64,000 bases of DNA from Podarcis vaucheri (Eukaryota). Below, in pieces: positions 1-64,000 of the stretch (positions within the stretch are counted from its first letter, which is position 1; each line of letters starts with the position of its first letter). The notes below the pieces were generated by a model. The model was not told the origin of the DNA and ran no database searches. It worked only from the letters and a program-made list of their open reading frames with translations. Location of the stretch: the NCBI GenBank assembly GCA_965113315.1, contig OZ220377.1, one strand, 5' to 3'. The translations under genes were made by a program, and so were the position numbers.

Positions 1-574
1 CAGAGATCCAAAGTGACTGGCAAGGAGGGTAGGAAAACGCCCTAGTGGCTGAACATTTCAGTATGTGAAAGTTAACATCGGAAGAGTCCAGCTGTGGAAT
101 CAGGCCAAAGGCTGGATTTGCCTATGTGATGTCATCACTGAGGGCAAGCGAAGTCAAATGGTGAGTGAGGGCAGCATAGGAAGAGGCTGGTCACTGGATC
201 ATTTACTCTTGTTCTCACAGTGACCAGCCAGGAGCCAGACTGGGCTATATGCTGCCATCACTGAGGGCAAATGCAGTAAGATTGCAGTCTTTATGGTTCT
301 GAGTAAAGAGCTTTGCAACTAAGTTGTGGTTTTCTTCCCCACAGAGCAGAAGAGACTTCCTTATACCAAATCAGACCATTGGTCCATCTAGCTCAGTGTT
401 ACCTGCACTGACTGGCAGTGCAGGGTTTCAGACGGGTCCTGCCCAGCCCCTGGGGATTGAAGCTGGGACCGTCTGCATGCAAATGCTCTGTTCCTGAGGC
501 TCACGTCTCCCTCTTTGTATGCGCCTTGCCCACACAGAGGCTCACCTTGCTGTTTATCTTTGTCCATATCCCAG

Positions 575-754
575 GCATCCCGACCCTCATAGTCCTGGAC
601 CCCAAGGGGGACGTGATCACGCGACAAGGCCGGGTGGAGGTGCTGAACGACATCGAGTGCCGGGAGTTCCCCTGGCACCCCAAACCCGTCCTGGAGCTGA
701 CCGACTCCAACGCCGTCCAGCTGAACGAGGGCCCTTGCCTCGTCCTCTTCGTAG
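575..754 (+). CDS. NXN: Nucleoredoxin, internal coding exon (third from last; 180 nt)
   Basis: cccag|GC ... GTAG|gtaagg boundaries; translates GIPTLIVLDPKGDVITRQGRVEVLNDIECREFPWHPKPVLELTDSNAVQLNEGPCLVLFV, matching vertebrate NXN; upstream exons lie outside the window. Confidence 0.96.
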
Positions 755-1247
755 GTAAGGGATTCCCCCAACTGCGGCAGCCGCTTCCTCACCTGCCTCT
801 TCTCCCCCGCCCCCACCCCCCACTTAGAAGGTTGCAGAGATCAGAAACAGCACCTCTCTTCCTGAAAGTTGAATAAGTGGCTTTGGAAATTTTCCAGTCC
901 TCAAGATTGCAACACACACCCTGTTTCTAACCAGAAGCAACATACCAGACGTAACCTCAAGCCTGGGGGTCAGGTGTGGCCCTCCATATGCCTCTGTCTG
1001 GCCCTTGGAACTCTCTCCAAGCCATGATCCTCATGGGTCATTTTCAAACCCGCCTTGTTTTTTGTTTTTTAATGGGCCTGGCTGGAAATGTGCCCTTGAA
1101 CTCTGAGCATGCCTATTGCTTGCTTGGATGGCGAACAGAGGAGGGAGAGAGAATGTGAATGTGTTAGAAACTAGAATACCATACAAAGGCAAAACCTGCA
1201 TTTCTTGCTCTGCCCATTTTCCCCTCTTCCCCTGCCCACTTCTAGTA

Positions 1248-1662
1248 CAGTGGTGCCCCGCAAGACGAAATTAATTCGTTCCGCAATTTTTGTCGTCTGG
1301 CGAATTTTTCGTCTTGCGAAGCACGAAATCCCATAGGAATGCATTGAAAATCAATTAATGCGTTCCTATGGTCAAAAAAAGTCCAAACAAAGCCAAATTT
1401 GGTACGACAACAGTTTATTAACTGCTCTTTAAAGTCACACATACTGTAAAGAGCAGTTCAAAAATTTAAGGGAAAATAAATTAACTTTATAAACAAAACA
1501 TGTCTTTGTTTTTAGTCAAAGAAAAAAAGTCGCGAGACGTTTTCGTCTTGCGAAGCAAGCCCATAGGGGAAATTCGTCTTGCGAGGCAAATCGCGAACGG
1601 AAAAAACTTTCGTCTAGCGAGTTTTTTGTATTGCGAGGCATTCGTCTTGCGGGGCACCACTG
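1248..1662. mobile_element. Tc1/mariner (pogo/Tigger-like) MITE, family B
   Basis: Perfect 22-bp TIR CAGTGGTGCCCCGCAAGACGAA, TA target duplication. Confidence 0.9.
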
Positions 1663-2847
1663 TATGTGGCCCTCGGGAGGTTGTCCAGAAGGGAATGCAG
1701 CTCTCTGCCTGAAAAGGGTTCCCCATCCCTGGCTTAGTGTGCTCCCCAAACCCTGGGGTCGCTGTTAGGCTTTCTCCTCCGTCAGCCATAGGACAAGTCT
1801 TGGGTCACGGTTAAGGAGGAGAGACTGTGACTCCGTTCCCAGGCTTGGATGACGTGTTAATCCCAGGCATGGGGAAGCAGTGGCTCTTTGGGCATCACTG
1901 GGCTATAACTCCCATCATTCCTGGTTGTTAGCCTCGCAGGCTGGAGCTGATGGGAGTTGTAGTCCAACATCTGGAGGCCACCCTGCTCTGGTAATCCCGG
2001 GTAATTCCAGCCCAGTGGAAATCTCCGTTCAGCATGAGGCTACATCTCCCCCCTGCAAGCAACACCCCACCCACCCACCCACAGTGATGTGGTACCTTAA
2101 TCGGATGAGCTGTTCCCCTGTTGCAGCCATGCTGTGCCTGATCAGTTCCCTTACAATGGCGGCACTCCAAGCCTCACATTCATCCGTTTCCTGTTTCTGC
2201 CCCTGGAGTCTTCTCCCCCTCCACCCAACCGAGGACTCAAGCTGTGTCTGAATGCGGTTGTCTGTAACCCCCCTGGAGTGCGGGGCCAATTGCGCTTCTT
2301 TCACGGCACGTACATCTAAGCCCCCCCACCAACCCCAACAGCTCTCGGTTTGTGTCAGCGGCCGTGGGGGGAAACGGGGGCGGTGAGCGTAACACCTCCC
2401 CACGTAATTAATTCTTTTGCTTTAGATTTGATCTCATGCTTAACCTTTTGTAAAGCGCTGTTTTGTCTGCAAAGTGCTTGAAAATACACAAACGCTTTTT
2501 CGCACGAGCGCACACTTGAGACTGTTTAGTGCTTGGAACGGCTTGTCTTTTGCAACGCCGCTTGTGTAAGCTGTACATCTCCTGCCTTTATCGCAATTGT
2601 GTCCTTCCCTTGCGAGGTGCTTAGGCACACACACACAGGAAAGCAGACAGACCCACGGACACGTGGATATTCAAACCAGGCTCTCGCCATTTTGTTCCTG
2701 TTTTCTGGTTGTAACAGTACCAAATCTGGCTCAGATTGCACCATTGAGGTTTGTTTCGCTCTGAAATGTCACCTCGCCCCCAGCCCCCCAAAAAGTGTTT
2801 TGGGAAATGCAAAAATGGTTTCTCATACAGTGAATTGGATCAGGGAA

Positions 2848-2888
<41 letters not shown>

Positions 2889-2903
2889 CAGATATAGATA
2901 GAT
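2848..2903. repeat. (GATA)n microsatellite
   Basis: Directly visible; second (GATA)n at 34148-34190. Confidence 0.95.
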
Positions 2904-4874
2904 AATTAAGATTTGCTGCTGCTTAAAATGCTACAACGAAACGAATCATACAATTTTTCACAATGCTGTAGGTGAAATGTATTCTGAATGGGAATGTCTA
3001 TACATGCTTAAATGCAAAAAATAAAACAAAATGATAATGTCCAACAAAATCAATGTGACAGATTGTGCTTAATGAAGGCTATGTTGCAATCAAACAGTAT
3101 ATTGATTTCATTACAGAAATAAATAGCACTGAGACAGTAAGTTTGTTTTGTGTTTTTTTTAAAAAAAACAACAACCCAAAATGATATATCCAAATAGATG
3201 CCTGATCAACAGAATTCATGTCTGTTGATCAGGTATCTCTTCAGATAGATCATTTTATTTATTACGGCTTTAAGCATGTATAGCAGTTCCCTTCATTTTA
3301 GTGGAATACGTTTTTATCTATGTCCTCATCAGTTCTCGAGGTGTGTTATATGTGAAACAAACACGATAGTCTCTGGTCTTAGACGAAGTTGTCTTTTTTT
3401 CTCCTACTGGGATGGGGCAGCTCTGCTCGTCAGCCTAGTTCTCCCCCTCACCGCTGCCTCCTAGTAATTCACTCTCCTCTCCGCTTTCTAGCTCTCTGTT
3501 CAAGCTGAGCTCACTGTGACCCTTCTTATTTATTCAGCAAAGCGCTGCTGCGTGAGGGTCCTCCAGCCCACCGGGAGCCCGACTCTTGTAGCCGGGGGTG
3601 GGAATAGATTGTTGCGCTCCCTGCGGGTGAGTGGGGAATGATTGATAGGGCGGCCCCGTCTGGCTAATGATGGGCCACTCTGGAAGAGAGTTATCCCAGC
3701 AGCATAATAACATCCTCCCCCCTTCCATGCTTGCCTGTGGGGCAGAAATTCAGCGGGGGAACAAATAATCCAGGAATCGTTTCCAGGGGTTCGGTTAGAG
3801 GGTGGATCGTGCTGTGTCCTTGCGGGGTGAAAATGACCTAGAACTCGTATCTGTTGCCATGATGACAAATGTCAAGCCCTCTGCTAATCAGTACCTGTCA
3901 TTACTCTGCCTAGGGAAAACCTTGTCCTTTTTCTCTTTTTTTGACTGGTTTAGGGCTGCTGTTGTTTCTGTATTTCTTTTAAAAAAATAAATTTATATAT
4001 ACATGTATACTGAAAGCTTTAGTGATGCTCCATCCCTGTATATATATAATCACGGCGATCAATAATTCAATTAATCCAGCCATCCCATATCAAAAGGAAC
4101 CTATGCTAATTGTGCAATTAATTCAGCTGAATATTTGAAAACCTTTCAGTTTACCCAGTTTCATTCCACTTTTTTATATTTTCCTTTTCCCCAGATTGAT
4201 TCTAGACCAGTGCATATTAAAATACCAGACAACGGCCCCTTAATACAATAAAAGTGTGCTGAAATGACAATGTAAACATAATAAAACTGCAAGACGGTCC
4301 AAAATTTTAAATGCAGTCGTTAGCTACAACAGCACATGGTTCGCAAATGCTGTTTTAAATTAGCCTGAATGAATGACAGCAGTTAATATTTCATCTGTAG
4401 CTCTTCTTCGTAGTTTATACATAACACCAGTTATTTAAAAAATCTTAATACAGTACTGTATCTTTCTTTTTTACTTCATTACTTGTTATACGTGTAGCAA
4501 ACAAGACTGACAAAGTATTCCAACAATTCAAAGAAAGAAATTGTTTTTCTGTCTTCCTTATATGGTTTATTTTATGTTATTTTTGTTTATAGCCTGCTCT
4601 CTGAAAAAAAGAATAAGTAGACGATATGGGAGTTAGCACATAGCTATGGTTGATGAGGCTGTTTCAGCTTCTTTGCCTTAGCCTAGTATACATATTGACT
4701 CGATCTGTGGAACTGGCACCATTACAGGCGCCACATAATATTTGTTCCACCTTCTAAGAAATCCACTATTTGATGTGGCAAAACTCACCCTTTGGAACTC
4801 CCAGAGACTTGACATCAGGCAAGCATCTTCATTGTACACTTTTCGGCACCCGCTAAAAACCTTTTCGTTTAGGC

Positions 4875-5122
4875 CATGGGTTGGGTCTAAGGCCCGGGGG
4901 CCGGATCCGACCCAATCGCCTTTTGAATCTTGCCTGCGGATGGTCCGGGAATCAGCGTGTTTTTACATGAGTAGAATGTGTCCTTTTATTTAAAATGCAT
5001 CTCTGGGTTATTTGTGGGGCATAGGAATTCGTTCATATATTTTTTCAAAATATAGTCCGGTCCCCCACAAGGTCTGAGGGACAGTGGCCCGGCCCCCTGC
5101 TGAAAAAGTTTGCTAACCTCTG
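4875..5122. mobile_element. hAT MITE, OC1/OposCharlie1-like, inserted in an L2-like fragment
   Basis: 8-bp TSD GTTTAGGC (4867-4874, 5123-5130); end resembles OC1 (ggtctgagggacagtg...ggccccctgctgaaaaagtttg...ctg). Confidence 0.75.
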
Positions 5123-7307
5123 GTTTAGGCAAAACCAGACATGACATGTGGAATGCTGGCATGTGTTTTAATCTGTTTTTAGCTTATTGTTGATTTTAGT
5201 TCTTTTTTGAATGCTTTTCAGAGAATGGTTTTTACTGATAATTTTATTGGTTATGTGTTTGTTTATTTACCCACCCTTCACCCTAAGGTCTCAAGGTGGA
5301 TTATAGCAGTATTGTATTATTATTTTCGTAAACTATTTTGAGGTTTGTGCTTAAAAAAACACCACATTAAGTAAAGTAGTATATAATTTTTTTACAAAGT
5401 AAATAAATAAAGTTAGATTGGGGTAGCCACTGTGGCTCCCTCCAGATTTTGTCAGCTGCAAACCCCTTCATCCCCTGACCATTGGCCATTCTGGCGGGTG
5501 CTGATGGGATTTGTCACCCGACAGCATCTATACCTCTATAGAGATCTACAGCTGCCCCCCCCTTCACCCCTGCACCACTCTGGCTCCTGAAATTCCTCTT
5601 CAGGTGCTGCTGCTGCTATTATTATGATGATGATTATTATGATCATTATCATTATTATTTTCATTTCTATGCCGGTTTCTATTTTTTTTGGGGGGGGGAA
5701 TCTCAAAGCTGTTTACAACACATTTAAACACCAAATAAAACAATCCAGAATGAAACATGATTGAAGTCAAATATGAAGTATACATTCAAAGCAACATAAT
5801 TAAATCGAAATTAAACATTGCAAGGGAGGTCAGCTGCAGAATGCACATTTTATGCAGCAAAGTCAACAACAAGAACAACAAAAAGGAATAGGACAACAAC
5901 AAAAAGGGATAGGGACAAGGGACTTTTGAAATAGTCGTCGTGAAAATCAACGGGCAAGTTACAGGTGCCTTCTGACACTTGAATTGCTGCTGCATTAAGT
6001 TAGATACCAAAAACGACACCCTCCCTCCCTGTGGCTTTCCAGCAGGTTTCCAGCAGGCATTGCTCCCATGTTTTCCGAACATCTTTGCACCCAAATGGAC
6101 TAGAAACTTGATTTTTTTAAAAAGAAGCTTTTTATTCTCTGGAATCTAAGTTTTGGAGCCAGGGCCACATCGTGCATTCTTGCCAGTATTTTCATGGGGT
6201 TGTGATGAGACGCAGGAACTGGCTTCCTGTGACACGCCCCCCCCCAACACACACACACAAACATTTAAAATTGCTCTAAAAGTTCCCCAGATAATTCAGC
6301 TGTCCTTTCAACTGCGGGACACCCTCCCCTATCGATCCAGCCCGACAGCAAAGCCCCATTTTACAGTCCCCCGTCTCTCCATCTCTCTCTCCTCATGACC
6401 CCCCCTCCTTTAAATTAAACAGCAGGAGCCTCAGAGCAGCTTGGAGGGGTGTGTGTATGTGTCTTTACACAGAGCTGCATCTGTGACTATTATTAATCAG
6501 CTTTGTGCCGTATATATTTGCCACCTACTTGGGAGGTCAGCCTGGAGGCACAGGAGCTGGAGCGCAGCCAATTAGCTTTGTTGGTGGGGGGAGAAGGGGA
6601 GAGAAAAAAATTAATCCCATTATTAATCTTTCTCCCCGAATGCAAACATGGAGGGTGGGTGGGATTGTCTGTGTCTCCAGCCTCTCTTGTTCTCTGTTTA
6701 AATTTTTAAAAAGCGAGAGGAACAGGGAGCTCATCTCACGGATCCTTGCAAGCTGACATCCCATGGTTGAAATTACACAGCCAATGCAGACACAAGCACC
6801 ACAACATTCAAAACGTTCCTAATCGAGTCAGCAGTGTGGCTTTGGCCTTCGGGGTTCTTGCGGGTGAGGCCTGCGCATTCCAGCCGGCTTTAGACAAAGA
6901 GACTGTCAAAGCCCCAAACCGCTGCCCTTAACTCGGAGCAGGTCGGAACAGGGGACTGTTTGCAGAAACCCCCAAAGCAGTGATCTATCGTACAACTTTT
7001 AGGAATGTGGGAAGCGATAACTTTATATCAGACCCTGTTATACAGATTGCCCTGCTAGGTATTCATTTATATTTTTAAAAGTACCTGGAATTGGCTAGTT
7101 TTGTTTTTAGAGATTGCTTTAAATTCAGTGCCCTTCAGTGCAAGAGGCAGTAGGCTTGTGAATCACCAGGAGGAGGGGATCACAAGTGAGAGGGGGGCTG
7201 TCACCATTGCACCCCGCTTCCCATGTGGGCTTCCCTGGCCCCTGTGAGAACAGGATGTCAGGCTGCATGGCACGGGCTTTATCAAGCAGGGCTCTTTTGT
7301 TCATGTA

Positions 7308-7622
7308 CAGTGGTGCCCCGCAAGACAAATGCCTCGCAAGACGGAAAACTCGCTAGACGAAAGGGTTTTCCGTTTTGGAGGTGCTTCGCAAAACGAATCT
7401 CCTATGGGCTTGCTTCGCAAGACGACAATGTCTTGCGAGTTCCTGCGGTTTTTTTTTCCTCCCCCCCTTTTCTAAGCCACTAAGCCACTTATCAGCTGAT
7501 CCGATAAGCCGCTAATAGAGCTAACCCGCTAATCCGTTAATGGGCTTGCTTCGCAAGACGAAAAAACCGCTAGACGAAGAGAATCACAGAACGGATTCTT
7601 TTCGTCTTGCGAGGCACCACTG
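7308..7622. mobile_element. Tc1/mariner MITE, family B
   Basis: TIR CAGTGGTGCC(C/T)CGCAAGAC, TA TSD. Confidence 0.9.
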
Positions 7623-8005
7623 TATTTGATTTCACTTGCCGTCAGTGATGGCAGCATGGAGCCAAATCTGCCATCTGGTTGGCCACTGTGGATTAAGATG
7701 GGCCTCTGGTCTGACCCAGCTCTTCTTATAATGTTCTAAGCTGATTGAAGAAGTGTGTGGTTGTGTATCCGACGCTTTCCAGTAACAAATGCATGCCACA
7801 ATTTCACATAAGTGTAGAAAGCACCGTGTGTGTGTGTGTGTGTGTGTGTGTTGTCTTTGCTGTGCCATTTAGCTTCCATGTAGCTGAAACTGCACCATAC
7901 ACAAAGCCCTCCCGGGATACACAGACAGGAGTTGCGTTTAAAAAGTGAGGACTGGAACCTTGAAGCTGAGGTGGATCATTTCCCTCCCCATCTCTTGCCC
8001 TGCAG

Positions 8006-8130
8006 ATTCTGACGACGACGGGGAGTCCGAAGCCGCCAAGCAGCTAATCCAGCCCATTGCCGAGAAAATAATTGCCAAATACAAAGCCAAAGACGAAGAG
8101 GCTCCTCTGCTGTTTTTCGTTGCCGGAGAG
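8006..8130 (+). CDS. NXN: Nucleoredoxin, penultimate exon (125 nt)
   Basis: tgcag|AT ... GAG|gtacgg; DSDDDGESEAAKQLIQPIAEKIIAKYKAKDEEAPLLFFVAGE; phase compatible with neighbouring exons. Confidence 0.96.
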
Positions 8131-8200
8131 GTACGGCCAGGGAAGGGGGAACCGCGGCAGTGGGGAAAAGGGGTGGGTCTTGCATGGGCACATGGCATAG

Positions 8201-8547
8201 TAAGGTAAAGGGACCCCCCATTAGGTCCAGTCATGGCCAACTCTGGGGTTGTGCACTCATCTTGCTTTACTAGCCGAGGGAGCCGGCGTGCAGCTTCCGG
8301 GTCATGTGGCCAGCATGACTAAGCCGCTTCTGGCAAACCAGAGCAGCGCACAGAAACGCCATTTACCTTCCTGCCGGAGCGGTACCTATTTATCTACTTT
8401 CACTTTGATGTGCTTTCAAACTGCTAGGTTGGCAGGAGCTGGGACTGAGCAACGGGAGCTCACCCTGTCACAGGGATTCGAACTGCCGACCTTCTGATTG
8501 GCAAGTCCTAGGCCCTGTGGTTTAAACCACAGTGCCACCTGCGTCCC
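8201..8547 (-). mobile_element. Sauria SINE
   Basis: Reverse-complement (ACCTTT) tail and tRNA-like head; GGCATAG flanking duplication. Confidence 0.88.
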
Positions 8548-9936
8548 TGGGCATAGCTGGCTTTTAATGCTTGTGGGCTTCTGATTCCTCTTAGGGAGGG
8601 CATCTGTTAAAAGCTGAAAGCCACAACACTAGGCTGTCTGCCCCTTTCCCCCGTGCACCCTGGGAACTGTTGTGATGGGAAAGGGGCAAGCGCTCTTTAA
8701 CAGAACTCAGCATCCTCACCAGCCTACAAGACCCAGAATTCCTCAGGGGAGAGGCGAGGGAAGTGTCATCAGCCAAGGGCCACATTCTCTTGTCAGTGAT
8801 CTTCTAAGGGCCACAGGCTTGGGCTTGGGGCGAGGCCAGAGTGAGCGGAGCAAAGGATGCTGCATAAATTTGTAGAGGAAGTTGCTTTCCAGCTGCACCA
8901 AAGTCAGAGGTGTCTCACTCTCTGCACATTCACAGAGGGGAGGGGATGTGGCCTAGGGAGAGGACCGAGGGCCACATAGGGGAGCCCTGAGGGCCGATCT
9001 GAGCTTCCCCACCCCTGCTGCTTTAGGCAAAGCCATGACTGTTATCTCAGGGTCAAAGAATGCAAACTGTAAAGCTGCTGGTTCAAATCTCAGGCCAGCC
9101 GTGAACTTTCTAGGTGGGCTTACAACTTTCTTGCAAGGTAGGAAAGCACTACTATCCTCATTTTACAGATGCGCTTCCTTGCCCTCCTTCCTGCAATACT
9201 TAAAGATAATAGCTTGACTAAGGCCGATATCATGCCAACAGCAAGTTACCAAATAGAAGTCCTCCGTAGAATATACCATCGCAGATTACAGTTCATGGTT
9301 GTGGCTTTAATACAGTTCAATATTTTCTCAATGAATAAATAGAAACCTTGCCTATCAGGTGAGAAGCTTAGGCTAGACCACTTTTCCCTGACATGCCGGC
9401 TTTCTATGTGGAACAAATTTAGTCTGGAGGAGCATTTGACTATGTGATCCCTTCCCTTCGCATATCCAGTCTGATGTGGTTCAGAAACGGGAACTTTAGC
9501 ATTTTTCCTGCTGTCGGTGAGCAAGCGAGGCTTTACAGACTGTTAGCTTAGGCCTCCACCTGCCTCCCCAATCTGCAAAAAATAATACTGGCCCTCCTTG
9601 CAGGATGGTTTGTAAGGATTGAGAAAGCCACTGTCAGCAAAGCACTGCACCCATTTTAAAAACATCCTTTTTAAATCATAGAATCATAGCCGGGAGGTGT
9701 CACGAGGGTCATCTAGTCCAACCCCCTGCAATGCAGGAATCTTTTGAAGGGTCTCATGCTCTACTGACTGAGCTATGCGCCTTCAATTGTTTGAGAAGCA
9801 CACAGTCCAAACACTGTCCCGGGCGCATGGTTAGGGTGAAGGCTTTTGGGAACAAGATGAGGTCGTGTCCGTTGAGATTTAACTTGGAAACCTGACACAG
9901 TTGCTCAGAGCTTTACTTATATTCAGAAGTGGCAAG

Positions 9937-9983
<47 letters not shown>

Positions 9984-10297
9984 TGTGATGTGAGAGAGAC
10001 AGAGAAAGAGAAAGAGAAAGAGATAGCACATTTGTTTGCCAAAGAGTTGCAAGGGATCACTAAGAGAATTTTCAACACCCTGGACCAAACTCAAATCTGG
10101 TTCTTTGCACATTCTCAGGTGTCCTGTTGTCTCCTTATGTGTGGGCTGCTGGCAGTCAAAAGGGGTTTGTATGTAACTCCCGTGTGCCAGGACATTTCCA
10201 GACTGCTGACTGCCGTCTCCCTTCCAACCTGGCTCCCCTCCGTAGCTTTTGCTGACCGGCTTCCATTTGGATCAGAGCCATCCGGTCTTCTCACGTA

Positions 10298-10512
10298 CAG
10301 CCGTACCTTAGATGTCAAACCTTCCAAAACGTTCGGAAGCCAAAGTGCAGCTTCTCATTGGCTGCAGGAAGTTCCTGCAGCCAGTCGGAAGCCCATCGGA
10401 CGTTCGGCTTCCAAAACAACATTCAAAAACCGGAACACTCACTTCTAGTTTTCGATCGTTTGGGAGCCGGAACATTTAACTCTCAAGGTGTTTGGGAGCC
10501 GAGGTATGACTG
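10298..10512. mobile_element. Tigger-like MITE
   Basis: TA|CAGCCGTACCT...AGGTATGACTG|TA. Confidence 0.7.
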
Positions 10513-12984
10513 TAACTCATTTACCACAATTAGTTTGGAACAGAGCCTCCCTGTCCACAGAAAGTCTACCTCTGAATATCAGATTCCGGGGACACTGCAA
10601 TAAATGGGCCTTTGGCCTGATCTAGCAATGTGATTCTTAAGTTCTCTCACCCCACTCCTTTTTTTTTAAAGGAGTTTTGGGGGCTGAGTATGTAAATTAG
10701 GGGGCCTTGTCCGAGACACGGCTCAGCTTTTCAACTCTGGGGGGGGGGGGAATGGGACATGTGGCCATTCCCCTTGTTTCCCGAGCGAGCCAAACGAACG
10801 TGGCGTTCCCTTTCTGCCAGAGACCACCCCTCGTTTTCCAGACCTTTGTTGCTCCTCCGTCCATACGCTTCCCCCTGCCCCGCGACCCCCTAACATGTTT
10901 GAGATGCCTGCCTGCCACCCACCCCCGGGGATTTCTGAATGCGCTCCTTGTTGTAAAAAAAAATGCCTTCTAAAACAAAGGTCTCCAGCACCCTGTTCCC
11001 TCCCTCCCAGATAGCCCCGGGAAATTCCCTTCTCTCTCCCCCCCCCTTCCTCCTGCTTTTCTCCCTCTTGCTCTCCACCCTCCACAGACCAGCCCCACAT
11101 TGACAAACACAGCCCTTCATTCATTTCCAACGCCATCTGCTTGCAGGCTCCCTGACAGCCGCCTGAATGACCCATTCATCACCCACGCCGTAGCTCCTGG
11201 ATGACGCCCCCCGGCGTTGTTTTGCGCTTACCCTGCGAGCGAAAGGGGGCTGCGGTAACGTGCACATGCGCGGCGGGAGGGGGGAGGGCGGCTCCCACCA
11301 CGTCCACCGCATTGATTTACGGGCACTGCGCTTTTTTGCGGTGGGCGGAGCTTCCCTGCGCCGTCTCCCCCCTTTTAAAAGCAAATAATAAACGGACAAG
11401 GGAGGGGTGAAAGGGGGGGAGACTCCCTAGTCCCGCACCTGTTGGGCACCGATAATAGGGGGTTGGTGGGACCCGCCCCCTCGCCAGCTGGCCTTGGCCC
11501 CCGAAGGTGCTGGGAACGCCCTCTTGCCTCTGGGGACCCGACACGGCGACCCCGGGGGGCTTCTTGGGGCACGGAGGGTCCTTTGTGGAAGACAGAACAA
11601 TTGTCAAGCCAATTTATGAGGCCCTCCGAGCTGGTCAGAGAGTGGGAATCGGAGATTTCGAGAACTCTGATCCCGGCATCTGGCAACAATGCCTCCTCAC
11701 CCCCTTCGCCCAGAAAGCCTTTCCAAGATGCTCTCTTCCATCCTCTATAACGCACCCAGCACCGTTGGGTCGGCCTGAGGATTGGTTGCAAACAATACTG
11801 GGGAAGGGGCAGCGTCTCTGAGCACCCCTGGACTTGGTTGACAATTCCTGCATTTCCCCCCATCCCCCCCGGTGCTGCGCCTGCGTGCTCCAGACATTGA
11901 TGGGATTTTGGGCGTGGAGGGATGGGCGCCCGCCATTTTGTCGAGGCAAAGAGGCAGACCAAGATGGATGGAGGCGGGCAATGGGGGTGGGGGAGAGCTG
12001 CGGTCGAAGAAAGAGGGGGGCGCTCAGGGTTGGATAAGAGTGGGCGAGTAAGAAATAATATTTGCCTATTTAGCAGAGGAGCAGTTCAAGATCCACTGTG
12101 TCGTGATGGTTAGCTGATGAACCTGCCAAGGCACGTTGGAATCCAGCTCCCATCAGCCCCGGCGGCTAGCATGCCCACCGGTCTGGGATGATGGAAGTTG
12201 GAGCCCAGGGCTGTCTGGAAGGCTCTGGGGTCGCCATCTCTGGGCTCAGAGAGTAGCATCAGGGAGATCCGGCTTCAAATACCCACTCAGCCCTGAAGTT
12301 CACACTTTCCCTTGGCCTAGCCCACCTTCCAGGGGTGTCGTGGGGTAAAACGAGGAGCAGTATGCTGCCTTGTACTTGTTGAAAAGGTGGGCTATTGATG
12401 CAGCTAATACGTAGGAGAGTCTAAGCCCTTCATGTGCCCAGGTTAGCCCTCAACAACATCCCCCAAAGGTAAGCAGTGGCCATATTGCAGACAGGGCTGG
12501 GGGTGAAAAGCAGAGTTTGTGCTGCTGGCACTGAGGAAGCGCGTTTTACTTTTCTTTTCATCGTGGCTGTCGCGTCTGCCTGCATCTCCTGCCAGAAAAC
12601 CAGGGGAAAAGAGGAATAAATCTCACCAGGGCCTTCATGGCTCAGAATCCTGTCTCTCAGCCCACGCTAGCTGCAGTCACTGTGCCAAGACCCAAACAAA
12701 GCAAAGACTGCCTTCAGCAACACACAGACGTTGCACACAAACAGATCCTTTGCATCCATCTGCTTCTTTATTAAGGTTTTTATTGCCCATTTCTTTGGCA
12801 CTCCACCTTTATCAGGCAGGGTGGGCTGATCTGCCCGGGATATCAATGTTCAGGCCGTCTGTTCTGTGCAGGTGCTTGGGCACACCTCTTTTGCGTGTGT
12901 GGATGCCTTCAGGTATCTCTAACCAAGCCTTATGAGGGAGTTTGGGATGGATTCGCGTTACGGCGAAAGAGATTGTGACTAAAA

Positions 12985-13165
12985 ATTAGGAAGAGTTTTC
13001 TGCCATTCGACAGTGGAGCGGATTCGCTTGGAAGGCGGTGGACTCTCCTTCCTTGGAGGTTTTTAAACAGGTTGGCTGGCCGTCTGTCAGGGATTCTTCA
13101 GCTGCGATTCTTGCATTGCAGGGGGTTGCACTGGATTAACCTTTGGGTCCCCTCCTGTGATTCTG
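12985..13165 (+). mobile_element. CR1 LINE 3' fragment
   Basis: ttaggaagag...tctccttccttggaggtttttaaacag...gggggttg...gattct, typical CR1 3' end; boundaries approximate. Confidence 0.7.
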
Positions 13166-13408
13166 TCTCCTGCACCGTTCTAAGCCTGTCCTTTTTCCCT
13201 TTTCTAATTCAGCCATGAGGACTAGATCCTTGGCTTGCTTTTTTTTAAAAAAAAAATGCAAGTGGAGCTTCTCAAGCTGCTAAAGAGCAACCTGTCGCTC
13301 CACTTAACCTAACCACAATTTGCAGCGCTCTCTGTTCACAGCCTTTCCCCCGTCTGGGTGATAACAGAGCCAAAATAGATAGGGGAACTCTTACTGGCTT
13401 CAGTCAGC

Positions 13409-13411
<3 letters not shown>

Positions 13412-13487
<76 letters not shown>
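13412..13487. repeat. Compound (TG)n(AG)n microsatellite
   Basis: Directly visible; other (TG)n tracts at about 7826-7850 and 9939-9980. Confidence 0.95.
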
Positions 13488-13490
<3 letters not shown>

Positions 13491-14495
13491 GGAGGAGGCC
13501 TTAACCTTTGGCCTGGCTTTCACCCTTTCTAAGCAGAGAGGAGAGGCAGGGGCACTATGCCGCAGACCCCCCCCCTTTGTACTGCCCCCCCCCAGCTTTT
13601 CATTGTGGCTTGACTGACAGGCAGGGTGAGAGGGTGCTGCAAGTACAGACAAAGGGCAGCTTCTTTTTTCTCCTCCCCCCCTCTACACCAGGCCGCAATG
13701 AACACAAGACCCTCCCGCCTATTTGATGATAACATTTATTTTACACGGTACCAGCAGTTCCAGAGATGCTTTACACAGTTTCATAAAAATGTGTGGGGTT
13801 GTTTTGGGGTATTTTTTAATGTCCCACACCGAAAAGGGTTTGCAATTGGATCAAAGGCCCCTCTAGTCTGGAGCTCCTGGCTGCAACGGCTCTGTTCCCC
13901 CCTCTGCTTTCAAAGGCACACTGCCCCTGAATAACAGTGGATTGGGGATTGCAATGACTACTGCCTGAAACCTTGCAGAGCTGCTGCCAGTCAGTGTAGA
14001 CAACAGTGAGCTAAATGGCCCATTGTTTTCCGTCTGTATAAGGTGGTTTCCCATACTCCTTCCTAAAGCGTCTCTTTGTTCAGAACCGCGAGGACTGGAA
14101 TCTTTTAGGGGGGACACAGGGAGCTGCTGCTACTCCACCTAGCCCAGAATTGCCTTTTCTGACGGGCAGGGGCTCTCCAGGGTTTGGGTCAAAGGGTCTC
14201 CCCTAGCCTTCCTAGAGATCCTACTGGGGATTGAACCTGGGACGTTCTGCATGCAAAGCAGAGGCTCTCTGCTGCTGAGCTACAGCCTCTTCTTCCCCTT
14301 TGCAGGCAGAAGGGCCCAGACTCACTCCCCAAAGGGCATCTCCAGCTAGGGCTGGAAATATCCCCTGTCTAGAGAGCGGGCGCCAGTCAGCGCAAGCAAT
14401 ACTGAACTTAGAGGGAGCAAGGGGATAAGGTAATGTCCGGTGTTCCTGCCTTTTAGATTTTGGGATAACGGATCTCTCTCGGCCATCTTTTTCAG

Positions 14496-14678
14496 GATGA
14501 CATGACCGACTCCCTTCGGGACTACACCAACCTCCCGGAGGCTGCTCCTCTTCTCACCATCCTGGACATGTCCGCCCGTGCCAAGTACGTCAAGGACGTT
14601 GAGGAGATCACACCCGACATCGTGGAAGCTTTTGTGAATGACTTTCTAATGGACAAGCTTAAACCGGAGCCCATCTGA
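14496..14678 (+). CDS. NXN: Nucleoredoxin, last coding exon
   Basis: ttttcag|GAT; DDMTDSLRDYTNLPEAAPLLTILDMSARAKYVKDVEEITPDIVEAFVNDFLMDKLKPEPI then TGA at 14676-14678. Confidence 0.96.
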   Translation, partial: DDMTDSLRDYTNLPEAAPLLTILDMSARAKYVKDVEEITPDIVEAFVNDFLMDKLKPEPI

Positions 14679-16770
14679 AGAGAAGCAGAGGCAGGGTTGA
14701 AAAGGGGAGGGGGCCCTCTTTTTTCCTGCCCCCACTCCCAGCTTGGACCTTATTTAAAAAATTGCAGGATTTTTCCCCTCTCTCCAGCTCTGTGCACAAC
14801 GTTAACTCTTGACGTTCTTGTGGTGCCTTGTTTTTTCCAAACACAGCAAGTTTCTCTCTTCTTGTTTTCCCCTCCTTAACCAAACTCTTTTTTAAAGGTG
14901 CTGCCTTTCAGCTGGGAGGTGCTGGTCAGAAGAGGCTTGGCTTATAGTTTTCTGGGTTGTGAGGGGAGGTGGGAAGTGGGAGGTTTCCCAAGAGCCCAGG
15001 TGAAGGGGAAGCGATGGATTTCCCACAGTCCCAGCCAGGGCTGTGGCTGCATTCTGTTTTTTTATTTTAAAAAAAATCTCTACTAGTCACTCATGTAACC
15101 TGTCCAAACACAGCAGTAACCAGATCCTTTATCAAAGCCCAGTTTTTCCATCTTTCCAAGATGACAAGTGACATACAAGCACCCACACCTAAATCCGGCA
15201 TATGTAATATTTTGGGGGAAGGGTAGGGTAGTTAACCCATCAAAACTGTTTGCCTTTAGAGGCTGAAGAAAAATAAAAGCTTGCATAGCAGGCCACTGCC
15301 CTCCTGGCTATGTTCTTTTGAGGGGTAGGGGAGTGAAGCTAGGATCCTCTAACAAATACTCTGTATCTTCTTCCAGCTGCACTCCCTTAGGGTGTCTTTC
15401 AGCAGGGAAACAGCATCAGGTTTCCTAGGTGAGGGTCACCTCTCCAGCTTTGCTGGAATGCTCCGGGTTCAAAATGCAAAAGCATTTAATGCTCACCTGT
15501 ATTGTGAATCGAATTTTCTCTCTCTTCCCCTTGAATCTTCATACAACTTGGATCGTAATCCAGTTGTCCATGCCTTTCTCTCTTTGGCAGTTTGTACACA
15601 ACAGTCGCATCTTGGGAGCCTGTAGTTGCCAAGCCACCTGAAAGGTCAATATTAAAGACTCAGGAGCCCTGGGATAATGAGATTTCCTCGAGCCCCGTTT
15701 CTGCCATGCAGGGCTTAAAGCACATGGGGAGTCATGGGATGTGCCCGTGGGGTCTCTGTGTGAGATCTTGCTGGTGCTGCCACTGGACCGTATAAATTGA
15801 GATGGGCGGTGTAGGAGGACAAATTAGAGGCCTTGGGAAATGTTTGCATCCTCTTGCGCTAGCTTTTACCCTGGGGAGGAGGAGGTATTCTTGCATTTTT
15901 TAGCCTAGCTTTGAAAATCAGCAATTTGACTTCTTTTAGGAATGACCAGGCGCAATTCTAAATCGAGTGGAAGGTTGCTCACCCACTGTTTAAAACTTTC
16001 AGCCGTGGGTTGGTGGGGTGTTTTGGCAGTGGCCTGTTTTTGCTAAAATTAGCACCATTTTGCTGCCCCTCAGAAATTCAAGCGAGTCAAGACTGGCTCA
16101 GTTAAGTGGGGTGTCGCCTGAGGTGTAGTCTGCCGTTTGCCCAAACTTTCAAGGGCTCAGAGTAAGGAGAGGAGAGGAGACACATGACTCTGCACCAACT
16201 TCGCCACCCTACTGTGTTGTGTGGTTTAAAGATATGCAAAACTTTTAAGTCACATTTGTTCAAGTGTAACCAGAAGCTTCTGCCTGGTCAGGGACCCCAG
16301 TAAAACGAGCTCCCTGGTTGTGAGAGGGGTCTGTAGCTTCCATCCTAACCTTCAGGCCACTAGCAAGTAGGGAACTTTCCAGTTGCTCTTAATTGTTGAA
16401 TTCCACCTTCTGCTTTGCAACCAACTTTCTGCAGAGTGCTTTCTTCCACTGACTTTGAAATAAAACCCAGGACTCTCTTAGGTATTTTTCTCCTCCCTCG
16501 CCTTTTTTTCTTCCTTAATCCCATGTTAAATACATCCCCCCTAAACATGCAGCTGATAAAAGCTTGAGCAATTCTCGGTAGAGGTGACTGTGATGTTTTT
16601 AGCCGTTTTGGCAAGCAAGGTGGATTGGGTTGGGATTACGCTGGGATAGCACAGCCAGATCCTCTCTCCCCAACCCAATCGTCTCTGTCTCTCTCTCTCT
16701 TTCTCTCTCCCTGGCAAAGTTGGACGTTGTAAAAAACAAACAAACTTGTACATGGTGACTGGAACTTTGT

Positions 16771-16776
16771 AATAAA
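16771..16776 (+). terminator. Candidate NXN poly(A) signal (3' UTR about 2.1 kb)
   Basis: AATAAA followed by a GT-rich tract (gtgtggttttgctgt); another AATAAA at 15272. Confidence 0.5.
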
Positions 16777-19201
16777 ACCCGTTCTAGTAACATCAGCTCG
16801 CCCAGAGTGTGGTTTTGCTGTCAAGGCTGCAGAGGCAGGTTGCTAGAATGTGGGGACGTGTTTGGGCAGGATAGCGTGGGAGCAAACTCTTGAGAGAAAC
16901 TCATGGCAAGGGGCCTCAGGACAGATCCGCCCCCCTCCATGTTTTCTTGCAACATGGAGGTGATTTGTTGTGTTACTCCAGATGTTGCTGGACTACAAGT
17001 CCCATGATCCTTGGCTGGGGCTGCTGGGAGTTGAGTCCCACAGCCATTCGCAGGGGCTTCTGATTTGCTCACCCCGTTAAATTATCATATGCAAGAGACC
17101 TTGTTTCCAGGACCTCTGCTTGTAGATAATACCCAGGAGCCTGGAGTTTATCAAAAGGCCTTGAACAAGTAGAGTGATGCTTTAGGCCACAGGTCCAATA
17201 GCTAGAAAGTCCTGCCTCCTCCAGACGGCCCTCTTTCTGCAGGATGCAAACCAGCATGGGGTGGCGAAGCTGAATTCGCCACTGCCTAGAGCAAGGGTGG
17301 GGGAAGGGACTCTGTGGCCCTCTAGTTGGAACCCCAACTCTATGATCCTTAGCCACCCCGTGGCTGATGGGAATTGAAGTCCAACAACATCCAGAGCAGG
17401 GGGCGATGGCAGCTCTGGCCTTCCGGATCTTGGAGGAGTGCTGCTCTCATCCCTGACCATTTGACCAAACTGCCCAGAGCTGATAGGAGACCAGCCTTTG
17501 ACCAGGGGCGTCGCAGGTGCACCGATCCTGTCCAGGAGTAAAGGAGGGTAAAGAAATCTGGCAATGCTAACTACTCCATGTAGAGTCCCCACCTTTTTGC
17601 CATCAAGTGCTTCTGTGAGCGTTCTGCCACCTTCTGGTGAAAAAGAATCTTAGCAGTTTGAGAAACACACGTATATGGTACTAATAATTTTCCAAAAGCT
17701 CCTTTTGGAGGAGCCAGAGCGGCAAGGGTCAGAGCTGGAGGTTCAAAAAGAGGGGAAACATTTAAAAGACATTTCTGGCAGATGGCAGCATTCAGGCTTC
17801 CATTAAGGGTGGGCAGAGCAGAGCAGCCACCTGTCAGTCCAAACTGGCTTTTACAGAACATTTAAACCTTGCTGGCAATCTGAAATGAGGAGAAGCCTCA
17901 GTGGCTTATTAGAAATACACTCAACAGAGAGGGGAGCAAATCCAGAATTTATTCTGTACAACTCTGGTCTCCACATAAACAATGGGAAGATCTCTTTTCC
18001 CAGCAGAAAGAGATTTAAAAGCTTGATCTTTAACCAGGATGACCGTTTGGCAGATTTGTCTTTTAACTTACTGGCTTAATGCACTAAAACGCTCTCTGGG
18101 TAAGAAACCTGAACATCTTATTTGACAAAAGAAGAGATTGGAAGGGCTAGGAAGGAAATAGATGGAGATCCAACCCCCCCCCCCAAAAAAATCAGGAGTT
18201 TACAGGCTCAGCCAGGAAGGGTCATTCAGCAGGAGAAAGAGACACCAACCGGAAAAAGGCCTGAACAAACACATTGCATTGTGAGGAGGGACTACGGCAA
18301 GAGAGCTTGTGGCAGCTTGAGGTCGCACGCCAGAGGCGACAAGCTGCGCCGTGCCCTTGGCAAGGGATCAGAGAGGACCTGGTGAGGTCACCCTAGAAGC
18401 TGTGCCAGAGGCTGAGTCACGGACCCAGCAATGCACCTTCGCTGCCAGAAAAGGGAGGAGGGGGGGAAAGATGGGGTGGGGATGAAGCTGACTTAAAAAA
18501 AAGTACACGCTGGCAGATGCCACAGCCCTGGGGCGCTTGGCTACATTGATTTTGTGCCAGCTTCACAGGGTGAGGGCCTCCAGGCCCAAGGCAAAGCTTC
18601 CTCTGTTAGCTCTGAGTTTCAGAATTCAAAACGCATGCAAGATCTGAGAGTCTGGATTGTACCCCTTTAGCCAGCCAGGTATGTGCACTTCGGGCAGGGT
18701 CCTATGCTGGAATGTCCCTCTATAGTTGTTGTTTTTTTTCCTATCAAAGTATCCCTGTTTGGAGTTAGCTAGAACCTCAAGGAAAGATCCAAACATTTCC
18801 CCCTGAAGTGCTGGTTTTCTAGATGCAGGGACCTGTGTTTTTTGTGTTTTCCCAGCAGGGGTGGAAGGAATTCAAATGCACAGGCACTCCACGTACATAT
18901 GCCCCCATAAGCCCCAGTGACACAATGTGGGAAAACAACCGAATGAAGCAGAAAAAGTGTAAAAATGGGGTTGAATGTTTCTGCTGGGCTTTCTTGCAAT
19001 CACACTTGCCTCCCCAAGAGAGCCAATCTTGGCAAACAGCCTTTTGTAAACTACAGTCTCTTAAAAGACACTTGCCCCCTCCCTTCCTGTTCACTTCCGT
19101 TTTCTTCGGCAACCAAGTCACAGAGAATTGGCTCTCCAAAACCAAAGGGCAATGTTTGTTTCTCTGAACACCCCCACAGGCAAGACTCTGGCATCTATTC
19201 C

Positions 19202-19758
19202 TCAACAGTTCTGCCAGATCCCGGAAACGGGGTTTCTCCCTGCCTCTGACAGCTTCATCTGCCGCTTTCCTTCGAAGAGGAGGATGCTGGCAGCCATGGC
19301 ACAGTTCAAGCTGTCCACGCCAGGGACCACCGGGATTACCAGCCGCTTCCCCCCAGTGCTCTGGGCCAGCTGCCTGGCTTCCGTGCTCACGCCGTGGGTC
19401 TCCCCACCGATCACCACCGCCGTCGCGGGACCCTCCATCCAGGGCTCAGAGTAAGGCTGGACTTCCAGCCGGCCCGATTCTTGCCTCTCGTCTTCGCTGC
19501 CGTCCAAATCACGGTCCCAATCCTGCAGAGCCGGCTTCGCCTTCAGGTTGTAGGGCCGGGAGACCCAGCCATGGCTGGCGGCGTTCTCTGCCACTGCTGG
19601 TGTGGCCTGTGCCTGGGAGCAGTCGGCCACATGCACACAGCTGTCGGGGAGGAGGTAGCTTGGCAGGACCCCCCAGTCCAGGTCGGAAAGGATGGAGAGG
19701 CGGAAGTGAGCTCCCATCCCTGCCCGGAGGACTTTGGGCTCCCAGGCGTCGACGCAGC
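19202..19758 (-). CDS. MRM3: Mitochondrial rRNA methyltransferase 3, exon 4 (last)
   Basis: ctccag| acceptor; GCVDAWEPKVLRAGMGAHFR...VIGGETHGVS...VDSLNCAMAASILLFEGKRQ (SpoU/SPOUT motifs); stop TGA. Confidence 0.95.
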
Positions 19759-19844
19759 CTGGAGAGTGCGGGGAGAGGGAGGAGAAATGTTAGAAGAGTC
19801 TGGCGCAGTCTTGTGGAGAATGACACGCTGCAAGGACAATAGGG

Positions 19845-20197
19845 GTGGGACACGGGTGGCGCTGTGGGTTAAACCACAGAGCCTAGGACTTGCCGATCAG
19901 AAGGTCGGCGGTTCGAATCCCCGCGACGGGGTGAGCTCCCGTTGCTCGGTCCCTGCTCCTGCCAACCTAGCAGTTCGAAAGCACCTCAAAGTGCAAGTAG
20001 ATAAATAGGTACTGCTCCGGTGGGAAGGTAAACGGCGTTTCCGTGCGCTGCTCTGGTTCGCCAGAAGCGGCTTAGTCATGCTGGTCACATGACCCGGAAG
20101 CTGTATGCCGGCTCCCTCGACCAATAAAGCGAGATGAGCGCCACAACCCCAGAGTCGGTCACGACTGGACCTAATGGTCAGGGGTCTCTTTACCTTT
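19845..20197 (+). mobile_element. Full-length Sauria SINE nested in an L1-like 3' fragment (19832-20494)
   Basis: gggacacgggtggcgctgtgggttaaaccac head, tttaccttt tail, 12-bp TSD AGGACAATAGGG; host fragment flanked by GAGAATGACAC(G/A)CTGC. Confidence 0.9.
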
Positions 20198-21297
20198 AGG
20201 ACAATAGGGACTTTGAAAAAGAGTGGGAACCTTTTATATTATATTTGCAGAAGCAAAGAAAGAATTTTGACCTGATAGTAGGATTTAAATAAACATCCAC
20301 AATTTTATGGATAGCGAATAGATAAATATGACATTTTTAGAAAATAGCAAAATATACTAATGAGGTTAGTAAATCAGAAATGGAAGTCGAGGGAAGTCCA
20401 AAAGGGGGGAGGGAGAGATGGTTATGTATGCTGTATGTTGTAAGTATATATGTAATGAGAGAAAAGAAAATTAATTTTTAAAAAAATTAAAAGAGAGAAT
20501 GACACACTGCTGACCTAAAAATATTTTAAGCAGCCAGCTAATGACAGCTCTGTGTTAGCATTTCATTTTGCTTTTAATTTTTAATTTGTATACCTCCTTT
20601 CTATATTGCTATACACAAGGTGGTTTACAAGCTGAAGAAACAGCAAAGATCGCACACCTTATAACAATCTGATCCAATACACACAAAAAGGAACTCAGGA
20701 TTCAAGCGCCAGTGCATTCTCCCTGTGAGCCTTCAGGAATGCCTGACTGCCTTTGACAGTGGAGCCAAGCATTGCTAGCATGAGCAGCAGCCATGGATAG
20801 CTAGCAGCCCTGCTGGTAGATGAAAAAGGCACAGCCCACCTAAGCACTCCTCATTCAAGGAGCCTCTTTGGATGCCACTCAGCAGCTGCCAGCGAGAAAC
20901 TGGACCACTAGGGTTTGCTAAGAGACTGACTCAGGTTCAGTTGGCCCTAAAAGAACTCTGATTTTTTTCCCCTCTACCTTCCCCATCCCTTTTTCCTTTT
21001 ATGTTGTGACTTTGAGATTGCAAAGCCCAAAGGCATGTGTTGCTGTTTTTTAATTGTAACAAATGCTTCAAAAATATGAATAGAAAAGTAAACTTCCTTT
21101 GGGGAGGCGGGGGGGGGGGGAGGATTCTCATTTGATGAAAGCGGTCGCAATCCTAATTCCACACATCTCTTTAAAAGATTAAAAGGAAGCTTTCCAGAAG
21201 CAAAGCCTGCCCCTTTTGCATATCTGAAGCCTTATCAAGTCCTTGAGTCAGGTCAGCTTTGGAGAGGCCCTGCATATCTTACAGCCATAGGTTAGGA

Positions 21298-21788
21298 CAG
21301 TGTTTCCCAACCGGTGTTCCGCGGCACACGAGTGTGCCGTGAGACATCGGCTGGTGTGCCGCGAGATACCTGGAGGGAGGCGGGCGAGTCGGGCGGCGAG
21401 AGGCGGGGCGGCGGCGGCGAGGAGAGGCCGCGCCTCCTGCTGCTGCCTGGCGCTCCTCCTCGCAGCCGGCAGCGCTGCCTGGGCGCCTCCGCGCGACTCT
21501 GCCTCGCTGGGTTTGGTCTCCCAGCAGAGACGGGTCACACGCGCCCCTCCCTCCCTCCCTCAGCCTGCGCGGAGGGAGAGCCAGAGAGAGGCATCGCTCC
21601 TGCGCTCCGAGGTGGATTGAGCGCAGCTGAGAGGAGCTGCCGAGGGAAAAAACTTTCACTTTTGTGCGTCCCTCCCGGCGTGACGCTGCGCGCTGACGTC
21701 ACGGGGCGGGGCTTTAATGGTGGTGTGCCGCGAGATTTTTTTTCAGTAAACAGGTGTGCCGTTGCCCAAAAACGTTTGGGAAACACTG
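21298..21788. mobile_element. hAT (Charlie-like) MITE with CpG-rich interior
   Basis: TIR CAGTGTTTCCCAA, perfect 8-bp TSD GGTTAGGA. Confidence 0.9.
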
Positions 21789-22252
21789 GGTTAGGAAATG
21801 TGTCATAACAAAAGCTGCTTTGCTAAAGGGTTAATGGCAACAGGCATGTTGATTAAGAAAACTCAGTTACCCATCAGTCTTATCTCCTTGGAGCCAAACC
21901 GCCCCAAACCCATCAGGTTCTATTCTATATAAACCTTTCCCAGCCTGATGCCTTCAAGTTTGGGACAATTAATTCCCATCAGGCCACAGAATGCTGAGAA
22001 AGAAGCCTGAGAGCAGGGTCAGGTAATATTTCTGAGCCCTCTCCCCACCTGCAATTTCCAGCAACTGTTATTCAAAGGCATGTTGCAGTTTCTGCCCCCC
22101 TCTCTCTTAAAGCTGTCCAGGTTGGAGGCAGTCACTGCCTCTTGTGGGACCAACCAGCTGCCTCTGGGAAGACCCCAAACAGGTCTTGCCCCAAGGAGCA
22201 GAAGCGGAATTGGAACCCAGCTCTCATCTATCCATAGAGTGACGCTCCCCAC

Positions 22253-22420
22253 CTTTCAGAAGCAGCACCCTGCTGCAGCCTGCTCCAGCTGCTGATCTCA
22301 GGAGGGTGCCCATGTTCCCTGGGTCGCGGATGTTGTCACAGATCAGAGAGAGGGGCAGCGCATGTTCTCGCTGGACTTCTGGGTACGCCATTTTGGCGTG
22401 GTCTGGTCTGGAGAAGATTC
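22253..22420 (-). CDS. MRM3: MRM3 exon 3 (168 nt)
   Basis: ctccag|GA ... AAAG|gtgggg; GIFSRPDHAKMAYPEVQREHALPLSLICDNIRDPGNMGTLLRSAAGAGCSRVLLLK (SpoU motif DPGNxGxxxRSA). Confidence 0.95.
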
Positions 22421-22744
22421 CTGGAGGAAATGCAGTCAGGGAAGATTCCTTTAGTACAAGGGTGGAGGCTCCTCAGACCCGCAGCCTCAAATGGGCCCCT
22501 CGAGACCCTCCCAAAGCCTCTCCCCAGGCCACACCCCCTACTGGCCCTGCTTCACACACCCCATGAGTGCCTGAAATTCTGGAGTGCCACTTCCAGTCAG
22601 TGTAGACACTACTGAGCTAGATGGGTCAATACAGTCTGACTCAGTATAAGGCAGCTGCCCATGTTCCTCTTTAAACCAGCCCCTCATAAGGACTAGAATC
22701 TTGTTTTAATTTCAGGAAAAGAGCTGTGACTCCGAGACAAAGTA

Positions 22745-22986
22745 CAGTGGTACCTCTGGTTATGTATTTAATTCGTTCCAGAGGTCTGTTCTTAACCTGA
22801 AACTGTTCTTAACCTGAAGCACAACTTTAGCTAATGGGACCTCCCACTGCTGCTGCGCCGCTGCCACACGATTTCTGTTCTCATCCTGAAGCAAAGTTCT
22901 TGACCCGAGGTACTATTTCTGGGTTAGCAGAGTCTGTAACCTGAAGCGTCTGTAACCTGAAACGTATGTAACCCGAGGTGCCACTG
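22745..22986. mobile_element. Tc1/mariner MITE, family A (CAGTGGTACCTC TIR)
   Basis: TIR plus TA TSD; further copies at 46106-46323, 48466-48663, 48712-49023, about 54230-54615, 54689-54921, 60562-60781 and 63297-63478. Confidence 0.9.
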
Positions 22987-23157
22987 TATCAGCCTCTCCC
23001 TGGTTTAATTTCCAGCACTTCCATCTTGGGCTGGGAATATCCTCTTGTCTGAGACTCTGCAGAGCTGCTGCCAGCCAGTGTGAATGTTACTGAGCTCAGA
23101 GGGACCAATGGCCTGCCTGTGTATAAGGCAGCCTCCCTGCGTTCCTGATGAACTTAC

Positions 23158-23402
23158 CAATCACACCCTGAGATGTGATGACATCAGACCAGGTCTTGAG
23201 GTCTTCAAACTTCACCTTAACAAGGCTGACGCCTTTCAGCTTGTCCACTGGCAGCTCCTTCAAATGCTCTATGGCACTGAAGAAGAGTGTCTGGGGAACG
23301 GCGCCAGCTGCCAGCGCGTCGGCGATGAGTCGCCTGCCCTCCAGCAGGATCTTCCCGTGTCTCTCGCGAAACGACCTGGACTTGGCAAGTGTCACCACTT
23401 TG
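23158..23402 (-). CDS. MRM3: MRM3 exon 2 (245 nt)
   Basis: ctctgcag|C ... TTG|gtaagt; SKVVTLAKSRSFRERHGKILLEGRRLIADAL...WSDVITSQGVI. Confidence 0.95.
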
Positions 23403-24045
23403 CTGCAGAGAAACAGATCCATCAAGCCCACAAACTTTTCTTCCCCAGGCTGGTTGACAAATGTTATCTGTAGCCCCAAAAAATGACAACCACCAAAAGC
23501 GATAGAGCACATCAGGCTGCTCAACCAGAGGTGGTTCTTCCAACAGAAACAAATCCAAAATGTGCACAACTGTTTCCATTTACAACAAGCCCCCCAATAC
23601 CAGGAGAATGGTTGTAGCTCCACGGTACAGCCTCAGCGTTTCATTCACAAGGCCCCAGGTTCAATCCCTGGCATCTCCTGGGAGTGTTGCCTTCCTGAAG
23701 TGATGGAAAGTCACTGCTGGGCAGTGCAGACAATTCTGAGCTAGATGGACGGGTTGCTCTGACTTGCTATAAGGCAACTTTCTGTATCAACCCATCCAAT
23801 CTCCATCACATCCTTCTGCAGCCTTTTTCTGCCCCCCCAAAAAAAAAAACTAGAGAGGATGTGTATCTATGGTGTGGGAGGGAAGGAAAACTTACCCTGC
23901 TTCCAGAGCCACATGGAAGACTGACTAAATGAAAGTCACGTGGACTTAGGGACATTGGGAAGTTGCACTGCCTTGCTTGCCAGAGAGCATCATTCCAAGG
24001 GGGCGAATAACCCAGCTCGTTTGCTTTCCTCTACCCTTCCCTTCT

Positions 24046-24876
24046 CCTCCAGCACCATAATTCAAAAGCATCAATTCTTTGGCGATCAGCCTTCTTGATG
24101 ATCCAGCTCTCACTACTGGGATGTATGGAAGTGAGAGCTGGACCATAAAGAAGGCCGATCGCTGAAGAATGGATGCTTTTGAATTCTGGTACTGGAGGAG
24201 ACTCTTGAGAGTCCCATGGACTGCAAGAAGATCCAACCTCTCCATTCTGAAGGAAATCAGCCCTGAGTGCTCACTGGAAGGACAGATCCTGAAGCTGAGA
24301 CTCCAATACTTTGGCCACCTCATGAGAAGAGAAGACTCCCTGGAAAAGACCCTGATGTTGGGAAAGATGGAGGGCGCAAGGAGAAGGGGACGACAGAGGA
24401 CAAGATGGTTGGACAGTGTTCTTAAAGCTACAGTGGTGCCCCGCAAGACGAATGCCTCGCAAGACGGAAAACCCGCTAGACGAAAGGGTTTTCCATTTTT
24501 GAGCTGCTTCGCAAGAAAAATTTCCCTATGGGCTTGCTTCGCAAGACGAAAACGTCTTGCGAGTGTTCCGATTTTCCCCCGCTCCCCCCTCTTTTTCTAA
24601 GCCGCTAATAGGCTTTTAGTCGCTAAGCCGCTAAGCCTTTAATAGCCGCTAATTCGCTAAACCGCTAATAGCGCTAATAAGGTTGCTTCGCAAGACGAAA
24701 AAACCGCTAGATGATGAAACTCGCAGAACGGATTATTTTCGTCTTGCAAGGCACCACTGTACCAGCATGAGTTTGACCAAACTGCGGGAGGCAGTGGAAG
24801 ACAGGAGTGCCTGGCATGCTCTGGTCCAGGGGGTCATGAAGAGTCGGACATGACTAAACGTCTAAATGATGACAAC
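24046..24876 (+). mobile_element. RTE-BovB LINE 3' fragment with 5' inversion and nested family-B MITE (24431-24759)
   Basis: Encodes DAFEFWYWRRLLRVPWTARRSN...LEKTLMLGK (BovB ORF end); 13-bp TSD ACCCTTCCCTTCT. Confidence 0.9.
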
Positions 24877-25404
24877 ACCCTTCCCTTCTGTTTTTCCTTT
24901 CATGCTGCAAATACTCAAGACTGCGAATCAGCAGACAGAGAAGACTGCCTAATCTTTTAATATACAGTTGGCACTTTTTTCCAAGTAGTTTAAAAACGCT
25001 TCTTATTAATTTTTAATATTATTATTATAGGAAACCAGTGTGCTGCAGCGGCTGGAATGTTGGGTTAGGCACTGGCAGACCAGAGTTCAAATCATCTCAG
25101 CCGTGAAGCAGTCATGCTCTCCCAGCCTAATCAACCTCACAGGGTTCGTGTGGGAATAAAATGGGGAAAGAACCCTGCTCCTTGGTGGAAGGGTGGGGCT
25201 TAAATACAACAAACAAACATTTCCATCCTTCTCTGTCTCCCATCCACCCAGAACTGCAACTCCCAGAGGCCCTTGCGCGCAGCCTTTCTCGCCTGCCCTG
25301 GTGGCTCTTGGGAGTTGTAGTCCCTTTCCCATTCGTCGCTTCCCGGCCTCCGCCCGTGCCCAACAACAACCCCCAGAATGCCTTGCGCGCACGCGTGGCC
25401 TTGC

Positions 25405-25733
25405 CTAAGTCTCTTGTCTCCGGATTGCGCCTTCTGGAAGCAAAGTTCCGCTTCTTTGCGTCCCGGCACCTTCTCCTCCTCCTTCGCGGCCGCTGCCTTT
25501 GGGGCCTTGCTCTCCCAGCCGGCCTGGTCCCGAGGCTTCTTCGAAGGGCCGGCCTTGGGCTGAGGGGGGCCGGGGACGACCCGTCGCTGCTCCTCCCGCG
25601 TCTCCGCGACGGAGGGCAGCACGCGGACGGGGCTCCTCTTCAGCGCGCGGACCCCTCGCCGCCCGGCCGCGCTGCCCAAGGCCGGCCTGAGCAGCAAGAA
25701 GGGGGCTCGCGCTCCCCTCATGAAGGCCGCCAT
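25405..25733 (-). CDS. MRM3: MRM3 exon 1 (329 nt; Arg-rich putative mitochondrial presequence), GC donor
   Basis: AAGATGGCG start; MAAFMRGARAPFLLLRPALGSAAGRRGVRALKRSPVRV...FQKAQSGDKRL; phase-2 join to exon 2 requires donor AG|gcaagg; total CDS 1299 nt. Confidence 0.88.
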
Positions 25734-26362
25734 CTTGGTTACTGGCGCGGGCGTCGAGCGGGATTTCCCCTTCTCAGACTATCGCGAGATCTCCGTCACT
25801 AATGGCAACAGCGTCCTTTATATATATATATACCGGCCCTGAAAAGCCATAGAGATTGAAGAGGGGCGTATAAACGTTTGTTCGCAACTTCCGGGGGACA
25901 TTCGGAAGCGGCCATTGGCTGAGAGTCCCTTGTAGAGCTACGGCATAGTAGAGTCATTGTTGCTATTTCCAAGCTCACACTTTTAAGACGCACCCGACAT
26001 AGTGTTCACCATAGATGTATAAAGGATAGAGACACCACTCAGCGTTCGTGGAAAAGCATGAATTTTCGAAGCCTTCAAAAATAAGTCTTATCTTTTCCAA
26101 GAGCGCTGTCTGATTTGAGGCGACAGCGCTCTTGAAAAAGATAAAACTTATTTTTGAAGGCTTCTAAAATTCATTTTAAAAGTTGCCTCAGGTTTAGGCG
26201 GCGTGTCGTGACGTCATTCCCACGCGCCAGAAAGGGGAGAGGGTAAATACAAAAGCAACCCCACCCCCTGAATGAAGCGACCGCGCTTGCTCGCGAATCA
26301 CTTCTGTGTGGGCGGCTTTGCGCGTGAGGTGGAGCTTGGGAAGAAAGACAAGGCCCCTGAAT
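25734..26362. promoter_or_regulatory. Bidirectional CpG-island promoter shared by MRM3 (-) and GLOD4 (+)
   Basis: Head-to-head ATGs with 629 bp between them; YY1-type GCCGCCATCTT over the MRM3 ATG, TATCGCGAGA (BANP/ZBTB33-type) 25780-25789, ETS ACTTCCGG 25887-25894, ATTGG 25914, CRE TGACGTCA 26209-26216. Confidence 0.85.
26058..26174. repeat. Long inverted repeat (53-bp arms, 11-nt loop)
   Basis: Arms 26058-26110 and 26122-26174 pair at 50/53 positions. Confidence 0.95.
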
Positions 26363-26452
26363 ATGAAGGCTCGGCGGGCGCTGCATTTCGTGTTCAAAGT
26401 GGGCGACCGAGCCGAGACCGCGCGCTTCTACCGGGATGTACTGGGCATGCGC
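26363..26452 (+). CDS. GLOD4: Glyoxalase domain-containing 4, exon 1
   Basis: [30 protein letters not shown]|gtaagt. Confidence 0.95.
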
Positions 26453-26828
26453 GTAAGTGGGGGCGCGAGACGGTGGGCGGTTAGGAAGCGGCCTTGGCAG
26501 CTTGGGGGGAGGGCTTTTTGAGGCAGGGGTGACGTCACGGCTACGGGTGCCCCAGGGTCCCAAGCCACGCGGGAACGAGTTGGTTTGGTTTTTCAGCGTC
26601 TCTCCCTAGAGCGGCTAGTTAGTTACGGCGGCCTCTTTGGCCCAATCTTTCCTACAGAGGCGGCGTTTGCTTTCGTGAACGTTTGTCGCTCCTGATTACG
26701 CCGCAGAGCGGCGCACGTAGCTTTTCAGGAATGCATTGGTTTTTTATAAGTAACAAATTTCAGGAAAAAATCTGTGTCTCTGTATATCTATATAGATATA
26801 GTCACACGTTGCGTTTAAGATCACGTTA

Positions 26829-26862
<34 letters not shown>

Positions 26863-27040
26863 CTTATTATTTGTTATTTATACCCCGCCCATCTGGCTGA
26901 GTTTCCCCAGCCATTCAATACAGCATTAAATATTAAAAACTTCCCTGGACAGGGCTGCCTTCAGATGTCTTTTAAAAGATAAGATAGCTGCTTATTTCCT
27001 TGACATCTGAAGGGAGGGCGTTCCACAGGGCGGGCACCTT
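26829..27040 (-). mobile_element. L2-type LINE 3' end with (TAA)n tail
   Basis: tttataccccgcccatctggctg...aaaacttccct...gggctgccttcagatgtc; related copies at about 51590-51753, 51830-52925 and 58631-58897. Confidence 0.7.
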
Positions 27041-27163
27041 GTGTTAAAATGCAATATTAAAAACAATTTTAAAAATAAAGTGTCTCCAAACCATGCATAT
27101 CAAAAGTGTCAAAAGACTTCTTGATTGTGCCTGAACGTTAACTTATTTTTCTTAAACAAACAG

Positions 27164-27213
27164 GTTTTAAGGCATGAAGAATTTGAAGAAGGCTGCAAGG
27201 CCACTTGTAATGG
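27164..27213 (+). CDS. GLOD4: GLOD4 exon 2 (50 nt)
   Basis: aacag|VLRHEEFEEGCKATCNG|gtacgt. Confidence 0.95.
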
Positions 27214-27275
27214 GTACGTTGTCTTCATTTTGGTTGTTTCTCATCAAAGCGGACATTTCCCTCGACACACTTGAG

Positions 27276-27411
27276 CAGGCATAGGCAAACTCAGCCCCCC
27301 AGCTGTTTTGGGACTACAACTCCCATCATCCCTAGCTAACAGGACCAGTGGTCATGGGTGATGGGAGTTGTAGTCCCAAAACATCTGGAGGGCCGAGTTT
27401 GCCTAGGCCTG
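27276..27411. mobile_element. Short palindromic hAT MITE
   Basis: CAGGC...GCCTG ends, internal gggactacaactcccatcatc inverted pair; near-TSD cacttgag/ctcttgaa. Confidence 0.8.
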
Positions 27412-27940
27412 CTCTTGAATGTTTGGAAGTGGTAGCCCCAAAGGGGTGGAGAGCTCTGAGGCAGGTGCTGCTGCCTGGCAACACAAGCTTCTTTTGCCAA
27501 TGGTGCCTGCAAAATAAATGCTCCCTCGCTTCCCATTGGCTGACCTTCTGTGACATCATGGGACGGGCGCAACAATTCTACCTGTGTATAGTGCCAGTGT
27601 CTGGGTAGAATGCTGCCCTTCAAATGAGTGCAGCGTTGGGTGGAGAGGAGTTGTGTGCCATTGATGAGAGCAGAAGGCTGGGAAGCTAGAATAGAATAGA
27701 AAAAGCTGCCTTAATCTGACCTGGCATGTCTGCCCATCAAGCCCTTTATTACCCTCTCTGACTGGCAGTGGCTTTCCAGAGTTTCAGGCAAGAGTCTCGC
27801 TCAGCCCTACCCAGAGATGCTGGAGGTTGAACCTTTACATTGGCATCTGAGTGAGCTGAAGAACCCCAGAGGAGTGGGAGATGTAGGCTTTTTTCCTCCT
27901 GAGTTATTTCAATACAAATAAAAGGCAGCTGTGTTTCTAG

Positions 27941-28061
27941 CCCCTATGAAGGCAAGTGGAGTAAAACGATGGTGGGTTACGGTCCAGAAGACAACCACTT
28001 CGTCGCGGAGCTAACCTACAATTACGGAATCGGAGATTACCGCCTCGGCAACGATTTCCTG
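27941..28061 (+). CDS. GLOD4: GLOD4 exon 3 (121 nt)
   Basis: ttctag|[40 protein letters not shown]|gtaggc. Confidence 0.95.
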
Positions 28062-28932
28062 GTAGGCACCGCTTCATTCGGTTGCTAAGTGAGAAGGTTT
28101 GCAAAGTACGTTGGTTCTGGGATCGCTAAGGCTTAGTTTCTGCTCAAAAGAACGGGTGAAATGAACAAAGCGCTGAGTAGTCCCTGGGAGTGCAGTGGGC
28201 CACATTTCTCATTATAGAAAAGGTAAAAAGCTCTTGGGACTTTGGAGTTTGCATAGCAAAGGGACTAGATCAGTGAGCTTTCGTGGACTGTGTGTTCTGA
28301 GACTTGGAGTCTTCGATTGTGGTAGGGTTAGGGGTACCGCAGGTGTTAGGAACCTTTGGCCCTCCTGATGCTGCTAAACTACAAGTCCCATCAGCACCAG
28401 CAAGCATGGCCAATGGGCACAGAGGATGGGAGCTGTAGTTAATTAAGATCTTGCTCGATGCCCTCCATCAAAATATTCCAGGATGGTTTTAATCTGTTCT
28501 TAGTCTATTTTTATTTTAACTTTTTGAAAGTCTTAAATTATTGTTAATTTTTCTTATTGATGATTTTATTCTTTCTGTAAAGCGCTTTGAGGGTTTTTCT
28601 TTTGCAATCAAGCAGTGTGTAAGTTTTATGAAATGAAAAAAATTGTAAAGAAAAATGGCCTTGTCAACAGAAAGTGAGACCTCTGAAGCCTATCCAACAG
28701 CTTGGGCAGGTTCAGAAACTTCAGGGGTCAAATGTGGCAGGCGGGTGTAATTTTTTTATACTGCTACAACTTCTACATTTATATCCCGCTTTTACTCCAA
28801 AGAGCTCAAGGTGGCGAGCATGTTTTCCCCCTCCTCCTCTTGCCATTTTATTGCAAACACAATCCTGTGAGGCACGTTAGGCTGAGAAAGAGCAATTGGC
28901 CCCAGGTCATCCAGGGCTGTGATTCTGGGGTT

Positions 28933-28973
28933 TTCTTCTTCTTCTTCTTCTTCTTCTTCTTCTTCTTCTTCTT
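28933..28973. repeat. (TTC)n microsatellite
   Basis: Directly visible. Confidence 0.95.
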
Positions 28974-29190
28974 TAATTTTTAAATGAATTTTATTAGTAT
29001 TTTCCACACAGCAACAACACGAAAGCTATCAAAAGATAACAATACACAACACACAAAAATCAACATTCGAAAACTAACAAACAAAACAAAAACAAACAAA
29101 TCCACATCTTACAAATTAATATTATAAACACTAAAACAACAACAACAAGACATTGTCAATGTCAATGTCTTCTTCTTCTTGCCATGCCAG

Positions 29191-29335
29191 GGGATGACTA
29201 TTGTGTCTAGCCAGGCTGTGAGCAATGCCAGAAAGCTGCAGTGGCCGCTCAAAGAGATCTCAGCAGGCGTCTACGAAACGGAAGCCCCAGGAGGCTACAA
29301 GTTCTGCCTGGAAGATAAAACGTCATCAAAGGAAG
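29191..29335 (+). CDS. GLOD4: GLOD4 exon 4 (145 nt)
   Basis: gccag|[48 protein letters not shown]|gtaaag. Confidence 0.95.
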
Positions 29336-29496
29336 GTAAAGAGGGGGTGCCATATGATACTCTGTAGTTAGGATGACAGTGGTTCATCTGCCTGTGGAGA
29401 TTTGGCCTTCTGAAAAAAATTCTTTTCCTTCAAGCTTATGCAGGCAGTTGAGAATACCTCTTTCCACAATTGCTAATTGATTTCTGATTTTAACTA

Positions 29497-29755
29497 CCGT
29501 ATTTTTTGCTCTATAAAACGCACCAGACCACAAGACGCACCTAGTTTTTGGAGGAGGAAAACAAGAATAAAAATATTCTGAATCTCAGAAGCCAGAACAG
29601 CAAGAGGGATTGCTGTGCAGTGAAAGCAGTGATCCCTCTTGCTGTTCTGGCTTCTGGGATAGCTGTGCAGCCTGCAGTCACTCCATAAGACGCACACACA
29701 TTTCCCCTTACTTTTTAGGATGGAAAAAGTGAGTATTATAGAGCAAAAAATACGG
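29497..29755. mobile_element. Tc2/mariner-like MITE
   Basis: TA|CCGTATTTTTTGCTCTATAA ... TTATAGAGCAAAAAATACGG|TA. Confidence 0.88.
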
Positions 29756-30226
29756 TATTTGATAAAGCTTCCATCGTATTGTTTTTATGTTCAATTGCTG
29801 CAAACGGCTCAGATTTTTTAAAATAATGAATCAGCAGTACAGGCAACCCCCAGTTGACACGCGTTCAATATGTGTGCGACTGTGCATACGCTCATCGTGC
29901 CAAACCCCTGGAAGTGACCTAAAAATGTCACAAAAAGGAGCAGAACTCGGCTGGGGAGGGATGGAACTGGGTCAGAATAGGGTGTTTGCAAGCTTTTAAA
30001 AAGGTGTTTCAAATATACGCAGTTTCACTGACACATGCAGTGGCCAGAACATAACCCCTGTGTAAATGCAGGTGGGGGAGAGGCGCTGGCTGTATATAAC
30101 CAGTTTTTCTAAAGAATAACAATAAAGTTGGGGAGAGGAACTACCAGCCACCAGCCCCAAAATTCTTGCAATCCTCAATCCTGTGCCTAAAGCCCATCCA
30201 TTCCTGAAGATCTTCCGTCCTCCCAG

Positions 30227-30363
30227 ATCCTGTGCTGAAGGTTACTTTGGCCGTGTCCAGCCTGCAGAAATCTGTGGACTACTGGTCCAAGTTCCTGGGC
30301 ATGAAGCTGTACGAGAAGGACGAAGACAAGCAGAAGGCTCTGCTCGGCTATGGGGATAACCAG
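30227..30363 (+). CDS. GLOD4: GLOD4 exon 5 (137 nt)
   Basis: cccag|[46 protein letters not shown]|gtgagg. Confidence 0.95.
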
Positions 30364-30495
30364 GTGAGGCTGAAGGGGCACTAGGCAGCTGAGGGGATCC
30401 TCAGGGCATCTTCCAGGTATATGTGGCAGAGACAGGGGCCACCATTCCAGCTTCTGCAGTGGTTGGGCGTCTATGGCTCTCAGTACCCAGCACTG

Positions 30496-30847
30496 GGTAC
30501 CGGGCGCTGTGGTCTAAACCACAGAGCCTAGGGCTTGCCGATCGGAAGGTCGGCGGTTCAAATCCCTACGATGGGGGATTTGAGCTCCCGTTGCTCGGTC
30601 CCTGCTCCTGCCAACCTAGCAGTTCGAAAGCACCTCAAAGTGCAAGTAGATAAATAGGTGCCACTCTGGCGGGAAGGTAAACAGTGTTTCTGTGCGCTGC
30701 TCTGGTTCGCCAGAAGCGGCTTAGGCATGCTGGCCACATGACCCGGAATCTGTACGTCTGCTCCCTCGGCCAATAAAGCGAGATGGGCGCCGCAACCCCA
30801 GAGTCGTCTGCGACTGGACCTAATGGTCAGGGGTCCCTTTACCTTAT
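30496..30847 (+). mobile_element. Sauria SINE
   Basis: Same body as the 19845 copy; 9-bp TSD CCAGCACTG. Confidence 0.88.
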
Positions 30848-31033
30848 CCAGCACTGTTAACAAACTATACAGTTCCCAGGATTCCATCGGGGAAGTCATG
30901 TGCTTTAAATGGATGTCATGGATGCCACCGCTCTCTTCGCAAGCCCCACTTCTGCTGTTGCTGTTGCTGAGGCACCACTCTTTGTTGCAAACCCAGTGGT
31001 CTGATTTCCTTTCCTTTTATTTCCCCCTTCCAG

Positions 31034-31120
31034 TGTAAGCTGGAGTTGCAGGGCATCGGCCAAGCCGTGGACCATGGGGCAGCCTTTGGGAGGATCGCCT
31101 TCTCCTGCCCCAAGGAAGAG
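31034..31120 (+). CDS. GLOD4: GLOD4 exon 6 (87 nt)
   Basis: ttccag|[29 protein letters not shown]|gtcagt. Confidence 0.95.
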
Positions 31121-32455
31121 GTCAGTGGGGATTGCTTACAAGATTTGTCAGGAAGGGCCTGCCGCTCAAGTGGTAGATGGAAGGTCCCGGGTTCGGTTCC
31201 TGGCAGCATCTCTAGGTCGGGCTGGGAGAGACTCCTGCACAGAATCTTGCAGAGCCCCTGCCAGTCAGAGTAGAGAACACTGAGGTAGGCCCAGTGGCCT
31301 GGACATTCCGTCAGGCAGCTTCTCAGGTTCCTAATATTCCCAACAAGACAAAGGCAACTTTACCTTGAAATAAATGCTTAGTGGGGAAAGGCGTGTGACA
31401 CCAGTTCATAAATAAAAATGATGAATGGCTACCAATCTGTTCATTAAAGTCCTTCACGCAACACCCAGTGAAGCTGTGGTGCTCACTCTTGCAGTGGCAG
31501 GTATGGCTTCAAAAGATTGGACAATTTCATGGAGGAAAAGGCTGCCAATGTTTACTAGTCACAATGACTGGGCTCTGCCTCCCAATGCTTCTGAATGCCA
31601 GTTCCTGGAAACCACAAGAAGAGAGAGTTTCTCTTGTGCTCGGTCCCACTTGCAGAATCCCCACAGGGGCCTCTGGGAGGCCACTGTAAGAACAGGGTCT
31701 TGGGCTAGAGGGGCCGCTGCCCCTTCTTCTTACAGTCTTTTTTAAATTTTTTTTCCATTTCCCTTTTTCATTCATTATATACATCTCATATTCATAACAT
31801 TTACTATGCGTCCCTCCCCTCCTCGGCTTCCCCCAACTTCTGATTTGTTTCTCCTTTCACCCACTTTGTTCCCTCCTAAAAGAAAAAAAACTACTAATAA
31901 CATATACAATAACATCAAACCTAAAAACATAAAAATAACAATGAATACACCATATTATTTCTCTATCTTCTACACATTTTCTAATACTAATAATGTGAAT
32001 GTTTATTTTAAATCTCTTCTTACAGTCTTAATTCAGCTAGTTCTTGACTACTGTAAATGGATCCATTTGGCTTATTTATTTATTTGATGACGTCTGGATC
32101 CCAACCTCCCTCTGCGGAGCACAAGGTGGTGTCCATACTTCTCCTCCTCCCCATTTTATCCCCACAGGCTGAGAGTCAGGGACTGTCCCAAGGCTGCCCA
32201 AGGAGCTTTGTGGCCAAGTGAGGATTTGAACCCTGATCTCCCAGCTCCCAGTCTGGCACTCTAACCACTACACCTTAAACACAACTGGAAGGGATTCTTC
32301 AAAATCTATTTGGCATCCAAGTTTTAGATTTCTTTCATTAAAGGTGCTCAAAAGATTTTCTAAAAGAGAAATGAGCTTCCTCTTCTCTTCCCTCACTCAA
32401 AATGGATGCATTCGCACTCTGATTTTCCCTTCCCCGTTTTGTTTGTCCTCCCCAG

Positions 32456-32569
32456 TTGCCCGGCATCGAAGCCTTGATGAAAAAGGAAGGCCAGAAGATC
32501 TTGACGCCCCTCGTGAGCCTGGACACGCCTGGGAAAGCGACGGTTCAAGTGGTCATCCTGGCGGATCCC
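32456..32569 (+). CDS. GLOD4: GLOD4 exon 7 (114 nt)
   Basis: cccag|[38 protein letters not shown]|gtgagt. Confidence 0.95.
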
Positions 32570-33552
32570 GTGAGTGCTGCCTCAAAACAGCTTTCGTGCC
32601 TCCAATGTAGGTCAGGAACGAGGGCTTTGTGGCCAGGTGTCGTTGGACTCCAACTCCCATCAGCCCCGGTTGCAGCAGGGCCAATGGTCAGGGGAGATGG
32701 GAGTTGTAGTCCATCAGCACCTGGAGGGCCACAGGGTCCCCTATCCCTGATCCCACGAAGCAGCATTCCCTACTTGCGTGCAAGAGGTGAAGGAATGCCT
32801 CTGTTTAGCAGAGGGAGTCCTTCCTGAGAGAGGAGAATTCCTCTTCTTGGAGCAACGATTGACAAAGCTGTAGACCTCCAAATGCAGGACTTCCGACTCC
32901 TACCATCTCTATGGGTTCCTGTATATGTAGTGCACGTGGAGGGAAATTTTTAATACATTGCAGAGTTCCCAAAAAATAAACCAGAGGCAATTTCATCCAG
33001 CAAAGCTTTACTGCTGCTGAAGGCAAATGAGCACAATGGTCACAAATCCAATACATTCAGGATTGGCACAGTCCATAAGAAATCCAGTTACAGCAGTCTT
33101 ATCTTAAGCTTAACAATAACTTATAATAAGACTAAACCTTAACACTATAGCATACAGAACAGAGCACCACACCAGAACAGAGAGAAAAGAGAAAGTGTGA
33201 AACAGCACCCAGGCTCCTCCTGGCCTATTATAGTCAAAATGACATTGACAAGAAAGGATAAGGAGCCAGTTTAAACCAGCTGTGCTCAGCTTCCCAGAAG
33301 GAATAACCCAAACACCAGAAACCACCCGCCTGTTTCTTTCACGTAGAAAGAAGCCTTCCAGAACACTTGAACTAAGCAGAACAGGAAAGACCTCTACACA
33401 TCAGATCAATACCTTCTGTACTAAGAAATGCAAACTGACAGTAGATCCCCCAAATAATTGCCAGCTCCCTTTAGTGACTGTGACTGCTGTGGCAAATGTC
33501 GCCTTCCCTTCAGTTGACCCCTTTGCTGTTCCTCCTCTTCCACCTGCTTTAG

Positions 33553-33639
33553 GATGGCCACGAGATCTGCTTCGTCGGGGACGAGGCTTTCAGAGAGCTT
33601 TCCAAGGTGGACCCAAATGGTGGGAAACTCTTAGACGAG
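33553..33639 (+). CDS. GLOD4: GLOD4 exon 8 (87 nt)
   Basis: tttag|[29 protein letters not shown]|gtgagt. Confidence 0.95.
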
Positions 33640-33743
33640 GTGAGTCTCCCCCTTTCAACGTTTATTCCAAATTTAAGGTGATCCAAGGGCTCAGCTCCTC
33701 TCCACCGCGATGTGGCTCACGGCTTGAATCTTCTCTCCTGCAG

Positions 33744-33809
33744 GCGATGGCGGCCGACAAGAGCCACGAATGGTTTGCCAAACGTAACACCCCAAAGCCT
33801 TCCGCTTAG
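33744..33809 (+). CDS. GLOD4: GLOD4 exon 9 (last); total CDS 897 nt = 298 aa
   Basis: ctgcag|AMAADKSHEWFAKRNTPKPSA-TAG; ATTAAA at 33935. Confidence 0.95.
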   Translation, partial: AMAADKSHEWFAKRNTPKPSA

Positions 33810-34147
33810 CCCGGGTGGGGAATCGTCTGGTTGGCAGGGTCTTTTGTGGGGACCTGGGATAGGAGGCCGTCGGCCATACTTTCTGCGCACGTGGATGAGT
33901 AGTGCTGCTATCGCTTGGAACTCCTTCTCTTTTAATTAAATTAATTATGGTTTCCTTCCTTCCTCTTTTGAATCTGTTCCTTTCTTGTGTGTTCATGGAG
34001 TGGGGGGAGGCCTCTTGGCTGCTACGGATGCAGCCTGCAAAAGTGTGATGATTCGCCAAAGCAAAACGCCGCTGCATGTCACTGTCCTGTCCAGTGTTTC
34101 AAATGCACACACCCCTTTGAGAACTTTTCTGTGCGACTCAGCCAGCA

Positions 34148-34191
<44 letters not shown>

Positions 34192-34809
34192 TCTATCCTA
34201 CTGTGCATTCCTGCTGTCTAAAAGGACAGGCCCCCTTCCCTCAAATTGTTGGGACCGTACTACTCTATCTTGCAAAATGTATGTTTTTAAGTGCCGTAAT
34301 TTTACTAAATTCTCTGCACCCAGAAATTCTAGCAGACCGTTGCCAGAAAACAAATGTCAGAGCCCCTGTCTTGCATACAGAAGCTCCCACAATTTGATCC
34401 TCAGCACCTCCAGGTTAAAGGGGTTAGTTAGCGGCAGGTGATGAGATCTGAAACATGGGTGGCAGCTGCCAGTCAGAGCAGGCAGCAGTGGCCTTGATGG
34501 AGAAAGTGTCTGACCTATAGAAGGCTGCTCCCTAAGCTGCTTAAGCACATCAGGAAAAGGTTTAAGGAGCAGGTTTGGTCTCCTTTTTAGGCCACCACCC
34601 CCACGGCGGTACAGTCCTCCAACCCTAGCAGGGCTGTACCACAAAACTAAGCCCAGCGCACCGCTCCCCATTTGAAACGACAAAATACCGCAAGGTGACA
34701 CTGGAGAGCTTCTCAAGGGGCCCTTTATTGCCTTAACCGCCAGAGATCGTCGGGGCGGAAGATGACTAAAGCAACCTGGAAGCCGGATCCTGTGCAGCCC
34801 TCTCCGCAG

Positions 34810-35043
34810 TCATCTACTTTCCTTCTTCTCCAGCTCCTCCACCTTGGTGATGTGGACCTCCTCAGTGGCCTCCTCCTCCGAAAGGTCTTGGTGGTCGCTC
34901 CCTGCCTCCCTTGTCGCTTTGGAGTTTAGGTCGTGGCTGGCCAGGCAGGGGGCGGCCCTCTTGTGCAGCAGATCCATGACGGAGACGGACCCTTTCACTT
35001 GTGAGACCAGGCCAGTGGCTTTCTCAAGCTCAGCCTGTGACAT
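34810..35043 (-). CDS. DBIL5: Divergent intronless acyl-CoA-binding protein (ACBP/DBI family) ORF, DBIL5/ELP-like, 77 aa; functional gene or frame-intact pseudogene
   Basis: MSQAELEKA...HKRA...SKATREAG...HITKVEELEKK aligns with ACBP MSQAEFEKA...YKQA...GKAKWDAW...YINKVEELKKK; A at -3; minus-strand AATAAA at 34724-34729; position and orientation between GLOD4 and GEMIN4 match mammalian Dbil5/DBIL5P. Confidence 0.75.
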   Translation of the reverse strand: MSQAELEKATGLVSQVKGSVSVMDLLHKRAAPCLASHDLNSKATREAGSDHQDLSEEEATEEVHITKVEELEKKESR

Positions 35044-35214
35044 GTTGTCATGAGCGCGCCTTCCTTCTGACCTGTGCACAGGGCCTTTCTCGAGATCAGG
35101 TGCAAGTCATGCTTGAAACGGCTGTCCCTGTGTTCCATACAGAGGGTAGGAAAAGGAGCCTATTATTATTATTATTATTATTTATTATTAAGGCGAGCAT
35201 CGCCTTACCCCATA

Positions 35215-35682
35215 CAGTGGTACCTCGGGTTAAGTACTTAATTCGTTCCAGAGGCCCGTACTTGACCTGAAACTGTTCTTAACCTGAAGCACCACTTTAG
35301 CTAATGGGGCCTCCCGCTGCTGCCGCGCCGCCACCACGCGATTTCTGTTCTCATCCTGAAGCAAAGTTCTTAACCTGAAGCACTATTTCTGGGTTAGCAG
35401 AGTCTGTAACCTGAAGCGTATGTAACCTGAGGTCTAGATACGAACGGGATCCGTTCCAGAGCCCTGTTCGCATCTAGAAGCAAACGTAACTAGCGATGGC
35501 ACGTCTGCGTATGCGCATGTCGTTTTTTGCCGCTTCTGCGCATGCGCGTGACGTCATTTTGAGCGTCTGCGCATGCGCAAGCGGCGAAACCCAGAAGTAA
35601 AGCGCTCTGTTACTACCGGGTTGCCGCGGAGCGCAACTCGAACGCGCTCAACTCGAAGCGTATTCAACCCGAGGTATGACTG
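35215..35682. mobile_element. Composite Tigger-like MITE (family A left part fused to a GCGCATGCGC-rich right part)
   Basis: TA|CAGTGGTACCTCGGGTT ... AACCCGAGGTATGACTG|TA. Confidence 0.8.
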
Positions 35683-37099
35683 TATATGCCCTCTTGGCTG
35701 TTTTGATCTGCAGAACTGGCCCTGTGACGGGTGCCACATAACGGCCATTTGTAAGAACTCAAGCTTTTAGTGTGGCAGCACTTACACTTTGGAACTCCCC
35801 GCCTAGTGATACGAGGCGGGCATTTTCACCATACTCTTTTCGGCGCTTGCTAAAAACATTTTTGTTTAGACAAGCCTAGCCAGATATTTGGAATGCTGAT
35901 GCGTGTTCAGTTTGTTGCGAAATGTTTTGAATGCTTTAATTGTTTTTACTTGTAATCTTATTCTTTTTGTAAACTGGGGATTTCTACAACCAAGTGGGAT
36001 ATACATTCTATGGAATAATAATAATATAATTTAATTAATAATTAATTAACTTGCCCTTCACTCTTAACGGCCCAGGGTTACAGTAATTAAAACACAATAT
36101 TAAGGACAGTTTAAGACGACATAAGAGTCACAGCAGTGAGGTTGTTCTAATAATATAATGATGACAATAACAGTGTATGTTTTGCTCAGAGCAGTATTAC
36201 AGAGCAGTGATGAATTGCAGGAGGACCTTTCATGGATTTAAAAATGCATCGCCTATAATTATCTTCTGACACAGCACCCCTGTAAGGTGTCTGAGTTCCA
36301 GAGAGGTAAAAGGCCCCCTCGCTTCAGATTCCCAAAGCTGTAATTCTAGTGTCACCATATTTCAAAAAGTGAAAATCTGGACAGAAAAGCTGTTGAGCCT
36401 TTTTTCTTTGCAATGCCTTAAAGAAATTGGTAGCCTACAGAGACATGCGCTTGTCTGGATGGTGTCGGGCCAATCAGCATGGCCGATGGTCCTAGGACCT
36501 AGACTACCCGAGGCGAACAATGGGAGGGGGAACCCTGTGGCCTTCCAGCTGTGTCACTACAACTCCCATGAGCCCCAACTAAAATGGCCAGTAGCGAGGG
36601 ATGATGGGCATTGTAGTCTATCAGCATCCGGAGACTCCCCACTCCTTTCATAGCTGTCAACATTTCCCTTTTCTTGCGAGGAATCCTATTCGGAATAAGG
36701 GAATTTCCCTTTAAAAAAGGGAAAAGTTGACAGCTATGCACTCCTTTAGAGTTTCGGATCGGGACCGGGGCAGCCTAGGATTAAATCTCCACTCACCCCA
36801 AAATACAGCGGGACTGAGCGCCGACCCGTATGCGTTCTATTTGCTTGCAAACGCTTCTGCGGTGCCACCATGCAGACAGAAATGCAAGAAAGCACTCTGC
36901 ACATGCCCAGAGACGCCTCCCTCAAGCTATCCCCAGGAGGCGAATTAAAAGATGACAGGTGCGAAACGTCGAGAGCTGGAGGAGAATGTCTCCTGCCCCA
37001 ATATTTCCAAACCCCGGCGCCTTTCTCGCTTCGCAGTCGGGGAGCCCCGGCGCTTGCTACTCCTAGTAAAGAAGGAGGAAGAGAAAGAGCCCCCCCCCA

Positions 37100-37650
37100 A
37101 AAAAAACTCCATCCAGGAGCTTTTTTTTTTTTACCAGCCGGTGTAGGCGGGCAGCAGGATGGCTCGGCGACCCTTGCGCCGTGCAGTGTTGCGCAGGAGC
37201 CTGCAGAGGTAGCTGTTCCGACGGCGCCTCTGCTTGCGCAGCCCCGTCTCGCTGGCTGGAAAGGGATCCGCCCAGGGACCGAGAGATCTGGGAGGAGGAG
37301 CCGGGATCCACCGCGCCCGCGCGGTTGGAAAGCAACTGCAGCGCCGGCGGCGGCGTGGCGCAATTTGGCGAGCCTGCCCGTGCGCCCCTCTCCAAAGCTT
37401 TGTGCCGTGCGCCCTGAGCGCACAATGGACGGCGCCGTCGCCGTCTCCAACCGCGGAGCCCCGGAGGGCGCCGTCGCCCGAGCCGCTGCCGCCGTCGAGG
37501 ATCCCGGCGCGGGCAGGCGGCGGAGGAGCCCCGCTCTCGGCCATGCCGCCTTCCCCTCGCCTGCCGGAGCCGGGCTAGGAGGCAGCCCCGAAGCCATGGA
37601 GCTAGGTAGTTGGGCGGCTGCTGGCCTTCCTCTCTCGCTTCCAGCTACTC
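37100..37650. promoter_or_regulatory. CpG island / GEMIN4 promoter and 5' exon
   Basis: Very GC- and CpG-rich stretch ending at the GEMIN4 start codon; boundaries approximate. Confidence 0.75.
37596..37605 (+). CDS. GEMIN4: GEMIN4 exon 1 coding part (ATGGAGCTAG; MEL-G)
   Basis: gccATGG Kozak, donor |gtagtt; equivalent to the human 10-nt MDL-G first exon; phase 1 joins exon 2 in frame. Confidence 0.88.
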
Positions 37651-38835
37651 GGAGTAGACCCTTTTGGAATGAACGGAGCCCACTTGGTCGAGGCTGTGCG
37701 TTTCAGGGGGTTCTGCACTGAGTAGGACTTGGGTTTTCTTAAGCGGCCTTTCCTGCCAAGGAGCGCATTTGTAAGAAATCGGGCTTTTAGCGAGGGCAAC
37801 ACGCTCACTTTTCAACTCGCTTCCTACTGCCCTCTTTTCAGAGCCTGGGGGGAAAAAAAACATTTTAAGGAAGCCCACCCAGAAGTGTAGCCAGTGGACG
37901 TGTGTTTTAAGCGTATCGTCTATTTTAACTCTCTTCTAGACATTTTAAATAGCTGCTTTTAACCGTACAATGTTATTGTTTTTTTTGTGTGTGTGAACTG
38001 TTTTGAGGTGTGTGTGTATACACACCCACACACACGTGTATATGTGTGGGGGTGTGTGTATACACACACACAAAAATCAAGCAGTTTTATTAAATTAATC
38101 AAAATGAATAGGGAAGTTTCTGGTTTGAACCCTCAGCCCACTTAGTGGCCTTCCAGGCATGGCCAAACTCGGCCCTCCAGATGTTTTGGGACTACAATTT
38201 CCGTCATCCCTGACCACTGGTCCTGTTAGCTAGGGATGATGGGAGTTGTAGTCCCAAAACAGCTGGAGGCTTAAGCAAAGCCAGGTGTCTCTCTCGCTCA
38301 ATCACTGCATCCCTGGAATACGGGCTGATTATAAGACTGACTTTGCCTTGCCGGCAGGGTTGTTGTGATTGTCAGCTAGATGATGACAAAGTAGTTGATG
38401 GTGGTTATTAAGGGAATTACTGTTACCATCCTTCTTTCCTTGCCTATCTGCTTTTCTGAAGAAACGATGGTGCCCTTCAGAGGGGAGAAGAACTTTGCAC
38501 ATGTTCAGAAGCATTGATAAGTTTCCTTCTTCTCTAAAGCAGACAAAACAACGCTGTTGCCTTTCAGAAGGCACTCTGCCCGAGCTCAGGTGATCCTTTT
38601 CCCCTTTAGTTCCTTTTAAGATAAAATAAAATTCTGCCACACTCTGCAGCAGGTGTGCTCAATGGCATTATCTGTTTTCCTTATTTTATTGGGGAAAACT
38701 TGTCTTCCACTTAACTGTAAGCAAAGTCTCGTAAGGCGTTTACCAAAGATAACCTCACCCCACATTAAAAATATACATTAAAATGATAGGTAGAAATAAA
38801 AAAAGGTGTTTCTTTAAAAATTGAAAATATAATTA

Positions 38836-39520
38836 CCGTATTTTTCGCCCCATAAGACGCACTTTTTCCCCTCCAAAAATGAAGGGGAAATGTGCCTGCG
38901 TCTTATGGGGCGAATGCAGGCTTTCGCTGAAGCCTGGAGAGCGAGGGGGGTCGGTGTGCACCCACCCCTCTCGCTCTCCAGGCTTCAGGAAGCTCTGCGC
39001 AACCCTCGGGAGACCGGCTCCGAGGGTTGCGCAGAGCTGCCTGCAATCCCGGGACCAGCGCAGCTCTGCCTGGCCACCGGGAGCCGGGGGAGAAGCTCCG
39101 CCCCGCTCACGGTGGCCGCGCAGAGCTGCCTGTGGTCCTGGGACCAGCGCAGCTCTGCGCCGCCATCCCGAGCGGGGCGCAAAGTCCAGCCCCACTCGGG
39201 ATGGCGGCACAGAGCTGCCTGCCGTCCCGGGACTGCAGGCAGGTCTACGCCGCCATCCCGAGCGGGGCGCTAAGTCCCGCCCCGCTCGGGATGGCGGCAC
39301 AGAGCTGCCTGCCGTCCCGGGACTGGTGCATTTCTCCCCATCGCCAGCCCCACAAGCTCGGAGGACAGCGGCGAGGCAGAGCGTGCCTTCCCACTGTTCC
39401 CCGACCTGGTTCTTCCAGCCCCGCACCTGGGGGGGAAATAATTTTTTTTTTCTTTATTTCCCCCCCAAAAAACTAGGTGCGTCTTATGGGCCGGAGCGTC
39501 TTATGGGGCGCAAAATACGG
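38836..39520. mobile_element. Tc2/mariner-like MITE with internal GC-rich tandem repeat, in GEMIN4 intron 1
   Basis: TIR CCGTATTTT(T/G)CGCCCCATAAGACGC, TA TSD. Confidence 0.88.
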
Positions 39521-40127
39521 TAAAACTGGCTGTTAAGCTGAAACGGATTCAAATGTATGCCCCCCCCCCCGGAACACTCGCCTAAATGGAAATAGTTTTT
39601 GGCAGGTGGCAAAAAGAATGCAGCTAAGGCTTTGTCTAACATCAAGAGGCGGGAAGTTCCAAAGTCTGGATGCTGCCATCCTGAAAAATCTATTCCATAC
39701 AAGTGCAAAACAACTATTATGTGGCACTTTTACTGCTGCCATTTCCATAGATCAAGACTGTTGAAAGGGTACAGGCGGTTGTCACAGAAGGGTCTTGGGT
39801 TCGAATCTCCATGCTTCCAGCTGAAAGGATCATGGAGTAGGTGGGAAAGTCTCAGGCTCAGCAGCAGGGCATCTGAGGTTCATTCTCCAGCAACTCCAGA
39901 TAGGGCTGGGAATTCGCCTCTCCCTGTAGCCCTGGAGAGCGGCTGCCAATCAGTGTGGGCAGTACTGAGCTACTTGGACCCAGTGGTGTGACCCTATATA
40001 AGGCAGCTTCCAATGTGTCTCTGCTCAGGAGCGAAGAGTGCTGCTGCCAGTCAGAGTGGGCCATATAGGGCTGGATGGATAAATACAGGTCTTTGCCTTC
40101 TCAGTATGCCTGTCTTTGCTCAAACAG

Positions 40128-43100
40128 GGCCGGTGACCATCTGCGGAGAACTGAGTGTGTTGCACGGGGGGTTCCTGCTGGCTTCCGGCATCTGCCACCC
40201 CAAACCGCTGTCGGAGTTGGCCAAGTCCGACTGGCCCCAAGTGGGGAAGCCCATCATCGACGCCCTGGAAGAGATCTGCACGTCCCATTCGTCGTACCCA
40301 CCCGAACCCGGCGCCTGGAAGCGGAAAGCCGCTGTGGTCCTCTGGTCCAAGATCCTCCTCTCGTCGCCCTCGGTCTCCGCCAACCAGAGATGGAAGGAAG
40401 ATGTCTTCTTCTCTGCCAGCAACATGATCCCGGAGATCAACCACACTGTCCTCTTTGAGCTCTTCAAGGCTATCAACGCCCCACGGCTGTTCGCCCAGCT
40501 GCTGCTGGTGTTGCCGGAACACGTCTGTCGGAAGGAGCTGGAGACCTTTGTGGGGTACGTGGCCAACGAGACTTCCCCGGCCGACGTCTCGTTCTTCTTG
40601 GACGTTTGGTGGGAAATCCTGAAGCATCAGGAGGGACAGGAGGACAGGCTGATGCTCCTCTTCCGCTCGGTGTCCCACCAATATCTCTCGGAGCCTGACG
40701 AGGTGGGGCAGCCCCCAAAGAGATTCAAGAGCGACGCCCCGTCTTTGCTAGGTTTCTCCGTGGCCGCTGGCGTCCTCCCGGTCTTGACCGAAGGGTTGAA
40801 GCTCATCAAGGAGAACGTCAACCCAGCCAAGATGAAATGCCACGCTCTCGCCAACCTGGCAGACGTGCTGTCCATGTCGCTCGCGGCGCAGCGCGAGGCG
40901 GACTCGCTGCCGGTCCAGGCTTATTTGGAGAAGATCTCCTCTGTGGTAACACTCTGGAGCAGCGACTGCGATGGTCGATACAGCAAGCAGGAACTGAGTG
41001 AGCAGGTGAAAGAGGCGGAGAGGAGCATCAGCTTGCTGAACGCCACGAGGCCACTGGGCGAAGCGCTGCCCGTCGATGTGGGCTTCCTGCGGGCCTTGCT
41101 GGAGGAGTGGTCCCCCGCTCTGCAGGAGCTGCTCAACGACCCCCAGCAGATCTGCTACGAGAGCTACCGGCTCCTGGAGGCCCTGGCTTCTCTCAAGAAG
41201 AAGCTGGCGGACTGCTACAAGCAGGAGGACCACAACAGAGATGCTGCGCAGGAGATGTCGGCGCTGGGTGACCTCATCGCAGGCTTCTTGAAGAAAGTGA
41301 GCCCTGAGTTGCGGGGCAAGAGTGCCGGTGGCGACCTCCTGCCGTCGGTGGCCATGGTGGTCATTGAGAAAAAGATGGACAGGCACCAAGAGATGTGCTC
41401 CCTTTTTGCTTCGGAGAAAAGCTGGGCATTTACAGACGAGTGGGTCGCTTGCCTCGTTCGGAACAAAGACCTGTTCCGGGAACCAGAGCTGGTCTCGAAA
41501 TTGCTGGAGACGTTGGCGTCTGCCGACCCCTCAGGGAAGCAGGACCAGCAAGCCACGGTGGCGAGGGTCTTGCTCGAGTGCTACATGGACCTCCCCTTGC
41601 CTGATAAGAACAAAGTGATTTCGGGCGTTTTGGCTTCTTGGGGCAGGCGAGGCCTCTCTAAGGTGTCTCCGGCTTTCTCGGAGGGGTTCCAGGAGGACCT
41701 CAACGTGGCCTTCAACCAGATCATCCAGAGCGCCTCCGGAGAAGGCTTGAAGAAGGCCGTGGCTTCCGTGTCCCGGCTGGTCGTCCTCAACCCGGAGGCC
41801 ACCATCAAGAAAATGAGCAACTTAGCCGTGGCCAATCTGGGGACGCACCAGTTCTTGGCGGAGATCCTGTGTTCCTTCCCGGCTCTGAGCTTCCGGGAGA
41901 CTCTGGACTCGGAGGAAGCGCCCATCAGCCTGCTGCTGGGGTGCCTGAAAGAAGCCGTCTGGGACCGCCTCTCGTCGCCCAAGGAGAAGGAGCAGTTCCT
42001 GGAGTTCTTGGTTTATCTCTTGCAGCCGAGCGGAGCAAGGCCTCTCCTCTCTCCGGCAGAGGTGACGCAGGCCCTCGTCCTCCCTTTCCTGAAGGCGGAC
42101 TCCCCTTGCGTCGAGCTGTGCTTGCAGATCCTCAACAAAGTCCTGAAAGTGCTGCTGCCCGCCGAGGAGGGCAGCTGGCTCCACAGCTGCCACCCTTTCC
42201 CTCTCCTCTTCTGCCTCTGCAAGCTCCTCGACGGCTTTGCCCAGTACTGGCACGAGCCGCAAGACCAGCACTGCCTCTCCTTGGAAGCCAAGGACTTGGT
42301 GGCCGCCAACCTAGCTCAGCTCTGCGATGCCCTCTTGGCGCAGAAGGACTCCCTGTCGCCCGAGCTGTGGGCGCAGTCGGTGGCTTGGTTGCACAAGAAG
42401 GCGGCTTCCCTGGACTGGACCGTTGGCCTCCGCCTGAAGAGCATCTATGGGGAGCACTTCAAGAACGAGGTCCCGGCCACGCTCTTTGAGGTCTGCAAGC
42501 TCCCGGAGGGAGAGTGGACGTCCTGCCCGCTCCCGAATTACGGCGCGGGCAGCGGCCTGCTGGCCTGGATGGAGTGCTGCTGCGTCTCTGCCGCCTTGCG
42601 GGAGGAGATGCTGGCGCTGCTCACGGTCAACGTGGACAACCCTGAGGAGGTCAACCTCTTCAGCAAAGGCTTCCTGGTGGCCCTGGTCCAGGTCTTCCCC
42701 TGGTGCAGCCACAGCGAGTGGCGGAGGCTGGTTGGCGTGGTTCAGAGCCTCTTAGACCAGGAAGTGCTGTACGTGCCTTATTCGCTGGAGTACGTCCAGT
42801 TCCTGCCCTTGCTGAACTTCCGCCCCTTTGCCTACCATCTCCAGTTCTCGGTTCTTCTCCTGAGGGCCTTCCAGTTCCTCTGCGGCGCCAGCGGCTCCAC
42901 CTGGCTGCCGGCGGAGGCGTGGAGGCACGTGGCCCGGCTGTACTGCCTGGCCGTGTCTGATCTGCTGGGTTCGGTCAAGGGCATTGCCCGGAATCAGTGG
43001 CAGCCGGCCCAGGAGAAGAACAACGTGACACGAGAGCTGTCCTTCGTCTACGTCCAGATCTTCTGCCACACCCTCCACGTGGCCGCCATGCTGCCAGACG

Positions 43101-43294
43101 ACGGCACGGGCGAGCCCCTCCTCCTCCTCTCCCTGGAGATCCTCTCGCAGTACGAGATGCTCTATGACGCCGACGAGGCCCTCGGCAGCGCCCTGAGGAA
43201 GGCCAACGAGAGGCACTTCCTGGAGTCCATCGCGGAGAACGTCACCAACAAGGAGCTGCGAACGATGCTCCTGCAAAAGCTCCGGAAGCTGTGA
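40128..43294 (+). CDS. GEMIN4: Gem-associated protein 4 (SMN complex), giant exon 2; total 1058 aa
   Basis: aaacag|GG; GPVTICGELSVLHGGFLLA...HPKPL...DWPQVGKPI...HFKNEVPATLFEVC...NPEEVNLFSKGFLVAL...YSLEY; stop TGA; AATAAA at 43435-43440. Confidence 0.96.
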
Positions 43295-44844
43295 AGCCGG
43301 CCGCAGTTCGAGAACTGGGAAGCAGGTCGCGCGATCCATGCGAAGTTGAAGGTGCCTTCTGAACTTCAGGACCCTGGTTCGTTCTGCAGGCGTCTCTCCC
43401 CAAAGGAGCAGGGTGGGAGATTTGGAACCTCTATAATAAACCTTTTTATCACTTTCCTTGTTGATGGTTTTCGCAACCGGCTAATCGGTATTTATTTGTG
43501 GGGAAAGTTGTATGCTGCCATATGCATAAATATACATATCAAAGTGATTTACTGCAAGGAAAACTTAAAACGTGTATTGTAAAAGCACAAAAAAGCTTAA
43601 AAACGAGCAGCAGCAAACCATTGTGGAAGGGTGCACTCTTAATTACCTTCATAGTCCTAGTGGAATTGGAAAAATTTTCAGCAGGTGCTTAAAAGTTAGT
43701 AGAGAAGGTGCCTGCTGAGTCTCCAGTGGCAGAGAGTTCCACAGGACTGGGCCCATGGCACTGAAAGCTGCCGTTGTCAAATGAGACTCGCCGACTTGGG
43801 GGATGACCCACAACACTCCTTCAGATGACCTCTGTGGTCGAGATGGGATATAAGCATTTTGGCAATCCCTGTTTGTTGTTATTTTGTGGTTATTGGAGTG
43901 TATCTCCTACTAAATTCAACTCAGATTCCTGAAACTGAAGCACTTAAGCTAGTCACATCCTTTAATTTCAGTGGATTTACTCAGAGTAGGACGAATGTTG
44001 GATGCAGCTTGTCGTTACCAGTTCATTTATCAATCGCCTTTTACATAGGTCTCAAGGTGATTTTATAGATTTAACACTAAAAGAGCTAAGGGTTTTAAAA
44101 TCTCTGGCTAGTATGCAACATTAACCATGTGCAGAGCTAACCCGCTGAAATTAATGGACGTGGCTCGACTTGGGCCCATTAATTTATCTGTTCTGTAACT
44201 CACTGCAAACCCTGCTGAGAGTTTTTGCAGAGTCAGCTACTATTTCTGGCGCTTGGAGGAAAAACATTCTGGCAGAACGCAGTCACCTGTTGGGGGTCTC
44301 TCCTGTAATAGCAAAATAATGATTATCCTAAAATGGTTAGGCACCTAATATTCCCCTCCGCACCACATCATATAACGGCTAAAGCCTCTGCAAGATGAGT
44401 TGTCCAGGCATTCTTTGCAAAAGTTGAGGCAGCGCTGAACCAAAGCATTGCCACAAAATGGTCAAAAAGAAAATGCCAACCTGTGGCCCCTGGGCACTAA
44501 ATTTGAAGGGCTCCTTGTATTTGCACTCTTTTAGTTGGGCCAGATCTTTAAGGCTTGCCTTTCGCCTCCCTAGTTCTGCTTTTAGCTTTTTAATCAGTTG
44601 TCCGTTACACTTGATTTTAGTGTTTTACTAAATCCTTAACCAGCAGTTTCATGGTTCAAAAAGTAGGCCTTAGTTTGCCTACCCATGGTCAAGATCCAGT
44701 GAACCCCAGGCATGCATCTCCAAGTTGTGGAGACATCAGGCACCATCCTGGCCCCCAGGTATCTCCACTCGGTCACAAAATGCGCCAGGATTATTTCGAG
44801 CCCTGAACAAGAGTCAACAATTCAAATTTCTCAACAGGTTATCT

Positions 44845-44850
44845 TTTATT
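44845..44850 (-). terminator. Candidate TLCD3A poly(A) signal
   Basis: TTTATT on + (AATAAA on -), about 3.2 kb after the TLCD3A stop, convergent with the GEMIN4 3' end. Confidence 0.35.
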
Positions 44851-45878
44851 TGTCTGCTTTCAAATATATATATATATACCAGGCCTGTAGTCTTGCAGGA
44901 GAAAACAGTGAATCCAGTGACAAAAAACCATTTAATATGGAGTCTCTCTTTTTTTTCCTTCCTCACCCATTTTGGCAGGGTTGTGTCACAGTGAGAGGAG
45001 ACTTGTCCTCAAGAGTTGCTTGACGCCGTCCCCCAAAGAGTAGTGTGTAAACGCTGCAAGTGGTTATAATGTTTTGGGCAGCTCCTAGGCACTTGTCTGT
45101 GATCTTTTGGAGAACCCAAAACCCATAGAATCCTCTGGTTTTGAGGGACACAGTGAATACTTATTTACAATACATTCCTTTCTGGTTTTGCAATATAACG
45201 TCGAAGGTTCCCAGGGAGGGAAATATGCGTCTGTCGGCCTCCCTGCTGCCGATTCCACCGGGCGACTTCAAAAGGCATTTTAAAGATGTTTGGCACGTCT
45301 CGTAGCATCGTTTGGAAGTCAAAAGACAGCATTTAAATATTGTAGAACAGGGATGGAGTTTGCTGTTCCCTCAACCTCTCTCATATCCCTGGCATATGAT
45401 CTTCCTTTCAAATAAAAACGACATTCAGGCATATTGGAGCAGATATTGTAAACCAGCGAGTTGGCTGAGGGGAAAGGAAAATATCTCCTGGGATTTGTGC
45501 AATTTCAGAGACATTTGAGGGCTGTTCCCCGCCCTGTTGTACACAAGGCACCTTATTGGTCTCAAGGAAAATAATATTAATAAAGGACAGTCTGGGACAT
45601 ATAGGCATGGTCAGAGCTTCTGGCAGGGGTGGGCCACATGGGGGCTGTCGTCAGACAATAGTTCCCATCATCCCTGAAAAGGACTGTGGGAAGAGATTTG
45701 AGGTTTCTGGGTGACTCCACAGCGAGGAAAAGCGACAGCATTTGGGGGGTGAGGGTTTAGTTTAGGAAGTAAAAAAGGAGGGTTATATGAGGTAGAGGAG
45801 AAGATAACCTCCCCATCTTCTATTCTCCACAATGCACAGTGTGGAGAACAGGGGATATGAGGAAGAAAACCTCCCAAA

Positions 45879-46103
45879 CAGTGGTACCTCGGTTTTCAAG
45901 CATCCTGGAAGCCGAACATTGCGGTTTTCGCCGAAAACCCAGAATTGTTTCCATTTTCGAATGCTTTTTGGAAATCGAATGGCTTCCGGTGAGCCCCCCC
46001 CCCCCCATTTTCTCCATTGATCTTGCGCCTCGGTTGTCAAACATTTCAGAAGTCGAACGGTCTTCCAGAATGGATTACGTTCGACAACCGAGGTAAACCG
46101 CTG
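45879..46103. mobile_element. Tigger-like MITE directly abutting a family-A MITE
   Basis: CAGTGGTACCTCGGTT ... AACCGAGGTAAACCGCTG|TA|CAGTGG. Confidence 0.7.
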
Positions 46104-48089
46104 TACAGTGGTACCTGGGGTTATACGCTTCAGGTTATACACTCCGCTAACCCAGAAATAGTGCTTCAGGTTAAGAACTTTGCTTCAGGATAAGAATAGA
46201 AATTGTGTTCCGGCAGCACAGCGGCAGGCCCCATTAGCTAAAGTGGTGCCTCAGGTTAAGAACAGTTTCAGGTTAAGAACGGACCTCCAGAACAAATTAA
46301 GTACTTAACCTGAGGTACCACTGCACTAGAATCCAATGGGGACATCTAATGAAGCTGAGAGCTGGGAAACGGAGCGGAAAAAACTTCGTCCAGCGCCGAT
46401 ACGGAATTTGCTCCCCTAAGTTGTCGTGAGGGCAGCCATCTTGGTTGTTTTTAAAAGGGGATGAGGCACAGTTGTGGAGGATGAAGCTTATCGCTGGCGG
46501 CTGGGCTGGCTGGCCGTGGTGTCCCAACACTGTCGGAGGCAGTCAAAAGCCACTTCTGATGAAGTGAAAGGCGCGTCTGATGAAGTTTGGGAACCTCTGG
46601 AGAGCACCACAACCTCAGAGGAGACCCCGGTTTGTTAAGGAGAAGTTGTAGCCGCACCAATCCAAAGGCGGCTCCAACGTGGTACTTGCAAAGGCGTTCC
46701 GGAAAGATCAGACATAAACAAGGAGGTAGAAAAAAGACCAGCTTGACCAGAAAAAAATGGGCACAAGAAGTGATGGGAGGGGGGGAAACACCTCTGTAGG
46801 AAAATGGATTGCACCAGTGATAGGGGAATCAAATGCTGCTGGACTCGAACTCTCAGAAGCCATTGTGGTCAATGGCTAGGGGAATGATGGGAGTTGTAGT
46901 CCAGCCCCATCTGGCAGGCCACGGCTTTTCATAGAATTGTCAATCTGGAAGGGACAAGGGTCATCTAGTCAAAACCCCGTGCAATGCAGGATTTTTTCCC
47001 CAAGGTGGGGCGGGGCTTGAACCCCTAACTCTGAGATTAAGAGCCTCATGTTCTACCAGCCGAACCACCCCTGGGTTAGACCCAAGCTCCACCTGCGGCA
47101 GACTTCTTGTGTTCCAAACAGAGGGCCACCGTCAAAGGGGAGCCGGGTGCGAATTGCATGGGGAAGCTTTACCCCTGTGTGATGCTGGCGTTGCTGGCGC
47201 GGAGATCTCAGGCCGACCCCTGCAGGGTCTCGACAAAAATACTCATCTTACAGGCAGGACAAAGAAACATCAACACATTTGATTTGACCCCGAGACCTCC
47301 AGCTGCCTGGTCATTCCCCCCCCCCCCGAATATGATGACCAGACTGCCCAATGCCCCATTTTCTCCCCCAGCATAGAATCCATACCCTCCACCCCATTTT
47401 TACAGCTTGGGGAGTGGGTGGAAAGACAGCTTGATTTTTCCAAACCGGCGCTTGGGTCCCAAGCCCACGATTCGAATCCTGGGGCGAAACAGTTCACAGT
47501 CGTCGTCCCCCCTGCGGAAAATGTACTCTGGGTTATCTGCCCCCCCCAGCCTTCTTCACTTCAGCAGTATAATTGGGGGGGGGATCGTTTTCTTGCTCCT
47601 AATCAGAGCATGACTTGGGAAGCAATAAACCCTCCATTTCACAGAAGCCACCGAGAAACCTACAGACGGCACACCCAGTGCCCCCTCTCTGCCCACCCTT
47701 TTGTCCCAAGAGAGGCCAGCGCTGGCAGGGGGCCGGATCCTGGCACACTGCCCCCATCCTGCAAACTGGAAGCAGCTTCCAGGAGTCCCGGCCTATTTTG
47801 AGCACCTTGGCGGGTGCGAACGGGGTGCTGGGCGAGGTGTGTGGCCGGATCCAGCAGCACTCTTCTGGCAGTAGACTCCTCAGAACAGAACAAAACAAAA
47901 AGCAACCCGGCCTTGCTGGCACCGTATGGCAACCGGATTTCACCCAGGGGCCACCTGCAGAGGTAGCGCCGCCTGTCACTCCTGGGCAAAGCCCACGGCG
48001 TCCCGACTGAGAGGTCTCTCCCCAGAAGCTGGCGCAGAAAGTCGGGGCGGGCAGGACCCAGCTGACAGGGAGCAGGTCTCAGGCCGCCA

Positions 48090-48413
<324 letters not shown>

Positions 48414-49258
48414 CTATCTAAATGACAACAACAACCAGAAAACCCTAGAGCTGTGGAAACTATTACAGTGGTACCTCGGGTTACAGACGCTTCAGGTTAC
48501 AGACTCCGCTAACCCAGAAATATTACCTCAGGTTAAGAACTCTGCTTCAGGATGAGAACAGAAATCGCACAGCGGCAGCAGGAAGCCCCATTAGCTAAAG
48601 TGGTGCTTCAGGTTAAGAACAGACCTCTGGAACGAATTAAGTACTTAACCCGAGGTACCACTGTATTTAAACAACAACAACCAGGAAACCCTAGAGCTGT
48701 GGAAATTATTACAGTGGTACCTCGGGTTACAGATGCTTTAGGTTACAGACGCTTCAGGTTACAGACTCCGCTAACCAAGAAATAGTACCTCGGGTTAAGA
48801 ACTTTGCTTCAGGATGAGAACAGAAATCGGGCGGCGGCAGTGGGAGGCCCCATTGGCTAAAGTGGTACCTCAGGTTAAGAACATTTGCTTCAGGATGAGA
48901 ACAGAAATCGGGCGGCGGCAGTGGGAGGCCCCATTGGCTAAAGTGGTACCTCAGGTTAAGAACATTTTCAGGTTAAGAATGGACCTCCAGAACAAATTAA
49001 GTTCTTAACCTGAGGTACCACTGTATTAATAATCCTCATCAGACGGGGTCGCCCCAGCCACTCTGGGTGGCTTCCAACAAATTATAAAACCACACACCGT
49101 ATTTCCAGAAACATCCTCCTCCTTTGTGTAGGACAACAAAGTCCTGCATTTGCAGCACGTTTCCAAGTCACTGGTACAGTGCATTTAGCATCTCTCTCGG
49201 GGGTGTGCCTGTTGCTTCTCTGCACGATTGTACTGCTTTGCACTGCTTTTGTTTTTCA

Positions 49259-49576
<318 letters not shown>

Positions 49577-49966
49577 TCAGGGATTTGTGTGTCTGTGCAA
49601 GCGGCTTGCAACCCAGCAACCCTAAACAGCTCCTTCTGGCGTTGGTGAGGAGCAGTAGGGAATGCTTTTCAGTCTGAGGGTCAAATTCCCTTCCAGGCAG
49701 CCTTCCGGGGCCTGCATGGACAGCTCTGAAGATATCACAGCCATGTATTGCACCACAGTTCCTGAAATCAAGGAACAGGCTTTTGCTATTCCTGGGATGC
49801 TGTTTCAAACAGAATTTTGCACGATGGTTCCCGAATCCAGGAGCCCTTCTGTGCTTGGATATAATCCAAGTAGGGGCTCCTCATGAGGCCAGAGGAACAT
49901 CGCCCGGCTGTGAAGCATGAAGGCCGCATCCTGCAAGGCCAGATGGGTGGGGTATAAATAATAAAC

Positions 49967-50003
<37 letters not shown>

Positions 50004-50048
50004 ACCCAGAACGCACCAAACTCCTTGAGAAAACCCAAGTGCTCTCAC

Positions 50049-50262
50049 CGTAGCCACTGGCGTGAGGACGATGAGGATGAAAAGGTGGTGTGTGACCATC
50101 AGCCTTTCTCTCTGCAGGAAGCTGTTGACACTGGCCAGAGAATACTTCGGGTGCGCCTCCCCTTTCTCCTCCCCCTTGTGCCAGTGGCAGAGGTACATGA
50201 CGTAGATGTCGTAGGCCATGTAGGAGACCACAACCCACATGTACTCACGCGCAATCCAGTGC
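50049..50262 (-). CDS. TLCD3A: TLCD3A exon 3 (214 nt)
   Basis: aacag|G HWIAREYMWVVVSYMAYDIYVMYLC...LMVTHHLFILIVLTPVAT|gtgaga. Confidence 0.93.
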
Positions 50263-51696
50263 CTGTTTGAGGAGGAGAAGGAAGAGCGTAGAGGGGTGGG
50301 TTAAGGGTGGGCATTTGAGGGCATCATGGACCGAGGGCCAAGGACCTGGAAATCCCCAATTTCGCATGCCTCGTTTCGAATTTGAAACATGCGTCCCAAG
50401 AATAATAATAATAGGTTTAAACTTCAGGTTGTGCCAATGCTAGTCCTGTGTGCAGCAGACCCACTGAAGTTAAGGGACATCGCGAACCCGGGTTCCTTGT
50501 TCTCAATGGGTCTACTCTGAGTAGGACTCAGTGAGATACCATGGGTTGAAATTTTAGATTCAACATTTGGCGAAAGCTCCTCCCGCCCCACCAATGTTTC
50601 CATTCCAGCTGGCTGTAAGAACTACCACTGCATTTTAAAAATTGGTTTGCAAGTTTGCTTTCACCCCTCTTCCCTCCCCATCCCTTTTTCCTCTTGTGTT
50701 GTGTCTAAGATTGCAAGGCTGCAGGCAAGTGCTGTCTTGGGGGTGGGGGTGGCATTGTTCTTGCATTCAGACTGCCTCCACACAAGGAAGCACTGTGTGT
50801 TATCCCGGTTAATATCCACTAAAAGGGCTCATCTTCCTCCACGAAGCTGTTTTTTATTTTAAACGGTGGATTCTGCAGCTTCAGTTCTTCAAGGGCGGAG
50901 AGAGGTGCTTTTTTGTTTTGGTGCCTTGATGCAATTCGTTCTGCAAAGCTTCCCTTGCAGTTAATGATGCAATGCCTGCCTTGTCAAAATTGCCTGTTGC
51001 AAAAGTGGTGACATTTCCCCCTATTTTTCTGGGACAGAGCTTTGCACAACTCAGGATGAGTTCAGCCAACACAATACGCAACCCCTTTAGAAAATAATTC
51101 ATATCCAGCAGTCTCTCCGGCAAAAGAGAAGCGTTCCTAGTCCTCGTGATTTTTATTTTTTATTTTAAAGTGGCAGAGTGCCATTGGTGCACACGGTGCG
51201 CATGGAATTTAAAGTTGAGCAACTGAGTGCAGGTCTCTGCTCCCAGAAGTTTGCAATAGATATTTCCAAGAAGGGAGGAGAAAATGAAAAGGGAGTATGG
51301 AGACAATATGAGCCAGTGGAGATATGTTAATTTGGGTGGGTGGGGACAACAGAGTGAAGGTTTGGGGGGGCAGATCTGTGACCCTCATATTGGACTCCAA
51401 TTCCCATCACCACTGACAACCGGCTGTGTGAGATGCTGTGGCTGTTGTTGTCTGCAGCGGGCCAGCTGTAAATCACACTGAGCAAGTTGGAGTTAACTCT
51501 TTATTAGCAAAACCACAATCTGCACAAGAGTGTCAAGCTTAATAAACACAGCAACTCATTTCTGGTAGGTCCTGCCACCATGAAGCTATTTAGGGAAGTT
51601 TTTAATATTTAATGCTGTATTGTTTTTAACACTCAATTGGGAGCCGCCCAGAGTGGCTGGGGAAACTCAGCCAGATGGGCAGGGTATAAATAATAA

Positions 51697-51753
<57 letters not shown>

Positions 51754-52189
51754 GCAGATTGAGGGTCCCCGCCTCCCCACAGCCGTCTAAGTCCCTTCCT
51801 CTCCAGGGTTTTTTCCTAGCAATCGTGACTCAGTGGCTGGGAGTGGTGACTGGGAGACCATATAACACTGGACCTACATTGGCTCCCAGTATGTTTCCAA
51901 GCACAATTCAAAGTGTTGGTGCTGACCTTGAAAGCCCTAAACAGCCCAGTAGACCTGAAGGAACATCTCCACCCCCATTGTCCAGCCTGGACACTGAGGT
52001 CCAGCGCCAAGGGCCTTCTGGCGGTTCCCTCCTTGCAAGAAGTGAGGTTACAGGGAACCAGGCAGAGGGCCTTCTCGGTGGTGGCACCCACCCTGTGGAA
52101 CGCCCCCCCCATCAGATGTCAAAGAAATAAACAACAATCTGACTTTCAGAAGACATCTGAAGGCAGCCCTGTTTAGGGAAGTTTTTAAT

Positions 52190-52801
52190 CATAGAATCAT
52201 AGAGTTGGAATAGACCACAAGGGCCATCGAGTCCAACCCCCTGCCAAGCAGGAAACACCATCAGAGCACTCCTGACATATGGTTGTCAAGCCTCTGCTTA
52301 AAGACCTCCAAAGAAGGAGACCCCACCACACTCCTTGGCAGCAAATTCCACTGTCGAACAGCTCTTACTGTCAGGAAGTTCTTCCTAATGTTTAGGTGGA
52401 ATCTTCTTTCTTGTAGTTTGGATCCATTGCTCCGTGTCCGCTTCTCTGGAGCAGCAGAAAACAACCTTTCTCCCTCCTCTATGTGACATCCTTTTATATA
52501 TTTGAACATGGCTATCATATCACCCCTTAACCTCCTCTTCTCCAGGCTAAACATGCCCAGCTCCCTTAGCCGTTCCTCATAAGGCATCATTTCCAGGCCT
52601 TTGACCATTTCGGTTGCCCTCCTCTGGACACGTTCCAGTTTGTCAGTGTCCTTCTTGAATTGTGGTGCCCAGAACTGGACACAGTACTCCAGGTGAGGTC
52701 TGACCAGAGCAGAATACAGTGGCACTATGACTTCCCTTGATCTAGATGCTATACTCCTATTGATGCAGCCCAGAATTGCATTGGCTTTTTTAGCTGCTGC
52801 G
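52190..52801 (-). mobile_element. Young CR1 LINE 3' fragment (RT C-terminus in open frame) nested in an L2 fragment
   Basis: [25 protein letters not shown]...LEKRRLRGD...[15 protein letters not shown]; ATTCTATG-type tail. Confidence 0.92.
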
Positions 52802-52880
52802 TTAATGTTTGATCGTGTTTTTAATCTTTTGTTTGGAGCTACCCAGAGTGGCTGGGGAAACCCAGCCAGATAGGTGGGGT

Positions 52881-52926
<46 letters not shown>

Positions 52927-53258
52927 TTCTTCAGAGTAGTCCCCATTTTCTCCTCTGCCCTTTTCATGCCTCTTCTGGTTCTGGGAGATACCGGTAAGTG
53001 TGGAGGGGAGCTTGTTGCAGAAAGAGGGCGAGACACCCATGACTTCACCAGCCATCTCTGTCTCTTAGCTTCCTGCATCCCAATTCCCCGCTTTAGCTTC
53101 TGCCTCTGTTTCTGCACTTCTCTCTGCCACAGACTCTACCAACTCACTAAGGTCTATTAACTCTACAGCTTCCAGCCCTTCCTCTTCCTAGTTTTCTCCC
53201 TCTGATCACTCATTGTCACACCACCAACCTACAGGCTCCGAGCCTTCTTCCCTTAGTG

Positions 53259-53394
53259 CAGGCATCCCCCAACTTGGCCCTCCAGAGGTTTTGGGACTAC
53301 AACTCCCATCATCCCTGACCACTGGTCCTGTTAGCTAGGGATGGTGGGAGTTGTAGTCCCAAAACATCTGGAGGGCCGAGTTGGGGGATGCCTG
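53259..53394. mobile_element. Short palindromic hAT MITE
   Basis: TIR CAGGCATCCCCCAACT, perfect 8-bp TSD CCTTAGTG. Confidence 0.9.
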
Positions 53395-54107
53395 CCTTAG
53401 TGGTTCCCCAGCTGGTTCCTCCCATCATTCCTCTGCTTCCAGCCAGTCCAGGGCAGTTATCTACACTGAACCCCTGCCTGAAACCCCGGAGAGCTGCTAC
53501 CAGCCAGTGTAGGCAGTATTGATCTAGATGGACAGCTTCCTATGAGGAGCAGTGCCATCCTCCTAGCGCTTCCTGCAACCCCCTGCACCTGAGTCAGAGA
53601 ACCTGCACTCCAGGTCTGGATCCGGGTCTCAGCAACAAAGGAAGCTGCCTTTGTAGAGTCAGACCACGGGGTCCATTGGACTTAGTGTTGTCTGCACTGG
53701 CTGGCAGCAGCTGTTCAGAATTTCAGGCAGGCAGTCTCAACCTGTCCTACCTGGCAATGGAGGTTGAACCCGGGTCCTTCTGCATGCAGAGCAAATTCTC
53801 TCTGCCACTAAACTAGGGCCCTCTCCCCGTCACAAACACACCCTAATTCCAATCTGGATGATCTCTGGGATCCCATCCATTGTATGATTCGGTGAAATAC
53901 GTCAAACCCAGCAGCAAGGGCTCCTTGACCTCAAGGCAGCCCCGATCACCACACATCTTTATTCGGAAGCATGCCTCTCTGGGATTTGTTCAGGCGGAAG
54001 AGGCCTGCAGTCCAAGCATCCTTATCTCTGGCAGGTGAAAGTCCTCTGATAAGCGCAGATGAAAATCTGCACACCTGGCTTCAGTTTACAAGCCTCTCTT
54101 TAATTAC

Positions 54108-54191
54108 CTGTCGTGCACGACGTCCTCGCAGCTGAAGATGACAATGATCCCGGAAAGAGTGGCCATCATGGCCTGGACAGACGACACCAGC
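54108..54191 (-). CDS. TLCD3A: TLCD3A exon 2 (84 nt)
   Basis: ccccag|G LVSSVQAMMATLSGIIVIFSCEDVVHD AG|gtaatt. Confidence 0.93.
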
Positions 54192-54421
54192 CTGGGGAGA
54201 AAACAATGGTCAACGAGGGAAATGTTTGTACAGTGGTACCTCGGGTTACAGACACTTCAGGTTACAGACTCCACTAACCCAGAAATAGTACCTCGGGTTA
54301 AGAACTTTGCTTCAGGATGAGAACAGAAACCGCGCAGCAGCAACGGGAGGCCCCATTAGCTAAAGTGGTACCTCAGGTTAAGAACAGTTTCAGGTTAAGA
54401 ACGGACTTTCAGAATGAATTA

Positions 54422-54590
54422 CTGTATTTTTTGCACCATAACACTCACTTTTTTCCTCCTAGAAAGTAAGGGGAAATATCTGTGCGTGTTATGGAGGGAA
54501 TGCCTACGGGTGGCATGCCTACGGATTTTCCTCCTCTAAAAACTACGTGCGTGTTATAGTTGGGTGCGTGTTATAGAGCGAAAAATACGG
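54422..54590. mobile_element. Tc2-like MITE nested at a TA inside a family-A MITE
   Basis: TA|CTGTATTTTT ... AAAAATACGG|TA; host sequence resumes gaatta|agttcttgacctgaggta. Confidence 0.8.
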
Positions 54591-55429
54591 TAAGTTCTTG
54601 ACCTGAGGTACACTGTAAAATGTATTTGTGTGGGGCACTCTCTCAGTGATTGCTTGACTTGTCTCATACTCTAAAGCAGACTATCAGTACAGTGCTGCCT
54701 CGGGTTACATATGCTTCAGGTTACATACACTTCAGGTTACAGACTCCGCTAACCCAGAAACAGTGCTTCAGGTTAAGAACTTTGCTTCAGGATGAGAACA
54801 GAAATTGTGCGGCTGCAGCAGGAGGCCCCTATTAGCTAAAGTGGTGCTTCAGGTTAAGAACAGTTTCAGGTTAAGAACGGACCTCCGGAACGAATTAAGT
54901 ACTTAACCCAAGGTACCACTGTACACTGTAGCTGGACTCCCATCATTCCCCTGACCACGGACTTGGCAAGCAGGGGCTGATGGGAATTGGAGTCTAACAT
55001 CATCTGGATGGCTGGCTGCAGGTTCCCCGGATCTAGACCTGCAGGATCCTAGAACTTAGGGGGTGCTTAAAATGAGGGTGAAGAAAGTGGACACAGAGAT
55101 GTTTCTGTGACCCATTTCTACAATTCCAGGATTCTGCGACTTCCTGACTGGCAGCTTATCATTTGAACTTTGGGGTGGGGCGGGAGAAAGGCTCAGTCTT
55201 GCCACAAATAGCTTCAAACTGAAATTGGCACGGTCACCACGTCCCGAGAGACAAAGTAAATACCCTTGAGTCAATAAACAGTGGTTTCCCTTTCTCGTAT
55301 TTATACATTGGTTCTCCGGCAGGGTCGTGTCGTTGGTTGAGTTTGGCCTTCCGTTGAGTCATCAGTTTGCATCTGGGTCCTGCTGGGCGACTCGTGAGCC
55401 GAGAGGAGAAGAGATGCAATAGCCAACTA

Positions 55430-56780
55430 TTTTGAATGTTCATGTATGCCACAGCCGCCCCAAGAACTTTACTGGCCCAAAGATGGAAAACACAAGATTT
55501 ACCAACCATCCAGGAGTAGCAGGTGACGATGATAGATTTTGCGGAACTTGCCAAATTGACAGGAAGGATCCAGGAGCAAGAGGACCAGAGATACAGTAAC
55601 AATTGGAATAAATTTGTTGAATATATAAGGAGAACAGCAAAAATATTAAGACACTAGCCGGACTGGAATAACAGCTCCCATGTAAAACAGTAGAGTTATG
55701 ACAATAATATACGCAAAAAGTATGTGATGTATATACCAGCGGTCGGGAGGAAGTCAGGACTCGGCAGAGTCAAAGGGATTATAATGTGACAAAAAGGGTT
55801 GTTGGGGAAAGAATTACATGTTGAAAACAATAAAAATTTATTTGGGGGGGGGGGAAGAATGGTGGGGGGCTTTTACTAGTGGGCCACGGGGCGTCTGTCT
55901 TCCCCAAATACCTCCAAGGATTTCCTGGACGTTGAAATGTTAAAAAAGGGAAGTGTTGGGTGTGAATTAGCGGGGGGCAAGAAATGTGCAGAAAGAGTGA
56001 AAATCATGAATTGTCTATTCTCCAAGGGAGTGGAGGGTGATTCTTTGGGGCAAGAGGGGGGCATTCTCCAGAAGAAGGCAAAAGGAGCAAATATGTCTCA
56101 TACTCATGATAATAAATGCTGGAAATGTAAGGAAAAAGAAGGAACCTTTTACTACATGTGGTGGACATGCCCCAAGGTAAAAGACTTCTGGGAAAGGATT
56201 TATAATGAACTGAAAAAAGTGTTGAAATCAGAAGCCTTTTGACTTGGTATAGTGGTGGGTGAAATCCCCCAAAAAGGATGTTACTTTTTTTCTGTATGCC
56301 ACAACAGCTGCGAGAATATTACTAGCGAAGAATTGGAAGAAACAAGATGAACCAACTATCGAAGAATGGCAGATGAAGATGATGGAACTTGCCAAACTGA
56401 CCGGGAGACTCCGAGACCAGAGAGAAGAGATGGTGGAAGAAGACTGGAAGAAGTTTAAAGAATATTTGAAAAAATAGGTTACTATTTAAATCTTAGAATA
56501 GCTCTGGAAGTGGATATAGGCTGTAGGGTTAGAAGTGGAAGACAGTGTATTTTAAAATAGTATTATTTGTAAGTGATAAAATGTGAAGATTTTTATGGTA
56601 AAAGTAACCGTGATAAAAAAAATGGCTAGAAATTATGATATATGTAAACTGCTAAAGATGAGGTAAAATGAAAATCAGATAGTGGGGACTTGGGGAAGCC
56701 CACCTAACAATGTTTAGAAAAAATAAGGATAAGACAAGAATTTGTTTGTATTGTTTGTTTTTCTGTTTGTGTTGTTTAGT
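55430..56780 (+). mobile_element. Two L1-like LINE ORF2 C-terminal fragments
   Basis: CWKCKEKEGTFYYMWWTC zinc-knuckle-like motif and FLYATTAARILLAKNWK; frameshifted, A-rich; boundaries approximate. Confidence 0.7.
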
Positions 56781-56786
56781 TGTGTT

Positions 56787-57267
56787 GTTGTTGTTCTTTA
56801 GTCGTTTAGTTGTGTCCGACTCTTCGTGACCCCCTGGACCAGAGCACGCCAGGCACTCCTGTCTTCCACTGCCTCCCACAGTTTGGTCAAACTCAGGCTG
56901 GTAGCTTCAAGAACACTATCCCTTTCTCCTTGTGCCCTCCCATCTTTCCCAACATCAGGGTCTTTTCCAGGGAGTCTTCTCTTCTCATGAGGTGGCCAAA
57001 GTCTTGGAGCCTCAGCTTCAGGATCTGTCCTTCCAGTGAGCACTCAGGGCTGATTTCCTTCAGAATGGAGAGGTTTGATCTTCTTGCAGTCCATGGGACT
57101 CTCAAGAGTCTCCTCCAGCACCAGAATTCAAAAGCATCAATTCTTCGGCGATCAGCCTCCTTTATGGTCCAGCTCTCACTTCCATACATCACTACTGGGA
57201 AAACCATGGCTTTAACTATACGGACCTTTGTTGGCAAGGTGATGTCTCTGCTTTTTAAGATGCTGTC
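56787..57267 (-). mobile_element. RTE-BovB LINE 3' fragment
   Basis: TKVRIVKAMVFPVVMYGSESWTIKEADRRRIDAFEFWCWRRLLRVPW; (CAA)n tail; 11-bp TSD TTAGTTGTGTT. Confidence 0.92.
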
Positions 57268-58631
57268 TTAGTTGTGTTATAAAATGAATTTTAAAAATTG
57301 GGGGGCGGGAGAAGAAGTCAAAGGGAGGCGGGCTGCCAAGTATCCTGTTCTGACAGTGGCCAACATGATGTGCCCAAGCAAAGCCTCCAAGCAGGATTTG
57401 AGAACCACGGCAATCAGTTTGCAATTCCCAGCAACTGGTATTCAGAGGTAGACTGCGCCTGGCTGTGGAGGGAGAACATTGCCACCATGGCTTTCTTTTA
57501 TCTGCCCTGAATCTCCCGACCTTCAGATCCATTAGCTGGCCACAGGTTCGACTGTTACGAGAGGCGAGGAAAGCTTTTCTCTACATACTTTCCCCCACAC
57601 CGATCCATCCTGTTCTCACGTTGTTATGCAAGAGGGAGAGAGAAACGTGTCGTCGTAATTCAACTTCTTGCCAGGATGCAGGTAATTCAATCAAATCTCT
57701 CTGTGTCTGGTGTGAATGGATTGATCAACCTGCTCTAGACGTGGAAACACAAGGGAACCACCTGGGTCTTCTGAGGAGGTTCCCTGTTGCAACTCTGCCA
57801 GAGTTGCTGCTCCAAACTCCCCTCGCTCAAAATCAAGAAGTGCATTCCCAGATCAGAAACAAACTGTCACTTAAGGCTCCCGCAGGGCCAAACTGCAATC
57901 TTGCATAGGAGGCTGCCCGGCGCATCTCTGGGTGATACCCTGGGATTTATTTTTTAGTGTGCAATCAGACACAAAACACCACTGATCCCTAAGAAGAAGC
58001 TGCCACTGAGACAGGATGTAAGCAAGGAGCAAAGTATGCTTTTGCCTGTAATGATTGTTTTGAAAATTATCATCGGGTGTGTGACGGGGCATTTGTGCAG
58101 TTGGGAAATCTGCTTTAAAACAAAACGCCGAGTCCCTGTTCTTCTCTCCAAATGTCAGGGAATTGCCTCCCCTAGGATGAGGCTGCCCGTTGCACCCCTG
58201 CACGAATCCCCGCTCCAGGATTCCCGTCTCCCAATCCAGAAGCACTCCCAAATTAGCATCCTGGGACAATATAGAGAGGTTGGTGTGTTCCTTTTGGGGA
58301 GAGGAGCCTATGATCTTGGCACAGTCTGTTAAATGGATGTAGGAGTCGAGTGTGCCTTGAAGTTCAATGTCGAAAGTCTTTTGATGTTTAAAGAGCATCG
58401 TGCATCTCAAGCATGCAGCCTACGATTCGGCTTGGGAAGCTCTGCTTTCAAGAGTTGGGTGGGAGGTTTGTGATGAATACACAGGAATTCTCCCCTCCCA
58501 GACCAGTCCTGAGCTGAATCTTCAAAGGGTTTTCTTTTCAGAGATGAGGAACGATGCATTTGTAAGTGAGGCAACAGCCTGACTGGGGAGGTTGGAGCAC
58601 TGGGGCAGAGACTTCACCAAAGCACTGTGTC

Positions 58632-58664
<33 letters not shown>

Positions 58665-59309
58665 TTATTATTTATACCCCGCCCATCTGGCTGGGTTTCC
58701 CCAGCCACTCTGGGCGTCTTCCAACAGAATATTAAAATACAATAGTCTATTAAACATTAAAAGCTTCCCTAAACAGGGCTGCCTTCAGATGTCTTCTAAA
58801 AGTCTGGTGGTGGTTTTTCTCTTTGACATCTGGTGGGAGGGCGTTCCACAGGGCGGGTGCCACCACCGAGAAGGCCCTCTGCCTGGTTCCCTGTAACTTG
58901 TCCACAGTGGCAGAGCATCTGCTTGGCATCCAGAAGGTCCTGGATCCAACCCCGGCATTTCCAGGCAGGGTTGGGTAATGCTCCCTGACAGGGAATCCTG
59001 GAGAGCCAGTAGCAGCGAGTGTCAGTAATACGGAGGAGGGTGAAACCAACAGCCTGACTGCGAGGAAGGCTGTGTTCTTGTGTAATAGTGAGGGTCATGG
59101 CACTGTTCCTGCGAACTCGTAGCCTCCCCTGCAGCAAAATAAACACCCAAACCCATTTCGCAAGCGACTTATCCCCAGCTAGGATGGTGGAGAGAGAGTG
59201 GAATCCAATTTGCAGAAGACACCAAGCCTGGAAGGGTAGCCAGTGCCGCAGAAGGCAGAACTGGGAATCCAGATTACCACAGCGGACAGGAGAACTGGGC
59301 CGAAACTAA

Positions 59310-60300
59310 CATGGATTTCAATAAGGGACACTTAGGCAGGAAGAAGCAGCTGGACAAATATAAGGTGGGGCTTGCTAGTAGGACATGTGAAAAGGATCTA
59401 GGGGTCTTAGTGGACCACAAGGTGGTCATGAGTCCATTGTGTGATGCAGCAGCAAAAAAAGTGAATGCTATTCTTGGCTGTATCAACAGAAGTCTAGTGT
59501 CCAGATGAAGGGAAGGAATAAAGGTAAAGGGACCCATGACCATTAGGTCCAGTCGTGACCGACTCGGGGGTTGCGGCGCTCAACTTCCAGGTCATGTGGC
59601 CAGCATGACTAAGCCGCTTCTGGCGAACCAGAGCAGCGGACGGAAACGCCGTTTACCTTCCCGCCAGAGCGGCACCTATTTATCTACTTGCACTGGTGTG
59701 CTTTCGAACCGCTAGGTGGGCAGGAGCAGGGACTGAGCAACGGGAGCTCACCCTGTCGTGGGGATTCGAACCGCTGACCTTCTGATCGGCAAGTCCTAGG
59801 TTCTGTCGTTTAACCCACAGCGCCACCCGGAAGGGAAGGAACAGTACCGCTCTCTTCTGCCTTGGTCGGACCACACCTGGAAGGCTGTGCCCTGTTCTGG
59901 GTGCCCCACTTTAAGAAGGATATTGACAAGCTGGAATGTGTGGAGAGGAGGGAGACAAAGATTATCATGGGGTGTGGAAACCAAGCCTGATGAGGTGGGT
60001 CTGTTTAGCCTGGAAAAGAGGAGACCGAGAGGAGAGATGATAGCCATCTTCAAATATCTCAAGGGCTGTCAGATGGATCAAGCCTGTTTTCTCCTGTTCT
60101 GGAAAGTAGGACTCAAACCAACGACTTCAAGTTTCAAGAAAGGAGATTCCGACTAAACATTAGGAAGAATTTTCTGACAGCAGGAGCTGTTTGACAGTGG
60201 AACGGGCTCCCTAAGCAGAGACCATCTGCCACAGATGCTTTAGTTGAAATCCCTGTATTGCAGGGGGTTGGACTAGATGGCCACTGGGGTCCCAACTCCA
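59310..60300 (+). mobile_element. Degraded CR1 fragment interrupted by a Sauria SINE (59519-59829, -)
   Basis: EKDLGVLVD...[16 protein letters not shown] and FSLEKRR...IAIFKYLKG; SINE has 12-bp TSD GAAGGGAAGGAA. Confidence 0.85.
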
Positions 60301-61699
60301 TGAAATGTCTGTCCTTCCAATAAACATAAGCCTTTCTTTGGGGATCTGGCTTCGGAACGATCTTGCTTCTCTTGTCCTGTTCCTTGACGACATTTCCATC
60401 CCAACTTTTCACCAGACCAAGCTGTTCCCAACTTCCCCCACATAACATACTGAGCATCCCATAGCGAAAGCTTCCTGCCATCTTTCCCATGACTCCGGTG
60501 GCTGAATTTGCACAAACACAGATCCTCCCCCTCTGGTTCCTAAATTGCAATTTTATCATTACAGTGGTACCTCGGGTTAGGTACTTAATTCGTTCCGGAG
60601 GTCCGTACTTAACCTGAAACTGTTCTTAACCTGAAGCACCACTTTAGCTAATGGGGCCTGCCGCTGCACTGCCGGAGCACAATTTCTGTTCCCATCCTGA
60701 AGCAAAGTTCTTAACCTGAAGCACTATTTCTGGGTTAGCGGAGTCTGTAACCTGAAGCGAATGTAACCCGAGGTACCACTGTATATGAATAATATTTATG
60801 TTTTTAAGAAGAAAATGTGCCATGAAGAGATTCACTCACTCGACATATGCAGCCTTCTACAGAGCAAAACCATCCGTAAATTTGACTCAGTATTGCCTGC
60901 ACTGACTGGCAGCCCCTCTCTCTTAGAGTTTCAGGGGGCCCTACTGCATGCACTGACCTGCAGCAGCTCCCTGGGATTTTACAGAGGGAGCCTCTCAGCC
61001 CTGACAGGAGATGCTATTGGTGATTGAACCTGCAGCCTTCTGCATGCAAGCTCAGTATGGACTGCACTGACTGGCAGCAGCTCTCCAGAGTTTCAGGGGG
61101 TTGAACTTGAGATGCTGGGGGTTGAACTTGAGACCTTCCGCATGCAAAGCAGATGCTCTGTTGCTAAGCAACAGGAGACATTCCCTGTGGCTCCCTAAGG
61201 ATAGATAGTCTCTTGCCTGCCTCGCAATCTTCTCTTTCATCTGCACAGGAATGTTCCTGCCTTATCGCTGCCCTGCCCTTAAACTCCTTTTGAAAGCCTT
61301 TGCCCTGCCCTTAAACCAGTGTTGCTGTTCTTAGGGAGGCAGGGAGAGACTCCCCTTCCTCCCATGGGCCTTAAGGGGTCCTCTTCCCTCCCCCCCCTCC
61401 GCAAGCCCCTCTGGATCCCCCAAACAGAAGAGGCAAAAAAGCAAATCTAGAGCAATTGCATTTCCCAAAGCCCGCCCGCCGAGGAACCCTGTGCGGCTCG
61501 TAAGCAGCCGGCTTTGCTCTTCAAACCACAGGCAGCCGAGCCTGGATGGAGAAGAGGTTTCTGAAAGTTCGCGCCAGCTGCTCGCTCTCCCTCGATCCCG
61601 GCCACGGAGAGCTGGATCCCTCCAGCCGGGGAAGGGAGAGGGAGAAAGAGACAAAGTCTAGGGGTAGCATCCAAAAGCTACACACATGGAAGTTAATAG

Positions 61700-62770
61700 A
61701 TCGCAGTGTGAGGCTTGTTGAGGCCGGCGGGTCTACTCTGAGTCGGGCTTACGCCGGATCCGACCCGGCTTCCCGCGCCTGCAAGAACTTTGCGCCGGCT
61801 TTTCATTCAACTCCATCCGGTTGCATAAGAGGATCCGGGTGGAATGCCTTCCTTTTTCCTCCGCCTCTCCCCCCTCCCCGCACCTCTGGCTTCCCGTCGG
61901 TCTCCCTCCCTCTCCCCCCCCCCCTCGGTGCCAGCCGGTACCTGCCGCTGAGGAGGATCCGGTCCTTGAGGCTCCATGCCGGCGCCAGCCAGCGCAGGCT
62001 GCGGACGGAGACTGCGAAAAGCCCCGGGAAGAAGAGAGCTCCGAGGGCCACCGTCTGCCACATCCCTTCCCCGGCTCCCCGCGAGCCTTTCCCCGGCTGC
62101 CGGCCGCCCAGGCGCTCCGGGGATCTGCTCCGGAGACAGAAGAGGCGCTCGCCAACGGGACGCCCGCCTCGAACGCCGTGTTTGTCAACAGCAGGCCGGG
62201 CGGCGGCGGCGGCGAAAGAGAAGGTGGAGCTGCCGCCGCCGTCGTCGTCGGGCGGGAGAGATAGTGAGAGAGTGATGGAAGGGGCGGGCGGTGGGCTGCC
62301 TTCTGCAGCGGCCGGCCCTTCCCTCCCCCAGAGCCGGTAGGAGCGTCAATGTGGGGTGCAGGGAAGTCGAGGAGGAGGAGGATCCTGTGTCGTCCGTCCC
62401 CTCGAAATAAATAAATTAAATAAATCTCCCGCCCCCTCGGGGCTGAACCCTTTGCAAGATCGGTTGCCGCTGCCCCGAACTGATGGAACGCCGGCAGCCT
62501 GAACGTTCCGCGCGATGGAACGCTCGGCGGCCTCAACGTTCCAAACCCCGCCGCGCGAAACGTTCCAACGTTCCACGGAGCTTTGAAGAAGTTGCTCCGC
62601 TCCCCAGGCGTGGGCGGGGCCGTAGAGTTCACGGAACGTTGACGGCGCGCTCCGAACCGCGTGGACTGCGGCCGCCGAGACTTCCGAGCGTTCCACCCCT
62701 GCCGCGAACACTCCGTTCCATTTTCCCCGCTGGATGGTTTCCGGGAAAGGGGGGTATACCGGGTGGGCGT
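61700..62770. promoter_or_regulatory. CpG island / TLCD3A promoter
   Basis: CpG-dense, GC boxes (GGGGCGGG 62281, GGGCGGGG 62612); boundaries approximate. Confidence 0.75.
61942..62063 (-). CDS. TLCD3A: TLCD3A (FAM57A) exon 1; total CDS 789 nt = 262 aa
   Basis: MWQTVALGALFFPGLFAVSVRSLRWLAPAWSLKDRILLSG-AG|gtaccg, inside a CpG island; synteny next to GEMIN4. Confidence 0.92.
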
Positions 62771-64000
62771 TGGGATAGATCGCAGTGTTATTTGGTGCAT
62801 AATAAGGAAGAGGCGCCTCTGGTGTTGGGCAAACAGGTTTGTAGGCTTATTTCGTTTATTTTTAAATGAATGCACCCCCCGCAACAAGAGCCTCCCTCTA
62901 ACCTGGCGTGTTTTAGTTTCGTTTTTTAAAACAAGGATGGCTAAGATGTACTTAAAAGAAAAGAAAAATACAGGAAAGGGGAGCGTTTTCCAGCCCGAGG
63001 GCCGCATTCCCTCATGTTGGCGGGGGCGGGCCAGGACAATGGTGGGTGTGGCTAGGGGCAAAAGGGGGTGGGGTGTTGGATGTGACTGCATTTCAGCGAA
63101 GCAAAGTTCTCTACGCACAGACCTCTCCATCGTTCATTCTCCATCCAGGCAAGAAAGAGACATACCGTAAGCACCTTTAAGCGACAAATCCCAGTCGGGC
63201 AAAAGCGCCAAAGGAGGGTATGAAGCGTGGCTGGTGGGGGCGTGGCCTACAGAAAAGGGGGCGTGGCCTAAGGAGCATCCGGAAGGCTGTACTGTACAGT
63301 GGTACCTCGGGTTACAGACGCTTGAGGTTACAGACTCAGCTAACCCAGAAATATTACCTCGGGTTAAGAACTTTGCTTCAGGATGAGAACAGAAATCGTG
63401 CAGGAGGCCCCATTAGCTAAAGTGGTGCTTCAGGTTAAGAACAGTTTCAGGTTAAGTGCTTAACCTGAGGTACCACTGTACTTGGCCCTGGGCCTAAAGT
63501 TCCCCATTCATCCTCTTATCACCCAGGGTTGCCATATTTCAGAAAGGACCCGATCCTTTATAACTGCTGTTCTTCTAATCCCTGAAAAGGAGATGGTTGT
63601 GATATCTCCCTTCTTAGGGCTAGGGTGGAGATGGCCTGAGTTAATATTTAAAACTGTTGAGGTGGATGGCGAAGGCGGGTAAGCTGTCAAGTTCGATTTG
63701 GATCTCGAAACCACCTACAGATCTTGCAAAATGTGGATTAGAAGGCAATGGGGAGTGGAAAGGCTGCCTGCTGTGCCAGAGATCATAGAGTGTAGCCTAG
63801 AAAAGGGAATGCTGGAATATAAAACTCTATGCTTCGGGAGGACTGAACGATGGGCACAGGTCTTGCTATCCAAACACTCGCTGTACAAAAATTCACTTAT
63901 CCAAATCAGTACCCAAACACACTGCAGCTTCAGATATCCAAACAGCCTGCATATATAGTGCCTTATTTTTTGTGTTGTTGGTCCATGGCAGTCATTTCAC

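Follow-up and report, generated by a model that had tools for sequence, protein, structure and literature searches.

An open reading frame between GLOD4 and GEMIN4 of the lizard Podarcis vaucheri, a probable remnant of the testis acyl-CoA-binding protein gene DBIL5/ACBD8

A minus-strand open reading frame (ORF) of 77 codons, located between GLOD4 and GEMIN4 of the lizard Podarcis vaucheri, has the codon structure of a coding sequence and encodes a product devoid of the aromatic residues that are conserved in acyl-CoA-binding proteins (ACBPs). The ORF was identified in a window of 64,000 nucleotides, which is the whole stretch of DNA that was analyzed. We put at about one in two the probability that it is the positional descendant of the testis ACBP paralogue DBIL5/ACBD8, has given up acyl-CoA binding and is most probably decaying. 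This would locate a remnant of the gene in squamates, from which it had been reported as not retrievable.

ELP/DBIL5 was named "ACBD8" by Islinger et al. 2020 (PMC7057175). ACBD8-like proteins have been found in turtles and crocodilians, placing the duplication early in amniotes (PMC7057175). In squamates, birds, monotremes and insectivores, by contrast, the same study could retrieve no full-length ACBD8, a distribution that speaks for several losses. What is new here is a squamate remnant at the syntenic site, with its frame open. The synteny supports the published idea that the testis ACBP copy arose before the mammal/sauropsid split; the first-pass annotation of this DNA had also proposed that the copy may predate the divergence of mammals and reptiles, a proposal that thus gains support but is not new, since it is contained in PMC7057175. 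The ORF also serves as a test case of a gene that lacks its fold-defining residues and either survives as a different small protein or is a relic that stays open by luck.

Results

Gene neighborhood and synteny

The local gene order is TLCD3A, GEMIN4 (plus strand), the ORF (minus strand, divergent from GEMIN4) and GLOD4 (plus strand, convergent with the ORF). The exons of GLOD4 extend on the plus strand from ~26306 to the stop codon at 33809. The series starts with exon 1 (~26306–26400) and includes an exon (30232–30381) that matches the human GLOD4 structures (PDB 3zi1 and 9csj) with E-values of 1e-17 to 1e-18. The last exon (33744–34132) is coding up to 33809 and is followed by a 3′ UTR that reaches at least 34132. 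Exon 1 of GEMIN4 (37345–37606, plus strand, ATG at 37425) was located by tblastn with lacertid GEMIN4 proteins and is covered by an RNA contig of the same extent; it is divergent from the ORF at a distance of 2.3 kb. The main coding exon of GEMIN4 (40085–43294, plus strand) is 92–97% identical to lacertid GEMIN4 (96.7% for Podarcis muralis, 96.5% for P. lilfordi, 95.1% for P. raffonei and 92.5% for Lacerta agilis). On the far side of GEMIN4, an exon of TLCD3A (FAM57A) is present on the minus strand (48093–48356), with a Pfam TLC domain at an E-value of 1.3e-12.

We take the full mammalian arrangement to place DBIL5 in the GLOD4-GEMIN4 interval, head-to-head with the latter gene. A DBIL5-like position and orientation of the ORF, between these two genes and divergent from GEMIN4, had been proposed from the sequence and is borne out by the mapped exons. 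The human gene order is FAM57A-GEMIN4-DBIL5P (PMC6029155), and the neighbors of Dbil5/DBIL5P are kept between mouse and human (PMC6842137). The sole intron of rat ELP directly precedes the ATG and so leaves the coding sequence undivided (PMC2711954). The coding sequence of the lizard ORF is also a single exon, which agrees with the earlier description of an intronless coding sequence as in mammalian Dbil5.

The region between the ORF and GEMIN4 exon 1 is rich in repeats. A very high-copy interspersed repeat occupies 35153–35900 on the minus strand, with many loose contig ends at 35212/35213 and 35433; its (AAT)n tail (35153–35195) ends 110–150 nt upstream of the ATG of the ORF. More very high-copy repeats are found at 36320–36460 and 36602–36742, and together these elements take up much of the 2.3 kb. 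In all four runs, the contig depth summed over the high-copy repeats amounts to 1e5 to 8e6. Scans of 33500–37700 and 35100–36900 for Rfam families and tRNAs gave no match, and the repeat has no tRNA-like head. Upstream of the GEMIN4 start codon, seven consecutive letters (36817–36823) are replaced as a block in congeners E and F; the block sits in a stretch (36741–37067) that is covered by RNA contigs at low depth. An RNA contig of congener E carries an in-frame CGC insertion at 37432, just past the GEMIN4 start codon.

On the GLOD4 side, the only poly(A)-like signal near the 3′ UTR is an ATTAAA close to 33940, though contigs reach at least 34132. An RNA contig of congener E skips 36 nt of this UTR (33990–34027), with GT..CG at the ends, and a deletion is a likelier cause than an intron. 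Every contig breaks off at a (GATA)n microsatellite (34146–34193). Elsewhere in the window, a 465-residue ATG ORF (61733–63130, minus strand) has no Pfam match at E-values up to 1 and is overlapped by long plus-strand ORFs (61546–62340 and 62661–63170). A GC-rich artefact and an unannotated element are both conceivable.

Architecture of the ORF and its product

The ORF, with its stop codon, occupies 34810–35043 on the minus strand. It starts with an ATG at 35043 in the context acaacATG, with the A at −3 of a Kozak sequence, and its 77 codons run to 34813, followed by TGA at 34812–34810. An AATAAA (34729–34724, minus strand), a candidate poly(A) signal, lies 80 nt 3′ of the stop. A candidate splice acceptor (cacAG followed by g, 35072–35073, minus strand), proposed from its sequence, is located 28 nt 5′ of the ATG; it is crossed unspliced by RNA contigs that reach as far as 35126–35130. 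The DNA contig depth in a congener is 24.9 over the ORF and 24.7 over its flanks, such that the ORF is single-copy. A multi-copy or transposable-element origin was rejected on the same grounds.

The product has MSQAELEKA as its N-terminus and HITKVEELEKKESR as its C-terminus. It contains no Phe, Trp or Tyr at all and is rich in Glu, Ser, Ala, Leu and Lys; its net charge is about −6. The codons at the positions of interest are ctt (Leu6), cac (His27), aca (Thr44), agg (Arg45), ggg (Gly48) and cac (His64). The first-pass annotation was accurate in all of these respects: the coordinates, stop codon, spacing of the AATAAA, termini, absence of aromatic residues and named codons were each recovered on inspection of the sequence.

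ACBPs conserve a set of core and ligand residues (Phe5, Tyr28, Tyr31, Trp55, Trp58 and Tyr73, in the numbering of the bovine protein), together with Lys32 and Lys54. The aromatic positions are occupied in the ORF by Leu, His, Arg or Thr, Gly and His, and both CoA-phosphate lysines appear to be kept (in HKRA and SKAT). The ORF is also ~10 residues shorter than ACBP, in the region of helix 2. A single-sequence AlphaFold2 prediction consists of two long helices with a mean pLDDT of 69 and a pTM of 0.24, compared to the bundle of ~86–90 residues of ACBP. Judged by the absence of a profile match and of the aromatic core and ligand residues, the product would fail as a functional member of the ACBP family. 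Since every aromatic core and ligand residue and ~10 residues of helix 2 are gone, it is predicted to be unable to bind acyl-CoA as a four-helix bundle.

Sequence similarity to ACBP

HMMER against the Pfam ACBP profile (PF00887), a check whose failure the first-pass annotation had listed among the results that would refute its claim, gave no match to the whole ORF or to pieces of it at E-values up to 10. The only Pfam entry listed for the ORF is a sub-threshold CagY_I repeat (E 0.007–0.03), which is typical of helices rich in Glu and Lys. Among 5.8 billion protein clusters, a word-indexed search returned no candidate, although GEMIN4 of five lacertids is present there; these clusters contain no protein model for the ORF. 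No matches were obtained with phmmer against 1.8 billion representatives, and the ESM Atlas gave no usable match. The "recognition" score of the ORF from a protein language model is 2065, compared to a value of 2300 that is reached by 91% of proteins of known families.

A search of the PDB (177,635 distinct sequences, E-values up to 10) returned two ACBPs only, with E-values of 0.11 and 0.44. Residues 36–74 of the ORF are aligned with residues 47–84 of ACBP, with ~15 of 39 positions identical, including I-KVEEL-KK. The same two ACBPs are matched by the C-terminal 42 residues alone, the E-values for ACBPs ranging from 0.11 to 0.66 overall. The N-terminal 35 residues alone matched the unrelated OsmY at an E-value of 0.36, which places E-values of this size at noise level. 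Outside the PDB alignment, the N-terminal motif MSQAE-EKA agrees with ACBP at eight of nine positions from the initiator methionine onwards. The ACBP-like N- and C-termini that the first-pass annotation had recognized are thus present, and in the right order.

As the Pfam profile does not match, ACBP descent rests on synteny together with weak pairwise similarity. The noise-level match is to the very family that the gene position predicts, and the N-terminal match, the order, the spacing and the size all fit; we therefore consider it very likely that the ORF descends from an ACBP gene, and likely that this gene was ACBD8 specifically.

Coding signal

The length of the ORF is by itself within chance, as the window contains 86 ATG ORFs of at least 77 residues. 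Its composition is distinctive. G makes up 0.43 of codon position 1 and A makes up 0.40 of position 2; the GC content at third positions is 0.75, compared to a GC content of ~0.50 in the flanks, and T accounts for 13.7% of the sense strand, compared to 23–27% in the flanks. A codon log-likelihood was trained on the adjoining GEMIN4 exon and scored against each sequence's own base composition. The ORF scores +0.235 bits per codon in frame, and −0.64 and −0.95 in the other frames. It ranks second among 119 control ORFs of 60–110 residues, behind a true exon of TLCD3A/FAM57A (the one with the TLC domain), and the score at rank 3 is already negative. Thus, the ORF bears the signature of a real coding sequence, present or past, and is not a chance ORF.

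In shuffles of the ORF's own composition, the probability of obtaining no stop codon is 0.066, that of obtaining no aromatic residue is 0.059, and that of both is 0.003. Survival of the frame was also simulated under neutrality, with a transition:transversion ratio of 2:1, indels at 5–10% of the substitution rate and one-fifth of the indels in frame. The ORF remains intact with a probability of 0.06–0.17 at 0.1 substitutions per site, 0.005–0.03 at 0.2 and below 0.004 at 0.35. The ORF is far more diverged from ACBP than 0.1–0.2 substitutions per site, most of the positions conserved in ACBP having changed. Taken together, the simulation and the shuffles fit badly with a long, purely neutral history. 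Either selection kept the frame for most of its history, with the ACBP function abandoned, or the ORF is a lucky survivor; the latter is not negligible, because only an open frame would have been noticed in the first place.

Comparison with congeners

A 501-nt stretch around the ORF is present in DNA runs of six species, with shares of sampled words from 1.0 to 0.39, which corresponds to a divergence of ~3% or less. The simulated probability of an intact ORF at ~3% divergence is 0.44–0.57, such that congeners would be expected to show an open frame even if the gene were dead. No indel interrupts the ORF in the contigs of congeners D and E, whose gaps are all located outside it, at 34356 (6 nt omitted) and 34579 (a G added). 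Among the listed differences within the ORF, those common to D and E are at 35002, 34866, 34844 and 34816. Two of these are synonymous (35002 at Ser14 and 34816 at Ser76) and two are non-synonymous (34866, Thr60 versus Ala; 34844, Lys67 versus Arg), the count being of at least four differences. Over whole contigs, the divergence from congener E is 2.0–4.9% for the ORF and 2.8–5.7% for its 3′ flank, and the ORF is not clearly more conserved than this flank.

All eight listed differences in 34768–35002 are A or T in the window and G or C in three congeners, four of them (34768, 34773, 34787 and 34793) within 26 nt just past the stop codon. This pattern fits GC-to-AT decay in the lineage of the window, if the congeners hold the ancestral state. 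The segment has the appearance of a lineage-specific run of GC-to-AT transitions.

RNA coverage

The 501-nt stretch is present in all six small RNA-type runs of congener E, which come from three studies. Two RNA-type runs and two DNA runs were mapped to 33500–37700 as contigs, which do not give RNA strand, transcript ends or level. A 104-nt GLOD4 intron (joint 33637 to 33742, GT..AG) is removed in both of the mapped RNA-type runs, and in one of them a 4.6-kb contig departs from GEMIN4 exon 1 at 37606; both runs are therefore truly RNA. One run (X16) covers the ORF with a contig at 34488–35126 at a depth of 9.3, compared to 142 for the GLOD4 contig. The other (X19) covers it with contigs at 34200–34579, 34599–35012 and 35003–35130 at a depth of ~4, compared to 34.6 for GLOD4 and 69.5 for GEMIN4. 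The RNA depth over the ORF in congener E is thus 6–12% of that of the GLOD4 contig. These contigs are unspliced, pass 220–500 nt beyond the AATAAA and break only at microsatellites. Comparable low depth is seen on other intergenic pieces, for example 8.9 at 36741–37067.

As the contigs of the GLOD4 3′ UTR reach at least 34132, read-through from GLOD4, antisense to the ORF, also fits the coverage; it and weak divergent transcription from the GEMIN4 promoter are equally good explanations. A bounded, spliced or strand-resolved transcript of the ORF was not seen in the unstranded contigs of the two mapped RNA runs. We conclude that there is reproducible low-level RNA over the ORF, in which no compact mRNA is seen; a testis-specific mRNA could have been missed, as the runs carry no tissue label. 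The "hidden microgene" of the first-pass annotation is not supported by these results, with neither a bounded or stranded transcript in the RNA contigs nor a protein model in public collections. The proposal that the region is nothing other than GLOD4 3′ UTR was rejected because it leaves the codon structure unexplained, though such a UTR may still account for the RNA coverage.

Discussion

The readings weighed here differ in where the ORF came from and in whether its protein is still made. Least probable among them is an ORF with no ACBP ancestry, whose similarity would be the noise of a charged, helical sequence rich in Glu and Lys. The lack of a Pfam ACBP match, the noise-level ACBP E-values with OsmY (0.36) matched by the N-terminal piece, the CagY repeat (0.007–0.03) and the 86 window ORFs of equal or greater length are all in its favor. 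However, the family matched is exactly the one predicted by synteny, out of 177,635 sequences; the agreement at eight of nine N-terminal positions begins at the initiator methionine; the order, spacing and size fit ACBP; and codons are arranged as in a real exon. Also improbable is that the ORF arose independently of DBIL5, as a processed retrocopy of lizard DBI or ACBD7 inserted by chance between GLOD4 and GEMIN4. Such a copy would account for the single-exon coding sequence and for an N-terminus that, within the limits of the PDB alignment, is closest to DBI. Yet the same interval and orientation as mammalian DBIL5 would then be a large coincidence, no A-run follows the AATAAA, no flanking direct repeats or target-site duplication are present, the divergence is far too high for a recent copy, and ACBD8-like genes are reported in turtles and crocodilians (PMC7057175).

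The more serious competitor shares the ACBD8 ancestry and differs in the present state of the gene: a living, repurposed microprotein that lost binding long ago and is selected as a small acidic peptide, helical or disordered, and that, by analogy with DBIL5 in mammals, may be testis-specific and fast-evolving. We regard this reading as possible but doubtful. It would explain why the frame is open despite a divergence that is seldom survived neutrally, why the codon structure is frame-specific (rank 2 among 119 ORFs) and why the loss of aromatic residues exceeds that in composition-matched shuffles. The good AATAAA and Kozak context agree with it, as do two congeners free of indels and the presence of the stretch in six of six congener RNA-type runs. 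The same observations (the open frame, exon-grade codons, A at −3, AATAAA, absence of indels and all six RNA-type runs) weigh against decay. Against present function, however, stand the missing public protein model in five annotated lacertids and RNA that is weak (6–12% of GLOD4 depth), with no bounded, spliced or stranded transcript seen. The absence of a predicted fold, the low language-model recognition and the high-copy repeat 110–150 nt 5′ of the ATG point the same way. So do the substitutions, which look neutral, with two synonymous and two non-synonymous changes listed and an ORF divergence (2.0–4.9%) that is not clearly lower than the 2.8–5.7% of the 3′ flank. The either/or posed by the first-pass annotation, a repurposed microprotein or a decaying gene, remains the right framing, and the decaying DBIL5/ACBD8 descendant is the reading that we prefer.

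According to the preferred reading, the single-exon testis ACBP paralogue DBIL5/ELP/ACBD8 would have given rise to the ORF at the syntenic site in Podarcis. The descendant would have kept the MSQAE-EKA N-terminus, the I-KVEEL-KK of the last helix and the two CoA-phosphate lysines, and would have lost ~10 residues of helix 2 and all aromatic core and ligand residues. Its protein would no longer be needed, and transcription of the gene would at most be weak and unbounded. A late or gradual loss of constraint would explain why the frame is still open.

Should the decaying gene be no more than a pseudogene, it would add an ordinary detail to ACBP evolution. The simulation and the codon signal make a relic that is open by luck less comfortable than usual. 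If the ORF encodes a true microprotein, the reported squamate "loss" of ACBD8 would instead be a divergence so great that the gene is not recognized, and the new function would have nothing to do with lipids. That an ACBP-derived gene has shed its acyl-CoA-binding core and been kept in lacertids as a translated, acidic, helical microprotein, with divergence in place of loss, is in our estimate unlikely.

Comparison with known systems

ACBP/DBI (ACBD1; human ACBP, PDB 2cb8 and 2fj9) is the only solved protein matched by the ORF, with which it shares the N-terminal motif. The ~15 identities in 39 positions fall in the last two helices, at an E-value (0.11) that is not significant alone. DBI itself is a housekeeping gene with several exons and a different locus, and its core and ligand Phe, Tyr and Trp residues are all replaced in the lizard ORF.

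The closer counterpart is DBIL5/ELP/ACBD8 of mammals, which also lies beside GEMIN4 on the GLOD4 side, is divergent from it, and has one coding exon and ACBP-type termini. Both products are small, with ~87 residues in DBIL5 and 77 in the lizard ORF. The lizard ORF differs in having no aromatic residues, in having ~10 residues fewer and in failing the ACBP profile. In rodents, the DBIL5/ELP protein is an acyl-CoA binder found in abundance in spermatids, whereas the lizard ORF is known from its sequence and from RNA contigs. The DBIL5 family has been inactivated repeatedly, in primates, other mammals, squamates and birds (PMC7057175, PMC6842137). Human DBIL5P is a pseudogene, and the lizard ORF is unlike it in that its frame is still open. 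The ACBD8-like proteins of turtles and crocodilians, which would be the sauropsid orthologues of the ORF, are predicted to be full-length ACBPs (PMC7057175).
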